From Camelus ferus (lineage: Eukaryota), in contig NC_045708.1 in NCBI RefSeq assembly GCF_009834535.1, positions 5,580,001 to 5,644,000 of the forward strand: a stretch of 64,000 bases of DNA, in the 5' to 3' direction. A program made the translations under genes and the position numbers. The notes beneath the pieces were generated by a model that saw only the letters and a list, made by a program, of their open reading frames with translations, did not search any database and was not told the DNA's origin. Of the stretch, positions 1 to 64,000 are shown piece after piece; position 1 is the first letter of the stretch; every line of letters starts with the position of its first letter.

Positions 1-419
1 GGATGGAGTTTCATGAGAACACTTTCTGCTGGGATAAAAATCCACAGGTTTGAAAATCTGTATTTGTGGGTACATATCTATCTCCCCACCTCCTCTGATG
101 GGCCATCCTAGCAGAATGAATATATAAAAGCCACTGTATTTATTTAATCAAATCTGTGCTTCCTGATCTCGACAGATGTCCCTTAGAGGGTCAGGGATCC
201 TGCCAGCCTTCAAAACAAAAGCAAGTTACCAGCCTCACTTGACTGTGTTTTAATATAGGGAGGTATCAAAATCAAGCCTGCACCCAAAACAAACCAACCA
301 ACCAAAACTAACTTTTTAAAAGAGCAGCTGTTCATTCCTTCTGCCCTTCCATGAACCTGGGAAGATCTCTCCCATGACCTACAGAACCAACGCTCACTAA
401 AACCAAGCCTTCCCGTTCA

Positions 420-656
<237 letters not shown>

Positions 657-899
657 CTAAAACAACAACAACCATTTTAGTTTGTTAATTGTGCCAAAGG
701 ACACAATTGGAAGCAAATCAATACAAGGGGAACCCTGCATTTACTCTAACAGAAGAGTCATGAAATGGGCATACAAGAGTCAGGGTCGTTTCAGTCAGCA
801 TGATGATTTGTTCTTAACCAGTCCCCAGTTCCAGCTGCTCTGGGAGAGGGAAACAGGGAAGGCAGAGAACATTCTGGCCGTAACAGGGATAAGATGAGA

Positions 900-1130
900 G
901 TAGCAATAACAAATACTTATTGAATACCGGGCCTGGCCCACTGCTAAGTACATTCCACGCACTCATTATCGTTCTTAGTCCTGCAAGGAAGGTATTCCTT
1001 CATTTAGTCTTCCGGGGTAAGAGTTTACGGATGAGGAGACTGAGGCACTGAAAGGTCAAGCAAAAGTGCCCACAATCATGAGCCAGCAGGCGATGGAGCC
1101 AAGGCTTGAACCCAGCCCATGTGATCCTGA
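900..1130 (-). mobile_element. MIR SINE
   Basis: ttacggatgaggagactgaggcactgaaaggtcaag core. Confidence 0.8.
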
Positions 1131-2206
1131 CTATTGTCCCATTTTCCCCAAAGCGACCTAAAGACAAACTAGAGTATGTTCTTTAGCATCAACTATAGTC
1201 ATCCCAGCAAAAGAAATCTCAAGTACCTAAACATGGAAGCCTTAACTCTCACCCCGTAACAGTACACTAACTTCTCAGCACATGCGAACAAAGATGCCGG
1301 CTCACCTGCACGGCACTTCAGGACCGCACTTCTCTCCAGACAAAGCTATTGAACGTCCTTTCGCTCCACATCCTTCTCAGCTCTGGGCACTGCCTGGCAC
1401 CACCGATCCCTCTCTATAGTGCAAAGAATCTCCTACCTTGGCTCCTGGGACCCCATCCACTCCCTGGTCCTGAGTCTCCCCTTGCAGACCACAGAGAGAA
1501 GCAGCAGGTAGAAAGAGCCTCCTGCTCGATCGGCCGTCCCGCACCGTGGCTGTCCCTCCACATTTCTCACTGCAAATCTGCCTTTGCTTTACACATCTAT
1601 TCCTCTGACACAAGACTCTGTTTTGGCTAAGACTCTTACCTCCAGTACCTAACACAGTCTGTAGCATAAGGTGATACAGAGAAATACTTGTCAAATTAAT
1701 AAACAAACACCTTCAACTACTGTCCCTATATAGACTCAACCCAAATCTAAATCTCGGTGTCTTCAAATTCTATCAGCCTAATGCTGACTGAGTGCCTATT
1801 ACGTTCCAGGCCACGTACCAGACCCCCGGGATACAGCAATAAACAAAATGCCCTCATGCAGTAAACATTCTCACCCTTTCACCAGTGCTTCAAACCCTTA
1901 CTTGAAAAATTCACCAGAATTTGCTGAATCCTCAATACAAATAAAATACAAACCTTAGTTTATTTCTGGAAACTCACAAACTAGTGAGGATGTGTTGTGG
2001 GGATACCACACACACAAGATGAAAAGATCAAGCAGGTCACAGTAATTCCTATTAACTAGGTGTAGACCAGGAGCTACAGACTCAGTCAAGGACAGAGCCC
2101 TGCATCTCCTTCTTTAATAGAAGACTTTTAAGAAGAACCTACAGACTGCCTTCCTAGCAGCTGCAGCCCCAGGGCTGGGCATATAGTAAACCCGTGATAA
2201 GTGTTT

Positions 2207-2238
2207 GTATGTATGTATGTATGTATGTATGTATGTAT
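2207..2238. repeat. (GTAT)8 microsatellite at an L2 tail
   Basis: Direct read of the sequence. Confidence 0.95.
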
Positions 2239-3018
2239 AAATCAACCAATCTATCTGAGACATACACTGCAAATCTCTTCTAACTATTCAACTGCTGTTG
2301 GAAAGGATATCACAAATACCCATCTTCATTGCTCGTTCAGCAAAACAGAAAGTTACTAAAAATTAAAATTTCCCAAGTTACTCTCACACTTTACAAGACC
2401 CCAATTTATTTTAAGCCCAGACCACCCAAAGAAGGCCAGGCCATACGTTAATTCTAACAGGAAGTCAACTACCTTAAAACAAAATAGCTACAACAATGAT
2501 CAGTGTAGAATCCTGTTGTGCTGGTGGTAGAGTGTGGGTGAGTGTATCCGTGTGGAGCGTATGTAAATGCTAAATATTAACTTATGTATTTTTATGACAT
2601 TCATCATTAGACTACTTTAAAAATAAAACAGTATACTGTAAGTACTATACTAACTAAATACTGTACTAAACTATAATTTTCAAATATTTGAAAACTGTCC
2701 AATCTAGCCTTCTTTCAGGGGTATAAGAAATAAAAGTAAAGTCAGATTTTCATACCTTGCCTAGTATTCCAAACAAGCAGATAGTTGCCAAGTTCTGTAA
2801 TATAATGCGGATCTATAATGAGAGCTTAACAACATGGATCGAAACTGAGTAAAAGGGAAAACTGAACGGCTATTTAACTTTTTAAAAAACATACATTTTA
2901 GTGATACTTTGAAATCAATTCAAGTTGATCAAATCATAAATTCTTAATAAAAAGCTCATGGCTAATTAACAATATTTTATAAGAGGTAATTAGAGTAAAT
3001 GAGGGTAATTACAAAGAG

Positions 3019-3268
3019 AGTGATCAAAAACTAGGGACCCTGGAGCCAGACTATCTGGACTCGAATTCCAGCTCTACTACTTAACTAGCTGTGTGATCTC
3101 GGGCAAGTTACTTATCCTCTTTGGCCCTCAATTTTATCACTTTTTAAAAGTGAGTATAATAATAACACCTACCTCTTAGGGCTACTGTGAGGGTAACATT
3201 AGAAAATACATGTAAAATCGCTTAGAATGTACCTGGCACACAGTATGCTAAATAAATGAATGTTAGCT
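3019..3268 (+). mobile_element. MIR SINE, near full length
   Basis: ggagccagactatctggactcgaattccagctctactacttaactagctgtgtgatctcgggcaagttactt...cctggcacacagta. Confidence 0.9.
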
Positions 3269-6200
3269 TTTTGTTTTTAAAAGGAAAGAGGAAAAAAATG
3301 AAGGAAGCAGTCTCTACTCAATTTTCATCAATTTTTCTAGAATAGAGAGTAGCCTTTTTGGAGACAGAAAAAGAATTGTTAAAGTATAAACAAAACCACT
3401 TATGTTTCACATAATTACTCATGTTAATAATTAATGAAACTTGATTAAAACTCTGGTATAGCACACAGAAAAAACCTTAAAATTTTAAATCATATAAGCC
3501 TGATAACAGGAAATTACTCATAAGAACACAAGGCCCATTCCAAAAGTGAACGAGTGAATGAAGTCATTAATCCCCATGACATTCCTGCCTTTTGGTGAAC
3601 CAAGGAGAGCTTTAAATGAGCTGGAAGAAATGCTCTGAGTGACGTACTGAGCTTGTGGCTGTTCAGTTTACTGGAGAGGCCAGCTGCTGCTTGCACAATG
3701 CCCGCCAGTCAAATTTCTAGTGAGGGGCTTAGGAGAGAAAGTTTTCCCCTAAACATATCCCAGTATTCATGCTTCCTTTACAAACCTTTACTTCAGATTA
3801 CACTTTCCCCCGAAAAAGTTGCTGCGATTTATGTGATAAACTGAGCTTCCTCTGGCTCCTCCATCCTCTGAAGAAGGGTCATTTCCTCCTCTCCCTTGAT
3901 CCACCGTCAGCTTGTCCTCTTACAATATTCCTGTTCCTGACCTTTGCATGCTATAACCCCAATAAATATTCAGTGCCTGCCTCTCCCAGGGCTACACAAA
4001 GACACAGCTGAAAAGTAAAGGTTGTGTTAGATGTTGCTGTGCTGTGTTACTAATTTCATAAAGGCTAATACAAAGTTCTGTTCCAGCACACCCTCGCCCT
4101 AGGAACCCAAAGGAATGGTTCTAAAAGTCACACTCTTCTTTACGTTACAAACATTTATTTCCACTTTCCAGGAATTGTGTCTGAGGAAATTCTGAAAGCT
4201 TTACATCTTTAAAGAAATACTTCAATTATATTTTATTAAAGATATACTTTTTAACATATTAAAAGCTGTTACTGCCTGCATAGCTTCACAAGAATGATGA
4301 TTATCTTCCGAGCACTTTGGGAAAATTATTGGAGTTCAGGACATCCTTCATTCCTTCCACAAATATTTACTGAGTGCTGAACTGTGCCAGATACCATTCC
4401 AGGTGACAGGGGCAGACAGAGCTGTGCGTAACACCGACAGTGGACAGCAGAAACGTCTGACTGAGAGAATCAGTTACTGCTCCAGTGTGACACGCCTATC
4501 TACACGTCACATCCAAACCCTCAGGTCCTGCAAGGCTGAGCTGTTGGGTTCTACCTTCTTTGCTCAATATCTTATCAGGCACAAGAAAGCCCTTCTTAAA
4601 AGGGGTCTGTTTTCTAGATGATTATGAAGATTTTCTTTCTTCAGACTAGGGCCAAAATAATGTTCAAGGAAGAGCTTAACTGGTTGTTTCAAATGTATCC
4701 TCATATAAGTGAAAGATGGTAAGTTTACCAAAATACTGGTTATCTCAACTCTCTAAAAACTATCATTAAAAATATTCCCCTCAAATACAGCATTGAGCTC
4801 TGAAGAACTGGGATAATCTCATTCTGGGAAAAACATGACGTGGGTTTCAAATTTTAAACACTCAGTCACGACCACACAGGTACATCAATACAGGAAGTCC
4901 GTGCAGGCTTCCCGAAATCTCTAAGGTAAAAGGCCCCGTAGTGCGGGTAAGACTTCCCTACCACTTGCCCAGAAAAGACTGCTCAAAGACGCTGCAATGA
5001 AGAACCTCAGATGTCTTACAGCTTCACTTTGCAGTTTTAGAAAAGCAATTAAAGCAAGATAAGTAAACCTTTCCATAAATTTTGCAGCCAAGTCAGGCTG
5101 AGAAAATCTGGGATTAAATGCAATTTTAATGTAAAGAGAAATGCACCATTTTGGAGCTACTGGGAAAAGATCATTGCAAAAAGCAGGGCCACAAATACAG
5201 CACCTTTATTCAATCAACTTCCAATCTTCATAAGCTACTGGCTGAGGAAGAACTGAGGTTTTCCACCATCCCCATTACCTGCCAGCCACTAAAGCAGGAT
5301 GTCATTCAGCAAAAACCACTGTTTTCAAATTCATCACCACAGGGTCTGGGTGTGCATGTGTGTGTTTAATCCAATGACTGGGGAAGTGTGCACTTGTAAA
5401 TCTGCCACTTCCACATCACTGAACTGCAAGTCTGCACTTAGACACAAGAAAAGCCATCTTCCCTAAACCACAGGTCAGTATCTGGGGAACCTGGTAACAA
5501 AAATGGTGATTTTTCACCAATCTACTAGCCTTTTAAGTCACTCCATAGTGGAACTACCCGTTTGCTGTTTCCCAGCAGTCTGTCATCTGGTTCCTGGACT
5601 CAATCCACAGAATCCTCCTATCTTGGTTTGTTTGTTGTGAAAGAGTGAGCACAAGGGAGCTCTTCCCCTATTGGGTACCCAGCCCTCCTCAGCCACGCCT
5701 TTCGGTGCCCACGAGACCCAGCGGGGCATCCCAGCCCTAGAGGCAGGCTGCTTACACCCCATTTTCTACCTTCCATCCACTTAACAAAGAGCTCCTGAGC
5801 GACCACTGGCCCCCATCCTGTGTCAGCACCCGCAGCAGGTACCAGAGCCCCGGCCGCAGGACGGCACACAGACACTGGCAGAGTGGACGGGGGAGGGAAG
5901 ACGTGCTGAAAACAACAGCAGCTTCTGAGTAACAAACTCCTGGTTTGGCTCTACCATAAGTAACGCAACCACTGCACTGAATCCCGCAGAGCCAAAGACC
6001 CTGCGCCACACGCCACTGGACACATTCAGCTGCTGCGTGAAAAGCCCTCAGGACTCAGTTGCTCAGATGGCCGCTTCTACACAAACTGCTCCACCATCAG
6101 TGCTCCTGCAGCCGAGGGAACACAGTGCGGGATGCGGGCAGGAGACAAAGCCCTGTTAGCAGCTCCGTCACAAACCCGCTGAGCTGAGGTTTTCATCTGA

Positions 6201-7014
6201 CAAATGGGCCTAACACCACCACCGCTCAGCTGTGTCAAAGGACAATGGAAAGCAGTAAATGAGACACAAAGTGACAAGACACTGAAATGCCAAAGAGCTA
6301 TGAAGTGCCTAGGGGATCACTGTGGGGAGTGATACTTACTGCAGGTAAATGGCTCTTACCTAAGACTAGTCAAGCCACCAGAGGGTCAATGGAGCCAACG
6401 GTGCTGGTGACAATACACCTTCCACTGTCTTGCTACAGCCTCTGACCTCTCCGTGATTAGCAGGAAGAAAGGGTCAGGCCACAAGAAGAAAAACACATTT
6501 CTGCATAATTGCCCAAGTTTAATCTGCCACTCTCACTCAGCCTGACAAACCATTCTCTGCTTAGGACTTTCTATATAATTTAATCTATATAAGTGCTTTA
6601 CTGGCAAGCTTCTCAAAAAAATAAATAATACTTAATGACTGGCTACAGTTTAATTAACTCATGATTGAACTTCTTATGGATTGCTATAAACATTAAATTA
6701 TATCCTTCCTCAAAGCCGCCATGGATGGAAATCTTGGTTCAAGCTTTAACTCTCTGCCTAAAATAATTCAGACATTTTAGCAAATCTGTATATTGGACAG
6801 AGAGGTGAGAGAATCGACCTTAATGCCTGGTTATACAGTGTGTTATTTTATACAGCAGGGACGAGGTCTTAATTTAAATAAGACGGAAAATGTGCACATG
6901 TCCAAACACCTCATTTATATTACAGCAATCATTAAACTTCTCTGGATCTGGGGCAGTCTTATTAGCATAAACTCTGCGTATTACCACAGGGTTTCAAGTT
7001 TCCACTCTGGCTTC

Positions 7015-7218
7015 NNNNNNNNNNNNNNNNNNNNNNNNNNNNNNNNNNNNNNNNNNNNNNNNNNNNNNNNNNNNNNNNNNNNNNNNNNNNNNNNNNNNNN
7101 NNNNNNNNNNNNNNNNNNNNNNNNNNNNNNNNNNNNNNNNNNNNNNNNNNNNNNNNNNNNNNNNNNNNNNNNNNNNNNNNNNNNNNNNNNNNNNNNNNNN
7201 NNNNNNNNNNNNNNNNNN
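7015..7218. other. Assembly gap (204 N)
   Basis: Run of N. Confidence 1.
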
Positions 7219-10200
7219 TTAGATCAAATGGCACTGCATCTGGCAGTTTCTGCTACACTAAAGCATCCTTTTGCAATTATAGCCATTATAATAACTGTAG
7301 AAAAAGCCTATCTGAGTGAGACTGCATTCATGCTAGATTTTAAATAATTGCAGTCCATTAAAAACAATGATCAGATTTCAAAATCTTCTGTTCTGCAAAA
7401 TACACTGTTTATTTACAAGAAACTACCAAAATAACTTAGAAAGGAAAAAGTGGTGGAATTTGGAAAAGATCTTAAAATTCTTTATGTAATTTTAATTATT
7501 TCTCACTAACATGAGAAAGACCTTGCTGAAATCCAAGACAAAACTCTAAAAAAATTTTTCTCACCGTCCATAATTCACAAATACCAATGTATTTCGATTC
7601 ATACCTCCTTTACCAGTGACCTAATACCAAGCTCGAAATTGATACATGTATACAGTTTAAAACTAGAGTTAAAACTAAAAGCACAATGTTTATTTTTATT
7701 TGGCCACTGTCACTCCAAATAATGCTATGTAAGCACTGGAGAGGATAAATTTATCTAAATACTCTTCTGGGCACTCATCTAAGAGATAATGGCAAAGACA
7801 AAATTTAGCTGCTGAAAGCAAGGGTTGAGGGAAAGATCTTGTTCATTTTCAGAAGGAAATACACAGTCGCTGGACCAGTCCTCCCCCTCCAACCCTCTCT
7901 GAATAAGTGCAATGTCCCAGGAGTTTTGGCAGACCCTGGAGGCCAGGGGAGAAAGGTATGGGACCAATGTTTGCTGAGCAGCGCGTCCGCCCGGAACTCC
8001 TAGGTCTTTATGGTTCGGTCATCCCTCGTTCCACTCTTTTGTGGCAAGAGGACTAAAAATGAGGAAACAAAACTGAGACGTTCAGTATCTTGCTCAGGGC
8101 CACGTCCCTAGTAGGCAGCAGAGCAAGGACTTTAACGTGACCTCTAACGTGACGCCTAGGAAGCCTGAGACTTAGCCCCACCCCAAGCATCCATGCTGGA
8201 GCCGCCCGTCCTGACCAGCGGCTGGTGGGAACCATGCGCTCAGGGACCCCTCCAGAGGCAGGGCCACAGCAAGCACGAGGTCTTCTCCTAACCTGGGGGT
8301 CGGGGGGCGCAGGCAGGAGGAAGTAACCAGCCGAGTTCAGAGAAGAAGAAACACACACACATAAACAAAGTAATGAAATAGATGTATGATAAAAACACAC
8401 AAAGTGCCAACGATTAGGGTGAGATTTACACTGCTGAAAAACCAAGATGACTTCACAGAGCAGAGTTAAAAAATCAACAGTCAGTGTAATACGATTAACC
8501 TTGTCTACACTTAATGAAAAACCAAGAAATTAAAAACACAAGGAACAAGTAAAAATAGGCAGTATTATGTCTAGGTAATCTCCTACTTGTAACTGAATTT
8601 CCCATGGCTGATACAACACTGCCCTATTTCTCATTCACACTTACTTCCCACATTACAGTCTATCTAAAAATTAATGCGCCACCATCTCCTGGCTGTGGTG
8701 TTTTTGAAGGTATTCTAAATCCACCGAACGGAGCCTCAACCTAAAGGTGATTAGAAAGTAAACACCAAATGCTGGCACTTCAACTGAAGTCAGTAAACTC
8801 ATTTTAAAATATAGAACAATTCAAACTCTGAATGTCTTGGCCACTTATGACTATTGTCTATTTCGAGGCTCTAATTTGACGCTGTCTTTACAAACACAAC
8901 ACCTAGAAAGGAGAACCAGAGGTGGAGACCCTGCAGCCAAAGATACAGGATGGGGATTCCACGGAGCTGACGTTGAAACAGGATAGGGTGCCTGGCTCTC
9001 TAGGTCTGCCACTAGCTGTGCAAAAAAAGCAAATCATTTTTCTAAACCTCAGTTTTCCTGACTGTAGAAAGGGAGAATACAGAACCTATTTTAAAGGACT
9101 GTTTAGGATGAAATAAGATACATGGCAATCATTGGGCATGATTCCTGGAGAAGGAAATGTTCCACTAAGGAGAGCTGACTCTCAGGGATGAGGAGGGATG
9201 ACTGTCATGGGAAACAGCTCTGTGCTAAGGACAGCAGACCAGCTTCAGAGCACCCTAGGAATGGACTGTACTCCACAGCACTTAAAGGACAAGACGAAAG
9301 ATGGGACTGAGAAGGGAAACACCAGAGAACCTGGTGGTTTGTTGGGAATCTAGAGGAATGCTGACTCGGGGTAACCAGGCTTCTCTGGCGAGGGTTCCCG
9401 GGCTGCAGGGGGAAGAGCCACGGGCCAGGCAAAGGGGGCCGGGGGCACGGCCTCCACGCAGCAATGTGGCCCCAGTTGCTCCTCATCTGCAGCAGAGGGG
9501 CTGAAGTAGGTCACTTTGGGGAACTTTCCAGTTTTTCACATTCCTTCTGTTTATAGACATTTTTTAAAGGTGAAATACTAAAGAACATTCTTTTAAAAAA
9601 TGAATAAATAAATGGTAATAATATTAATACATTCATTTGGAAAAATAAACAAACAATATAGCCACAGAACTAGGCCAAACACTGACTAGCTACTGCAGAG
9701 GCTTGACTCACACCTTAGGGATTAAGGTTAGTGTCTCTTAGTTTTCAGGTCTCTGTGAAAGCAGGAACAGTTTATGCCACATGTCTTTAAATGAAGTCAT
9801 GAGTAGTTAATCAACTACACAGTTAACATGTATATAAACTTGCTTCTCAGAAACAAAACCGTTCCTCCTGCTTTCCACATGTGAGCCCCAGCACAGGATG
9901 CACAGAGGCTGCCAGGGCACTGAGACTCCAGCCCATGCATCTAACGGGAGGCTGATCCCTTAGGGCCCAGGGAACAAAACCACCAGTGGTAAGACGCAGC
10001 TTAATGATAGAGAATGAGTGTGACTGGCCACAGAGAAAAACTACCGGCAGATTCAGGAATCATAATTATTTGTCAATTTAGAAAGACCCGTGTCAGATCA
10101 CAAGTGGAAACAGTTCAGGGCCACAGTGGAAATTAAAATCCTTTTTTCTCTTATTCTTAGAATCTTCACAGTACTGAAAAGAGAAAAACAATATGTAAAG

Positions 10201-11853
10201 CTTTAATCTAGAGGGTGACAGAAAAAACACGATTCTACCCACCGAGTGTAGGCATTAGTGAGCCCAACTAAACTCAACTAGAAAGCGTATGTGAAAGGTC
10301 AGCAATAGGTCAAGTTTAAGCAGATTCCTTCAAATAGTTAATTTAAAACTAAATAAATAAAACAAACAAAAACAACCCCAAGACCAGCTGCATCAGTATT
10401 AAGAAAAAAACATTTACAGAAAGTGCTTTAAATCCTACTCAGTAGAATTTAGGTGGAGAAATGGCTGCTTCCAATCCATGGGGCTCAGCAACCTTAACCT
10501 TGGAGATTTTTGACTAGTAATTTTAAGGCTGTGTAAACAACAGCACAGCTTTTCTTTTTGGTTGCAGTGATAAAGTAATGGAACAAAGAAAATCAAAGAG
10601 GCATATACCAAAGCATGTGAGACCACAGAGTCGGGAAAATTTCTGATTGACTGCTCTTTTATCTAGAAATCTCAACCAAGAACAAAGCTAGTGACTAAGA
10701 AATGAGCAAAAAGGCTCTGAGCAACCATAGCAGTGCCCTCAAGCAACAGCCCAGAGAACCAAGCAGCCCTCCCCTCTGAGCCTCACACAAGTACCTTCCT
10801 AACAATTCTGGATTTCCCAGTCTGATGACAGGTCTCAAAAGAACAAATGAGAAAGACTGTGTGATTTCAGAACAGAGCAGAGTTAGAAGAGAGCCTGAAC
10901 TTAGCAAAATATTATGCAAACCACAGATCTCAAACTCTGACAGTCACACACACCTGGTGTGATGGCCACCAGTACTGTGACTCAGTGGCATCAAGTGAAG
11001 GCAGACCTGATTTGAGAACACATGAAAACATGTACCTCATTCGTGAAATGGGAAAAAAAACTATGGAGGAAAATTAAGATTGAACCTTCCTAACTAGTCC
11101 TCCAAAGCACTGGAGTTAGCTGGAACACACAGCCCAACAATACTGTGGGCAGGGAGCAGGCAGGCCAGTCAGCAGACAGAGCAGCAAGAAGGGCAAGGGC
11201 GTGGCAGTCGGGGTAGTGACCTCAGAAGCCCAGCCAGTGCCCAGCTGTGGGGAAGGTCCATCTCCTGGGGAAGAGGGCTGAGCTCAGGGCAAGGCTGCAG
11301 GAGTGGAAATGGAACAGAGGACAGAGATTTAAAACAGCAACAGCTTCGCAGGTAGCCAGGGCTTACCCCAGGCCATCTCAGAGATCTGAGAGATCAAGGC
11401 TATAAGCGTCACGAGCCCTTGTCCCCGAGGGCCCCCGAGGAGCAGACTCCGTTAGGCCCAGGCCAGGACCTGGACAAGCTGGGTTCAGAGCTGCGTGGGG
11501 CCAGGGTAAACCCAAGGAGGAAATCCTCAGCACCCGGACAGGTCAGAATACACCTGTTACCGTGTTGGGTACGTACGGCAAGCCTGTTATCTAAATAAAT
11601 ACGTTCTCTGTACAAAGGAAGCCAAATACATTATACTATATACCAATTTTATAAATCAAATACCTTCAGATGTTACAGAAATATCACAGCCACTACTAGA
11701 ATATTTTCATACCCTCAATATTAAAAATTCCAGTTAAATCTAAATAAATTATAACTGATAGAAAAGAAAATACAAATGAACTATTACAAAAAATTAAAAC
11801 TAAGCATTGTAAAATTCATTTTAGTAACATTTTATGTAACAGTAAAATCCAAC

Positions 11854-12325
11854 TGTGCCAGGCTGAAAAACGACCACAAGAAGACATCACATCAAATCTC
11901 TGGAACACATGATTGTGAATTTATCTGGAAAAAGGGTCTTTTGCAGGTGTGATTTTGATTAAGTTAAGAATCTTAAGATGAGGAAATAATTCTAGATTAT
12001 CCATGTGGGCTCTATATCCAATGACAAGCATTCTTATAAAAGAGGGGCAATGGAAAAACACAAACCAGAGAAGACATGACACAGAGAAGAAGACAACGTA
12101 AAGACAAGCAGAGAAATATGTGGCCACAAACCACGGAAACCACGAGTTACTGAATGCTGGGAGAGGCAAAGAATGACTCCCCACCATGGAGCTGGACGGA
12201 GGGAGGCCCAGAGATGCCTTTATTTCAAACTTCAGGCCTCCAGAACTAGGAGAGAATACAATCTGTTGTTTTAAGCCACCAAGTTTGTGGTTAATTTGTT
12301 ACTGCAGCCACAGGAAACTAATACA
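11854..12325 (+). mobile_element. MLT1 (MaLR) solo LTR
   Basis: gggtcttttgcaggtgtgatt...ttttaagccaccaagtttgtggttaatttgttactgcagccacaggaaactaataca, the typical MLT1 3' end. Confidence 0.85.
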
Positions 12326-13659
12326 CCCATCTTCAAAATTTGGGAGTAAAAAAATTTATCTAGGAGAGCTATAAAAGAAAGTATTCCAAAATATACTTCA
12401 AACTAGCATGGAAAACATACACACTAGGACAAAATTATAAATTTTAGTATTCTATAGGACATTTTAAAAGTGATGTTAATATATGAGTCCCTTTATAACT
12501 CATGGGCCTACTTTGTTCTAGGATTAAATGCTTACTTAGATATCAACACTTTCATCAAACACTCTCCCATAAGGGCTTTCTTTGCAAAAGAGCAGGGACT
12601 CGACCACATTTCTCACTGAATAAATAAATGAATGCATGATTTCATTAAAACCTCTTCTAAAATGTAGAAAGACTAAAGGCTTTCCTCCTGATTTCCTAAA
12701 TACTCACTATGTTAATGTTAATGATTGATACAGGTTCACAGATGTTAAAATTCTAACTAGCTGATGTTAAATGGACATTTTTCAAAACATCAAGTAAATC
12801 TCCAAACATTTTCAGTATTCAGCACACACACAAAAAAATCATATGAGAAAGAAATTTCTTAAATTAGCAAAGGAACTTTCTAACTTTCGGCAAACAAACA
12901 CAAAAGCTGAATCGTATTTGTTAATCCCTGCTGAGAGCCGAGGAGAAAGGACAGAGGTGCACGGACAGGCTGCAGCATGAACAGGCTGTTTTAACTGCCT
13001 GAACAACAAAGCCCCCAAACTGCAGATTCACCGGACGTTTCAAGAGGACTGTTATAAGGCACTGGCCTCAATTCTATACTATCCTTAAGTTTAAATGATT
13101 ATATAGGTAAATATATGACAGAACGTACTCATTAATCTGCAGGTGATAACCACATATCTCACAGAATGGTTTTACTGATTAAATGAATCCACTCATAAAA
13201 AGCACTTAAACTTTTGCCTAATACATAAATACTCAACCAAGAAACACATTTTAATTTTATTATTAATACTGTTGTTACTAATGACTTCAGGCAGCTGACC
13301 AATAGTCGATTCCTACTAAAATGCAAGTAACAGTGATGAGCTTGAGGTCCCGCGCCTGGTTCAAAATTCAGTCAGAAAGCTGAGAGTGCAGGAGAAATGG
13401 CTTAGCAAAGGCAATTATACAAAGAAAAATGAAACGAAACAAGACAAAGACAAAACACAAGAGGAAAAAGGATGTTATAAGCACACATTCAGGAAAGCTC
13501 AGACTGCACTAAAATGAGATTTTAGGATAACTGAAGATAACTCCTTGCCACCAGATGCCGATCAAATCTGGCAAGTGCTACTTCAGTGTAGGTGCCACAT
13601 TTCAGAAGACATACAGACAAAGCTGACCAGAAGGAGGAAGAAAACAGCTGGGCAGAATA

Positions 13660-13860
13660 ACGGCTGCCTGGGGTGGGGTGAGAGGAGGTGGGGGTGACGA
13701 AAGAGCACAGGTTTCTCTGGGGGATGAAAATATTCTAAAATTGATTGTGACGGTGGTTGCACAAATCTGAGTATACTGAAAGCCATTAGACTGTATACTT
13801 TAAATGTGTGAAACATACAGTATGTGAATTCTATCTCAATAAAGCTATTACATAAAGTGA
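13660..13860 (+). mobile_element. L1MB-type 3' tail
   Basis: ggggatgaaaatattctaaaattgattgtgacggtggttgcaca...tatgtgaattctatctcaataaagct. Confidence 0.8.
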
Positions 13861-16800
13861 GAGAAAAGAAAAAAGAAAAAAATGGCTAAAGAAATTTGCG
13901 AGTGGTTCACACCGTGAAGGAAAGTAGGGGCCACAACTGTGCCGAGCTGCACCAGGAGCACAAGAGATGAGAAGAACCTATAGCCAGACTTGTGTTAAAA
14001 TTATCAAAAAGGAAATCACCGCTGCGTTACGTAACGAAGATGCCATTATCAGAGGTTCTTAGTGTAAGTGGCCTTTTATCTCCCATCCACCCCCGGGAAC
14101 CTTTGATAATGGCTGTTATATTTAGGGGAAAGAACAGAATGAGGCATAAAGTTCAACTTTAAGTAAAGTCATAGATTATCTAACAAGGAACAAAATATTA
14201 AAAGTATTAAATTTAAAAAGTCATCTTCACCCAATGAGACAAAATGCATGTCATGTATTTGTGTCACAAGTGCTGGTGCCTGGAACCTGGAACTTTGACA
14301 GAAGTGAATGTGTGAAGTTCTCCACCCTATGGGAACCACGCTGGTAAATTTCGAAACAAAAAATTTTTGAAACAAAAGTTCAAATGTTTCTAATTGGTCA
14401 AAGAACAATAAGTAAAAATTCAAATTTGTATACTATTAGGCTGATAATCAGCCGAAAGGCTCTGGTTATACAGAAAACTTCGACTTCCACGGTCTCTTTC
14501 TGCATCTTCACTTACCCTCCAACATCCTGTTACAACGTAAATAAAACACTAGCAAAGGTGCTTGTCAAGACTTACTGATATAAGGTGTTCCTAAAATTAT
14601 TGGATTTCCATAAAAAGAAACCATATAGCGTATCAACTTTCCCCATTACTCTTTTCAACAAATCAAAATCCTGAGAGATAAACACCCACCTCCCTACAAC
14701 CAATCAATGCTGACTAATCCGAATGGAGAAACGTTAAAAAGAGAAGAATTTAAGTAAAGGGTATGAGAGTGGGATGAATTTCAGAAGAATTCTGATCATA
14801 TACTTTAGACAAACTATAATAAAAGGGCCTCCTGGCAACACCTTATTTGGGAGCTTGGAAACTCAACATTCCTTTAAGTCCTAAGGACTGCAAGGCTAAC
14901 CCAGCACCAGATGCTTTAGTGAAGTCCATTTATGAGGAACAAGCAGAAAATCTCTCACAGAAATTCTATAGACTTCATTTTTTAGAATAAAAGAGAGGAA
15001 GATGAAAATAACCCTTAGAGTAGGCTTATCTGCATACTCTGCTCTGCCAACTTCACACCACCAAGTTCTGGGTGATCAAATGTGATCTAGACTTGAACGT
15101 GGTCTATTTACTCAATCATTCAACAAATATTCAGTGCCTCTCTACCATGTATCAGGCTTCAGGCTATATAGCTCAGAAAACATAGATGATTAATACTCGA
15201 TGGTTAACAAATAGTGATATTTATAGATGAGAGATAAAAAAAAACTATTAAGTTATTCGAAGCCTTTAATCCTTTGCTGAAGGAGATGTGGGTGTGCATA
15301 AATAAGTAAGCAAACAAATACATACTCCCTTGAATCTGTAAAAAGCTTAATCCAAATGTCTAACAGCTATCCATATTTCAGGGAATAAAACTGTCCAGGC
15401 AAAGGTGAAATCTTTGCTGCATGATTATAAATTTTACCTACACATAGTGAATATATACATGTTTGGTGTTAGAGAGAGGAAGTAAAACATAAGCAGGCAA
15501 ATAAGTTTCTGAGAAAGAGAAGTCAAAGAGTTTTAATTTTATTAGGAAATGGGAAAAGACACCTGAGCTCAAAGTATGAAATCCAGTATCAATTTAGTAA
15601 AAATACATCAGCATGATATTTTCTAGAAAATCTTAGCCTCAAACTATAAGGTTCTATTGCAATTTCTGGGCATAAATACAAAGGTCTATTTTGTAAAAGA
15701 CCAAATAAACACGAGCACCTCAAGATGGCTGAATTAATCCCATTAGAATAACATGGGCCATTTATATGTTACATAGAAGCAATTATGCTTACAAAGTACA
15801 TGTGAGGCAAATGTATACAGACAAGCCTACTTAAAACTGCACATGAAGAAACATACTTGGTACAGCACACACAGAAACGTTTCTAAGATCTTCCAGAAGG
15901 AGCACCATCGTTTTGTCATATATTATTTAATATATATAACATAAGTTTATTTAAAAAAAACAAATTTTGCATTTATAGGTGTTCACAATTTAAAATAGTA
16001 AAATATAATAAAACACATCTTTGCTGACATATATTAAAGAGTAAGTCCACAGTCACTAAGAATACCCTCCTCTTGCAGTTAGAGATGCCATCATGATTAT
16101 TACATCTTCTTCCTCTGTATCAGTATAAAACTGTTTTTCATGTAAGAAGTAAAAACATAAAAATTACTTTTTAACATGAATGAGCAAACAAAGAAGAACT
16201 GTATATCTGACTATTCCGTAAGTTCACCACTGGATCCAAAGTAATGTCATGTAGCCATTAAAAAATTCGATATTTACATATTAACTACTTCTGTGATTCT
16301 CCATTGAGGCCTCTGCTATTAAGAACGTATGTGGCTCAAGTTTTATATAATCTAGAATCATCTGGACTAAACACTCTGAACAAAAGGTAGAGTTTGCCAG
16401 ACTAGATTAAAAAAGCAAGAAACAAATAACTAAAGTTCACAAGAGAAGTACTTTAAATAAAAGCAAAAAGCAAGATTCAAAGTAAGTAGCTAGCAGAAGA
16501 TACACCACACAGACAACAGGCATAAGAAAGCTAGAGTAGTTGTATTAATACCAGATAAAACCGAGTTCAAGACAAAGAACATTATAAAAAGGGTCACACC
16601 AAAAAGGCAGAAGGGTCAATACACAGAGAAAGATAACTATTATAAATGTTCATGCACCTAATGACACAATTTACATATATATGAAGCAAAAACTAACAGA
16701 AGCAAGAGGAATAACCAAATCCAGATCACTGTTGAAGAGTTTAATACATCTCTCTCAGTAACTAACAACTAGATAAAAGAATTAGTACGATAGAGAAAAC

Positions 16801-17021
16801 CTGAATAATAGTATCAACCACCTTAAAGAAACTGACAATTATAAAACAGTACACCTAATAACTTCAGAATATAAATCCGTTACAAACACACATGAACCAT
16901 TCATCAAAATAAATCACATGCTCAACCAAGAAGCAGATCTCAAAGATCTCAAAAGACTGAAATCTTACTGAGTACTCTCTGACCACAACAGAACTAAATT
17001 AGAAATCAATCCCATTCCAAA

Positions 17022-17112
17022 GGGGGCAGGGAGATGGGGGGGAGAAGGGGGAGAGATGGGGGGGAGATGGGGAGAGGGAGAGAGAGACAGAGACACAGGG
17101 AGAGAGGGAGAG
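17022..17112 (+). repeat. Polypurine (G/GA-rich) low-complexity tract
   Basis: Repeated G runs (gggggcagggagatggggggggagaagggggagagatggggggg...). Confidence 0.9.
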
Positions 17113-17656
17113 ATCTGAAGTCCCTGGCAATTAAACAGTTTAATTCTAAACAATTCATGGGTAAAAAAAGAAATTACACACAAATAAAAAATTGTTTAAT
17201 TTTAACATGATAATGGAAGAATAACACATTAGAATTTGTGATAAAATCAATTATCTAAGACCCCACTTTAGGAAACTAGGGGGGAAAATAAATTAAGCCA
17301 AAATACAGAGAAAAGAAATAATAAAAATAAGATCAGAGATCAATGAAATAGAAAACAAATAAAGAAAATCAATGAAACCAAATGCTACCTCTCTGAAAAA
17401 GATCAATAATGTTGATAAACCTCTATTTAGACTGATTAAAAGGAAACAAATAAGCAATATTAAGAAGAAAAAAAGGTCAAAATTACAGATCTTTATACAC
17501 ATTAAAAGATACTACAGGAATAATTGGAAATTTTTACCAATAAATTTGATAACCCAGATGAAATGGACAAAACATTTAAGAGACAAAGACCAACAGATTA
17601 CCAGTGACACATGATGAAGTATAAAGTCTGAACAGGCCTATATCTATTTGTACTTT

Positions 17657-18176
17657 TGTAACAGAGAACAAACCTGACTCCGTATCGAGTGAATCTATTC
17701 CTTTAGCTTTAACCCTTGTGCTCTGCTGCCTGTGCTTCGTCATGCTGGCTCTACACCTTGTAAAGGAATGTTGCCTAGAGCCTGAAATGTAGATGACAGC
17801 CCCTTACCAAGGCTCTGATCTTTAAAGGTATAACATTTTTCCATTCACAGAGAGGCAAAAAGCTGCAGAACAGAAAATAACAATTGTCTTGTTGGAGGTT
17901 TACAGGAACATCGTGACCAGATGTACGAGAACAGCTACAAGGGCAAAGGATTCTGGCACCAGGAAGTTTGCCACAAACAGCCATATCCCCTCCTCTTTTA
18001 GTATGAAAGAAGCCTGACTCTTAACTCAGGCGAGATGATGGTTCTTTGGGACACCAGTCCACCATCTTCTCAGTCTGCTGGCTTTCCAAATAAAGTTACT
18101 ATTTCTTGCCCCAATGCCTTGTCTCGATTTATTGGCCTGTTGTGCAATTAACAGTATGAGCTTGGACTCAGGAACA
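17657..18176 (+). mobile_element. ERV1-class solo LTR (520 bp) inserted into old L1 ORF2
   Basis: TG...CA termini, AATAAA near the 3' end, exact 4-bp TSD cttt (17653-17656 and 18177-18180); L1 sequence resumes on both sides. Confidence 0.85.
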
Positions 18177-19144
18177 CTTTTAAACTTTCCATTACAAAAA
18201 TTTAGCTCCAGACAGCTTCACTGTGAATTGTATCAGACATTTAACAAAGAAAAAAGATCAATCCTTTATCAACTCTTTAAGGAGGAAAAAAAAAAAAAAA
18301 AAAAAAAAAAGGAGGAGGAAATACTTCTCAACTAATATTCTGAAGTCAGTTTTACTCTGATACAAAAACCAGACAAGAACATTGCAAAGAAAAAAAGACT
18401 ATAGCTCACTATCCCTCATGAACACAAATTTAAAAGTTTTTAACAAAATTATAGCAAATTGAATCCAAAAGTACATAATACCTAATCAGGATTTGATCTA
18501 GGAAGACACAGTTGGTTTAATATTTGAAATTAATCAATGTAATTCACCATACTAACAAATTAAATATAACAACCATAAGATCATCTCATTAGATAGCAAA
18601 TTCAAAGCCCATTCATGGTTTAAAAAAAAAAACCCTCAACAAACTCAGATATAAAAGGAAACATTCTCAACTTGATTACAACAAAAAACACTATACTGTA
18701 CTTAACAATGGAAACTGAGTGTTTTCTCCTTAAGATGAGACAGCAAGCAAGACGTCCATTCTCATCACTTCTATTCCATATTCTACTGGAGGTCCAAGCA
18801 AGTGCAATAAAGCATAAAAAAGAAATCAAACACATAAATCAGGAAGAGGTAAAGCTGTACTTATTTGCAAATAACATGATGGTGCAAACAGAAAATCCTA
18901 AGGAACCAACCAGAAAGCTATTAATGTTGACCTTTGTATTCCTTCAACTCACAAAAATTGACTGTATTTCTACTCTATCAAGGAACATTTAGAAACTGAA
19001 ATTTAAAAATACAATTTTATTAATAATAGAATCTTTAAACAATAATTAATTACCAAATAAACTTTACAAAGTATGTGTAAAACCTATACATTGAAAACTA
19101 CAAAATCTTACTCAAAAAATTAAAGAACTCTTTTTTAAAAATAG

Positions 19145-19170
<26 letters not shown>
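19145..19170. repeat. (AC)n microsatellite
   Basis: Direct read; immediately upstream of the SINE. Confidence 0.95.
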
Positions 19171-19174
<4 letters not shown>

Positions 19175-19176
<2 letters not shown>

Positions 19177-19270
19177 GGGTTTGAGCTCAGTGGCAGAGAG
19201 TATGCTTAGCACACATGAGGTCCTGGGTTCAATCCTCAGCACCACTATTAAAAAAAATAAAAATAAAAAT
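19175..19270 (+). mobile_element. Camelid tRNA-Ala-derived SINE (Vic-1 type)
   Basis: ggggtttgagctcagtggcagagagtatgcttagcacacatgaggtcctgggttcaatcc... plus A-rich tail; inserted in the old L1 ORF2 relic. Confidence 0.9.
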
Positions 19271-21182
19271 GGAGAGACACTATATAATGTTCATGGACTG
19301 GAGGATTCAAATTGTTAAGATGTAAATTCTTCCTAAACTGATCCATAGATTCAATGAAAGCATAGAAATGATCTCTGTAATCATGGGATGCTCAAAGAAA
19401 CGTTCATAAAAGGAAAAGACCCAAACATATACAAGCAGTTGATGTTCAATAAAGGCATCAAGGCAATTAAATGAGAAAAGGTTATTTTCAACAAATGTTG
19501 CTCCAATAACTCGCCATCTGTGTAGAAAAGAATGAACTTTCACCTCTACTTACATCACATACAAAGTTGATTTGAAATGAATGACAGGCCTAAATGTAAT
19601 AACTAAAACATGAAGAAGAAAGCATAGAAATGATCTCTGTAATCATGGGATGCATAATCATGAAAGGAGAATTTTTTTCATAAAGCTTAAACTAACACCC
19701 AATAGAACACAAACTCTTATCAAAGAGTTACTCTGAATATACACATAACGTTTAGGGTATTTTGAATTCAGACATTCACACCTACATCTACCATTGCCAC
19801 TGTCTGCAGTTTCACCAATCTGTAAGTCTCAGTTTCCTCACCTGTAAAATAATCTCAAAGATCCCATCTGGCTGTATCACTAAATGTTCAGAACAAGGAT
19901 TCCTGGTAAAAACAAAAACTCTAAGCATCAAATAGGTGAGAAAGTAAATGGGAATATAAAAAATCATTCACTTCTTTAGAACACAGCATATTTCCAGCAA
20001 GATCATCCAACTTCCAACATACAAAAGACTATTACAACCTTATGTAAAACTCAAAAAACACAACTACACTAGGAATAAAAATCAACTATATCGCTCAGAT
20101 ATCTACCTGTTTTCCCTGAAAGCAAGCCACATAGTAGAAAGATACTCAAATTGGAATCTGTTATCAACTTTCTGGATTGTTGGCATTCAAACAAGTCATC
20201 TGGTCTGAGCCTTGGATTCTTATCTATTTAGAGATTGGAACAGATCATTTTGGAAGTCCCTTCCAACAACAGTGACCTCTCAAGAGAAAAAGAAAAAGGG
20301 TATTTAAATTACATTAGTTAATCATCTGAAGAGCTGCTCAGCCCCATGCTCAGTCTTATGTAAGTATACGTAACCAAGCAGACTCTTTATTAATATATCA
20401 GAAATCCATAACACTTGATGATTACTTCAGATTTAATGATCTCACATAAGCAAACACACAGAGAAGAATTATTTCAAGGAACATTAAGATACATTAATTT
20501 TCCTATACAGCCCTACAGGATATATTCTAAGGTCAAAAAGGAGTGTCCAAAAAAGGAAACTGGTTTCAGTAATTAAACCACTTCCAACAGTTCAAGTGCT
20601 GTTCTGGGCTGTGGTGTACGTCCCAGAACAGAAGCAGATGAGGGCTCACGCGGGATGTCCTGCAGCCAACTCAAGACCCTTATGCTCATGTGTGACATTT
20701 TAGTTTAGCTTTTTTTAAGGATTGTTATTTTTTCAACTTAATTTTGTTTTATAATTATGTGAAATATTTACATGGCTCCAAATCCAAATCTGTAAAAAAC
20801 AAATCTGTTCAAAGAAGTCAAGCTTCTTCTCCATTCCCTCCACACACTTCTGAACACATTAAGGTGAAAAGCATGGGCTCTGGGTTCACATCTCGAGTGA
20901 ACAGCCTGTACTGTGACTTCACTTATGTCCTCGAGTCCACAAGGTGACACTGACAGAGCCTCCTCCTTCCTTACTGACAGTGCTGTGAGGATTAAGTAAG
21001 ATCACTACGCGTGGTGCTCAGCTTTGTGAGATCTCAGTGAAGGTTACCCCTAGCATCAGGCTCCCATCTGAGGCTCCCCGCAATCCTGCAGCCCAGGCAC
21101 AGGTCAGGAGGTGAATCTGGAGGTGCCGCACCACTGGCTGAGGGCAGGGAGCCCTCTGGCCCAGACTGCGACTCATCTTTCA

Positions 21183-21491
<309 letters not shown>

Positions 21492-22452
21492 TTACTATGT
21501 GCGTGAGTAAGCCAGAGTTCTCGGCCCTGCTTCTGGTCTTGTTTAGAAAAAAAATTATTTTAAGTTCCTCTGCAGTTCACGCTTCACTCACTGAGAAAGA
21601 GAAATATGACTTTTATCCAGGTCCATTTGTTACTTCTTTCCGTGCTTTATCAGTCCTCAGATTTTAGATGTGAGGGCATGAATAAAACTATTTGCCATAA
21701 CAGTTAGCTAGATTGCAATCTTTTGAAAAAAGGCTCCAGAAAACATGTAAAGTTAAGTCCTCTGAGACTTTACTTAACTCCTTTCATACCATACAACAAC
21801 TACCTTTAGGTGAACTGAAAGTGGAAAGGAGATGAAAAGAACTCGCAGCAGTCATTCGCCCCCACGTACCTCCACACTGCACTGCTAACCACACAAGAGC
21901 CTGAGCTAAAAGCCAGTCACTGTGTTTTGTTCTAGTGTGTTTGTTGCACGCTGTTGACGCTGCAGGAGGTGAGTCCCAGCAACCACTGCAGACAGGAAGG
22001 TGCTCTGCCTGCACTGTGATGTGTCTGGGACAGATTAAAACTTCTCATTTTGTAGTTCAGGCATTTTCTAAAGGTTAGCAAGTACTCACACAGGTAAGCT
22101 ACAAAAATGTAAAGTTTAGGTCAGGTACCAATAAACAGCCATAAAGTAGAGAAATCTGTAATGGGATTTTAAGATGAGCCAATTACCCAACTGTATTGAG
22201 AAATGTTGACAACTGCACGTATGGCCTAAGATGCTCTCTTTCTGAAGAGTTCTAAAATCTGATGTGAGGCAAACACCAAGAAGAAAAAAGTGACTTTACC
22301 ATGGTAAGCCACTTCTCTCTGGTAGAAAGGATCAGGGTTCTGATTATAGAAGGTATAACAAAGTCAGAGAATTCCCAATATACAAATTTCAGGGGGAAAG
22401 AGGAAGTTTCTGCTAATCAATTCAGAAAGCAGGACGCTGTGGATTCCTATTA

Positions 22453-22599
<147 letters not shown>

Positions 22600-24313
22600 T
22601 TACAATCAAGGCACATTTAAAGAGCTGCCTCAGCAGGCAGGTCTTGGGGATAGATCCAGAAGTGCATTGAGCCTCTTTCCTTAGGTAGCACAGAAATAAG
22701 AGAAAAATCTAGTCACTGAACATGGCCTATTGCAAATTTTAGGATCATTCCACTATGGATGATTTCACAACGGACTGCTTAACCTCTACTTAAGGAGCAG
22801 CAAACTGTCAAAGTAAACCAGTGCAAGCATGGTCCAAAGAGGGAAAAAGAAACGCACATGTGAATAAAAGAAATTATAAAACAAGACATGTCTCAGGAGA
22901 TAACAGCTCCTTGATAAGGAAGGGAAAACCACACACATTTCCAATATAACAAGTTTACCAAGAAACATTTATACAAATAACGAAACCTCACCTCAGGATA
23001 TTTGCTAAAAAACTTCAGTGAACTATCCTACTGAACTAATGGTACTTTCAACTGAGTCAGTAACAATGAGTCAGAGTGACCATCCGAAAAAGCCATGACG
23101 GTCACATTACAAACACAGCTGCACTCAATGATGACAATGGAAATTAGGTAAGTAGTGGCTTCAGGAGGAGAGGACTGCTTGCGACGGGGCAGGAAGGAAC
23201 TTTCTGAGATGACAAATGTTCTGTGTCTTGATATGAACTGTCACAGCAGACTGCACGGTATACGTAAGATACGAATAGGTCCCTATACATAAAGCATGCC
23301 TCAATTTAAAACATTTTTTGAAATATCTGAACACGAGTGCTCAACAACCAAGATTCTAAGGGAACTCCGTTAGAGATTTAAATATCTGCAGCGTTTTCTC
23401 ATCCTTCTCTGCTGGGACGGGGCAAGAGTCAGCAGGCACTCTAACTACCATAACCATCAGAGCCCTGTAAGAAGTCAGCCGTCTGCAAAACACACGTGTT
23501 TTTATTTTCTCAACTTACAAACATGGTCAAATTTAGTCTAATATTTTAAATTAAAAGCTGAAGTTAAAAAGCTCCAGTGTCCGTGGAACCCAGGCAAAAA
23601 ATTTAAATGAATGAAGCAGGCAGAGTGTACAGCCAATAGAAATAAAACAAGAACCACGTATTTCACTTTCAGTATTCTACTGTCCACAGTAAACCCAACC
23701 CTACATCCCAGTTTCAACTGGCCACAACTCCAGTGCTTCGCACCCTGCGGCAGTGGCCCCCGTACTGGGCGTGCAGGTATTAGGTACCAAGGAGCAAAGG
23801 GAATCAGGGTAAAGGGAACAAGGGAACACTGCCATGCAGGAATGAGAACCAGTGTCTGTACATCCTCTAGTTTCTCCCAAAGTCCAGGAATCTTGACTTT
23901 AATGTGAAAGTTCATGGTTTTAAATGTTGGTTATTGAAGTTTTAAAAGCAACTGTATGGCAAGACACAACATTAGCAGGCCACGCAGCTCGCAGGCTGCA
24001 GTCTGCGATCCGCTGCATCGGCTGGCTCTGGTGCCTCCAATGCGTGTTAAGTGCTGACCTCCCTCAAACAAGGATGCTCTTTTTTAATTAGCTCTGCTTG
24101 ATACACATAGCAAAAGTATAAGGATAACATTGAAACACGATAGCTGTTCCTATCAAAAAGTCTTTGACATCTGTACTGAGCTGCTCTTTTCCAGCACAGG
24201 TACAGTGCCCGGTGCAGCAGCTCTCCAATAGCTGTTTGTTACATTAATTAAAAAGGACTATTGCTACAGGAGAGGACTAACCCCTCTAGAGAAAAATAGG
24301 CTAGAAATAAAAT

Positions 24314-24418
24314 GGGGGGGGGGGGTTACAGCTCCAGCACGTGCAAGGTTTGGGTTTAGCCCCCAGTTCCTCCATATCAGTCAAATTACCACCCCCAAAA
24401 TAAAAAACAAACAAAAGT
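24314..24418 (+). mobile_element. Degenerate Vic-1-type SINE with internal deletion and poly-G head
   Basis: Poly-G head, gcacgtgcaaggtttgggtttagcccccagttcctcca, aattaccacccccaaaa tail. Confidence 0.7.
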
Positions 24419-24419
24419 T

Positions 24420-26596
24420 AGTTTACAGAAAAAGAAATGCAAATGGCTCTTAATCATAGAAAAAGATGATCAACCTTGCTGACAAGAGATATGCAAATTA
24501 ATGACAGAGATACAATTTCCCATCTATCAGACTGACATAAATGCCAAAGTGTGACAATGCACAAGGCTGCGTGTTAGCACTCACATGAGCTCCTAGTATG
24601 AATGCAAAGTGGTACAATCTCCATGGAGGGGAATTCTGTCAACCCTCAGGATTATAGGTGCATCTGCCCTCTAAGCCAGCCATCCCCTTCTGGGGATAAC
24701 ATAATAGCCCAAAGACATGTTGGCAAAATAAAAATCTCTGTGTACAAGCTATTCATTGAGGCATTACTTCTGATAGCAAATGACTGGAAGCAACACAAAT
24801 ACCAACGGGAGGGACTGGAAGAATGAACTTCTCCGCCCAGCTAGTGGAGTCCCAGAAGGCTGCAGAAGGAAATGAGGAGGAGCCCTACATATTGCTATGG
24901 AGGGAGCATCAGGATATAGTGTCAAGAAGATAAAAGAAAGGAGGTAAAAGTGTTTACATTATGCTGCCATTTACCTAAGAACAGGGGCGTGGGGAACAAA
25001 AATAAGAATGATAAAACCTTAAGCTAAAAAACACTAAAATAACAATAATCCATCAGAGAGGCAGGGAACGTGTGGAGGAGAAAGGGAAAGAAGGTGAACT
25101 TTCTTTGAATATACCTCATTTGTATGTTTGACTTTGGAGCCAGGTAAACATTTTACATAATTATAAAGGCAAAATTAAGTTTAAAAAACAGCAATCCCTT
25201 AAAAATTCTAAAGCAAAATGAAATAAATGCACCAAACTATGTTTTCAGCTGGTTCCTCTCTAGGAACCATTTCAAGTAACTTCAAAACATATTAATTGGC
25301 CTACAGAGCCTTATATTCCAAGGCCAAAAAACAGGCTTAATAGTAATCTGTTTTCAATAATCATATTGTTCGTAGCAGTGGAGTATTGTTATTCTGAGCT
25401 GCTACAGATGTATTAGAGGATTAAAGCAAATGAATAATTACGCAGGTATCATTTAAAAATTAGTTTTGAGACATGGGAAAAAGAAACAGACGCAGATGAA
25501 AGAACTACTTCATCTATAGGATTAAACGTAAGGCCTAGATAAAATTCTGAATTTGAATTAGAAGTATCAGAAAGAAAACATCACATCTCAAAAGAAAGAA
25601 AAGGAGGGAAAAAGCGTTATCTCCTAATCTGCTCCCTGAAGAGGCCCAGCAACAGTAACCGACCCAGTAAGAATGAATGTCCCAGCAGCCAGTCAAAAGA
25701 CGCCGCTTCCCACTAAGACAATGAGGGCTCCTGTAGAAGGTCAGTCCTAGACCTAGGGCAGGGAGTACACATGATGACACATTAAAAACCATGGCACACC
25801 GGATAAAAGACTCCGCTGAAGACACTGGGGTTGAGTTCACAGGACACAAGACAGCAGGAAGACCAGCCCCCATATGGATGATCTAACCATCAGCAAGAAC
25901 AACTGCAGCTGGCTGCAGGTAATTTTAAGTCCACTGACGACGCTGGAAGGTGGGGAACCAACTCCGCATTTTGAATACTGGTAAAAAGAGGGGAAGATCC
26001 AAGCATTTATCTTGCCTTTCTTATGTATTTCAGTGAATCAAAAGTTGACAAGAGGGAAAGTTGATCAGCTAATAAATGAAGGAATGAGAATTAGTGTCAC
26101 ATTTTTAGAGTGGATCGAAGTAACAACCGTCGGCTCCAGTCACCACGACGCACATGTGCCGGACGGAGCACGCGGCACCGCACACGCGTGTTCCTGCCGG
26201 GGGGCAGGGCACCCAGCTGGAGCGCAATTAACCTCTCAATTTAACTACTAGGTCTCCAGACGTGTCAGGAACAGGGGAACAAGTTTCATGACACATGAAG
26301 ACGCAATCAGTCACCTCCAGACTGCAGCGAACCCCACCAGACAAAACACTCTGCTTCTTCCCATATGTACTGAGAGGGGGAAAATAAAAGAAATGGATAA
26401 ATTAAAAGAGATTTAAGAGACATATCAACCAATTGTAATGCATAGCTCTTATTTAGATTACAGTTTGAACTGTAGAAAAAAGAAAGGGAGGGAGAAAAGG
26501 GAAGCAATCAATGAGGGAATTCTGGACATAGCAGACACTTGAGTATTAAGAAACTGCTTATTTTCATTAGGTGTGATACACTGTGATTCTGGGCTT
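24420..26596 (+). mobile_element. Fragmented L1MC/L1MD-type 3' region
   Basis: aagagatatgcaaattaa, gattaaaagagatttaagagacatatcaaccaattgtaatg and other old L1 3'UTR motifs. Confidence 0.7.
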
Positions 26597-26995
26597 TTTT
26601 TTAAACTTTTTTTTGTTAATTGAAGCATAGTTGGATTTACAATGTTGTGCTAGTTTCTGGCGTATATTATAGTGATTCAGTTATATATATATATTTTTCT
26701 TTTCTTTTCTTTTCCATATTCTTTTTCATTACAGGTTACTACAAGCCACTGAATAGTTCCCTGTGCTATACAGTAGGCTCTTCTTGTTTATCTGTTCTGC
26801 ACATAGTAGTTAGGATCTGCCTATCCCAAACTCCCAGTTTATCTCTTCCTCCCCCTTTCCCCTCTGGTAACCATAAGTTTGTTTTCTGTGTCTGTGAGTC
26901 TCTTTCTGTTTTGTAAGTAAGTTCATCTGTGTCAGTTTTTTAGTTTCCACATATAAGTGATATCGTTTGATATTTGTGTTTCTCTGTGTGATTCT
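26597..26995 (-). mobile_element. 5'-truncated cetartiodactyl-type L1 3' end inserted in an older L1MC
   Basis: ttgaagcatagttggatttacaatgttgtg...ccctgtgctatacagtagg...ccacatataagtgatat; tgtgattctg on both flanks (26582-26591, 26987-26996) as probable TSD. Confidence 0.85.
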
Positions 26996-28019
26996 GTTTT
27001 TTGAAAAAGCTCCTGTTTTTAGGACATTCACAAGTAAAATGATTCATTTGTGATTCATTTCAAAGCAACGAAGGCAGAAGTGCAGAGGAGAACAGACAAA
27101 TAAGGCTGCCCGTAACTTGACAGGTAGGAAAGCTGAGTGGCGAGGATAAGGGCATTTTCACCATGTTATCTTTCCCTGTTTTCACATGTTAACCTTGTAC
27201 CTAATTTAAAAATTTTAAGAAAGGAATACTGCCAATTCACAGAAAGTCCTATTTAGTGCTCCAAAACACTTCTTTTTGAAAATGAAGCATAATACATATT
27301 TAAAATATGATATACAATAAATATTTGATTTTAAATGAAAGTACACAAAAATCCAAGCATAGTAAATCTGCTCCTTTCCAAGATTTTAAGCATCTTTTAC
27401 TTAAGAACCACTCTTTCTGTTATGGCAGGGGAAAAATCTGTAAAATAAAACTAGTACAAAGATCTAAAGCAAGACACTAGAAACACACGGAGGAAGAAGA
27501 CATGGGTGGGGAAATACAGTAGCTAGAGAGAGCACGGGGGGAGGTGTCATGAGGTGGGACCAGGATGACCTGGATCCTGTGATCAAAATGTAACTTGTAG
27601 GCCTGAAGGCATGAAAAACACAGCTGAGATGTAGCAGTCAGACCCGCCTACTGGGCCACAGCAAGAGAAGGGTGCGCCTGAACAGGCAGGGGCCAAGGGG
27701 GGTCCTCCTGCAGCCTTCTTCTGCCTGTCTTAGTTACAAGCCCAGCCCTGGGACAAGAAGTATCTTCTACAAGTCAGATGCCTCTAACAGTTTCTGTGTT
27801 TTAGTTTTAATATTCCTTCACTTCTTAATTTCTTTTTCGTTACAGTTAAAACAGATTCTTAAAAATACCTATGATATGTAAGAAATGCTCAACATTTAAA
27901 CAGAAAATCCTCTATACTCTGATAAAGGAGACGCCTGGAATGCATGTCCTAGTACATGACGGCTACTGTGACTCAGGTCCAACATCCACTCCACCTCACG
28001 AGACAGTCCAAGCCCATCG

Positions 28020-28468
28020 TGCTAATAAACCCATTTTCCTCAAGTCTAGAAATGATCACATGACCCAATCCCTGGCACTGAGATGTGGGACTAATGGAGA
28101 CCTGAGAAATTTTTCCTCCTAAGAGGAAAAGAAGGATGAGCCCTTTCCTCCTTTCAACATTTGCTGTATCTGCGTTCACTGTAAGATCCACTATTACTTT
28201 ACGTGCATTTAGAAGGAAGAAATGCTACCAATTAAATAATCACACTATCGATGTCAGGTCCAGTGAAGCCTGACATCAGAGATAATAAAATGTGAAGGAA
28301 AGAAGGCAGCCCCTGGGGAGAGCTGAGCACCAAACCAGGGGAACCACAGAGAAGCAGAGCAGAGCCCTGGTCCTGCCTGACCAGGATGTAATGATATGTG
28401 AAACCATCAGCAGCCACGTTCAGCCAGAGTTTTCTGGCCCTGCCTGTCAAACATCCTAACTGACACAG
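28020..28468 (+). mobile_element. Old MLT1-like LTR
   Basis: Starts with atgatcacatgacccaatccctggc and ends with catcctaactgacaca. Confidence 0.6.
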
Positions 28469-28626
28469 AGATTAAAAAAGAGATGACAAATGTAACTAGA
28501 ATCCCTGTAAACTGAATAAAACATGGAAGGAAGGGCACAGGTCATGACACAACAAGCTTCCAACTGACAAACATCTTAACCAGTTTGACTTTTCTGAAGG
28601 GAAGTTAACAGGAAAGTACGTGGTGA

Positions 28627-29225
28627 CCCAGTGTTCATCAACAGACGGACAGATGTACAATGAATTATTCAGCCTTGAAAAGAAACTAAATTCTGCTACA
28701 TGCTACAATATGGGAGCACCTTGAAGACCTCTAGATGCATCTACTAAAAGGGCAAATGCTGTGCAATTCGACTGACACAAGGAATCTAGAATGGTCAAAT
28801 TCAGGGCCACAGAAAGTACAAGGGGGTGTTGCTAGAAAATGGGGGCAGGAAGAACGAGGAGTTCCTGTTTAATGGGTACCGAGTTTCAGTCTGGGAAGAT
28901 GAAAAAGTTCTGTAAGTGGATGGTAGTGATGGTTGCACAACAATATGAATGTACTTAATGCCACTAAACTATATATACACTTAAAAATGGTCAGAATAAC
29001 AACATTGTAAACTGACTATAACTCAATAAAATAAACAAAGGGCAATGTAAAACAATTTTTAATATTATATAATGCCAATGAAACATGAAATCTCATTAAT
29101 ACAGTTCTAGAAATATTTTAAGAATAAGCTCTTGTTCAAAAGACTAAATAAAGCTTCAAAGATTTTTAAAAAGCGGTCAGAATAGTCAATTTTATGTTAT
29201 ATATATTTTACCACAGTTTTTAAAA
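28627..29225 (+). mobile_element. L1MB-like 3' end interrupted by a younger insertion at 28999-29167
   Basis: tttaatgggtaccgagtttcagtctgggaagatgaaaaagttctg...gatggttgcacaacaatatgaatgtacttaatgccact...ttttatgttatatatattttaccaca. Confidence 0.85.
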
Positions 29226-29379
29226 ATACATGGTAATCTAAAAAAAATTAAATCTCTACATTTACATAAAATTCTCAGCAGCATAACAACAGTTCTAAGT
29301 TGCTGCTCAACAGAATAAAGGGCCAGTTGAATATTAACAAATAAAAACCTACTGAAGAAGCTACTGAAATTTGCTTTAC

Positions 29380-29428
29380 CTGATGGCTAGGACCAACACG
29401 AATTTCTCCTTGGGTACTGTTCAGCCTC
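29380..29428 (-). CDS. RERE: RERE internal coding exon (49 nt, phase 2-0), BAH/ELM2 junction
   Basis: Acceptor cag|G, donor CAG|gtaaag; translates (R)RLNSTQGEIRVGPSHQ in frame with its neighbours. Confidence 0.97.
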
Positions 29429-29837
29429 CTGTCATGAAAAGAACAGATCAGGTTAGCACAATATAGTTTTGATGTAAACAGTCACACGTTTTTCAAAGAA
29501 AATAAATCACTTGAAACACATGAGGGGTAACTCAGGAAGAATGAACTTTTCCACTACTTCTAATGTTGCCCTGGACATGTGTAACCCCCAGCAACACCCC
29601 CCCCACACACACACACAGAGCGCTAAAACCTTTTCCTTCTAAAAAGCCCTTCACTGTAGCTTCCTGGCTTGAGTACCTACACCATCATTATCTGACACCT
29701 CAGAAGAGATGAACAATCCTATAGCACAACCCCAATACATGTTCCTTTCTTTCGAAACATTTCAGGGTGCCCTACACTATAAATCTTATTAAAATATAAA
29801 CAAGATAGCTTACAATTCCTAGCACACACACTGGGTC

Positions 29838-30150
29838 GGTCATTCATTCATTCATTCAACAAATATTTATTAAGTACCTACTATCAGCCAGGAACTGCCC
29901 TAGGTGAAGATAAAGCAATGGAACAAAAACAACATTCCTGCCTTACTGCAATTTTTATTCTAATTTGAGTAAAACACAAAGAAACAAACAATAGCTCAGA
30001 TGATGATAAGGACCAAGGAATTAAAGAGACAGTAAATGATGAAACACTTTTACAGCTCTTTATACAGGAGGGTCAGAAGAGGCCTTATTAATGAAGTGGA
30101 ACTTGGGCAGAGGTGTAATGGAGGTGAGGGGGTGAGCCCGGCAGGCTCGG
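29838..30150 (-). mobile_element. L2 3' end
   Basis: tcattcattcattcaacaaatatttattaagtacctactatcagccaggaactgccctagg. Confidence 0.85.
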
Positions 30151-31231
30151 CAGCGAAAGACCTGTCTCACTGCTGCGTCACTCCTGCCGCACCTGCAATA
30201 CTCACTCCTCCTTGTTCCAGATCCAAACTGCCCGGTTCCTTCTAAAAACCACTGTTTCACTGAAGCTTTTCTTGATCTCCTCCCCGTGCCACCTCACACA
30301 CCCCCGTAAGTGCGGGGTGCCTTCCTCTTTTCACTCCTTCAGGGAATATGCATTGAATGCCTTTTCACCCCAGGCCTCGCACAGGGCACGCAGTGGGCAC
30401 ACGTGTTGGACAAAGAAACACAGCCCCCAGCCTCCCAGAGCTCAGTTCCCAGAGTTCCCTGTTCCCCTCAACTTTCAATCTCGACTGTCTGTGGGCTATC
30501 TTAGGAAAACCCTTTCCGTGCCCAGTGACAAGCCTTTACTGTGTTTTGCAATCACCTCTGAATTTCCACTACTGCTGAAGAGCAGGCTTTCACACAGCGA
30601 GGGCTGCTCAGTGATGATCTGGTGACTTGGACTGAGCTGAAGAGCATAATAAGGCAGCAAAGACAAAGAGGAAGCAGTCTCTCGTTTCTCTCCCATGGAT
30701 CTGATACCCTCCACCATTAGTTTTGAAGCCGTTAAAAGAGTTTTGGTAAACTATTATTTCCTTCAGGTCCAACACTTTCTTCTTTAAACCTGACAGTTTT
30801 TCTTATGAAGAGTCTAATTTTGGAATAGTGGGCAGCAGATCTGATAAAGGAAGAGAGAGACTAACAGAAAGAAAATGGGCTAATCCTTAAGAAGCTTACA
30901 ATCCATCTACCTGGGGAGGGAGCATCCATGCCCCAAACACCAGAACAGGTCCAGTCACTGCATTCACAAGCACAAAACATTTCAGGAAAAGCAGGGCACA
31001 AAAATGCTAAGGGGAGGGATCAAAATTAGGCAGGTTTCAAAAGGAGACAGTCTATGAAGTTCCAAAGAGACCCCTCAAGGGGATAAGGAGCAAAACTGCA
31101 GGGGTTTCCCAAGAGCAACTAAAACCCTGAGACAGACACTAAAAAAGAGAGACTGTGGTGGAAGAAAAGCTTGTGCTAAGTGCTGATTTCAACATACAAG
31201 CCGTCTTCGTTTCTTTATTTAAAAAAAAAAA

Positions 31232-31362
31232 AAACTTTTTTAACTTGGGGGGTAATTCAGTTTATTTACTTATTTATTTTTAGAGGAGGCACTGGGGACT
31301 GAACCCAGGACCTCGCGCATGCTGAGCGTGCGTGCGCTCTACCACTTGAGCGCTCCCCACCC
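31232..31362 (-). mobile_element. Vic-1-type SINE, CpG-rich copy
   Basis: Reverse complement reads gctcaagtggtagagcgcacgcacgctcagcatgcgcgaggtcctgggttcagtccccagtgcctcc plus aataaa/aattacccccc tail. Confidence 0.9.
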
Positions 31363-32344
31363 ACGTCCGTGTCTTCGTTTCTTTAGCAGGGGGACGGCAT
31401 GTTGAAATGCAGAAGCTAGAAGTGGGGCTGGAGTTCCAGAAGGTTTGTGCAGCAATCACGAGAAGCTGTTTTAGGAGGGATGTAGAGGAATCCAACAAGC
31501 CAGGAGGCTATTTTAATCCGAGCACTTCTTTAAAAAAACAAGCAGCCAGTGTTACCAACCATTTCCCTTCCAACTTGTCCCTTTCTGTTTCGTAACTAGC
31601 TATGAGCAAAAACTAGCTGCCAAAAGCTCTCTCCTTTATTTCTAAATACTTTCCAAACGCTTGCCTGCCTACAAGTAGGTCGAGCCAAAATGTATCATCT
31701 CAGAAAGCTTCAGCCACAGCCTGTCCAGTAACTTGTACCACAGCTCAACTTTCAGGTTCTTCTAGAAGATCTATGTCCTGCCAAGGTTCTCAAGTGGTTG
31801 GTTATGAAAGCCTTTCCCCGTCACTGCTACATACACTGCAAAGTCCTTGATAACAGCAGGACAAACATCCTTGGTTCATTTTAATTTTATTTCTCTTTTT
31901 TATTTTTTTGCATGGGTTTGTTTTTATTTCTTTTGTTTTCTTTTAATATTTTAGTAAGCCAATATTATCACATTTAGCTCAAAATTATGCCACAATACAA
32001 AAAACAACCTCTCAAAATATCTTATTGAATAGAACTGCTTATACCCCACTTATTTTGTGCAAAAAATAGGAGGCTAATAATTATTAATGCCACTAGTAAC
32101 GATACAAGTGAGACAAAAATGTGCTGGGGTATCTTAAGAGCCTAAATTAGAAATCTGTTTCTTTTACATTTATGTCAATGAAAGGTACTAATAAGTGCCT
32201 TTATTAGTGAGTAGATTGAAAAGGACAAAATAAAACAAAGAACCTTTTAAAATTAAAAATCAGTTCTTACCATAAAAGTATTTATCATACGTAATTTTTA
32301 AATATTAGGGTTTCATAGCAAGAGATACAACAGAATTTTTAAAA

Positions 32345-32494
32345 TATTTTATTTATTTATGTTTGTTTTGTTTTGGGGGGGTAATTAGGTTTATTTATTT
32401 ACTTATTTATTTTAATGGAGGTACTGGGGATTGAACCCAGGACCTCATGCATGCTAAGCACACACTCCACCACTGAGCTATATACCCTTTCTCC
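32345..32494 (-). mobile_element. Vic-1-type SINE
   Basis: Reverse complement reads atagctcagtggtggagtgtgtgcttagcatgcatgaggtcctgggttcaatccccagtacctcca plus tail; head resembles tRNA-Ala(AGC). Confidence 0.92.
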
Positions 32495-33152
32495 TCAACA
32501 AAGTTATTTTTGAAAAGGATTAAGATCCAAGGTAAGCAGCCAACGGCATTAGCCTACCATACCCAGGAACTCCCTCTCAAATACAGAATAAATGGCAGAA
32601 ATACTTTTTAGGTCCAAGATAAAAAGAGGTAGGTAGCAACACACCCCATTAGAGAAAACTGGACACCTCTGACAGAAAAACTATCAGAATATGAACTAAA
32701 GATGAAAAACAAAAAGTAGGCTTCATGGGAAATTGCCAGTAACCAGCAATGTCTAGAATTCAGCGAACAATTACAATCCTGTCTTCTTTTGACAGCATCC
32801 AAACTCTAAATGTTCCTCCCCTGCCGCCACCCTCGCCCCTTCTGTGGTTCCTACCTCACTATTAGAGGGCAGCATCTCCTACCTCCATCCACTCTGGGAC
32901 TCCGGGCTTCTGGATCAGAGACTGAGATTTAACTCACTCTATATCCCCCAGAACCCAACCTAGTACCTGCCGAACGGTATTACTCCCTCAGAACAAACCG
33001 AAAACCTGGCTGTATGAATATTTCTCGACTACGAAGATGTAAAACTTGACAAAAATCAACAGGAATTATTTTTTAAATGCAGTATCAACAGCTTATAGAA
33101 AACACTGTTAACCATCATATGCTGACCACTACATTCTTCTTTCTATTTAACA

Positions 33153-34116
33153 CAGCATTTCTCAAGCTTTTTGGTCTCAAAACCCCTTTACACCCTTTTA
33201 AACTATTGAGCATCCCAAGAAAGCTGTATTTTTGAGGAAGTCCGAAAACTTATTTATTTATTTATTTACTTATTTAAAAATAGCGATAGGTTCATTACAT
33301 AATAAAATATACTCATGAAAAGTAATTGTATTTAAATTCAAAAACCAGTGAAAATAGAGGCTCTGTTTTACATTTTTGCAAATCTATGAAAAAATCTAGC
33401 CTCACACATCTGTATAACTGGGAAATTAAAGGATATTTGAAGTTTTTTTTGATAATTATGAATATTCTTTTTGATACTATACCAAAACTCAACACATGAT
33501 TGTTTCTTAAATTTTTCTCCACAATATGAATCTAAAATCTTATCAGTGATCTTCTGGACTCTTTTATATTAAAATCTATTGGTCTGTCTTGGCCTTTGGA
33601 TGGATCTTCCACCCATGATTCTGTCATGCATTGGTTGGATGAAAAATACTAGTTCACTAAGTTTTGCAGATCTTCCAAAACATTAACACAGTCAATTATA
33701 CAATTTTTTAAAGTCATATTCATTAATATCACCAAACATCTTGTAAGAAAAGCCTGTTAAGTGTACCGAAGCTGTCAAGCTCAGAGCAGTGGGTACAAGT
33801 CTTTCAAGATTCTAATTATTATTTTAAAGCCCTCATCTTGCATTGGCAAAATACTATCAGTTGTTTCCTTCCCTTCATTCATTTTCAAGATAATGTCTGC
33901 CAGTCAGCCACGCAAATGAGCACAGTTTGTCAGTTATTCTTTTAAATTAAAATGGTGTTCCATGAAAGAAGTGGCCAGTTAAGCTTCTGACTCAAACAAG
34001 CATTGCGCATCCCTGGGTGTGTGCGTCTGGAGGTCTTCCATGGTGCTTCCCATTTCATCATAAAGAATATTACAGAGACAGAAACTCAAGGGTCAGAATT
34101 TGACAAAATTAATAAT
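33153..34116. mobile_element. Charlie1-type hAT DNA transposon fossil
   Basis: Begins cagcatttctcaagctttttggtctcaaaacccctttacac; internal gatactataccaaaactcaacac, gaagctgtcaagctcagagcagtgggtacaag and aaaatggtgttccatgaaa match the recalled Charlie1a consensus. Confidence 0.85.
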
Positions 34117-35169
34117 GGGGCCCACAACCCAGCTCTGAGAAGCACTGATTATGATACATTCTGAGCTTCAGAAAATACTGGCACTAACTAACTATGATGA
34201 TTTATTGCCTCCTGTTGTGTATTACTTGTTCCCCTACTCTATCTACACACACGTCTTCCTCACTCTAGCTCATCAACGTGAAATATGAGACCTTCTACTT
34301 CTGTTGAAAAATAGAGACATTCACGCATGTAACCTGCTTAAGAACTATGACCCTGTTACACAGGGATGTTCACAAGAAGAGAACAGACACTGACTGCATC
34401 CACATTAATGGAAAGCAAAGTGAAGTCTGGAGCCACTTTCTGAAGTCACGAGGACTGGGATTAACTTGGGGGTCACTGTCCAATAAATGTTCATTGGACT
34501 AAAGTTTTTTAAATATTGGAGGCTAAAATTCAAAAGGCCCTAACCTAGAAAATGCCAGGTTAATCCTTCAACTAGTAACAAAGGCTAACATTTAAGTACT
34601 TTCTGTCTATTCTAGGTCCTCTACAGTATTATCTCATTTCTATGTATTAATTCATTTAATTCATATTTTGATATTAATGAGCACACCAGTAGTGTTACTC
34701 ATAGAAATTCAGATCTTATTCTATTTTGAGTTTAAAAAACATAGCTATTAAAGAGATTTCTGCTTGATGTACACCATTCCTTAATTAACACAGTAAGTCT
34801 GGACAAAGCCAGGGAGGCCATTAATTAAGGAAGGAAAATCCAGGCGAAGGACAGTATAAATCCCAGCAAGGTCAGATACAGGATACTACATATGAAATAA
34901 GAAGCCAAAGATGGAAATCATACCCCAGGATAATGCAAGACATATCTATGTACATCTTTATTCTCACCTCAGGGTTTCCACCTACTTATCTTAAATTCAG
35001 TTATCTCATAGTTGTATGACAAACACAAGCAAAATAATAATACTAGTTTTCATTTATTAGGTGCTCTCTATGCCACGTGTAATTATTTATTTATTCCCAT
35101 GACACTCTATGAGGCAGAATCTACACTTTATAGATAATATTAACAGCAGTATTTGTAACCTTGATAAAG

Positions 35170-35415
35170 AAACTAATGTACACACTGAACATTTACTACG
35201 TACCAGGCATTTTGAGCTGAGCAAATTCCAAGCATGTTCTTATCTAATCTTAAGGATGACCTGTAAGGTAGCTGCTGTTATTATCTACCCAGATAAGGAA
35301 ACTGAAGCTAAGAGAGGTTATGAAATTGCCTAAGATTACACAGCTAACAGGATGGAAAAACCAGGATTCAAACTCAAGTTTAGCTGACTCCAAAGTCAGA
35401 GCTCCTAACCACACT
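35170..35415 (-). mobile_element. MIR SINE
   Basis: cagataaggaaactgaagctaagagaggttatgaaattgcctaagattacacagcta...ccaggattcaaactcaag. Confidence 0.85.
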
Positions 35416-35616
35416 CCCATACGGCAGTGATTAAGTTACCGAACCAAAATTACACAAATAATTATAAACAAAAACACTACAAGAAGCCATATCCTTTCCC
35501 TAATTCAGCTCTATGTTCATTTCTAACATCGAAGCAAGAGAAAATAATCAAAAAGTTATTTTTAAGTTTGAAAATCATGTTAAAAGAGAAAACTGATTAA
35601 GTAACAAGTTCATACA

Positions 35617-35797
35617 CAGAGAACTATATTCAGTATCTTGTAGTAACTTATGGTGAAAAACAATATGAAAACAAGTATATGTATGTTCATGTATGACTGA
35701 AGCATTATGCTGTACACCAGAAATTGACACAACATTGTAAACGGACTTCAATAAAAAAAAATATAAAAAGTATATATATATAAAAGTATAAGTAAAC

Positions 35798-35828
<31 letters not shown>

Positions 35829-35830
35829 TA
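35617..35830 (+). mobile_element. 5'-truncated camelid-type L1 3' end with an A/TA-rich tail
   Basis: gaactatattcagtatcttgtagtaacttatggtgaaaaa...tgtacaccagaaattgacacaacattgtaaac...aataaa. Confidence 0.85.
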
Positions 35831-36718
35831 AAAACTCTCCTATCAAAGTTAATGGCCAATTGTCAAAATGAGAAAATTACAGAGGTGGAGAACGAATTAC
35901 TAGCCACCTGATGTTAGGGATGGTGGGGGAAGCAGGGAGGGAATTGAATTTTAGTGATGATGGAATCGATCTTGATTATGATGGTTACACAAAGCTGCAC
36001 TTGTGAGGAAATGGCACAGAACTATATACACACTGTACTAATGTCCCAACTCCGGGCTCTGATGCTGCACTGGAGTTCTATACAATGTGCCTACTGGGAG
36101 TAGGAAGGTACATGGAGCATTCTGTAGTATCTTCCAACTTTCTATGAATCTAAAAAAATTAAGTCAAAAGAAGAGGTTAGTTGAGTTATGTATTACAGAC
36201 ACACTGAGGATAAGAAAGAAAGCCAAACACGAGAAAAGCTGATTAAACGACAAATAGATTCCTTTGATATATACTGCAAACAGCTGAACTAAGTAGCTGA
36301 AGAAATAACACCACAGTTAATGAGCAATGAAATTGAAGGAATTAACTCAAGTCACATATTTCTCTTTTTCCTGTACTTACTGGGGATCTCTGGTGTGGGG
36401 TCATCCTTTTTGGGATGGCCTTAGCTGTGAATCATAGTATCAAAAGCAAAACAAAACAAAACAAACAAAAAAAACCCACCCTCACCAGCAAAGAAGAATT
36501 TCTCTGTGCAGCTAATGTAAGTAATAATTTTTTTAAAACAGCTGAGTTTAATCCCCATTATTCTACAAATCTTTGCTCTGGAATCTGAAAAAATAGTTCC
36601 GGAGCCAAATTACAACAATAATGTAAGTTACTGTGTTTATTCCTTGAGCTAAAAAAAAAAATAAAGAAATTCATTGTATATGAAATCTGATACAAAAGAA
36701 ACCGATGTAACAAAGCAG

Positions 36719-36882
36719 NNNNNNNNNNNNNNNNNNNNNNNNNNNNNNNNNNNNNNNNNNNNNNNNNNNNNNNNNNNNNNNNNNNNNNNNNNNNNNNNNN
36801 NNNNNNNNNNNNNNNNNNNNNNNNNNNNNNNNNNNNNNNNNNNNNNNNNNNNNNNNNNNNNNNNNNNNNNNNNNNNNNNNNN
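36719..36882. other. Assembly gap (164 N)
   Basis: Run of N. Confidence 1.
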
Positions 36883-38879
36883 ATATCAAAAAGGGAGAAA
36901 GCCTCTATGCAAAGCAGACGAGGCAGCGGTGGGCCGGACGCAGGAGGCTTTGCCCAGGAAAGAGGCGCCCCTCCCCAGATCAGACCACTTCTGCACCAGA
37001 AAAGAGGCGACGGTGTGTGGGAGGCAAGGGTCTGTTCGCTCAAGACACCCAAACATCTCTACGTGACCATGGTGACTGCTTATGACAAAGGGTCCTGGGG
37101 AGAAGACAAGATGGTAGAACAGAGGCCTTTTACAGGCAGCTGGCTTCTCAACATAATCCACGCCCAGAAGGTAACAGCAGTGTGGCCCCTGGCCCATTCC
37201 CCTAAAGGCTGGGACCGGTTACTCTCAAATCAGACCCCTGATCTGTGGCTGGTGTTGAGTGTGAATGAAATCACCGTGCAGTCTTCCTTTACCTGTTTCT
37301 TCAGATTGCAAGGCTCAAACAGTAGATCATTCTTATCTTTTCTATAGGGTGTCAAGTTGAGCAGGAAGACTGACATGAAATCAATACAAAGAAGACTCTA
37401 GAAACCCTACATACTAGCTCATTCAGAAAATGACCACAGAAACTGACTGTGGGTCCAGAATGAGATACACCAAATTTTAGGAAAATCAAAAGGCAGGAAT
37501 GAGAATGAGGCTAATAAGAAGCAAGCCTAGAACGGCAGGCTGGGTGTCTCAGGTTTCTCCAGGATGAACACGTGTTTCTAAAGCAGTCTTCTCAAAAGTC
37601 TGAAATTTCTCTGAAGTCTGACATAGCTTCTTAAAAATCCATGTAAATTTTGTATTCTATTCCATAACAAACTCCCATTCATTTTAAGATAGAAAAAGAA
37701 AATTTCCCTAAATCTGAGTAAAGTCACTGTGTTCTGTGTACCCTCAGGATGTCCCACCGCCTGGAGTGAGGCGTTGGTACACACACCTGCGTCTAGATGC
37801 TCAGGTGCAGGGGACCGGCACAGACTTCAGAGTGTAATGGACCTGGATTACAATTTCAGTACCAAGGTTCTGTTAGCTCTCAGTGTGATCTCGAGGACAC
37901 AATTCAGTCTCTCAGAGCCCATCTATAAAACCAAGTTCATAAGACAGCAAGACTGCTATAAAAATAAAAGACGACCTACGGGAAGAAGTAGGCACAATGC
38001 CTGCTGCTAGGCCGTCATTACTATTATTAACTCTGAGCACTGGCAACAGAGAGAAGAGGACATAATTCCTCGCTTATGAGATCCCAGCACCACCTACCTC
38101 CCCTTTAGCCTCTTAACCACAGCCGTGACCTTAATTTAATTTGTGTAATTATCCTGACTGAAAGCACCATGTAGGCAGGAACCAAGTGTAATTTCAGCTC
38201 ACCGTTTCATCCCAGAGCCCACTGCCACTCACCAAATCCATTATATATGAATAAACGACTCCAATATTTTAACTCAACTGTTGTTTAGCCATAAATAGCA
38301 ACCAAGTGCTTTACTGCAGAATTAAGTCAAGTCACGTGTGACAGAAGGCTGGCCCCCTCCAAGCAAAAGTGATCTGAAACAGAATTGATAAAATGCCCAG
38401 GAGGAGTAAAACTCAGTATTCATTCAAAATGAAAGAAAAAGATGATCAGTCAACATTTGAAAGAGTTAATGTTCCAAATTCACACGCCAATGCCAAGGTC
38501 AAGACAGGAACTCTTTAAAATCCAGAACCATATATTTTAAGTTTTCTCTGATGAAAGGTTCCTTAGAGGCCGTCTGACTCCAGTCTTCTAGCTTGACAGA
38601 AGACATCAAAGCCCGTGGGGATAAAGGTGTTCATTTGAGGGGTTACAGTGAATTAATTACAGAGGATCCTCAACCCCTCTCCTTTCAGAGTCCCCGTGAA
38701 TATAATTCAGAGTCCAGAACCAAGAATCCAGGCATTGGCTAAGGAATGAGAATTTCCATGCTGACGATAAGATGCAGTAAAAATGGCCTCTACAAAATAA
38801 GATGTAACATCAGAAAGAAAACTGGCCAAATCATTTTTTTTAAATAACATGTGAGAAAGGATTCCATTTCAAAGCACTA

Positions 38880-39250
38880 CAGTGACCTTGCGCCACTGTC
38901 CAAAGTTCTTATTTGCCCACACTCTCCCCCATTAGGTAGTAACGCGCAGCGCATCAGCCCAGGGCACACACCTCCGGCCCACAGCAGGCTCCTCACTGGC
39001 TTACAGTCATCACCTGCTGCAAAGAAGGAAACGGCTGCCAGGACCGCACCCAACACCAAGCTGCGTGCACATGCACGCTCACGCACACACACAAAGACTT
39101 CAGAAAACAAATTTATTTTTAAAATCCCACCGGAATTTATAAAGCAGCAGGATTCAAAGATAAAGCCAATCTCCTTATCAAAAATGTTGCTGGCTTTCTG
39201 CACTGAAATCAAACTTTATAATAAACAGGAATGGAGTGTCCCCAGAAAAA
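38880..39250 (-). promoter_or_regulatory. Second repeat-free, CpG-enriched candidate promoter/enhancer
   Basis: GATA sites (39158-39163, 39175-39180), CCAAT (39166-39170), TTTATAAA (39136-39143), CpG-rich GCGC/CACG stretches at 38940-39085. Confidence 0.4.
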
Positions 39251-39774
39251 GAGGGATTTTGGACCAAGCAAGTACGTCTACAATGCGTGTCTAAATGTCT
39301 CTCTGTTCCCACAGGGAAGTCTCTGGGAAACGCTATTTAAAAAAATAGGACCATCACCTTATTCCTCTTCAGTGCAGTGGTGTGAATATGGGGGGCAGGG
39401 AGGTGAGGGGAGAGGAGGTGGTGGAAATGGTGGTGGCGACACGAGCATTAACACACACACACACCGTGCCCGCTATAGGAGATAAACGCATAAGAAGAGA
39501 GTAACGTTTGATGCTGCGCACACCAAATGTTACATGATGTGGAAGTAGAGCTTTTTTAAAAAAAATTCAAGTGTAAAGAAAAATGTAAACACCCAAAGAG
39601 CAGCCAAAAAAATGGTGGCTAAGCCACTGATCATTAATTTAATTACCATAATTCCTAACACAATTCCTAAGACTGTCATAGTTGAATAGGGCTGACCAAA
39701 AAATACAGACATTGTTATAACTTTACCTACATAAGATCATAGATTTGGACTTTGAATTAATAACAGTAATACGT

Positions 39775-39985
39775 GAGCAACTATGTGCCAAGCACTTTCA
39801 CACTGTTTCCTTCCAATCTTTTTAACTGTGAGAAATATTTAACCCCATACGACCCACAAGAAAACAGAGGTTCAGAGGAGGGAAGGAACTTACCCAATGG
39901 CACGGCTTGTCCAAGGCACTCATCAAGTGGAATCTGAACCACATCATCTAGCTCCAAGTCCACTCTCCTCTCTTACCATAGATGC
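39775..39985 (-). mobile_element. MIR SINE
   Basis: tatgtgccaagcactttcac...aaaacagaggttcagaggagggaaggaacttacccaa. Confidence 0.75.
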
Positions 39986-40684
39986 CACTCATTTAACTCA
40001 ACATGTTTGTGCCAGAGGCCCACCTGTCAGACTCTGCCCTGGGAGCTGAGGGCACAGTCCCTGCCCCAGAAGGCTGAAGTTCATCAAGGAAGACAATCAC
40101 TTGAATAGTCACAAACACATGCAGAGTTCAAAGAACTCTGACGGAAATAAGGTCTAATTATCTCAACTGAATTAAAATGAACTGTCTTAGCTTCGTCCCA
40201 AAGTATCAGAGAGCAGACAAGAGACTTGAGTTTTCTTTCAGATTTGCTGTAAAGATATGGTCAAGAACCAGTTCCCTCCCCGATCAGAAACTGCTCCGTA
40301 CTCATGACTGTCGGTTTGGGAGGAGATTCACAAATGCACACATAATTTCCAATCTCTCTTCAGCCCATATTTTCTATTTTTTCTCTCATTCTGTCAGATA
40401 GTTGTTTTGCAGCTTTAAAATGAACGTGTGTCTGGTGGAAGGACAACTTTGTTCAATAATGACCAAAAAATAAAAGGAAAAATGAACTTGGAAAAAGGAT
40501 CAGGACCAATGAACAACTGAAGAATCACAGACATGGTGAACCTCAGGTTGTAGGTGCATCAGGGTCTTCCAATTAATTCTTAAGCTAACACACCAGCCAA
40601 GTCTCGGAAGTGGTCAAAGGCAGAGGGATGTTATGAGCAGATTCACAGACTGCAAAATTTATGTTGCCAGAGGAACGTTTTATC

Positions 40685-40803
40685 GGGGTGGGGGGGGGTG
40701 ATTAGGTCATTTATTTATTATTTTTTAATGGAGGTGCTGGGGATTGAACCCAGGACCTTGTGCAGGCGAAGCATGTGCTCTACCACTGAGCTACACCCTC
40801 CCC
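40685..40803 (-). mobile_element. Vic-1-type SINE
   Basis: Reverse complement reads gggagggtgtagctcagtggtagagcacatgcttcgcctgcacaaggtcctgggttcaatccccagcacctcca plus tail. Confidence 0.92.
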
Positions 40804-42983
40804 TCAAGGAACACTTCAAATGTAAGGATCAACCTCAAATTCTGATTCAAGATGTTGATATAATGACAGGAAAAGCTAATAATAGGATGATATTTGGGGG
40901 AACTTTTACACAGACCCCGGTAGTAACTACATGTCCTCACCATCTCAACAGATGGCTATATGCGAGCCCCACAGATGCACGTCTCATGAGGCCAGGCCAG
41001 CTAGCCAAGCAGGAGGACCCTAGCCAGAGTGGATTCAGCCACAAGAAGAGCTTCCTGATCACATCTGATTTGCTAAATGCAAAAAAAATTGAAGAAGAAT
41101 TGAAGAGAACAACACAAAGGCAGTTCCAGTGTCCTCCTACCAAGTATTCCCCTGACTCAGACAATGGGTTTTCTGAACCGAGTCAGAAACTCGAGTCCTG
41201 CAAGGGTCCCACATGCGCCAGGCCCAGCCCCTCAGTCTAGAGGAAGGGCCCTTCCAGACTCACAGAAGGAGCGGGAAGGAAGAGCAACGGCACTTCCAAG
41301 GGAAGTGAAAGAAGACAAGTTTCAGAAGCAACACTACATGGTACGGGGAGAAGTAAAAGGGGGGATCTGCCCAAAACTTCCAAACGCAATGTTCAAATAT
41401 ACGTGATCATAAGCGGAAGGCAGCCCTGACATGAATGGAGAAAGAGAGCAAAAAACGGTAGGTGATAAAGTGCATTAACCCTAAGTTATCCCTGTAAAGT
41501 CATCTCCTTCATTACAATCCTAAAATTGAACCTGCTAGGAGCCAGATTCTATTTCAGTAATATTTTCACTGGTATAATTCATCATTTGCCTTCCTAAAAA
41601 TTTTCCATCCTGTAAATCAGGGGCCTCCTCTGACAGGAGCTAACCACACACAGCTCCACACTGATACACCACGAAGAGCTCACGTGAAGAATTCCTCCCC
41701 GTACCATCAACGTGCAGTAAAGGTCTTCCCCCACCTATGAGTTTTTCATTTGCACGTTCTTCTGTATTTCATGCTACCTTTTACCCTGACAAATGCGCAA
41801 AACTTAAGTGTCCCTTCAAAATTTGTTCCCAACTTCTATCAGAAGAAAGGGGAGAGGAAACAAAAAGGAACAATTAATACAATTCAAAAACTTCACTTAA
41901 TATCTATTCGGGTAAGAATTCAACTTGTCCTAAATCTGCTTATTATGATCGGCTCCCTAAGTTAACTCCAGTGAGAGCTGTCTGTCTGAGCCCTGTCTGC
42001 AAACAGGACACACAAAAAAGCATAACCTCCCCTCACAGAAAAGACTGGAGTCCAGTCCCACCAAGCAGAGGGCACAAAACCCGGTCTTGGGAATGCCTCC
42101 ACCTTCTCAGGCATCAACTCCTCCCTTTACTCCTCCCCTACAGAATTCACAAGTCACACAACAAAACAGACATACACAACAAATGCCATCTTTGCTGAAA
42201 CAAACAAAATAAACAAAAACCCTGGAATCTCAACTTCTAACACAAATGTCAATGCACATGTTTCTTTTTTAATTGCCAAGAAAATGTCCATAAGCTCCAA
42301 AAGACAGGATGGACTGCTTCCTTTGGAAGCAATAGAAAATTATGTGACATATAAGTTATCATTTCTTAAAAAAAAAATCCATTTTAAGGTGATACAGTTG
42401 CAACCATAATCCACAACTGTCCCCTGCGTATGTCAAAACGTATGCACCATTTCATTTTCAGACTTCAGAAAAAGAGCACAAGAATTATAATTTGCTCAAG
42501 CAAACAGGCTCTCAATCAAAACAAGTTCCACCCACCTTCAAAGCAACCAATAGCTGCCCACCTACCACCCTTCCTAAACCGTCCAAACAGAGCGGCTCTC
42601 GGCCCGCCGGTCCCACCAGCCACACAGCCAGCCGGCCGGCCAACCTGCGGGCTTGCTCTGCAGGTGCCTGAAGGCCAACAAGCACCAGACACCCAGCGAA
42701 TCCCGGGTTAAAACTGCACCCGGAGAGGAAGAGGTGAGGGGAAGGGGGAGAGGACAGGGACCAGGGGGACCCAGAACGTTCTCCATTTGCTTAATGATCT
42801 CCGAGGAGACCCCACTCTCAGCTCTGATCTCACGCTTCGCGACACCACCGACCAGGCCAGCCAGGGCTGATGCAGGCTCAGAACGAGCACCGGGAATGAT
42901 GGCATGGTTCATAAACATCCTCCGAAGTGAGAAAGGGCAGCGACACCATCACTCTGGAGGTGAGGCCAGAGGAGGGAGCCTAC

Positions 42984-43009
42984 CTGCAGGGGCTGAGCGG
43001 CTCGTCCAT
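42984..43009 (-). CDS. RERE: Coding part of a putative alternative first exon of RERE (MDEPLSPC + phase-2 AG), in frame with exon 29380-29428
   Basis: ATG GAC GAG CCG CTC AGC CCC TGC AG|gtaggc; Kozak gtcATGG (G at -3 and +4); in-frame TAG 24 nt upstream; donor phase 2 matches the 49-nt exon acceptor; CpG-rich context. Confidence 0.78.
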
Positions 43010-43122
43010 GACTAACAGGCTCTGCTGAGTCTAGCTGTGTCCTCGGCTCTCTACTGACTGTGGAAACTCTGCCCTTTTCTACTCTAACAACTCAAAATGG
43101 AGGCACATGCCGTCTGAGAGAC

Positions 43123-43254
43123 NNNNNNNNNNNNNNNNNNNNNNNNNNNNNNNNNNNNNNNNNNNNNNNNNNNNNNNNNNNNNNNNNNNNNNNNNNNNNN
43201 NNNNNNNNNNNNNNNNNNNNNNNNNNNNNNNNNNNNNNNNNNNNNNNNNNNNNN
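43123..43254. other. Assembly gap (132 N) inside the putative intragenic promoter
   Basis: Run of N flanked by GC-rich sequence. Confidence 1.
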
Positions 43255-46200
43255 CAATCTCAGCCCTGCCGTTTCCGTAAATAAAGCCCAGCCGGCAGCC
43301 TCCGCAGCCTCCCGCACACCAAGCTAGTGTGCAGGGAAGTGGGGCCTTGGCAGGGGGATCCAGACAGCCGACCCCGGGCACTCGGCGAGCAGGGCCGTCG
43401 AGAGGCTCGGTCAAGACAACAAGTTTTGTTCTGTCTTTTCTTTTAAAAAAATTAATTATGCTTTTAAATAACAAGATCATCAAGAAAGAACAGAATCAAA
43501 AAGCACAGATATGAATGAGTCTCTGTGAGACTGATTAACAGAAATACTGCAGTATACTTAAAAACACAGCAGTGGCTACTCTAGGGGAGCAACCCCACAC
43601 ATTTGTTTTTGGAGACTTTGACCGTTCGGAAAAGGGCCACAGCAACAGTGCTGGGCAAGTTACGGAGCACTGGGTGTCATCACGGCTACAGACAGGGTGG
43701 AAGGCCCAGCAAGTGGAGTATGCAAATGAAGAACACCGTATTTTATGCAAAGAGCTCAGTCTCCCTTAGATAAGAAGTTCTAAAATCACCTGAATAATAA
43801 ATAAAAATATCTCCTAACTCGATACTAACCCAATCAAGGGTGTGCAGCACAAGTACTGTCCTTCTCACAACAAGAAGCGCAGGAAGGCTCAGATCAGGAG
43901 GTCAGAGAACACCCTGCCACAAACACCCGAGCACCTGACCACCTCAGGGTCGGTCTCGACTCAAAACTCCAGGCAGTTCTTTGTGACGCTGCCCATGAAA
44001 GCTAAATTCATTTCAAATTTAATCAGAAAAGACTTCTAAAGCCACATAAGGAAGACCACACCATCCTGGTCACACTGAGCACCACGAAGTTTTCACACTG
44101 CCCACAGCACCAGCCAGAACATTTTCTGTTAAAAATCCTTAAAAACACGTTTTGTGGCCTCTTCCCCAACCTCTACCTCCAACAGTAGGCAAACTGGGCT
44201 GTCAGCCATGTAAGAAATCCTAGTTCTGCATGTGGACGTCGGCTTAGTTTCCATTTGCAAACTAAGAAATGATTCTACATATGATTACTTAGCTATAATG
44301 TTAAAACAAAAGGAATACCATGAAACTCTCAAAATTTTATAAAGGACAAGAGAGGGTAGGAAGGGGCAGTACCAACTCTGTTTCCCACAAATGTAATGGA
44401 GTGTGAAGAAATTAAACCTGCTTAAAAGAAGATTCAGTGTCCTCAAGATTCCTAAACACAGAACCCATCTCCCTTCCTCAGTGTCCCTGTTTATGCTCTC
44501 AAATAAACTAAATTGAGACTATGATTAAATAATAAAATTTTCATCTTGCTGAAAATGTAATTTACACAAGAAATGCCAAACACAGTTTGGTCAAAGTTTT
44601 ACTTTTGACCCCGCACATGAAGCAAGTGTCTACACATTGGACGACCACCTTACCTATTGCTATCTGAGACATCATGTCCCTAGAAATTTGACTAGAAACA
44701 GTCTAGAGACAAAGACTTTCTAAAAACAAGAGCAGCTGAATTGGAACCTAGCAGCCAAACAGCATAAATATGACCACCAAAATGTTTCCTTCAAAAGTGC
44801 TTTAAAAAAATAAGTAAACCCTTTCACATGTAAATTACTTACTTGGAGAAATCAGCATAAAATAATAATTTTAAAAATTCATCATTACTCTGAAAAACCA
44901 CGGGAGCTGTTCCATGGAACACAGGATACAAACAGTTCTTGTGATGGCAAGTCAAGAAATGTGGACTATAATCTTGGTCCCACAAAATGCCATGAGCAAC
45001 ACTAGGGGCAAGTTACCAACATCCTACGGCCGCATCTCTGGGATACTGGATCCCAGGAGTGAACCCTGCCCATGTCAACACCCTCTTCATTGCCTTTCTT
45101 GACACTGTCAGCCCACAGCTGTCCTTTCCATACCACTTGGACAGGCTTTCCTCCTCCCATGACCCCTCAGGCAGCATACCCCAGGGCTCACTCTTGAGGC
45201 CTCCTCTCTTTCACAATCTCCCGTGTGAAGAAGCCACGCCCTCCTCCAACAAGCTCCTCTCTGGAGACAGCTCTTCACTAGGAGCAGCCTGCACATCTGA
45301 GGGAGAACTCTGTTCTCCTGCTGAACCTTAACTCATCACGCCCTTTGCTGGGGCGCCTCAACTCTCTTAACAGATGCTAAGCTCAAAATACTCTTCACTG
45401 AAGCCACACAAGTCTCTCGTTTTGTACCTCAAAAATATACATAACTGGATGCACTGAGAACGGCACAGTAGCACTCACACATAGTTTACACCTAGAAGGA
45501 TTACATAAGATAATCTAATCGTGAGGAGTATCAACACAACAAATCGAAGAATTTTGGCAAAACTGGCTTCTACTCTTCAAAAATGTTAATATCACAACAA
45601 AACAAACAAACAAACAAAAGGCTAGGAAACATGTTATGAAAACAAAGGATATTAAAGAGATACAACAACTAAACACCAATGCATGACCATAGGGGAAAAA
45701 TCACTATGAAGGTCAGTGTTAGAAAAACTGGCAAAATTTGAATGTGGACTGTATTAGACTATATGGTATTATAGCAACATTAACTTTCCTGATTTTGATA
45801 ACTATACCATAGGTTATGTAAGAGAATGTCTTTGTTCTTGGACATTTAAATATTTAAGGGGAAAGCAACTTGACATCTGCATTTCATTCTCAAATGGTTC
45901 AGGAAAGGAAAATACTATGGAGAGAATAATTAATCAAGGATGGCAAACACAGAGAACATCACGGCAAAACAGATGATCAGCAAATCTGTAGTAAAGTTCA
46001 AAAGGTAACACATAAAGTAAAATCAATACAAATAAAATAATAAAGCAAATACTGGAAAATGTTAACAACTAGTGAACTGGGTGAAAGACACATGAGTTCC
46101 ACGTGCTAAACTTTAACTCTTAGTTATGAATATAAAATTACACGCGGAAAATTTTTAAATATATAAAACAAAAAATACCTGGTAGTAGCCTTCAGCCCTC

Positions 46201-47379
46201 ACTCCTCACGGAATCTGGAGAGTGGACACACCAGTGGCAGTGAGTGACCTGCCTCGCTACCTGCTTCCAGAGCACTCTCTAATCCCCAAACTAAATCCAC
46301 TGAAGACCCAGCTGAAGTTCAATCCAGCCTCAGAATATGGGCTCAGGCCTCCTCATCAGAGGAAATGAGGGAGCCCTGGAACCTGGTGGTTTGGTAATTA
46401 AGCCAGTGTGCACTTTTAACCATACATTCCAATTCTAGAAACAGGCCCTGTTTCCACTGACGTCTTGTCTTACACTGAGGACACCTGGAACCTACTCAGT
46501 GCTGACAGGCCTCGAGGACCTAGGCCTTGCCTTCTCCACTGGTCTTGAACACTAGATGCTTCCTTACTGCTGACAACCTGCCCGGACCTCACTCCTGCTT
46601 CCCTTGCCTGTCGTGCTGCCTGCAGGGTAATGCCCGCACTTTGCACACGGGCCCCCAGGTGCTTCCTTCTGAGGCCTGCTGCTGGGTCTCCCCAGAAGTC
46701 CTGTGATCCCAGCACCTCCCCGCTGTCCCTGGATCTTAGACCCCCTCTCGCCTCCAATTAACCCCTAACCCGGAGAGAACAGGGGAAGGATTAGCACTTC
46801 TAAACAAAGGGGAGTTGGGGCTGAGCAGGTGAAAAGCATATATTATATTAATATTTTTTCTAAAATTAAAAATTAATATTATACAAAAACTGACTGAACA
46901 ATCACTCTGTCCATTCTAGTACTTAATTTTTAGCGAGCAGAAAATCTGTTCATCAAAGGTAAAGTAACAGCTGTAACATGGACACTTCCTAGATTTAATT
47001 TTAAAGTTGTTTCTACTTACCAAAAATAGAAAAATGTATTTACAATAAGAAACTGTAAAGCAAAAATAGCAAAGAAAAGTAACATTCAGGAAACTCCAGA
47101 GAAAAAAACACTTGCTGGAAAGAAGATACCCTGACTCCTATTAGTACTACTTTCCCTTCAAGAGAAGGGAAGGTTTCAGAAACAGTTCATTTAAATTTTA
47201 TTTTGTGACTGTCCCTGCTGTGTGGAAATGCAGCTGAGTTTTTACATCTGACGGTCTTACAGCCAGCAAGCAGGCTGACTTATCTGTCAGTTCTAACTAT
47301 CCTGTTCACATGTTTTCTCAGATTTTCTATGCTAAAAACTATTGCACCATCTTAATAAAGTTTCATTTCATCACTCTCG

Positions 47380-47930
47380 ATTCTCGTGTATTTTCTTTTT
47401 CATGTCTTCACGGTCATGGGAATCCTTCTATTCTTTCTGATTTTAGAGAAAACACTTCCAACACGGCCCTTAAGTATGGTCCTTGCTGTAGGTGTCTGGT
47501 AAGTATTCTGCCAGAATAAGGAAGTTTCATTATACAGTTAACTCGTTAAGAGTTTCCCCCCACCTAGTACTGAATGGGTGTTGAATATTATCAAGTGTTT
47601 TCCTACATCAAGATGACTGTATATTTTTTCTTCTTCAATATGTTTAAAACTTTATAAAATACAGTAACAGATCATTATTAAACCATCCTTGTATTCTATA
47701 AACCCGACTAACTTGGACAAGCCTATTTTTCATGCTTTGCATATTCCACTTTCTAATATTTTAGTTAAACATTTTACATGCCTGTTTATAAGACTAACCT
47801 ATAAATTTTACTTTTTTATCTGGTTTTGATATAAAGGTTTTACTAATAAAATAACTTGGGGAACGTACACCATCTTTCTCTGTTCTCTGGAACACTGGTA
47901 GAATTCACCTATAAAGTGTGAGTCTAATTT
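47380..47930 (-). mobile_element. Old L1ME-like ORF2 fragment
   Basis: gaatgggtgttgaatattatcaagtgttttcctacatc, aaccatccttgtattc and other antisense L1 motifs. Confidence 0.65.
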
Positions 47931-47959
47931 TTTTTTTCATCTAATGAGAAGAAAGGGAG

Positions 47960-48235
47960 TGTCCTGTACAAATGATGAAAACGGTCTTTAAAGGGAGAAG
48001 GCATGCATTTTTACCCACTTCCTCTTTCTTCCAGCCTTAAATTTGGATGTCAGGGCCACCATTCCATCACCACCTTGGGCACAAGGTAAGAGCTGAAGTT
48101 AGGGACAGTAGAGGGTGGGTCTCTGATGTCTGGAGGGCCTCATACCAGCCTAGGATTGCTTCCTTTCAAACTTGGCTTATTGAGAGAGAAATAAAAATTC
48201 TACTTAAAGTCTGTTACATAGTCTCTTTATGACAG
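47960..48235 (+). mobile_element. Old MLT1-like LTR fragment
   Basis: ttattgagagagaaataaaaattctacttaaagtc 3' motif. Confidence 0.55.
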
Positions 48236-49924
48236 CTCTGGCACTGAAGTTCTCAGATGTGTATCTCATCAACTGTTTTACCTGACTCAAGTTGAAGGCA
48301 CATAGTTTCTTCCAACATTTTGGAATTTCTGACAGTGAGCTCAGCATTCAAAGATCTGCATCTGCAGATACCCCTGCAGGTTCTGAATGAGGGTGTGTCC
48401 TTCTCCATAATTGTACGTGTGCTTCTGTCAGCTGTCCAGGGCAGCTCACTGGTACAAGACCACTTTTTACATTATCTTCTCATCCTGGAGTTCTCGTATT
48501 TTTCAAGAGTGTAAATTCAAGCCCCAACACTTATGGCGGCAAGGCCCAAAGTTATGAACTGTAAGGGGAATTCTCCTTCTATTCCTCCTCTTCTGTTTTT
48601 GATCTAAAGTCCCAAAGCCAAAAAGGTTTTCCCTGTCACTTCCCTCCAGTTCCAGAGGTAGTTCACCCTAGTTCACCTTCCACCAAAAGGACAGACCTTT
48701 GTTGATCCTAACTTTGTACAGGCTCTCAGCTCCAACTCCCAAAACACTTGAAATCAAGACCTCATCTCCTGTACCTGGTGGGTGTTAAAACCAAAGACCC
48801 TGCGTGAAGGAGACAGACGATGACCCGACCTTCTCACTGTGGGCTGCTGAACTTCTCAGTTCTCCTCATTCTTGCAAGCTCAGCTCTGCATTTATTACTG
48901 CTGTATTTTATTCAACATTTGTAGATATTTACTGGCAGAACCTTTTTTGGAATTAACAAATCTAATTTTTGGGGTCTTATTAAAGTTCTTTTATATTCAC
49001 TAGGCTGTGTCTCCAGATGGACTTGTGTGCTCAACTGTCTCCAACACGTGCCACCTCAGGGAAATGCTCTGAGAGTTCAGTGTGATGGCAGAGCAAAAGC
49101 AACAAGAAAATATTTATACCCAGCTCTAGCTTCTTGTACCTGAAAGCAATACAACTGCCACGAGCTGTGATGAGTAGAAAAGGTGGCTTCACTAAAACAG
49201 AAACAAATTTAGAACTCCAAATTAACTGAGATAAAGGGGATCTCGAGTGCCACTTTCCAGGTGAAGTATAAATATTTATGTTGAAAAAGGATGGTCACAG
49301 TGTTATCTGACCATATTATTTAAGTACTGGAAAAGCCATAAGTGTTCAACAATATGAGAACAGATGAATTATGGGACATCCATATGATGGCCTATACAAG
49401 GTGCTCATTAAAATATTTTTGTAAAATGTTTAATGACATGGTACTCTGCTCATAATAGAAGATGAATGAATAGAGGAATGCATGATATGTACATCATATA
49501 TAAAGAATATTTTGATGACAATCTTAATATATACACATACACCTATACATATGCACACAGATGTATATTTAAGGAAAAACTCAAATATAGGTTATAGAAT
49601 TACATATTCTATCAGTTTGCTTCTTTAACTTCTGTGTTTGTCAAGTTATTCTCCAGTGAACACATACTTTTTTCTTCATTAGAAAAACTAAAAGTTATTT
49701 GCCAGCTCAGCCATAAGAAAATTCACTTGTAAGTGACCCAATCTGTGATGAAATCACAGAAATTAAGAGCACATGTTTTGAGTCAAATAGGTTTGGGGGT
49801 TTCCTGTTTACTAACTGTGTGCCTTAGGTAGCTGTTTAATATAGCATCAATTTCTTCATTTATAAAATAAAGATATTACCAGTTTCACTGAGATCTTATG
49901 GTAATTTAAAAATTAAACAATTTA

Positions 49925-50081
49925 GGGGGCGGGTATAGCTCAGTGGAAAAGTGAGTAGTAACATGTCTAGCACGCACGAGGTCCTGGGTTCGATCCCCAG
50001 TACCTCCATGAAAAAATGAATAAATAAACCTAATCAACTCCCCCAACAAAAGACCTAAAAAACAAAACAAAAACATATTTA
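49925..50081 (+). mobile_element. Vic-1-type SINE with ~17-bp target-site duplication
   Basis: tRNA-Ala-like head; TSD aaaaattaaacaattta (49908-49924) vs aaaaattaaacgatcta (50082-50098). Confidence 0.92.
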
Positions 50082-50364
50082 AAAAATTAAACGATCTAGT
50101 GCAAAGTCAGCACCCACTACATGGTAGTAGCAGCTATTCTCCCACACACCTTGACAGATGACATTACAAAATTTGATTCCTTGAGGTAACACTAAGGAGT
50201 ATCATATGATAAACCTACTAAAAATACAGCTCAAGATGTCAAAACCCACCCATGTGTGGGAGAGAGCAGAGCTGTGACAAGAAATTCTAAGTAAAAATAT
50301 TACAGACAATGAGATACGGTTTTCCACATTTTTAAAAAATAATTTTTAAGTAATTTTAAAAAAT

Positions 50365-50465
50365 TGATTTCAATTAAGTTTATTTGCAATGTTGTGTTAG
50401 TTTCAGGTATAGAGCAAAGTGATTCAGCTACATATATATTCTTTTTTACAGATCCTTTTCCACTG
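50365..50465 (-). mobile_element. Short cetartiodactyl L1 3' tail
   Basis: tttgcaatgttgtgttagtttcaggtatagagcaaagtgattcagctacatat. Confidence 0.8.
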
Positions 50466-50619
50466 TTAAAGATGAGAATCACAAATAAAGAAAAAGGGAA
50501 AAAACTAGCAGGAAACTTGTGATATTGGATTAGAATTAGAAAATCTGGTATGAATTCATGGATACATACATAGACACACACATACAGAGAAAATCTGGTA
50601 TGAACTCATGGGGACACAC

Positions 50620-51515
50620 ACACACACACACACAATGAAATACAAGCTAAAAGTGCACATTGTCTCCCTCCGTCCTTTCCCCAAGCCTGAGAGCAGGGAT
50701 ACAAAGTAACACACACACCTAACACCAGATCTGGGTTCCTAAATAGCATTCTCCAAAATCTGGGACAATCTGACCCAGATGAATGATAGTAACAGACTAC
50801 AAACGACTGAATAAAACAAGCAGCCATCAAGCCATCCTGATATAAATGAATGAATAATTCAAAGTTTGATGAGGAAGAGGATATCTATACGGTCTCAAAG
50901 CAACCTCCTACAAAGCAGTCGTCAACTATAAAAGGAAACAGAGAACTTGCACAATTCCAAAGACTGGCAGACACCACCTTATTCAACAAATCAAAATGAA
51001 CATTACCAGCAATGGGACAAACTAGAATTGTGTAGCACTTGATAGGATGTATAAAAAGAACACACGACTTTTGTATTGTCCCCGTCAAAGATACATGACC
51101 TAAATCTAACGATAAACAAAATAAATACAAACTGAGGGAAAGTCTACAAAATAATTAGCTTATAATCTTCCAAAGTACCAAGGTCATGAAGTGAAGGTAA
51201 GACTAAGAGACTGTTTCAGATTGAAGGAGCCTAAACAGATATGCCAACTAAATCCATAATGCTGAACTGGGTTCCCTTTGCTATAAAACTTGAATGGGGT
51301 CTGAACATTCCAGAGCAGTAATAGTCCCTTGTGAATTTTCTGATTTTGAGGGCTGCATTGTGGCTATGTAAGAGAATGTTTTTATTCATGGGAAATATAC
51401 AATAATACAGCCTCTTGCTGACAACATACTTTCAAACAGTTCAGTTAAGCAAAGGTCTTCTACTGTGCTTGCGACTGTTCTGTAAGGTTGATATTGTTTC
51501 AAAACAAAATAAAAT
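50620..51515 (+). mobile_element. Old L1MC/L1MD-type 3' UTR
   Basis: aattcaaagtttgatgaggaa, gactgtttcagattgaaggagcctaaacagatatg, tctgtaaggttgatattgtttcaaaacaaaa. Confidence 0.75.
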
Positions 51516-52102
51516 AACATGAACCATGAAAGTTAAACACTCAGAGCAGTGCCAGGTGCACAGTCCTCACTAACTATAGCTATTATTAGTAACATAACAT
51601 TGCCACGGTCATGGGAGAGATTAAATATAAATCCTTGCAAGGGCCTCAGTTTGTGATTGCTACTAAGTATAATAATAGTAATGCTTAAACCTCAATATTG
51701 TTTTTTAAAAAGCCCTCCTTTTCTTGGAAGAAGAAAAGCAGAGAGGGCACAGGAGGTTACAGGTGATCCCATGACCGGGGACGTCCTCTCCTGGGTTAGA
51801 CAGAAGAGCAGCTATTACCAAGAGAAGACTCACATTCAAGAAGCAAAGAACCAAGAACATAATCACGTTTCATGCTGCAGACCAAGCCTCTGAAGAGACC
51901 TCTGACACTTGCATAAGCCAGTATTAGAGAGCGGGACGGCTCAGTGACACCGATACACAGAATGCTACATTTTAAATAATACATTCTCTTCACTATCCCT
52001 GAATGCACTTTAGGGACCTAAGAAACTCTTATTTAGCAAGGGGAAACAGACTGGTTCCTGGGAAAATTCATGCTTAATTATTTAAAAGTAAAGACATCTC
52101 GT

Positions 52103-52203
52103 GGGGAGGGTATAGCTCACTGGCAGAGTGTGTACTCAGCATCCATGAGGTCTTGGGTTCACTCTCCAGTATCTCTGCTAAAAAAAAATTAAATAAATAA
52201 ACC
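52103..52203 (+). mobile_element. Vic-1-type SINE
   Basis: ggggagggtatagctcactggcagagtgtgtactcagcatccatgaggtcttgggttcactctccagtatctc plus A tail. Confidence 0.9.
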
Positions 52204-53637
52204 AAGAAAGGCACCTCCTCTCAAATGGCCACTATGCCATCTTTTGTTCTTACTGGGACTCCATTCGCCATCATTTCCTTCCCCTCCTAACTCACTGGCC
52301 TGAGGCAGAAAGGTAAGCAGAACTTTTCTAAGAAACGAAAGGCACAAACTCAGAAAAGGTCAAAGTACGATAAAAAAGGCACTGGCCAATAGGCTGAACT
52401 TGCTGAGGTGAAAGAACGAACAACAGAATTTCAACAAACCCTCCGTGCTATACAGAGGACAGGTCTGTTTGCTATAAAATGCCCAAATCTCTTTCTCAAC
52501 AAATATTTTTTTCAATTTTGGTTCTCAATTTTTCAATAAAATATTGACTGGAGACATGTATTATTTCACAGCAATACCACTTGTTTTTTATAATTATTGG
52601 GTCAGTTTCATTACGGTCAGTGAAAAATTTACCCTACATTTTGAGCAGCTGTATATTTTCAAAGAATTTTATAATTAATACTCCAAACAAAGTCAAGAAT
52701 CTCCAGTGCTCAAACTTCCGTATGTTAGCAAATCAACCAGACGGGTTACGGTCTACCTGGTAGAATCCAGACATCTTAGGAAGCAGCTCATGTTCTGCTT
52801 TTGGATTTCACATTTTACAGGGTTCAAAAAAAAAAAAAAAAAAAAAACTTTGATATTTTTCAACTTTTTCTTCAAAGGAAAATTATAATTATTTTTGCAA
52901 TTCCAAAGAAGCAACAAAAAAAATGACAGTTTACAAAACCTACCCAATGGGTAGCTTTCGTTAGCCTCATTTTATTGAAGTGGAAACAGAGTCTGGGAAA
53001 TATAAGCTTCACCCATGGACAGAAAGATGAAGTGGGAGCACAGAATTGGAATCCAGGTTGCCTGGGTCCGAGGAAGAGGAGGAGAGATCTTTCCAGGTTT
53101 TTGGTCTTAACAAAAGGATCAAGCACTCAAATTAATGGCCATGAGGTACCAGACAAATAAAAAAGCAACTAAGGAGAGTAAAAGGCTGGATGTAACAAGG
53201 TCCCTACACTCATCCCTTTTTATAAGCTAGGACCAACCTACTTTAGTTTAACCAAGGATGCTGGTGTTTTGGTTAAATATATATAAGGTCTAACTGACTT
53301 TATGTATTAGGACCTCTGAGCTGAAATTCACTGACTTTAAGTTTCTAACCAGATTTTGGATCAGACTGCTCCGAACAAAATGAGAATATAATGACATTAT
53401 GTTTCAGGGAATGCTGACTGCAGAAGTAAATTTGGAGTGCCTCTAATCTACTGAGCAAAAGGGAACACTCCCTGAGTGCAGAAATGTCAAAACAAACTCC
53501 AAAAGCAAAGCCAGTTACCAAAGGTTCAAAGTTCTCTCTCATTTGCCAGCCTCTCATCCTACCTGAAGCTAGAAACATCTACTCCCACATTTTTTGCCCA
53601 AGTTTTGTTCCTTAAATGTCATGGCTTACCAAGAATG

Positions 53638-53978
53638 CAGTGTCACAATCCCTTAGCAAAGGTCCTTAGGATCAGAGGATTTCAAGAATTCAGAACTTGT
53701 GGATTCAGAAAGGCACTGCAGTGAATACGTCACATACTATGCAAGGCCCCAGCAGTGTCTGAGGAATAACCTCTGTTCTGTCACACTGGTACTTCTGTAG
53801 TGGAAGTTGTGCAAATTCGCATCAAGTGAACTGAATAAAGAATTAAAAAGCCACACACCAGTTCAGATCAAGTTTGACCTCAGGGTCAAATGAGTTTTAG
53901 CACCCAACTTAGCATAAAGAGTTTTTGATCCTCAAAGCTTTCAGATTTCAGAATTGAAAATAAAAGATTATGAATCTA
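53638..53978. mobile_element. MER46C-like TcMar-Tigger MITE
   Basis: Degenerate terminal inverted repeats cagtgtcacaatccctta / taaaagattatgaatcta; internal gaattcagaac and ctttcagatttcagaattg. Confidence 0.75.
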
Positions 53979-56807
53979 TATTATAGTGGGTGCTTTATTA
54001 TATTAATAGTACTCTAAGTAGAAAAAAATAATTAATGAAATATAAATGTATACCTTATAATACCGAATCAATTCTAGCCAATTACAAGAAATCCACCCTT
54101 GCCAAATTTAAAGGCAATGAACCAAAGAATACAGAAAAGTCTGTTTCCCACTATCAAGCATGTGTTCAATAAGGTAATACTATCAAAACCAAAACGTTCT
54201 GGACAACCAGGCCCCTGATAAGATATAATATTCAGAAATATAATAACTAGGTTGGGGGGAAAAGTAGCTAAACACTAGGGTTTAAAAAGGATCTATGACA
54301 AACTTAGGGGGGAAAAACAAACTTTCAGTTGCAGCTTAAGATGCTAAATAAATTATGGCAAACAAGATAAATCAATTTTTTTACTACTATCAGAAAATTT
54401 GCTGTGAGAAATACACAATTCCATCCTGAACTTCAGCTTTAACTGCTCACCCAGAGTTCTCACACTACTTAAGGGGAGGAGAAGTCATCAAGTTTGGAGT
54501 CACAGAATCACCACCCTAACTTCCAGGGGTCCTACTGATCCAGGCACTACTTCACAGGGCTGTTAGAACACTGACATTGCCTCCCCAAATGATTCAGGGC
54601 ACCAGGAATGAGCACACAGCACCACGCAGCCACAATTACATGCTAGTCTTGCTCATCCAAACAAGGGAGACCTACACCAGAAACCAGCTCACCACACAGC
54701 CCCGTCCCTCACAAAACCGAAGCAAAGACAGAAACAGGTGAATTCTCTGAGGGAGTGCACCCTGAGCACTCTAGGGATTGGGCTGTGCGTAAGCCAGGTG
54801 GAGAAAACACAGTTTTCTATACTCTGTTAAATCACATACACACTTTTGGTAATTTGAGCAGCTGTGGGAACCTCAAAGTTAGAAACTGACGTTGAGGGTG
54901 AAGCAGTGAGCTCGCGCTGTTAAGCCACGCTGGCTCCCCTGCTGCAAGTTTTCACATTGACTTTGTGAGAAGTTTGAGACCTGCCACAGACTTACTATCT
55001 GTAAGTAGACATTCAAATATCTGCTCACTTCAACTCATCCAACAACCTTTAAGCACTTACACCATATTCAGCACAAGCTGGACATGGGGAGCACAGGCAT
55101 AGACATGAGCCAGCGGGAACAGGAAGGTCAAAGCACTAAAGGGAGACTCAGGATGCAGATCCTATAAGCGCACTGCCACAGGCACACATTTGTGTTGCTT
55201 TTTCAGGCGAGATAAATAAAACCTTCCACTGCATATCCAACCCACATTTTAAGACAAAACTGATGGGAATATCACCCTGAATGACTGCCAGCAACAGACA
55301 ATAAAAAATGAGCGAAGAACATGTGTGAGTTTCTAGCTTACACAGTTACGTATCACTTTAAATAAGCAATTGGCAAAAACAGGTGCATAACCAAACCTAA
55401 TGAAAAATAAATTTGATTAGCTGTTATGAACCCAAGAGCTACACATTTAAAACACAAAAGCTATTGGGTCAATTCTCTAATACAGTCTAACTTGTGCAAT
55501 ATGGCAGCTACCTATCAGATAGTGAAATACACATGGCATCAGAGGAGTAACGGACTACTGTATATCTAGACAGACATCCAAGTTCAAGTGTTTCACACTT
55601 CACTTGGGCAGCAGGAAGCTATGACCAAGCAGTTAATGACTGGATACATAAAATAAACATTTCCTAATATAATACGCTTTTGAAATATTATCACTGATCA
55701 GCCTCTCTGCCATTAGAATAGGGCATGCTTTGAAATGAAAAGAGCTCAAATTCACTGTTTTCTACAGAAAAAAAGATAAGCAAAAAAGGTGACCGTTACA
55801 CTACGACCCAATAGTTGCTGTCCAGTGTATATATGGAGAAAGTCACTAGGGTACACGCCCCGAAAGAGCTGTATGCAGCCTCTTGCAGCCATGACAGATA
55901 ATGTGCCACCTTTTAATGACCCCAAGTTGACTACCTGAACAGCAACATTCCAAATTTTACATATAATTTCTCAGTATCCTCCAGGGAGATGTTTTCCCGA
56001 AACTACTCATCTTGCAATTATACTTGAGTTCTTCCACTAACTTCCCTGAGCTGAGCATCTTTTCTCTCTTTCTAAATCCTTGTATGTGTAGACTATGTCT
56101 TGACTGTTCTGAGCAGAGACTACTTGATCACCTAAATAATATTCTTTGTTTTTTTAAAATCCTTACCTGTAGTTGCATGATTAATACAGGATAAGCATGA
56201 ATGCATGTACTCTTACAGAAGTTCTTCCAAGGACTAACTACAGTCTATTACAGACATAAAAAAGTCTTTGTTAAATTATTTTGACTCTATTGCTTTTCAT
56301 TTAAAAAATAATGATTCCACCTGTTACACAGATCTTACCAAGACGGTTGAGAACTGGATGTGTCCATCTCACACCAGTAGTCTTACCAGAGATATTTCAG
56401 TGAGTGTTCCTGGGATTTTATTAAGTGAACAAATTACTAATCAATAAACTTTCTGTAATGGCCTTTTCAGTAAGGTATCATGGAAGTCTTGACTGAATGT
56501 GCATGAGGGTAATGGTGTCCCAATTCATGATAAGTAAGTTCAAAACACAGATCAACAAAATATATGTCTTTATCTTGCCCTCTCTAAACCCAAATTTTCT
56601 TACTTTTCCTTTTCTTAACAACAACAAAAAAGAGCAAACAATAAGCTGCTGTAGACACCAGTTCTAACATCTTCCAAAGGGGTCTACTAAAGGACTTTTC
56701 GTGTCTTTTCTCTCATCTTAACAGTACCTGCCCAGAAGTGCACGCACACAGACACATACACGAGAAAAGCAGAAGTCCTCGCTGAGGGGGCCCAAGTGTC
56801 TTACTTA

Positions 56808-56939
<132 letters not shown>

Positions 56940-57505
56940 TTAGCAATACCCTCAACTGCTTTGCAAACCAAAATACTCCAGAAGAGGAGGGGCGGCGGGA
57001 GACGCACCTAAGCCCATGAGCACGCAGTCTGCGAACACACAGAGGAGAGCTACTAACTGTACTTACCTAGTCAAAACAACGGGTGTTCCCCCAAAGCAAG
57101 AAAATGTCCAACATAGTATTTTTTGTTCCATGATTGCTTCAACGACCTACAACTTTACAGCCTACAACCTAATTGCTTTTAGCTCAGCATTTTAGTCTTA
57201 GAATAAAATTAACTAAACCAAAGATAAATTGAGGGCAGGATTGTGATGAAAGGATATGAAATTAGAAACGATGGGAAAATTTTAAACCTCAGTTATATTA
57301 CTTTACCCAAAAAATCCACCTTTGTAAATCATCAAAACAAAATGGACCTTTTCTTCCTGTTACCTTGTAAGTAGAATGAGTAACTGTTAAATACTTTCCT
57401 TCTCCATAAGCATGCAAGAAATAAACTGTCTTAGAGATTAAAATCTAGAGAAATTTTAACTTTTTAAACATATAGATGGGTTTTACATAAAAACACACCT
57501 TTCCC

Positions 57506-57612
57506 GGGGAGGGGGATAATAGCTCCCCCCAAGAAAGAACACATGCTTAGCATGTACAAGGTCCTGAGTTTAATCACCAGTACCTCCAATTTAAAAAAAA
57601 AAAAAAAAAAAA
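57506..57612 (+). mobile_element. Vic-1-type SINE with long poly-A tail
   Basis: acatgcttagcatgtacaaggtcctgagtttaatcaccagtacctcca followed by an A run. Confidence 0.85.
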
Positions 57613-58370
57613 GATACTGACTACAAACACACTCTTCCCAAATTTTCAGGTAACATTAAACGACTGTAAGTTGGAACAGTTTCCCATGGAAATATTGCAA
57701 TAAAGAGAAATAAGGCCTTCAGGTTCATCTACTAACAAAAAAGCTAACCCACAGTACAGCTGAAAACTCTACACCACCACAGAACTCCTTAAGCAGTGTT
57801 TCCACGCACCAAACGTAAATGTCAGAAACATCATCCCACACAGTAGGGCCCACCTTCCCACTACACAGACACACATACACAGGAGAGGTGAGAGAGTTCC
57901 CAAGAAAGCAGGGAGGTCTTAAGAATTTCAACTCCCTCAGCAGTCACAGAAGGCAGCTGTCAAGGGGAAGCCCAAAGCTGCGATCAGAGTAAACGGACCC
58001 GGAGGATCAAAGACACAGCACGGCACAGGCAGGATGCTTCCAGGGGTGTGACCACCCACTGCTGAACAGGCAGTCCTTTCCCACAAAGACTCCAGGAGTC
58101 GGCACGTTAACAACATACACACCAGCTCATGGCTAAGGCGTCAGTGAAAGAAACTAAGGGGTGTCAACATGGTGATGGACATTCGTTCACTTCCTACCAA
58201 ATTAAAAAGCAACGTCCTCCCTTCCCGCAGGGCTTAAGTCATCTGTGACCAAAGCCTCAGGCGTGGGCAGAAGGTAAGATGAGTTCAATCTCCATTTTTA
58301 AAATTAAACAGAAATACTACTGATTTCTCGAAGCCCCTTGGGCACTACTGGTCAGACGATAATGCAGGGT

Positions 58371-58543
58371 TAGTGAGCGCTTGAAATGTGGCTGGTACAA
58401 CTGAAGAGAGTGGAACTTTAAATTTTATTTAATCTTAATTGATGTAAATATAAATAGCCACACGCAGCTAGTGGCCACTATATCAAACAGCACAGATTTA
58501 TATACTACTTCCATCATCACGGAAAGTTCTATTGGGCACACTG
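58371..58543. mobile_element. MER33/MER3-like hAT-Charlie element
   Basis: cttgaaatgtggctggtacaactgaag...aaatagccacacgcagctagtggccact...ccatcatcacggaaagttctattgg. Confidence 0.8.
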
Positions 58544-59048
58544 TTTTGTCAGTAACAAGATACAAGTAAAGGAAAATGTGGATTAGGTATCAACTTCCCA
58601 GGCCCAGGACCAGTCCCTCTTGTATTTAACTGGGACTAAAATGAGCTTCTGGGAAAGAAAAAGCAGGCAAGATAACTGGTCTAGATGGACAGTGCACTCA
58701 CCCTGCAACTAACCACCCATCTATCTGAAACGGTTTAGTCCTGAAGCCTACAAGAAACAGCTATGCCCCTGTCAGTTAAATAGGTATACATAAACCTATT
58801 ATGCCTATCTCATAAAAATATTAAGATCAAATAAGAAATCCACGGAACTCCGTATACTATTCAGCGTTACGTGAAGTAGGTTATTTCCATCAGTGTTCAT
58901 TACTAAAGGAAAGTGATTCTTCTTCATTATTCTCATTACTCAAATTTAAGTTTACCCATAAACTTGAGTAATTAATAGATGAAACATATAGAAACCCTAC
59001 CAACCCACAGCTCTAAACACAGGCATGGGAAATCAGGTACGTGTAAGA

Positions 59049-59215
59049 CAGGGTCCTCAATCTCAGCACTCCTGACATCTCACACTGAGCAATCCTCTGC
59101 TGGCGGCACTGTCCTGCATGTAGGAGCATGGCAGGCCTCCACCCAGAGCACCCGCACGCACATCATTGTGACAACCAAGAACGATGCCAGAATGTTCCCT
59201 AGGAAGGGCAATACA
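59049..59215. mobile_element. MER20-like hAT element
   Basis: cagggtcctcaatctcagcactcctgacat...ttgtgacaaccaagaacgatgccagaatgttcc. Confidence 0.75.
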
Positions 59216-59224
59216 ATTGCTGAT

Positions 59225-59860
59225 ATTCACCGCAGCATCATTCATAATTGAAACACCCTGGAAACAGCCTAAATGCCCATACACCAGAGAGCAGATGAGT
59301 AAACCAAGGTGCATACACGCAATGGAGTTTACGCAGCTGTGAAGGAGAATGAGCTCTATGAACTGACAAGGAGCAATTTCCAGAACATGCTGCTCCATAG
59401 AAAAAGCAAAGTGCAAGAATGTTGATAGTATGCTACCCTTCACAAAAGAAAAGAAGTTATAAGAAAACAGATACGTATTTGCTCATTTGTGAAAAGAAAA
59501 TGCAAGGAGGATAAACTAAGAAGTAAGTGATCAGTCATCTACAGCAGGAAGGTAGAAGGAGGGGGAAAGAAGTGGGGGCCGGGAACACAGCAGCAGGGTG
59601 AGGACTACAGCGTTGTTACAGCTCTGACCCTCAAGACCACAGCAACAGCCCACAACCCTCCCTTACCCACAAAGTAAACAAACAGTCCAAATCAACCAAG
59701 AGGAACCAAAAATGGAATGCAAAGTCTAACAAATGAATAACACAAGCACACTTAAGGAGCTAGGAAAACACGATATTGCCTGCATACCATGTATGACTAA
59801 AGACAACAATGTAGTCAGTGAATGTGCTTCTTACAGGCACATGGGTTACAATTTCTGAAA
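59225..59860 (+). mobile_element. Old L1MC-type 3' region
   Basis: ttcaccgcagcatcattcataattgaaacaccctggaaacagcctaaatgccca... Confidence 0.7.
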
Positions 59861-59994
59861 CTAAGTTACATGTATTGCAGAATTGAATAAAAATAAGCAA
59901 ATGTATTTTGAACAATAAGAATTGAGTTCTTCAGGACTAAGGAGAGAAGTCACAGATAAGGGGGTTAGGGGGCAATCTGGTGGTGCTGAGCTGG

Positions 59995-60190
59995 CAATGT
60001 CCTCTCTGCTTGGGCCATGTGAGGACACACGGAGAAGCCAGCAGTCTGCACCACGAAGAGGGCCCTCACCAGAACTCAAAAATGCTGCCACCCTGATCTT
60101 GGACTTCCAGGCTCCAAAGCCCTAAGAAATTTCTGTCGTTTATAAGCCACCCAGTCCATGGTATTTCGTTTCTAGCAGACCAACGAAGGA
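59995..60190 (+). mobile_element. MLT1 LTR 3' part
   Basis: ccctgatcttggacttccaggctcca...tttataagccacccagtccatggtattt. Confidence 0.8.
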
Positions 60191-63100
60191 AGGTGTCCAT
60201 GAAATTCAAATAGGGTCTTCAGTTCAATGCTGCTGCTCTCATGCTATTTCTTGGTTCTGATAACTGCATTGTAGTTACGTAAGATGCTACCACCAACAAA
60301 GATTGGGAGAGGGATACGTGGAAACTCAGTACTTAACAACTTTTCTATGTTTCCAAAAGTAGCTCCAAATAAAAGAATTTCTAAAAGACTGTGACATAGT
60401 CAAGGGCAGAGAGAATGCTCCTCAGGTGTTCCCAGCACCTACAGAGCCCTTCCAATACTAGCAGCTCAATAATGTCTCAAATGATGACTGAATAAATAAA
60501 TAAGTGACAAGTTATGGTGTCTAATCAAGTAATACACATGTATAGACAAAACAATATAAATGCCACAGGTCAAAGTTATTTCATATATAAAAAGAACAGT
60601 GGATTAAAGCCAGGATAATGAAAGATGCAAAACTAAGCACTCCGAGGCTGCATGACAGCCCCCAGGGAACTTGCAGGAGCTACAGGAACTTTGTGAATTC
60701 TAAGGAATGGCGGGGCAACTGCACAAAGATGTAATTCATCTGTTTCAATCACTATACATACATGATTCTAGCACCATTACAAAGTAAAGAGAGAAACTGA
60801 TTCAGGATGGAAAGAGGGCAATAAAAAGCCCTACAGACCTAGCTGAGGGTTTCTTGGCCCCTGGGCTTCCAGAAGATTCACTCTACAACATATTCCTATT
60901 AATATGAATTCCTAGGTAAGATGATAGCTTAATGACCTGACCTACCTTAGGATATTTTTTTTTCCCCAATAGGAAGCAGATAATCATAAGGTTGGAAAAC
61001 AGTCCTCAAGCTGATGAGACAGTTATGATCTCCTGCCAGCCCTCCACAATCAATACTTGAGAATTCACTGTTACAAGTGCACAGTAAACCTGAAAATGTT
61101 GCCCAGGTCATGTGTTCATAGTCAATCACAAAGCACTCTCTCCAGATCATTGATCATCAATGAAATGTGATCCTTACGGTGAAAAAACTAACACAGCAAA
61201 CAAATGCAAGCTACAATTTTTATTTAGCTTAATAAAGCCAATCTGCTCATTCCCAGAGCATCTGGAATGGCTCCCTGTGCTAAACAACCCCCCCTCCCTG
61301 TGCCTAAAGCAATCTGAGTGCACAGTCAGCCCAACCCAGAGGCCACCGAGAAATAAACAGATGCTGAGTAACTGTACCATCAGTAACTCAACACGTAATT
61401 ATACTTAATTTCGCTTTTTCATTTCCTCCTTTTATGCCTTTAAGAATCCAATTCCACTTCAATGGGCATAAGCACCACTCATGCTCCTGAGTGTGAGATA
61501 CTCTGCAAGAGGCTTCTTCACGCCCCTTATCTTACTGGTATAGAGCCAGTTCAGGGTTCTGTCACTTAGTCATGTGACTTTTTAAAAGTCTGTCAAAGAG
61601 ATGGCACAAAAGTTAACAAACTTGACCTTGGTCATAAAACAATGTGGCAGGAGTCAAACTGGCGTCTTCTGATTTCAATCTGGAACCTTTTCTGTTATAC
61701 CAGTGTCAACCAAAAATACTTCTCTAGGAATAAGGAGAACTCAGAAAGACTCTACTCAAGATAACTAACTTAGTATTGCTATATGGTTATTGATAAATGT
61801 AACAAAGAAAAGAAAATGAACAGCTGTAGAAACTTACCTTGAAAGGTAGGAATGAGAGACAGCCAAGGCAAGAATGCAAACAGTGGCAAAGCGGTACTGC
61901 TGGACCTCAGCACGGATTCTACACTGCCTCTTCTGGGAGTGAACGTACTCTGGGTAGGGACATGCTACAATCTCAATCTACACAGAGAGGCTGCCGAGGA
62001 CTTTGTTTTCATTCTGATTCGGGATGGCTAAAGGACCAAGCTCTCTCTCCTTTATAACCCAACCCAAGCACCAGCTTGAAAGAGAAAGTTACACATCAGT
62101 TTCCTCCTGAGTGAATGGAATGGCAAGGGCCCTCACAGAGCTGCTGTGAGCCCAGGGAGTCCACACAACGGAGCACTTTGATCTCCAAGAAGAACGGGGC
62201 TAAGCCCTAAGCACCATTAGTCTGTTTCTTTCTTTCTTTGTCCTCCATGTTATTTTCATTACATTCATTCTGATCCTCTTTCATGTGCCTATGGACTATT
62301 TTATCTGTCCTCTTTCAAAACTGAATTTATTTTTGGCAATACTACTTTATATCTGTGGAGAAAAAAAAAAAAAACCCTTTCTTTGGATAAATGGTGAAGG
62401 AAAGTTGTAAGAAAAATAAAAGTCTAATCTCCCACCCCATACTTTAAAAGTAATCTAGCTTTAGTGAAGAGAAAAGGAAGAAACAGAGACTCCCAGGGGC
62501 ACTGCTATTCAAGCCTGCTTTCACCAGAGATGACCGTGCAGGGAGCACTGTGCCATGGAGAACCGGCGAGGTTCCCAAGCAACAGTGAGAACCGCACAGG
62601 TGAGCTCCAGATGCAGGCAACTGTCAGCACACCCACAGGTACTTGACTGAGCAGCCACCAGGCCAGATCGTTCAGTAACTATGTGACCACTGTCATCTGG
62701 TGTCTCTGAAAAACAGCCCACATGTCAAGTCACATAAGAGAGGCTCTGTTTGAAGTTTATAAGATCAAATTTAAGATGACTGCTTTATAAAATGACTTTA
62801 TGGTCACTTTAAAGAAATAACACAAGAGGGAAAACTAATCAAAATGGGTTCTAGTCCCACGCACAGTGAAAAGAAGGTAAGGAATGGCCACTCTAGCACT
62901 TCAGCTCTTTGGTGGCCGGGAAACAGGTAGTGACCTATACAATCACACAAATTTCCAGAACATACTTGATTGTGAACCTAGTTAAAGTAAATTCACCTAG
63001 GTCCAGCTAGAATTATCTGGGACAACTGGTTCTTCTAAAAATGCTAAAATAGTATAAAATGACTCCACAAATCTAAATAGTCTGATAAATATTCAAATAT

Positions 63101-63502
63101 ATTAATTTTAAGCAAATGTAAGAAAGCACATTGAATAACCAGAGATACAGATCTCACGTATTCACTTGTTTTAACTTGGAGTCTAAATTGCTTAAAATCA
63201 TTCCCCTCGATCAATGAAATGAGACGGAAAGAGGAGGGGGAAGTATGCAAAGCAGGAGAAGAAACAATCGCAGGATCAAGCCACTTGACTTAGCCAAAAG
63301 TGTAATGGTTCCACCATCTACCCAACCTCCCATTAGCTTGCCTTCCGCTTTGTCCAGCAAGCACGTATCAGACTGGAAAGCCACCGCCGAGAAGACATGG
63401 AAAGCTCGAGGGAATTCTGGAAGAAGTTTACAAAACACCACAGGAATTCTCTATATTTATCTAAAGTCCTGGAAGAAGCCAGATCTATCCACATACACTC
63501 CT

Positions 63503-63812
63503 TAGTGGGTTGGCAAACTATGGTCTGCAAGCCAAATCTGGCCCACCTGTTCTTGTACAGCCTGAGAACTAATGGCTTTCACATTTTTAAATGGCTAAAA
63601 AAAAAAAAAAAATCAAAAGAAGAGTCACATCTCCTGACATGTGGAAATTAAATGAGATTCAAATTTCAGTGTCCACAAATAAAGTTCTATTGGCACAGAG
63701 TTACCTCATTTATTTACATGTTGCCTATGGCTTCTGCGCCACAATGGCTGAGCTGAGTAGTTCAACAGATACCATATGAAAGACTATCTGAACCAAAGTT
63801 TGCCAAAATCCT
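63503..63812. mobile_element. MER58B-like hAT-Charlie element
   Basis: gggttggcaaactatgg...aaatttcagtgtccacaaataaagttctattgg...aaagtttgccaa inverted termini. Confidence 0.85.
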
Positions 63813-63831
63813 CCCTATATTAAAAGTTGCC

Positions 63832-63953
63832 GGTGGGGAGGGTATATAGCTCAGTGGTAGAGCAAATGCCTAGCATGCACGAGGTCATGGGTTCGATCCC
63901 CAGCATATGTTAAATGAAAGCAAACAAACAAACAAACAAACCTAACCCCCTCC
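63832..63953 (+). mobile_element. Vic-1-type SINE with 9-bp TSD
   Basis: atagctcagtggtagagcaaatgcctagcatgcacgaggtcatgggttcgatccccag; TSD aaaagttgc at 63822-63830 and 63954-63962. Confidence 0.92.
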
Positions 63954-64000
63954 AAAAGTTGCTACTAATTTGCCTTGAAGTAACTGGATTGAGCTATGTA

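Follow-up and report, generated by a model that had tools for sequence, protein, structure and literature searches.

RERE (atrophin-2) is a dosage-sensitive developmental corepressor that underlies a human neurodevelopmental syndrome, and RERE is a candidate gene of the 1p36 deletion. In the full-length protein of Oryx, Pfam recognizes a BAH domain at residues 104–281 and then directly the ELM2 domain at residues 286–336. The reviews that were found mention only two products, the long RERE-L and the short Atrophin-only RERE-S, the latter being an isoform of about 1,012 aa that is made from an internal promoter further downstream (PMC10676324). The corepressors MIER1–3 are ELM2-SANT scaffolds without BAH, this domain being supplied in trans by BAHD1 (PMC4777444).

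BAH-less RERE isoforms of about 1,275–1,305 aa are listed by NCBI for rodents, a lemur, crocodilians, turtles and a bird, and the existing annotation of ~1,300 aa that had been suspected in the preliminary description is therefore real. No paper on this ~1,300-aa form or on its function was found, the works found treating only the long and short forms, and a full-text literature search for MDEPLSPC, the peptide considered below, gave no papers. The mini-exon isoform is already known in annotation, so that its recognition is a correct finding and not a new one, and for this genome the result is the correct annotation of a known isoform. Positions 43009–42984 (minus strand) of the window, i.e., of the whole 64-kb stretch of DNA analysed, are very probably this genome's orthologue of a conserved RERE alternative first coding exon, which yields a BAH-less protein of about 1,300 residues. 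As judged by comparison of sequences, this exon is conserved from fish to mammals.

Structure of the mini-exon and its place in RERE

The last BAH-domain exon of full-length RERE was located at 56913–56809 by tblastn with the RERE of Oryx dammah; its boundaries were read from the sequence, and its donor is in phase 2. The first shared exon, (R)RLNSTQGEIRVGPSHQ, with which the ELM2 domain starts, occupies 29428–29380; its acceptor, reading ag followed by GAGGCTGAAC, suits either donor, that of the mini-exon or that of the last BAH exon. The intron between them, 56808–29429 (27,380 nt), houses the mini-exon, and all three exons are on the minus strand, which is the strand of RERE. Further exons on this strand are the ELM2 exon 22578–22454 (AKLPDLQP...MYLRAA(R), 100% identical to database RERE fragments), the next one at 21405–21306, beginning with (R) and ending with ...NALNT, and the one after it at 656–558. 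The window covers the first four shared RERE exons only, and the SANT, GATA and Atrophin exons are located outside it.

Read directly on the minus strand, the mini-exon has the letters gtc ATG GAC GAG CCG CTC AGC CCC TGC AG/gtaggc (the slash marks the splice site). The ATG occupies 43009–43007, the exon ends with base 42984 and the donor GT follows at 42983–42982, so the coding part consists of 8 codons and 2 nt, in total 26 nt encoding MDEPLSPC(R), and ends at a phase-2 GT donor with which the phase of the shared acceptor agrees. The ATG has G at both −3 and +4. An in-frame TAG, also read directly, stands at 43033–43031, 24 nt 5′ of the ATG, and makes 43009 the earliest usable in-frame start. 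The donor gtaggc (42983–42978) scores 8.6 bits with a simple donor matrix, by which two genuine RERE donors of the window reach 7.8 and 7.4 bits. Hence, the strong Kozak context, the stop 24 nt upstream and the good phase-2 donor claimed in the preliminary description all read as stated. Its in-frame phase-2 join to 29428–29380 was likewise confirmed, the joined frame giving MDEPLSPCR-RLNSTQGEIRVGPSHQ and staying open into 22578–22454 (AKLPDLQP...).

Another stop in the same frame belongs to a short uORF, MCLHFELLE, at 43108–43079 (ATG at 43108, 9 codons, stop at 43081–43079). It shares the frame of the main ATG, is terminated before it and is relevant only if transcription starts upstream of the uORF. 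Inclusion of the mini-exon as a cassette after the BAH exon was also considered and was rejected, because both in-frame stops, 43033–43031 and 43081–43079, precede the mini-exon ATG.

Transcripts starting at the mini-exon would skip every upstream exon and, consequently, lose the N-terminal region together with the entire BAH domain (about 277 residues). The mini-exon would be spliced in phase 2 onto the first ELM2 exon. In the predicted product of about 1,300 residues, the first nine would be specific to this isoform, and behind them the ELM2, SANT, GATA zinc-finger and Atrophin-1 regions would all be intact. As ELM2-SANT is retained, and in view of the literature on RERE, MTA and MIER (PMC4777444), we infer that this product would still dock HDAC1/2 through ELM2-SANT, without the chromatin-contact module that BAH represents. 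In this species, the mini-exon is probably in use, its transcripts being joined to the ELM2 exon by splicing.

A scan of about 26.5 kb of the intron (56000–29429) showed that the mini-exon contains the sole ATG combining R at −3 and G at +4 with a comparably good phase-2 donor. Without the Kozak filter, the same scan found three comparable arrangements of an ATG and a phase-2 donor, as would be expected if the mini-exon were an accidental combination of an ATG and a GT in a long intron, devoid of biological meaning. The anatomy alone is suggestive, not decisive, and what takes the mini-exon beyond chance is the homology of N-termini. Its peptide MDEPLSPCR is identical in 7 of 9 positions to MDDPFSPCR, the annotated N-terminus of other mammals, both replacements (D3E and F5L) being conservative, and length, phase and the orthologous intron are the same. 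According to a rough binomial estimate, agreement in at least 6 of the 8 residues other than Met would be expected of about one random 9-mer in a million. Because of this homology, the chance origin is effectively refuted, and we give it a vanishingly small probability.

Orthologous N-termini in vertebrates

In all groups found, the homologous N-termini run straight into (R/S/Q)LNSTQGEIRVGPSHQ. The variant MDDPFSPCR was found in mammals, crocodilians and one bird (kagu). Mammalian examples are Mus caroli X10 (XP_029331809.1, 1,301 aa), Arvicanthis niloticus X9 (XP_034357734.1, 1,301 aa), Microcebus murinus X4 (XP_012646945.1, 1,290 aa), Perognathus X4 (XP_048206136.1, 1,275 aa) and Phyllostomus (KAF6111085.1), and crocodilians are represented by the X4 isoforms of Alligator (1,303 aa) and Gavialis (1,302 aa). 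Turtles have MDDPGSPCR, MDDPISPCR or MDDAVSPFR, the frog Ascaphus has MDDLFSPCR (P0302), and teleosts have MDDLFSPRR, with which 86 proteins begin exactly among the matches listed. The supporting proteins are mostly automatic gene predictions. In an alignment of 16 sequences of vertebrate proteins, M1, D2, S6, P7 and R9 are invariant; the window peptide matches all five and fits the pattern M-D-[DE]-x-x-S-P-x-R.

The MDDPFSPCR isoforms listed by NCBI resemble the window in having the 9-residue mini-exon N-terminus joined to RLNSTQGEIRVGPSHQ and in the absence of BAH. They differ in that the window encodes MDEPLSPCR, known here from the genomic sequence. In Mus caroli X10, Pfam found SANT, GATA, Atrophin-1 and a complete ELM2 (18–68), whereas BAH was absent; the orthologue P0296 likewise has complete ELM2, SANT, GATA and Atrophin-1 without BAH, and so has the fish protein P0084, except that its SANT is below the threshold. 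The BAH-less isoform with intact ELM2-SANT predicted earlier corresponds, therefore, to proteins with an orthologous 9-residue N-terminus that are annotated in many vertebrates, and the Pfam data agree with it.

The window peptide itself has a few peculiarities. D3E and F5L occur only in it among the 16 aligned sequences, and no protein with the exact MDEPLSPCR start was found in a collection of 5.8 billion sequences. This absence is weak evidence, since the collection folds isoforms into 90% clusters and only their representatives were searched. When the 67-residue joined window peptide was used as the query, with lengths limited to 37–117 aa, a frog orthologue was found and no exact MDEPLSPCR protein, which is also weak evidence because the length filter and assembly breaks at branch points disfavour such fragments. 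One may suppose that the mini-exon is orthologous and has become a relic in this lineage, its sequence being intact and its transcription or translation lost. The two lineage-specific replacements, the missing exact match, the in-frame uORF upstream of the ATG and the weak CpG enrichment considered below are in line with this supposition. However, the ATG, its Kozak context, the length of 26 nt, the phase and the strong donor have all been retained, as have the invariant D2, S6, P7 and R9; both replacements are conservative, and the missing match says little when 90% clusters are searched by representatives. In our opinion, loss of function is improbable, and a working alternative first exon is preferred.

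Additional evidence comes from teleosts. A fish transcript of 3,779 nt, Logan contig L001 (SRR28040449), has an uninterrupted ORF of 1,187 codons that opens with ATG GAC GAC CTG TTC AGT CCG CGG AG/G AGC CTG AAC, i.e., with the 26-nt coding part of the mini-exon, in its phase and already spliced. Teleosts have a second RERE paralogue, named "arginine-glutamic acid dipeptide (RE) repeats b" (rereb) in some sources, with proteins of about 1,150–1,260 aa. Like the mini-exon isoform, rereb has a homologous MDDLFSPRR start, ELM2, GATA and Atrophin regions and no BAH, which the spliced contig confirms. In contrast, the BAH-less form is in rereb the sole form among the sampled proteins, no long form occurring beside it, and S or Q takes the place of R after the junction. 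All 76 teleost matches of this S/Q type (rereb-like) begin at the mini-exon and none of them has BAH, whereas the proteins with the mini-exon site in an internal position are all of the R type (119 of 119). This pattern would be understandable if the start were ancient and had been maintained independently.

GC-rich patch and the start of transcription

Around the mini-exon, a GC-rich and moderately CpG-enriched patch with sharp AT-rich borders extends over 42560–43420. Its GC content is 0.61 and its CpG observed/expected ratio is 0.55 (37 CpG in 729 read bases). The window as a whole has 0.40 and 0.30, respectively, and a handful of other 400-nt segments in it have similar scores. An assembly gap of 132 unread nucleotides, 43123–43254, interrupts the patch where the 5′ UTR or promoter may be situated and where a transcription start is most to be expected, outside the ORF. 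On the minus strand, the gap is upstream of the mini-exon, with 113 read bases (43122–43010) between it and the ATG. One unbroken read stretch contains the ORF with its start, the two stops upstream and the donor; the gap bears only on the extent of the patch and the position of the transcription start, and no coding claim crosses it.

By the Gardiner-Garden/Frommer criteria, a CpG island has a length of at least 200 nt, a GC content of at least 0.5 and a CpG ratio of at least 0.6. The GC content of the patch exceeds 0.5 over far more than 200 nt. Its CpG ratio is 0.55 overall, with the unread gap in the middle; the 3′ (exon) side of the gap has 0.50, and a stretch of 166 nt 5′ of the gap has 0.67. 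The patch is a weak CpG island only. Of the "CpG-rich, repeat-free island" described earlier, the GC richness and a CpG level above that of the window stood and the CpG ratio lay on both sides of 0.6 (0.50–0.67), while freedom from repeats holds in the sense that the patch is single copy within the 64-kb window, where it was checked.

We consider the patch a putative internal promoter. The mini-exon may also be used without being the transcription start, if at least one non-coding exon upstream is spliced to it and the patch is not a promoter. Directly at the border of the gap there is a CTCTCAG (AG ending at 43114), whose polypyrimidine tract would fall in the unread stretch; the CpG ratio on the exon side is under the usual 0.6, and the fish contig, with its 5′ UTR of 29 nt only, does not settle the start position. 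Nevertheless, no convincing acceptor was found from the gap to the ATG, and the patch is centred on the exon and has the sharp AT-rich borders expected for a promoter-associated island. Such upstream exons seem unlikely, with a probability clearly above that of a relic, and initiation within the patch is preferred.

Comparison with related RERE forms and MIER corepressors

Conservation of the 9-residue N-terminus from teleosts to mammals and its apparent status as the sole product of one fish paralogue argue, at the level of sequence, that the isoform may be functional. As regards interpretation of variants, truncating variants in the upstream exons, through the BAH exons, would spare the mini-exon isoform.

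The full consensus of CDK-type kinases is S/T-P-x-K/R, and the invariant S-P-x-R of the isoform-specific 9-mer fits it. Regulation of this isoform alone, by phosphorylation of its extreme N-terminus, could thus account for conservation of the 9-mer. The internal start may be an ancient functional unit, older than the divergence of tetrapods from ray-finned fish, whose product would be a BAH-less HDAC scaffold of the MIER kind with a role of its own. This idea is based on the fact that one teleost RERE paralogue apparently kept only the BAH-less form after genome duplication and on the agreement of the invariant S-P-x-R with the CDK-type consensus; we regard it as tentative, with a rather low chance of being correct. 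Neither the ancient BAH-less scaffold nor the N-terminal phospho-regulation was found in the literature searched.

Among the known systems, RERE-S is similar to the mini-exon isoform in having an internal start within RERE and no BAH. Unlike it, RERE-S is also devoid of ELM2, SANT and GATA and consists of the Atrophin-1 region only, whereas the mini-exon isoform retains ELM2-SANT, the HDAC-docking part. With MIER1–3, the mini-exon isoform shares the layout of the N-terminal part, namely ELM2-SANT and no BAH in the chain, and by analogy it may resemble them in function. It is not a member of the MIER family, since the remainder of the molecule, with its GATA finger and Atrophin-1 region, is that of RERE.

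The mini-exon and its position in RERE

The RERE exons of the window, all on the minus strand, were mapped by tblastn with the full-length protein of Oryx dammah (P0284) combined with splice-site reading. The last BAH exon (56913-56809), whose donor is likewise in phase 2, is followed by an intron of 27,380 nt (56808-29429) and by the shared ELM2 exons at 29428-29380, 22578-22454, 21405-21306 and 656-558. The intron between the BAH and ELM2 exons contains the mini-exon, which reads directly as gtc ATG GAC GAG CCG CTC AGC CCC TGC AG/gtaggc. Its ATG lies at 43009-43007, its last base at 42984 and the donor GT at 42983-42982; G occupies both Kozak positions, -3 and +4, and an in-frame TAG is located upstream at 43033-43031. 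The coding part of 26 nt, or 8 codons and 2 nt, joins in frame to its downstream neighbour 29428-29380, which has a good acceptor, giving MDEPLSPCR-RLNSTQGEIRVGPSHQ, and the joined frame stays open into 22578-22454. Direct reading of both exons and of the junction thus bore out the coordinates, donor phase and joined peptide of the preliminary description, made from the sequence alone.

Scored with a simple matrix of general donor frequencies, the donor of the mini-exon reaches 8.6 bits; two bona fide donors of RERE elsewhere in the window reach 7.8 and 7.4. Across about 26.5 kb of intron, this is the sole ATG with R-3/G+4, an open frame and an equally good phase-2 donor. Dropping the Kozak filter leaves three such arrangements, as a purely accidental origin would allow, so the anatomy by itself is suggestive, not decisive.

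On the coding strand the assembly gap 43123-43254 precedes the ATG, with 113 read bases between. Since the start codon, both in-frame upstream stops, the ORF and the donor belong to a single unbroken read stretch, the coding argument is independent of continuity or frame across the gap, which does restrict what can be said of the promoter, of where transcription starts and of how far the surrounding GC-rich patch (42560-43420) really extends. An extra in-frame ATG at 43108 opens a 9-codon ORF only (MCLHFELLE*, 43079-43108, stop at 43081-43079, in frame with the isoform ATG); it would be 5' UTR if transcription begins in or beyond the gap, and might dampen translation.

The patch has a GC content of 0.61 and a CpG o/e of 0.55 (0.40 and 0.30 in the whole window), the latter being 0.50 on the exon side of the gap and 0.67 in the 166 nt past it; a handful of other 400-nt stretches of the window score similarly. 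Its borders are sharp and AT-rich, and it is single copy within the window. Of the CpG-rich island described previously, GC and CpG above the window average stand, but with a CpG o/e of 0.55 the island is weak. The patch is a candidate internal promoter. A promoter situated elsewhere, possibly with a non-coding exon further upstream, is rather unlikely, is compatible with an orthologous first exon, and is favoured by a CTCTCAG motif adjoining the gap.

The window has two more assembly gaps, 7015-7218 and 36719-36882. The latter and 43123-43254 adjoin GC-rich, CpG-enriched stretches, and GC-rich cores that are hard to sequence would explain both. A tRNA-Ala(CGC)-like element inside the intron (40729-40800, minus strand) was called by ARAGORN and by Rfam at 46.7 bits (gathering score 29). 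A working tRNA gene would be expected to score higher; a pseudogene, or else the head of a SINE derived from a tRNA, is a possible reading of the element. In exon 558-656, just before the SANT domain, the window has a Ser variant where Mus caroli has LIEKCWTEDEV; among the proteins fetched, it was found in cetartiodactyls only (Bison, Bos mutus, Cervus, Odocoileus, Rangifer, Oryx, Neophocaena and others) and is a lineage marker.

Homologous N-termini in vertebrates

When 1.84 billion representatives were searched without a profile, using the 41-residue ELM2 exon as query, two fish proteins came up that start with MDDLFSPRR, directly followed by (R/Q)LNSTQGEIRVGPSHQ. Follow-up comprised region-restricted searches with both fish proteins and a gharial protein, inspection of N-termini and cluster members, and a query with the joined window peptide. 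The exact start MDDLFSPRR occurs in at least 86 teleost proteins among the matches listed, and MDDLFSPCR in the frog Ascaphus truei. Turtle isoforms of about 1,282-1,338 aa begin with MDDPGSPCR, MDDPISPCR or MDDAVSPFR. MDDPFSPCR is shared by crocodilians (Alligator X4, 1,303 aa; Gavialis X4, 1,302 aa), the kagu and mammals, namely Mus caroli X10 (XP_029331809.1, 1,301 aa), Arvicanthis X9 (XP_034357734.1, 1,301 aa), Perognathus X4 (XP_048206136.1, 1,275 aa), Microcebus X4 (XP_012646945.1, 1,290 aa) and Phyllostomus discolor (KAF6111085.1).

M1, D2, S6, P7 and R9 are constant in 16/16 aligned sequences, and all homologues agree in their junction and in having 9 residues encoded by 26 nt. The window peptide differs from MDDPFSPCR by D3E and F5L only, both conservative; exact MDEPLSPCR was found in no protein of the collection of 5.8 billion sequences. 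By a rough binomial estimate rather than a tool result, agreement at 6/8 or more of the non-Met residues would be reached by about one random 9-mer in a million. Together with equal length and junction, this makes pure chance extremely improbable, and the peptide likeness argues that the window element is very probably the orthologous alternative first coding exon of RERE. That this orthologous start is now a lineage relic seems quite improbable.

The S-P-x-R stretch (alignment columns 6-9), constant from fish to mammal in the 16 sequences, fits a CDK-type phosphorylation consensus at the motif level. Ten fish gene models (P0074, P0077, P0115, P0128, P0131, P0139-P0141, P0145, P0146) have an N-terminus longer by 19-29 residues, ...RPLRCVVSTSHIQTS.D-MDDLFSPRR; these species probably have no in-frame 5' UTR stop. 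Other N-termini on the same RLNSTQ exon (P0230, P0014, P0276) are a low-complexity one (Microcebus isoform X3), MAHGAVLRCARKLDQLCAPLRPAGM (a 198-aa fragment) and HDSPFSSVSPV (a guinea-pig UniRef entry), and could represent either additional alternative first exons or errors of prediction.

Fish transcript and teleost paralogues

P0057, one of the fish proteins, is encoded on a Logan contig of 3,779 nt (run SRR28040449), whose uninterrupted ORF of 1,187 codons shows that it is a spliced cDNA. A 5' UTR of 29 nt precedes ATG GAC GAC CTG TTC AGT CCG CGG AG/G AGC CTG AAC, which equals the window in the 26-nt coding part, final AG and phase. The first bases of the contig (1-19) are AGATGTGTATAAGAGACAG, recognisable as the Tn5/Nextera mosaic-end adapter, so the contig does not give the true cDNA 5' end.

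Among the proteins fetched (the best 120 of about 600 matches per search), all 76 teleost matches with S/Q after the junction, a type named '(RE) repeats b' by several sources, start at the mini-exon and 0/76 have BAH; all 119 proteins with the site internal and BAH upstream have R. Many BAH-less fish entries are labelled isoform X1, as a rule the longest. This pattern, absent from the preliminary description, suggests that one paralogue may have retained the internal start alone after the teleost genome duplication; if so, the start would be older than the fish-tetrapod split and would have its own role.

Domain layout and relation to known forms

In Mus caroli X10, Pfam matches ELM2 over its whole profile (1-53 of 53) at 18-68, followed by SANT/Myb at 126-171, a GATA finger at 239-273 and Atrophin-1 at 300-1300; BAH is not found. 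In full-length Oryx, BAH (104-281) is directly followed by ELM2 (286-336). The two layouts imply that the alternative start removes, at an exon boundary, all of BAH together with the N-terminal region before it, leaving ELM2 intact, as had been predicted. The observation is confirmed and its interpretation supported. The isoform of about 1,300 aa is not new: as was suspected, it is already annotated publicly for many species. In the searchable literature on RERE, discussion was found of the long and short forms only, and nothing on this form or on rereb function.

In RERE and in MTA and MIER proteins, recruitment of HDAC1/2 is a function of ELM2-SANT, and BAH forms a module of its own for chromatin or protein contact (PMC4777444); the BAH-less form would be expected to keep HDAC recruitment. 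Its N-terminal layout is like that of MIER proteins, which are without BAH and have it supplied in trans by BAHD1, a likeness to be read as a functional analogy only.
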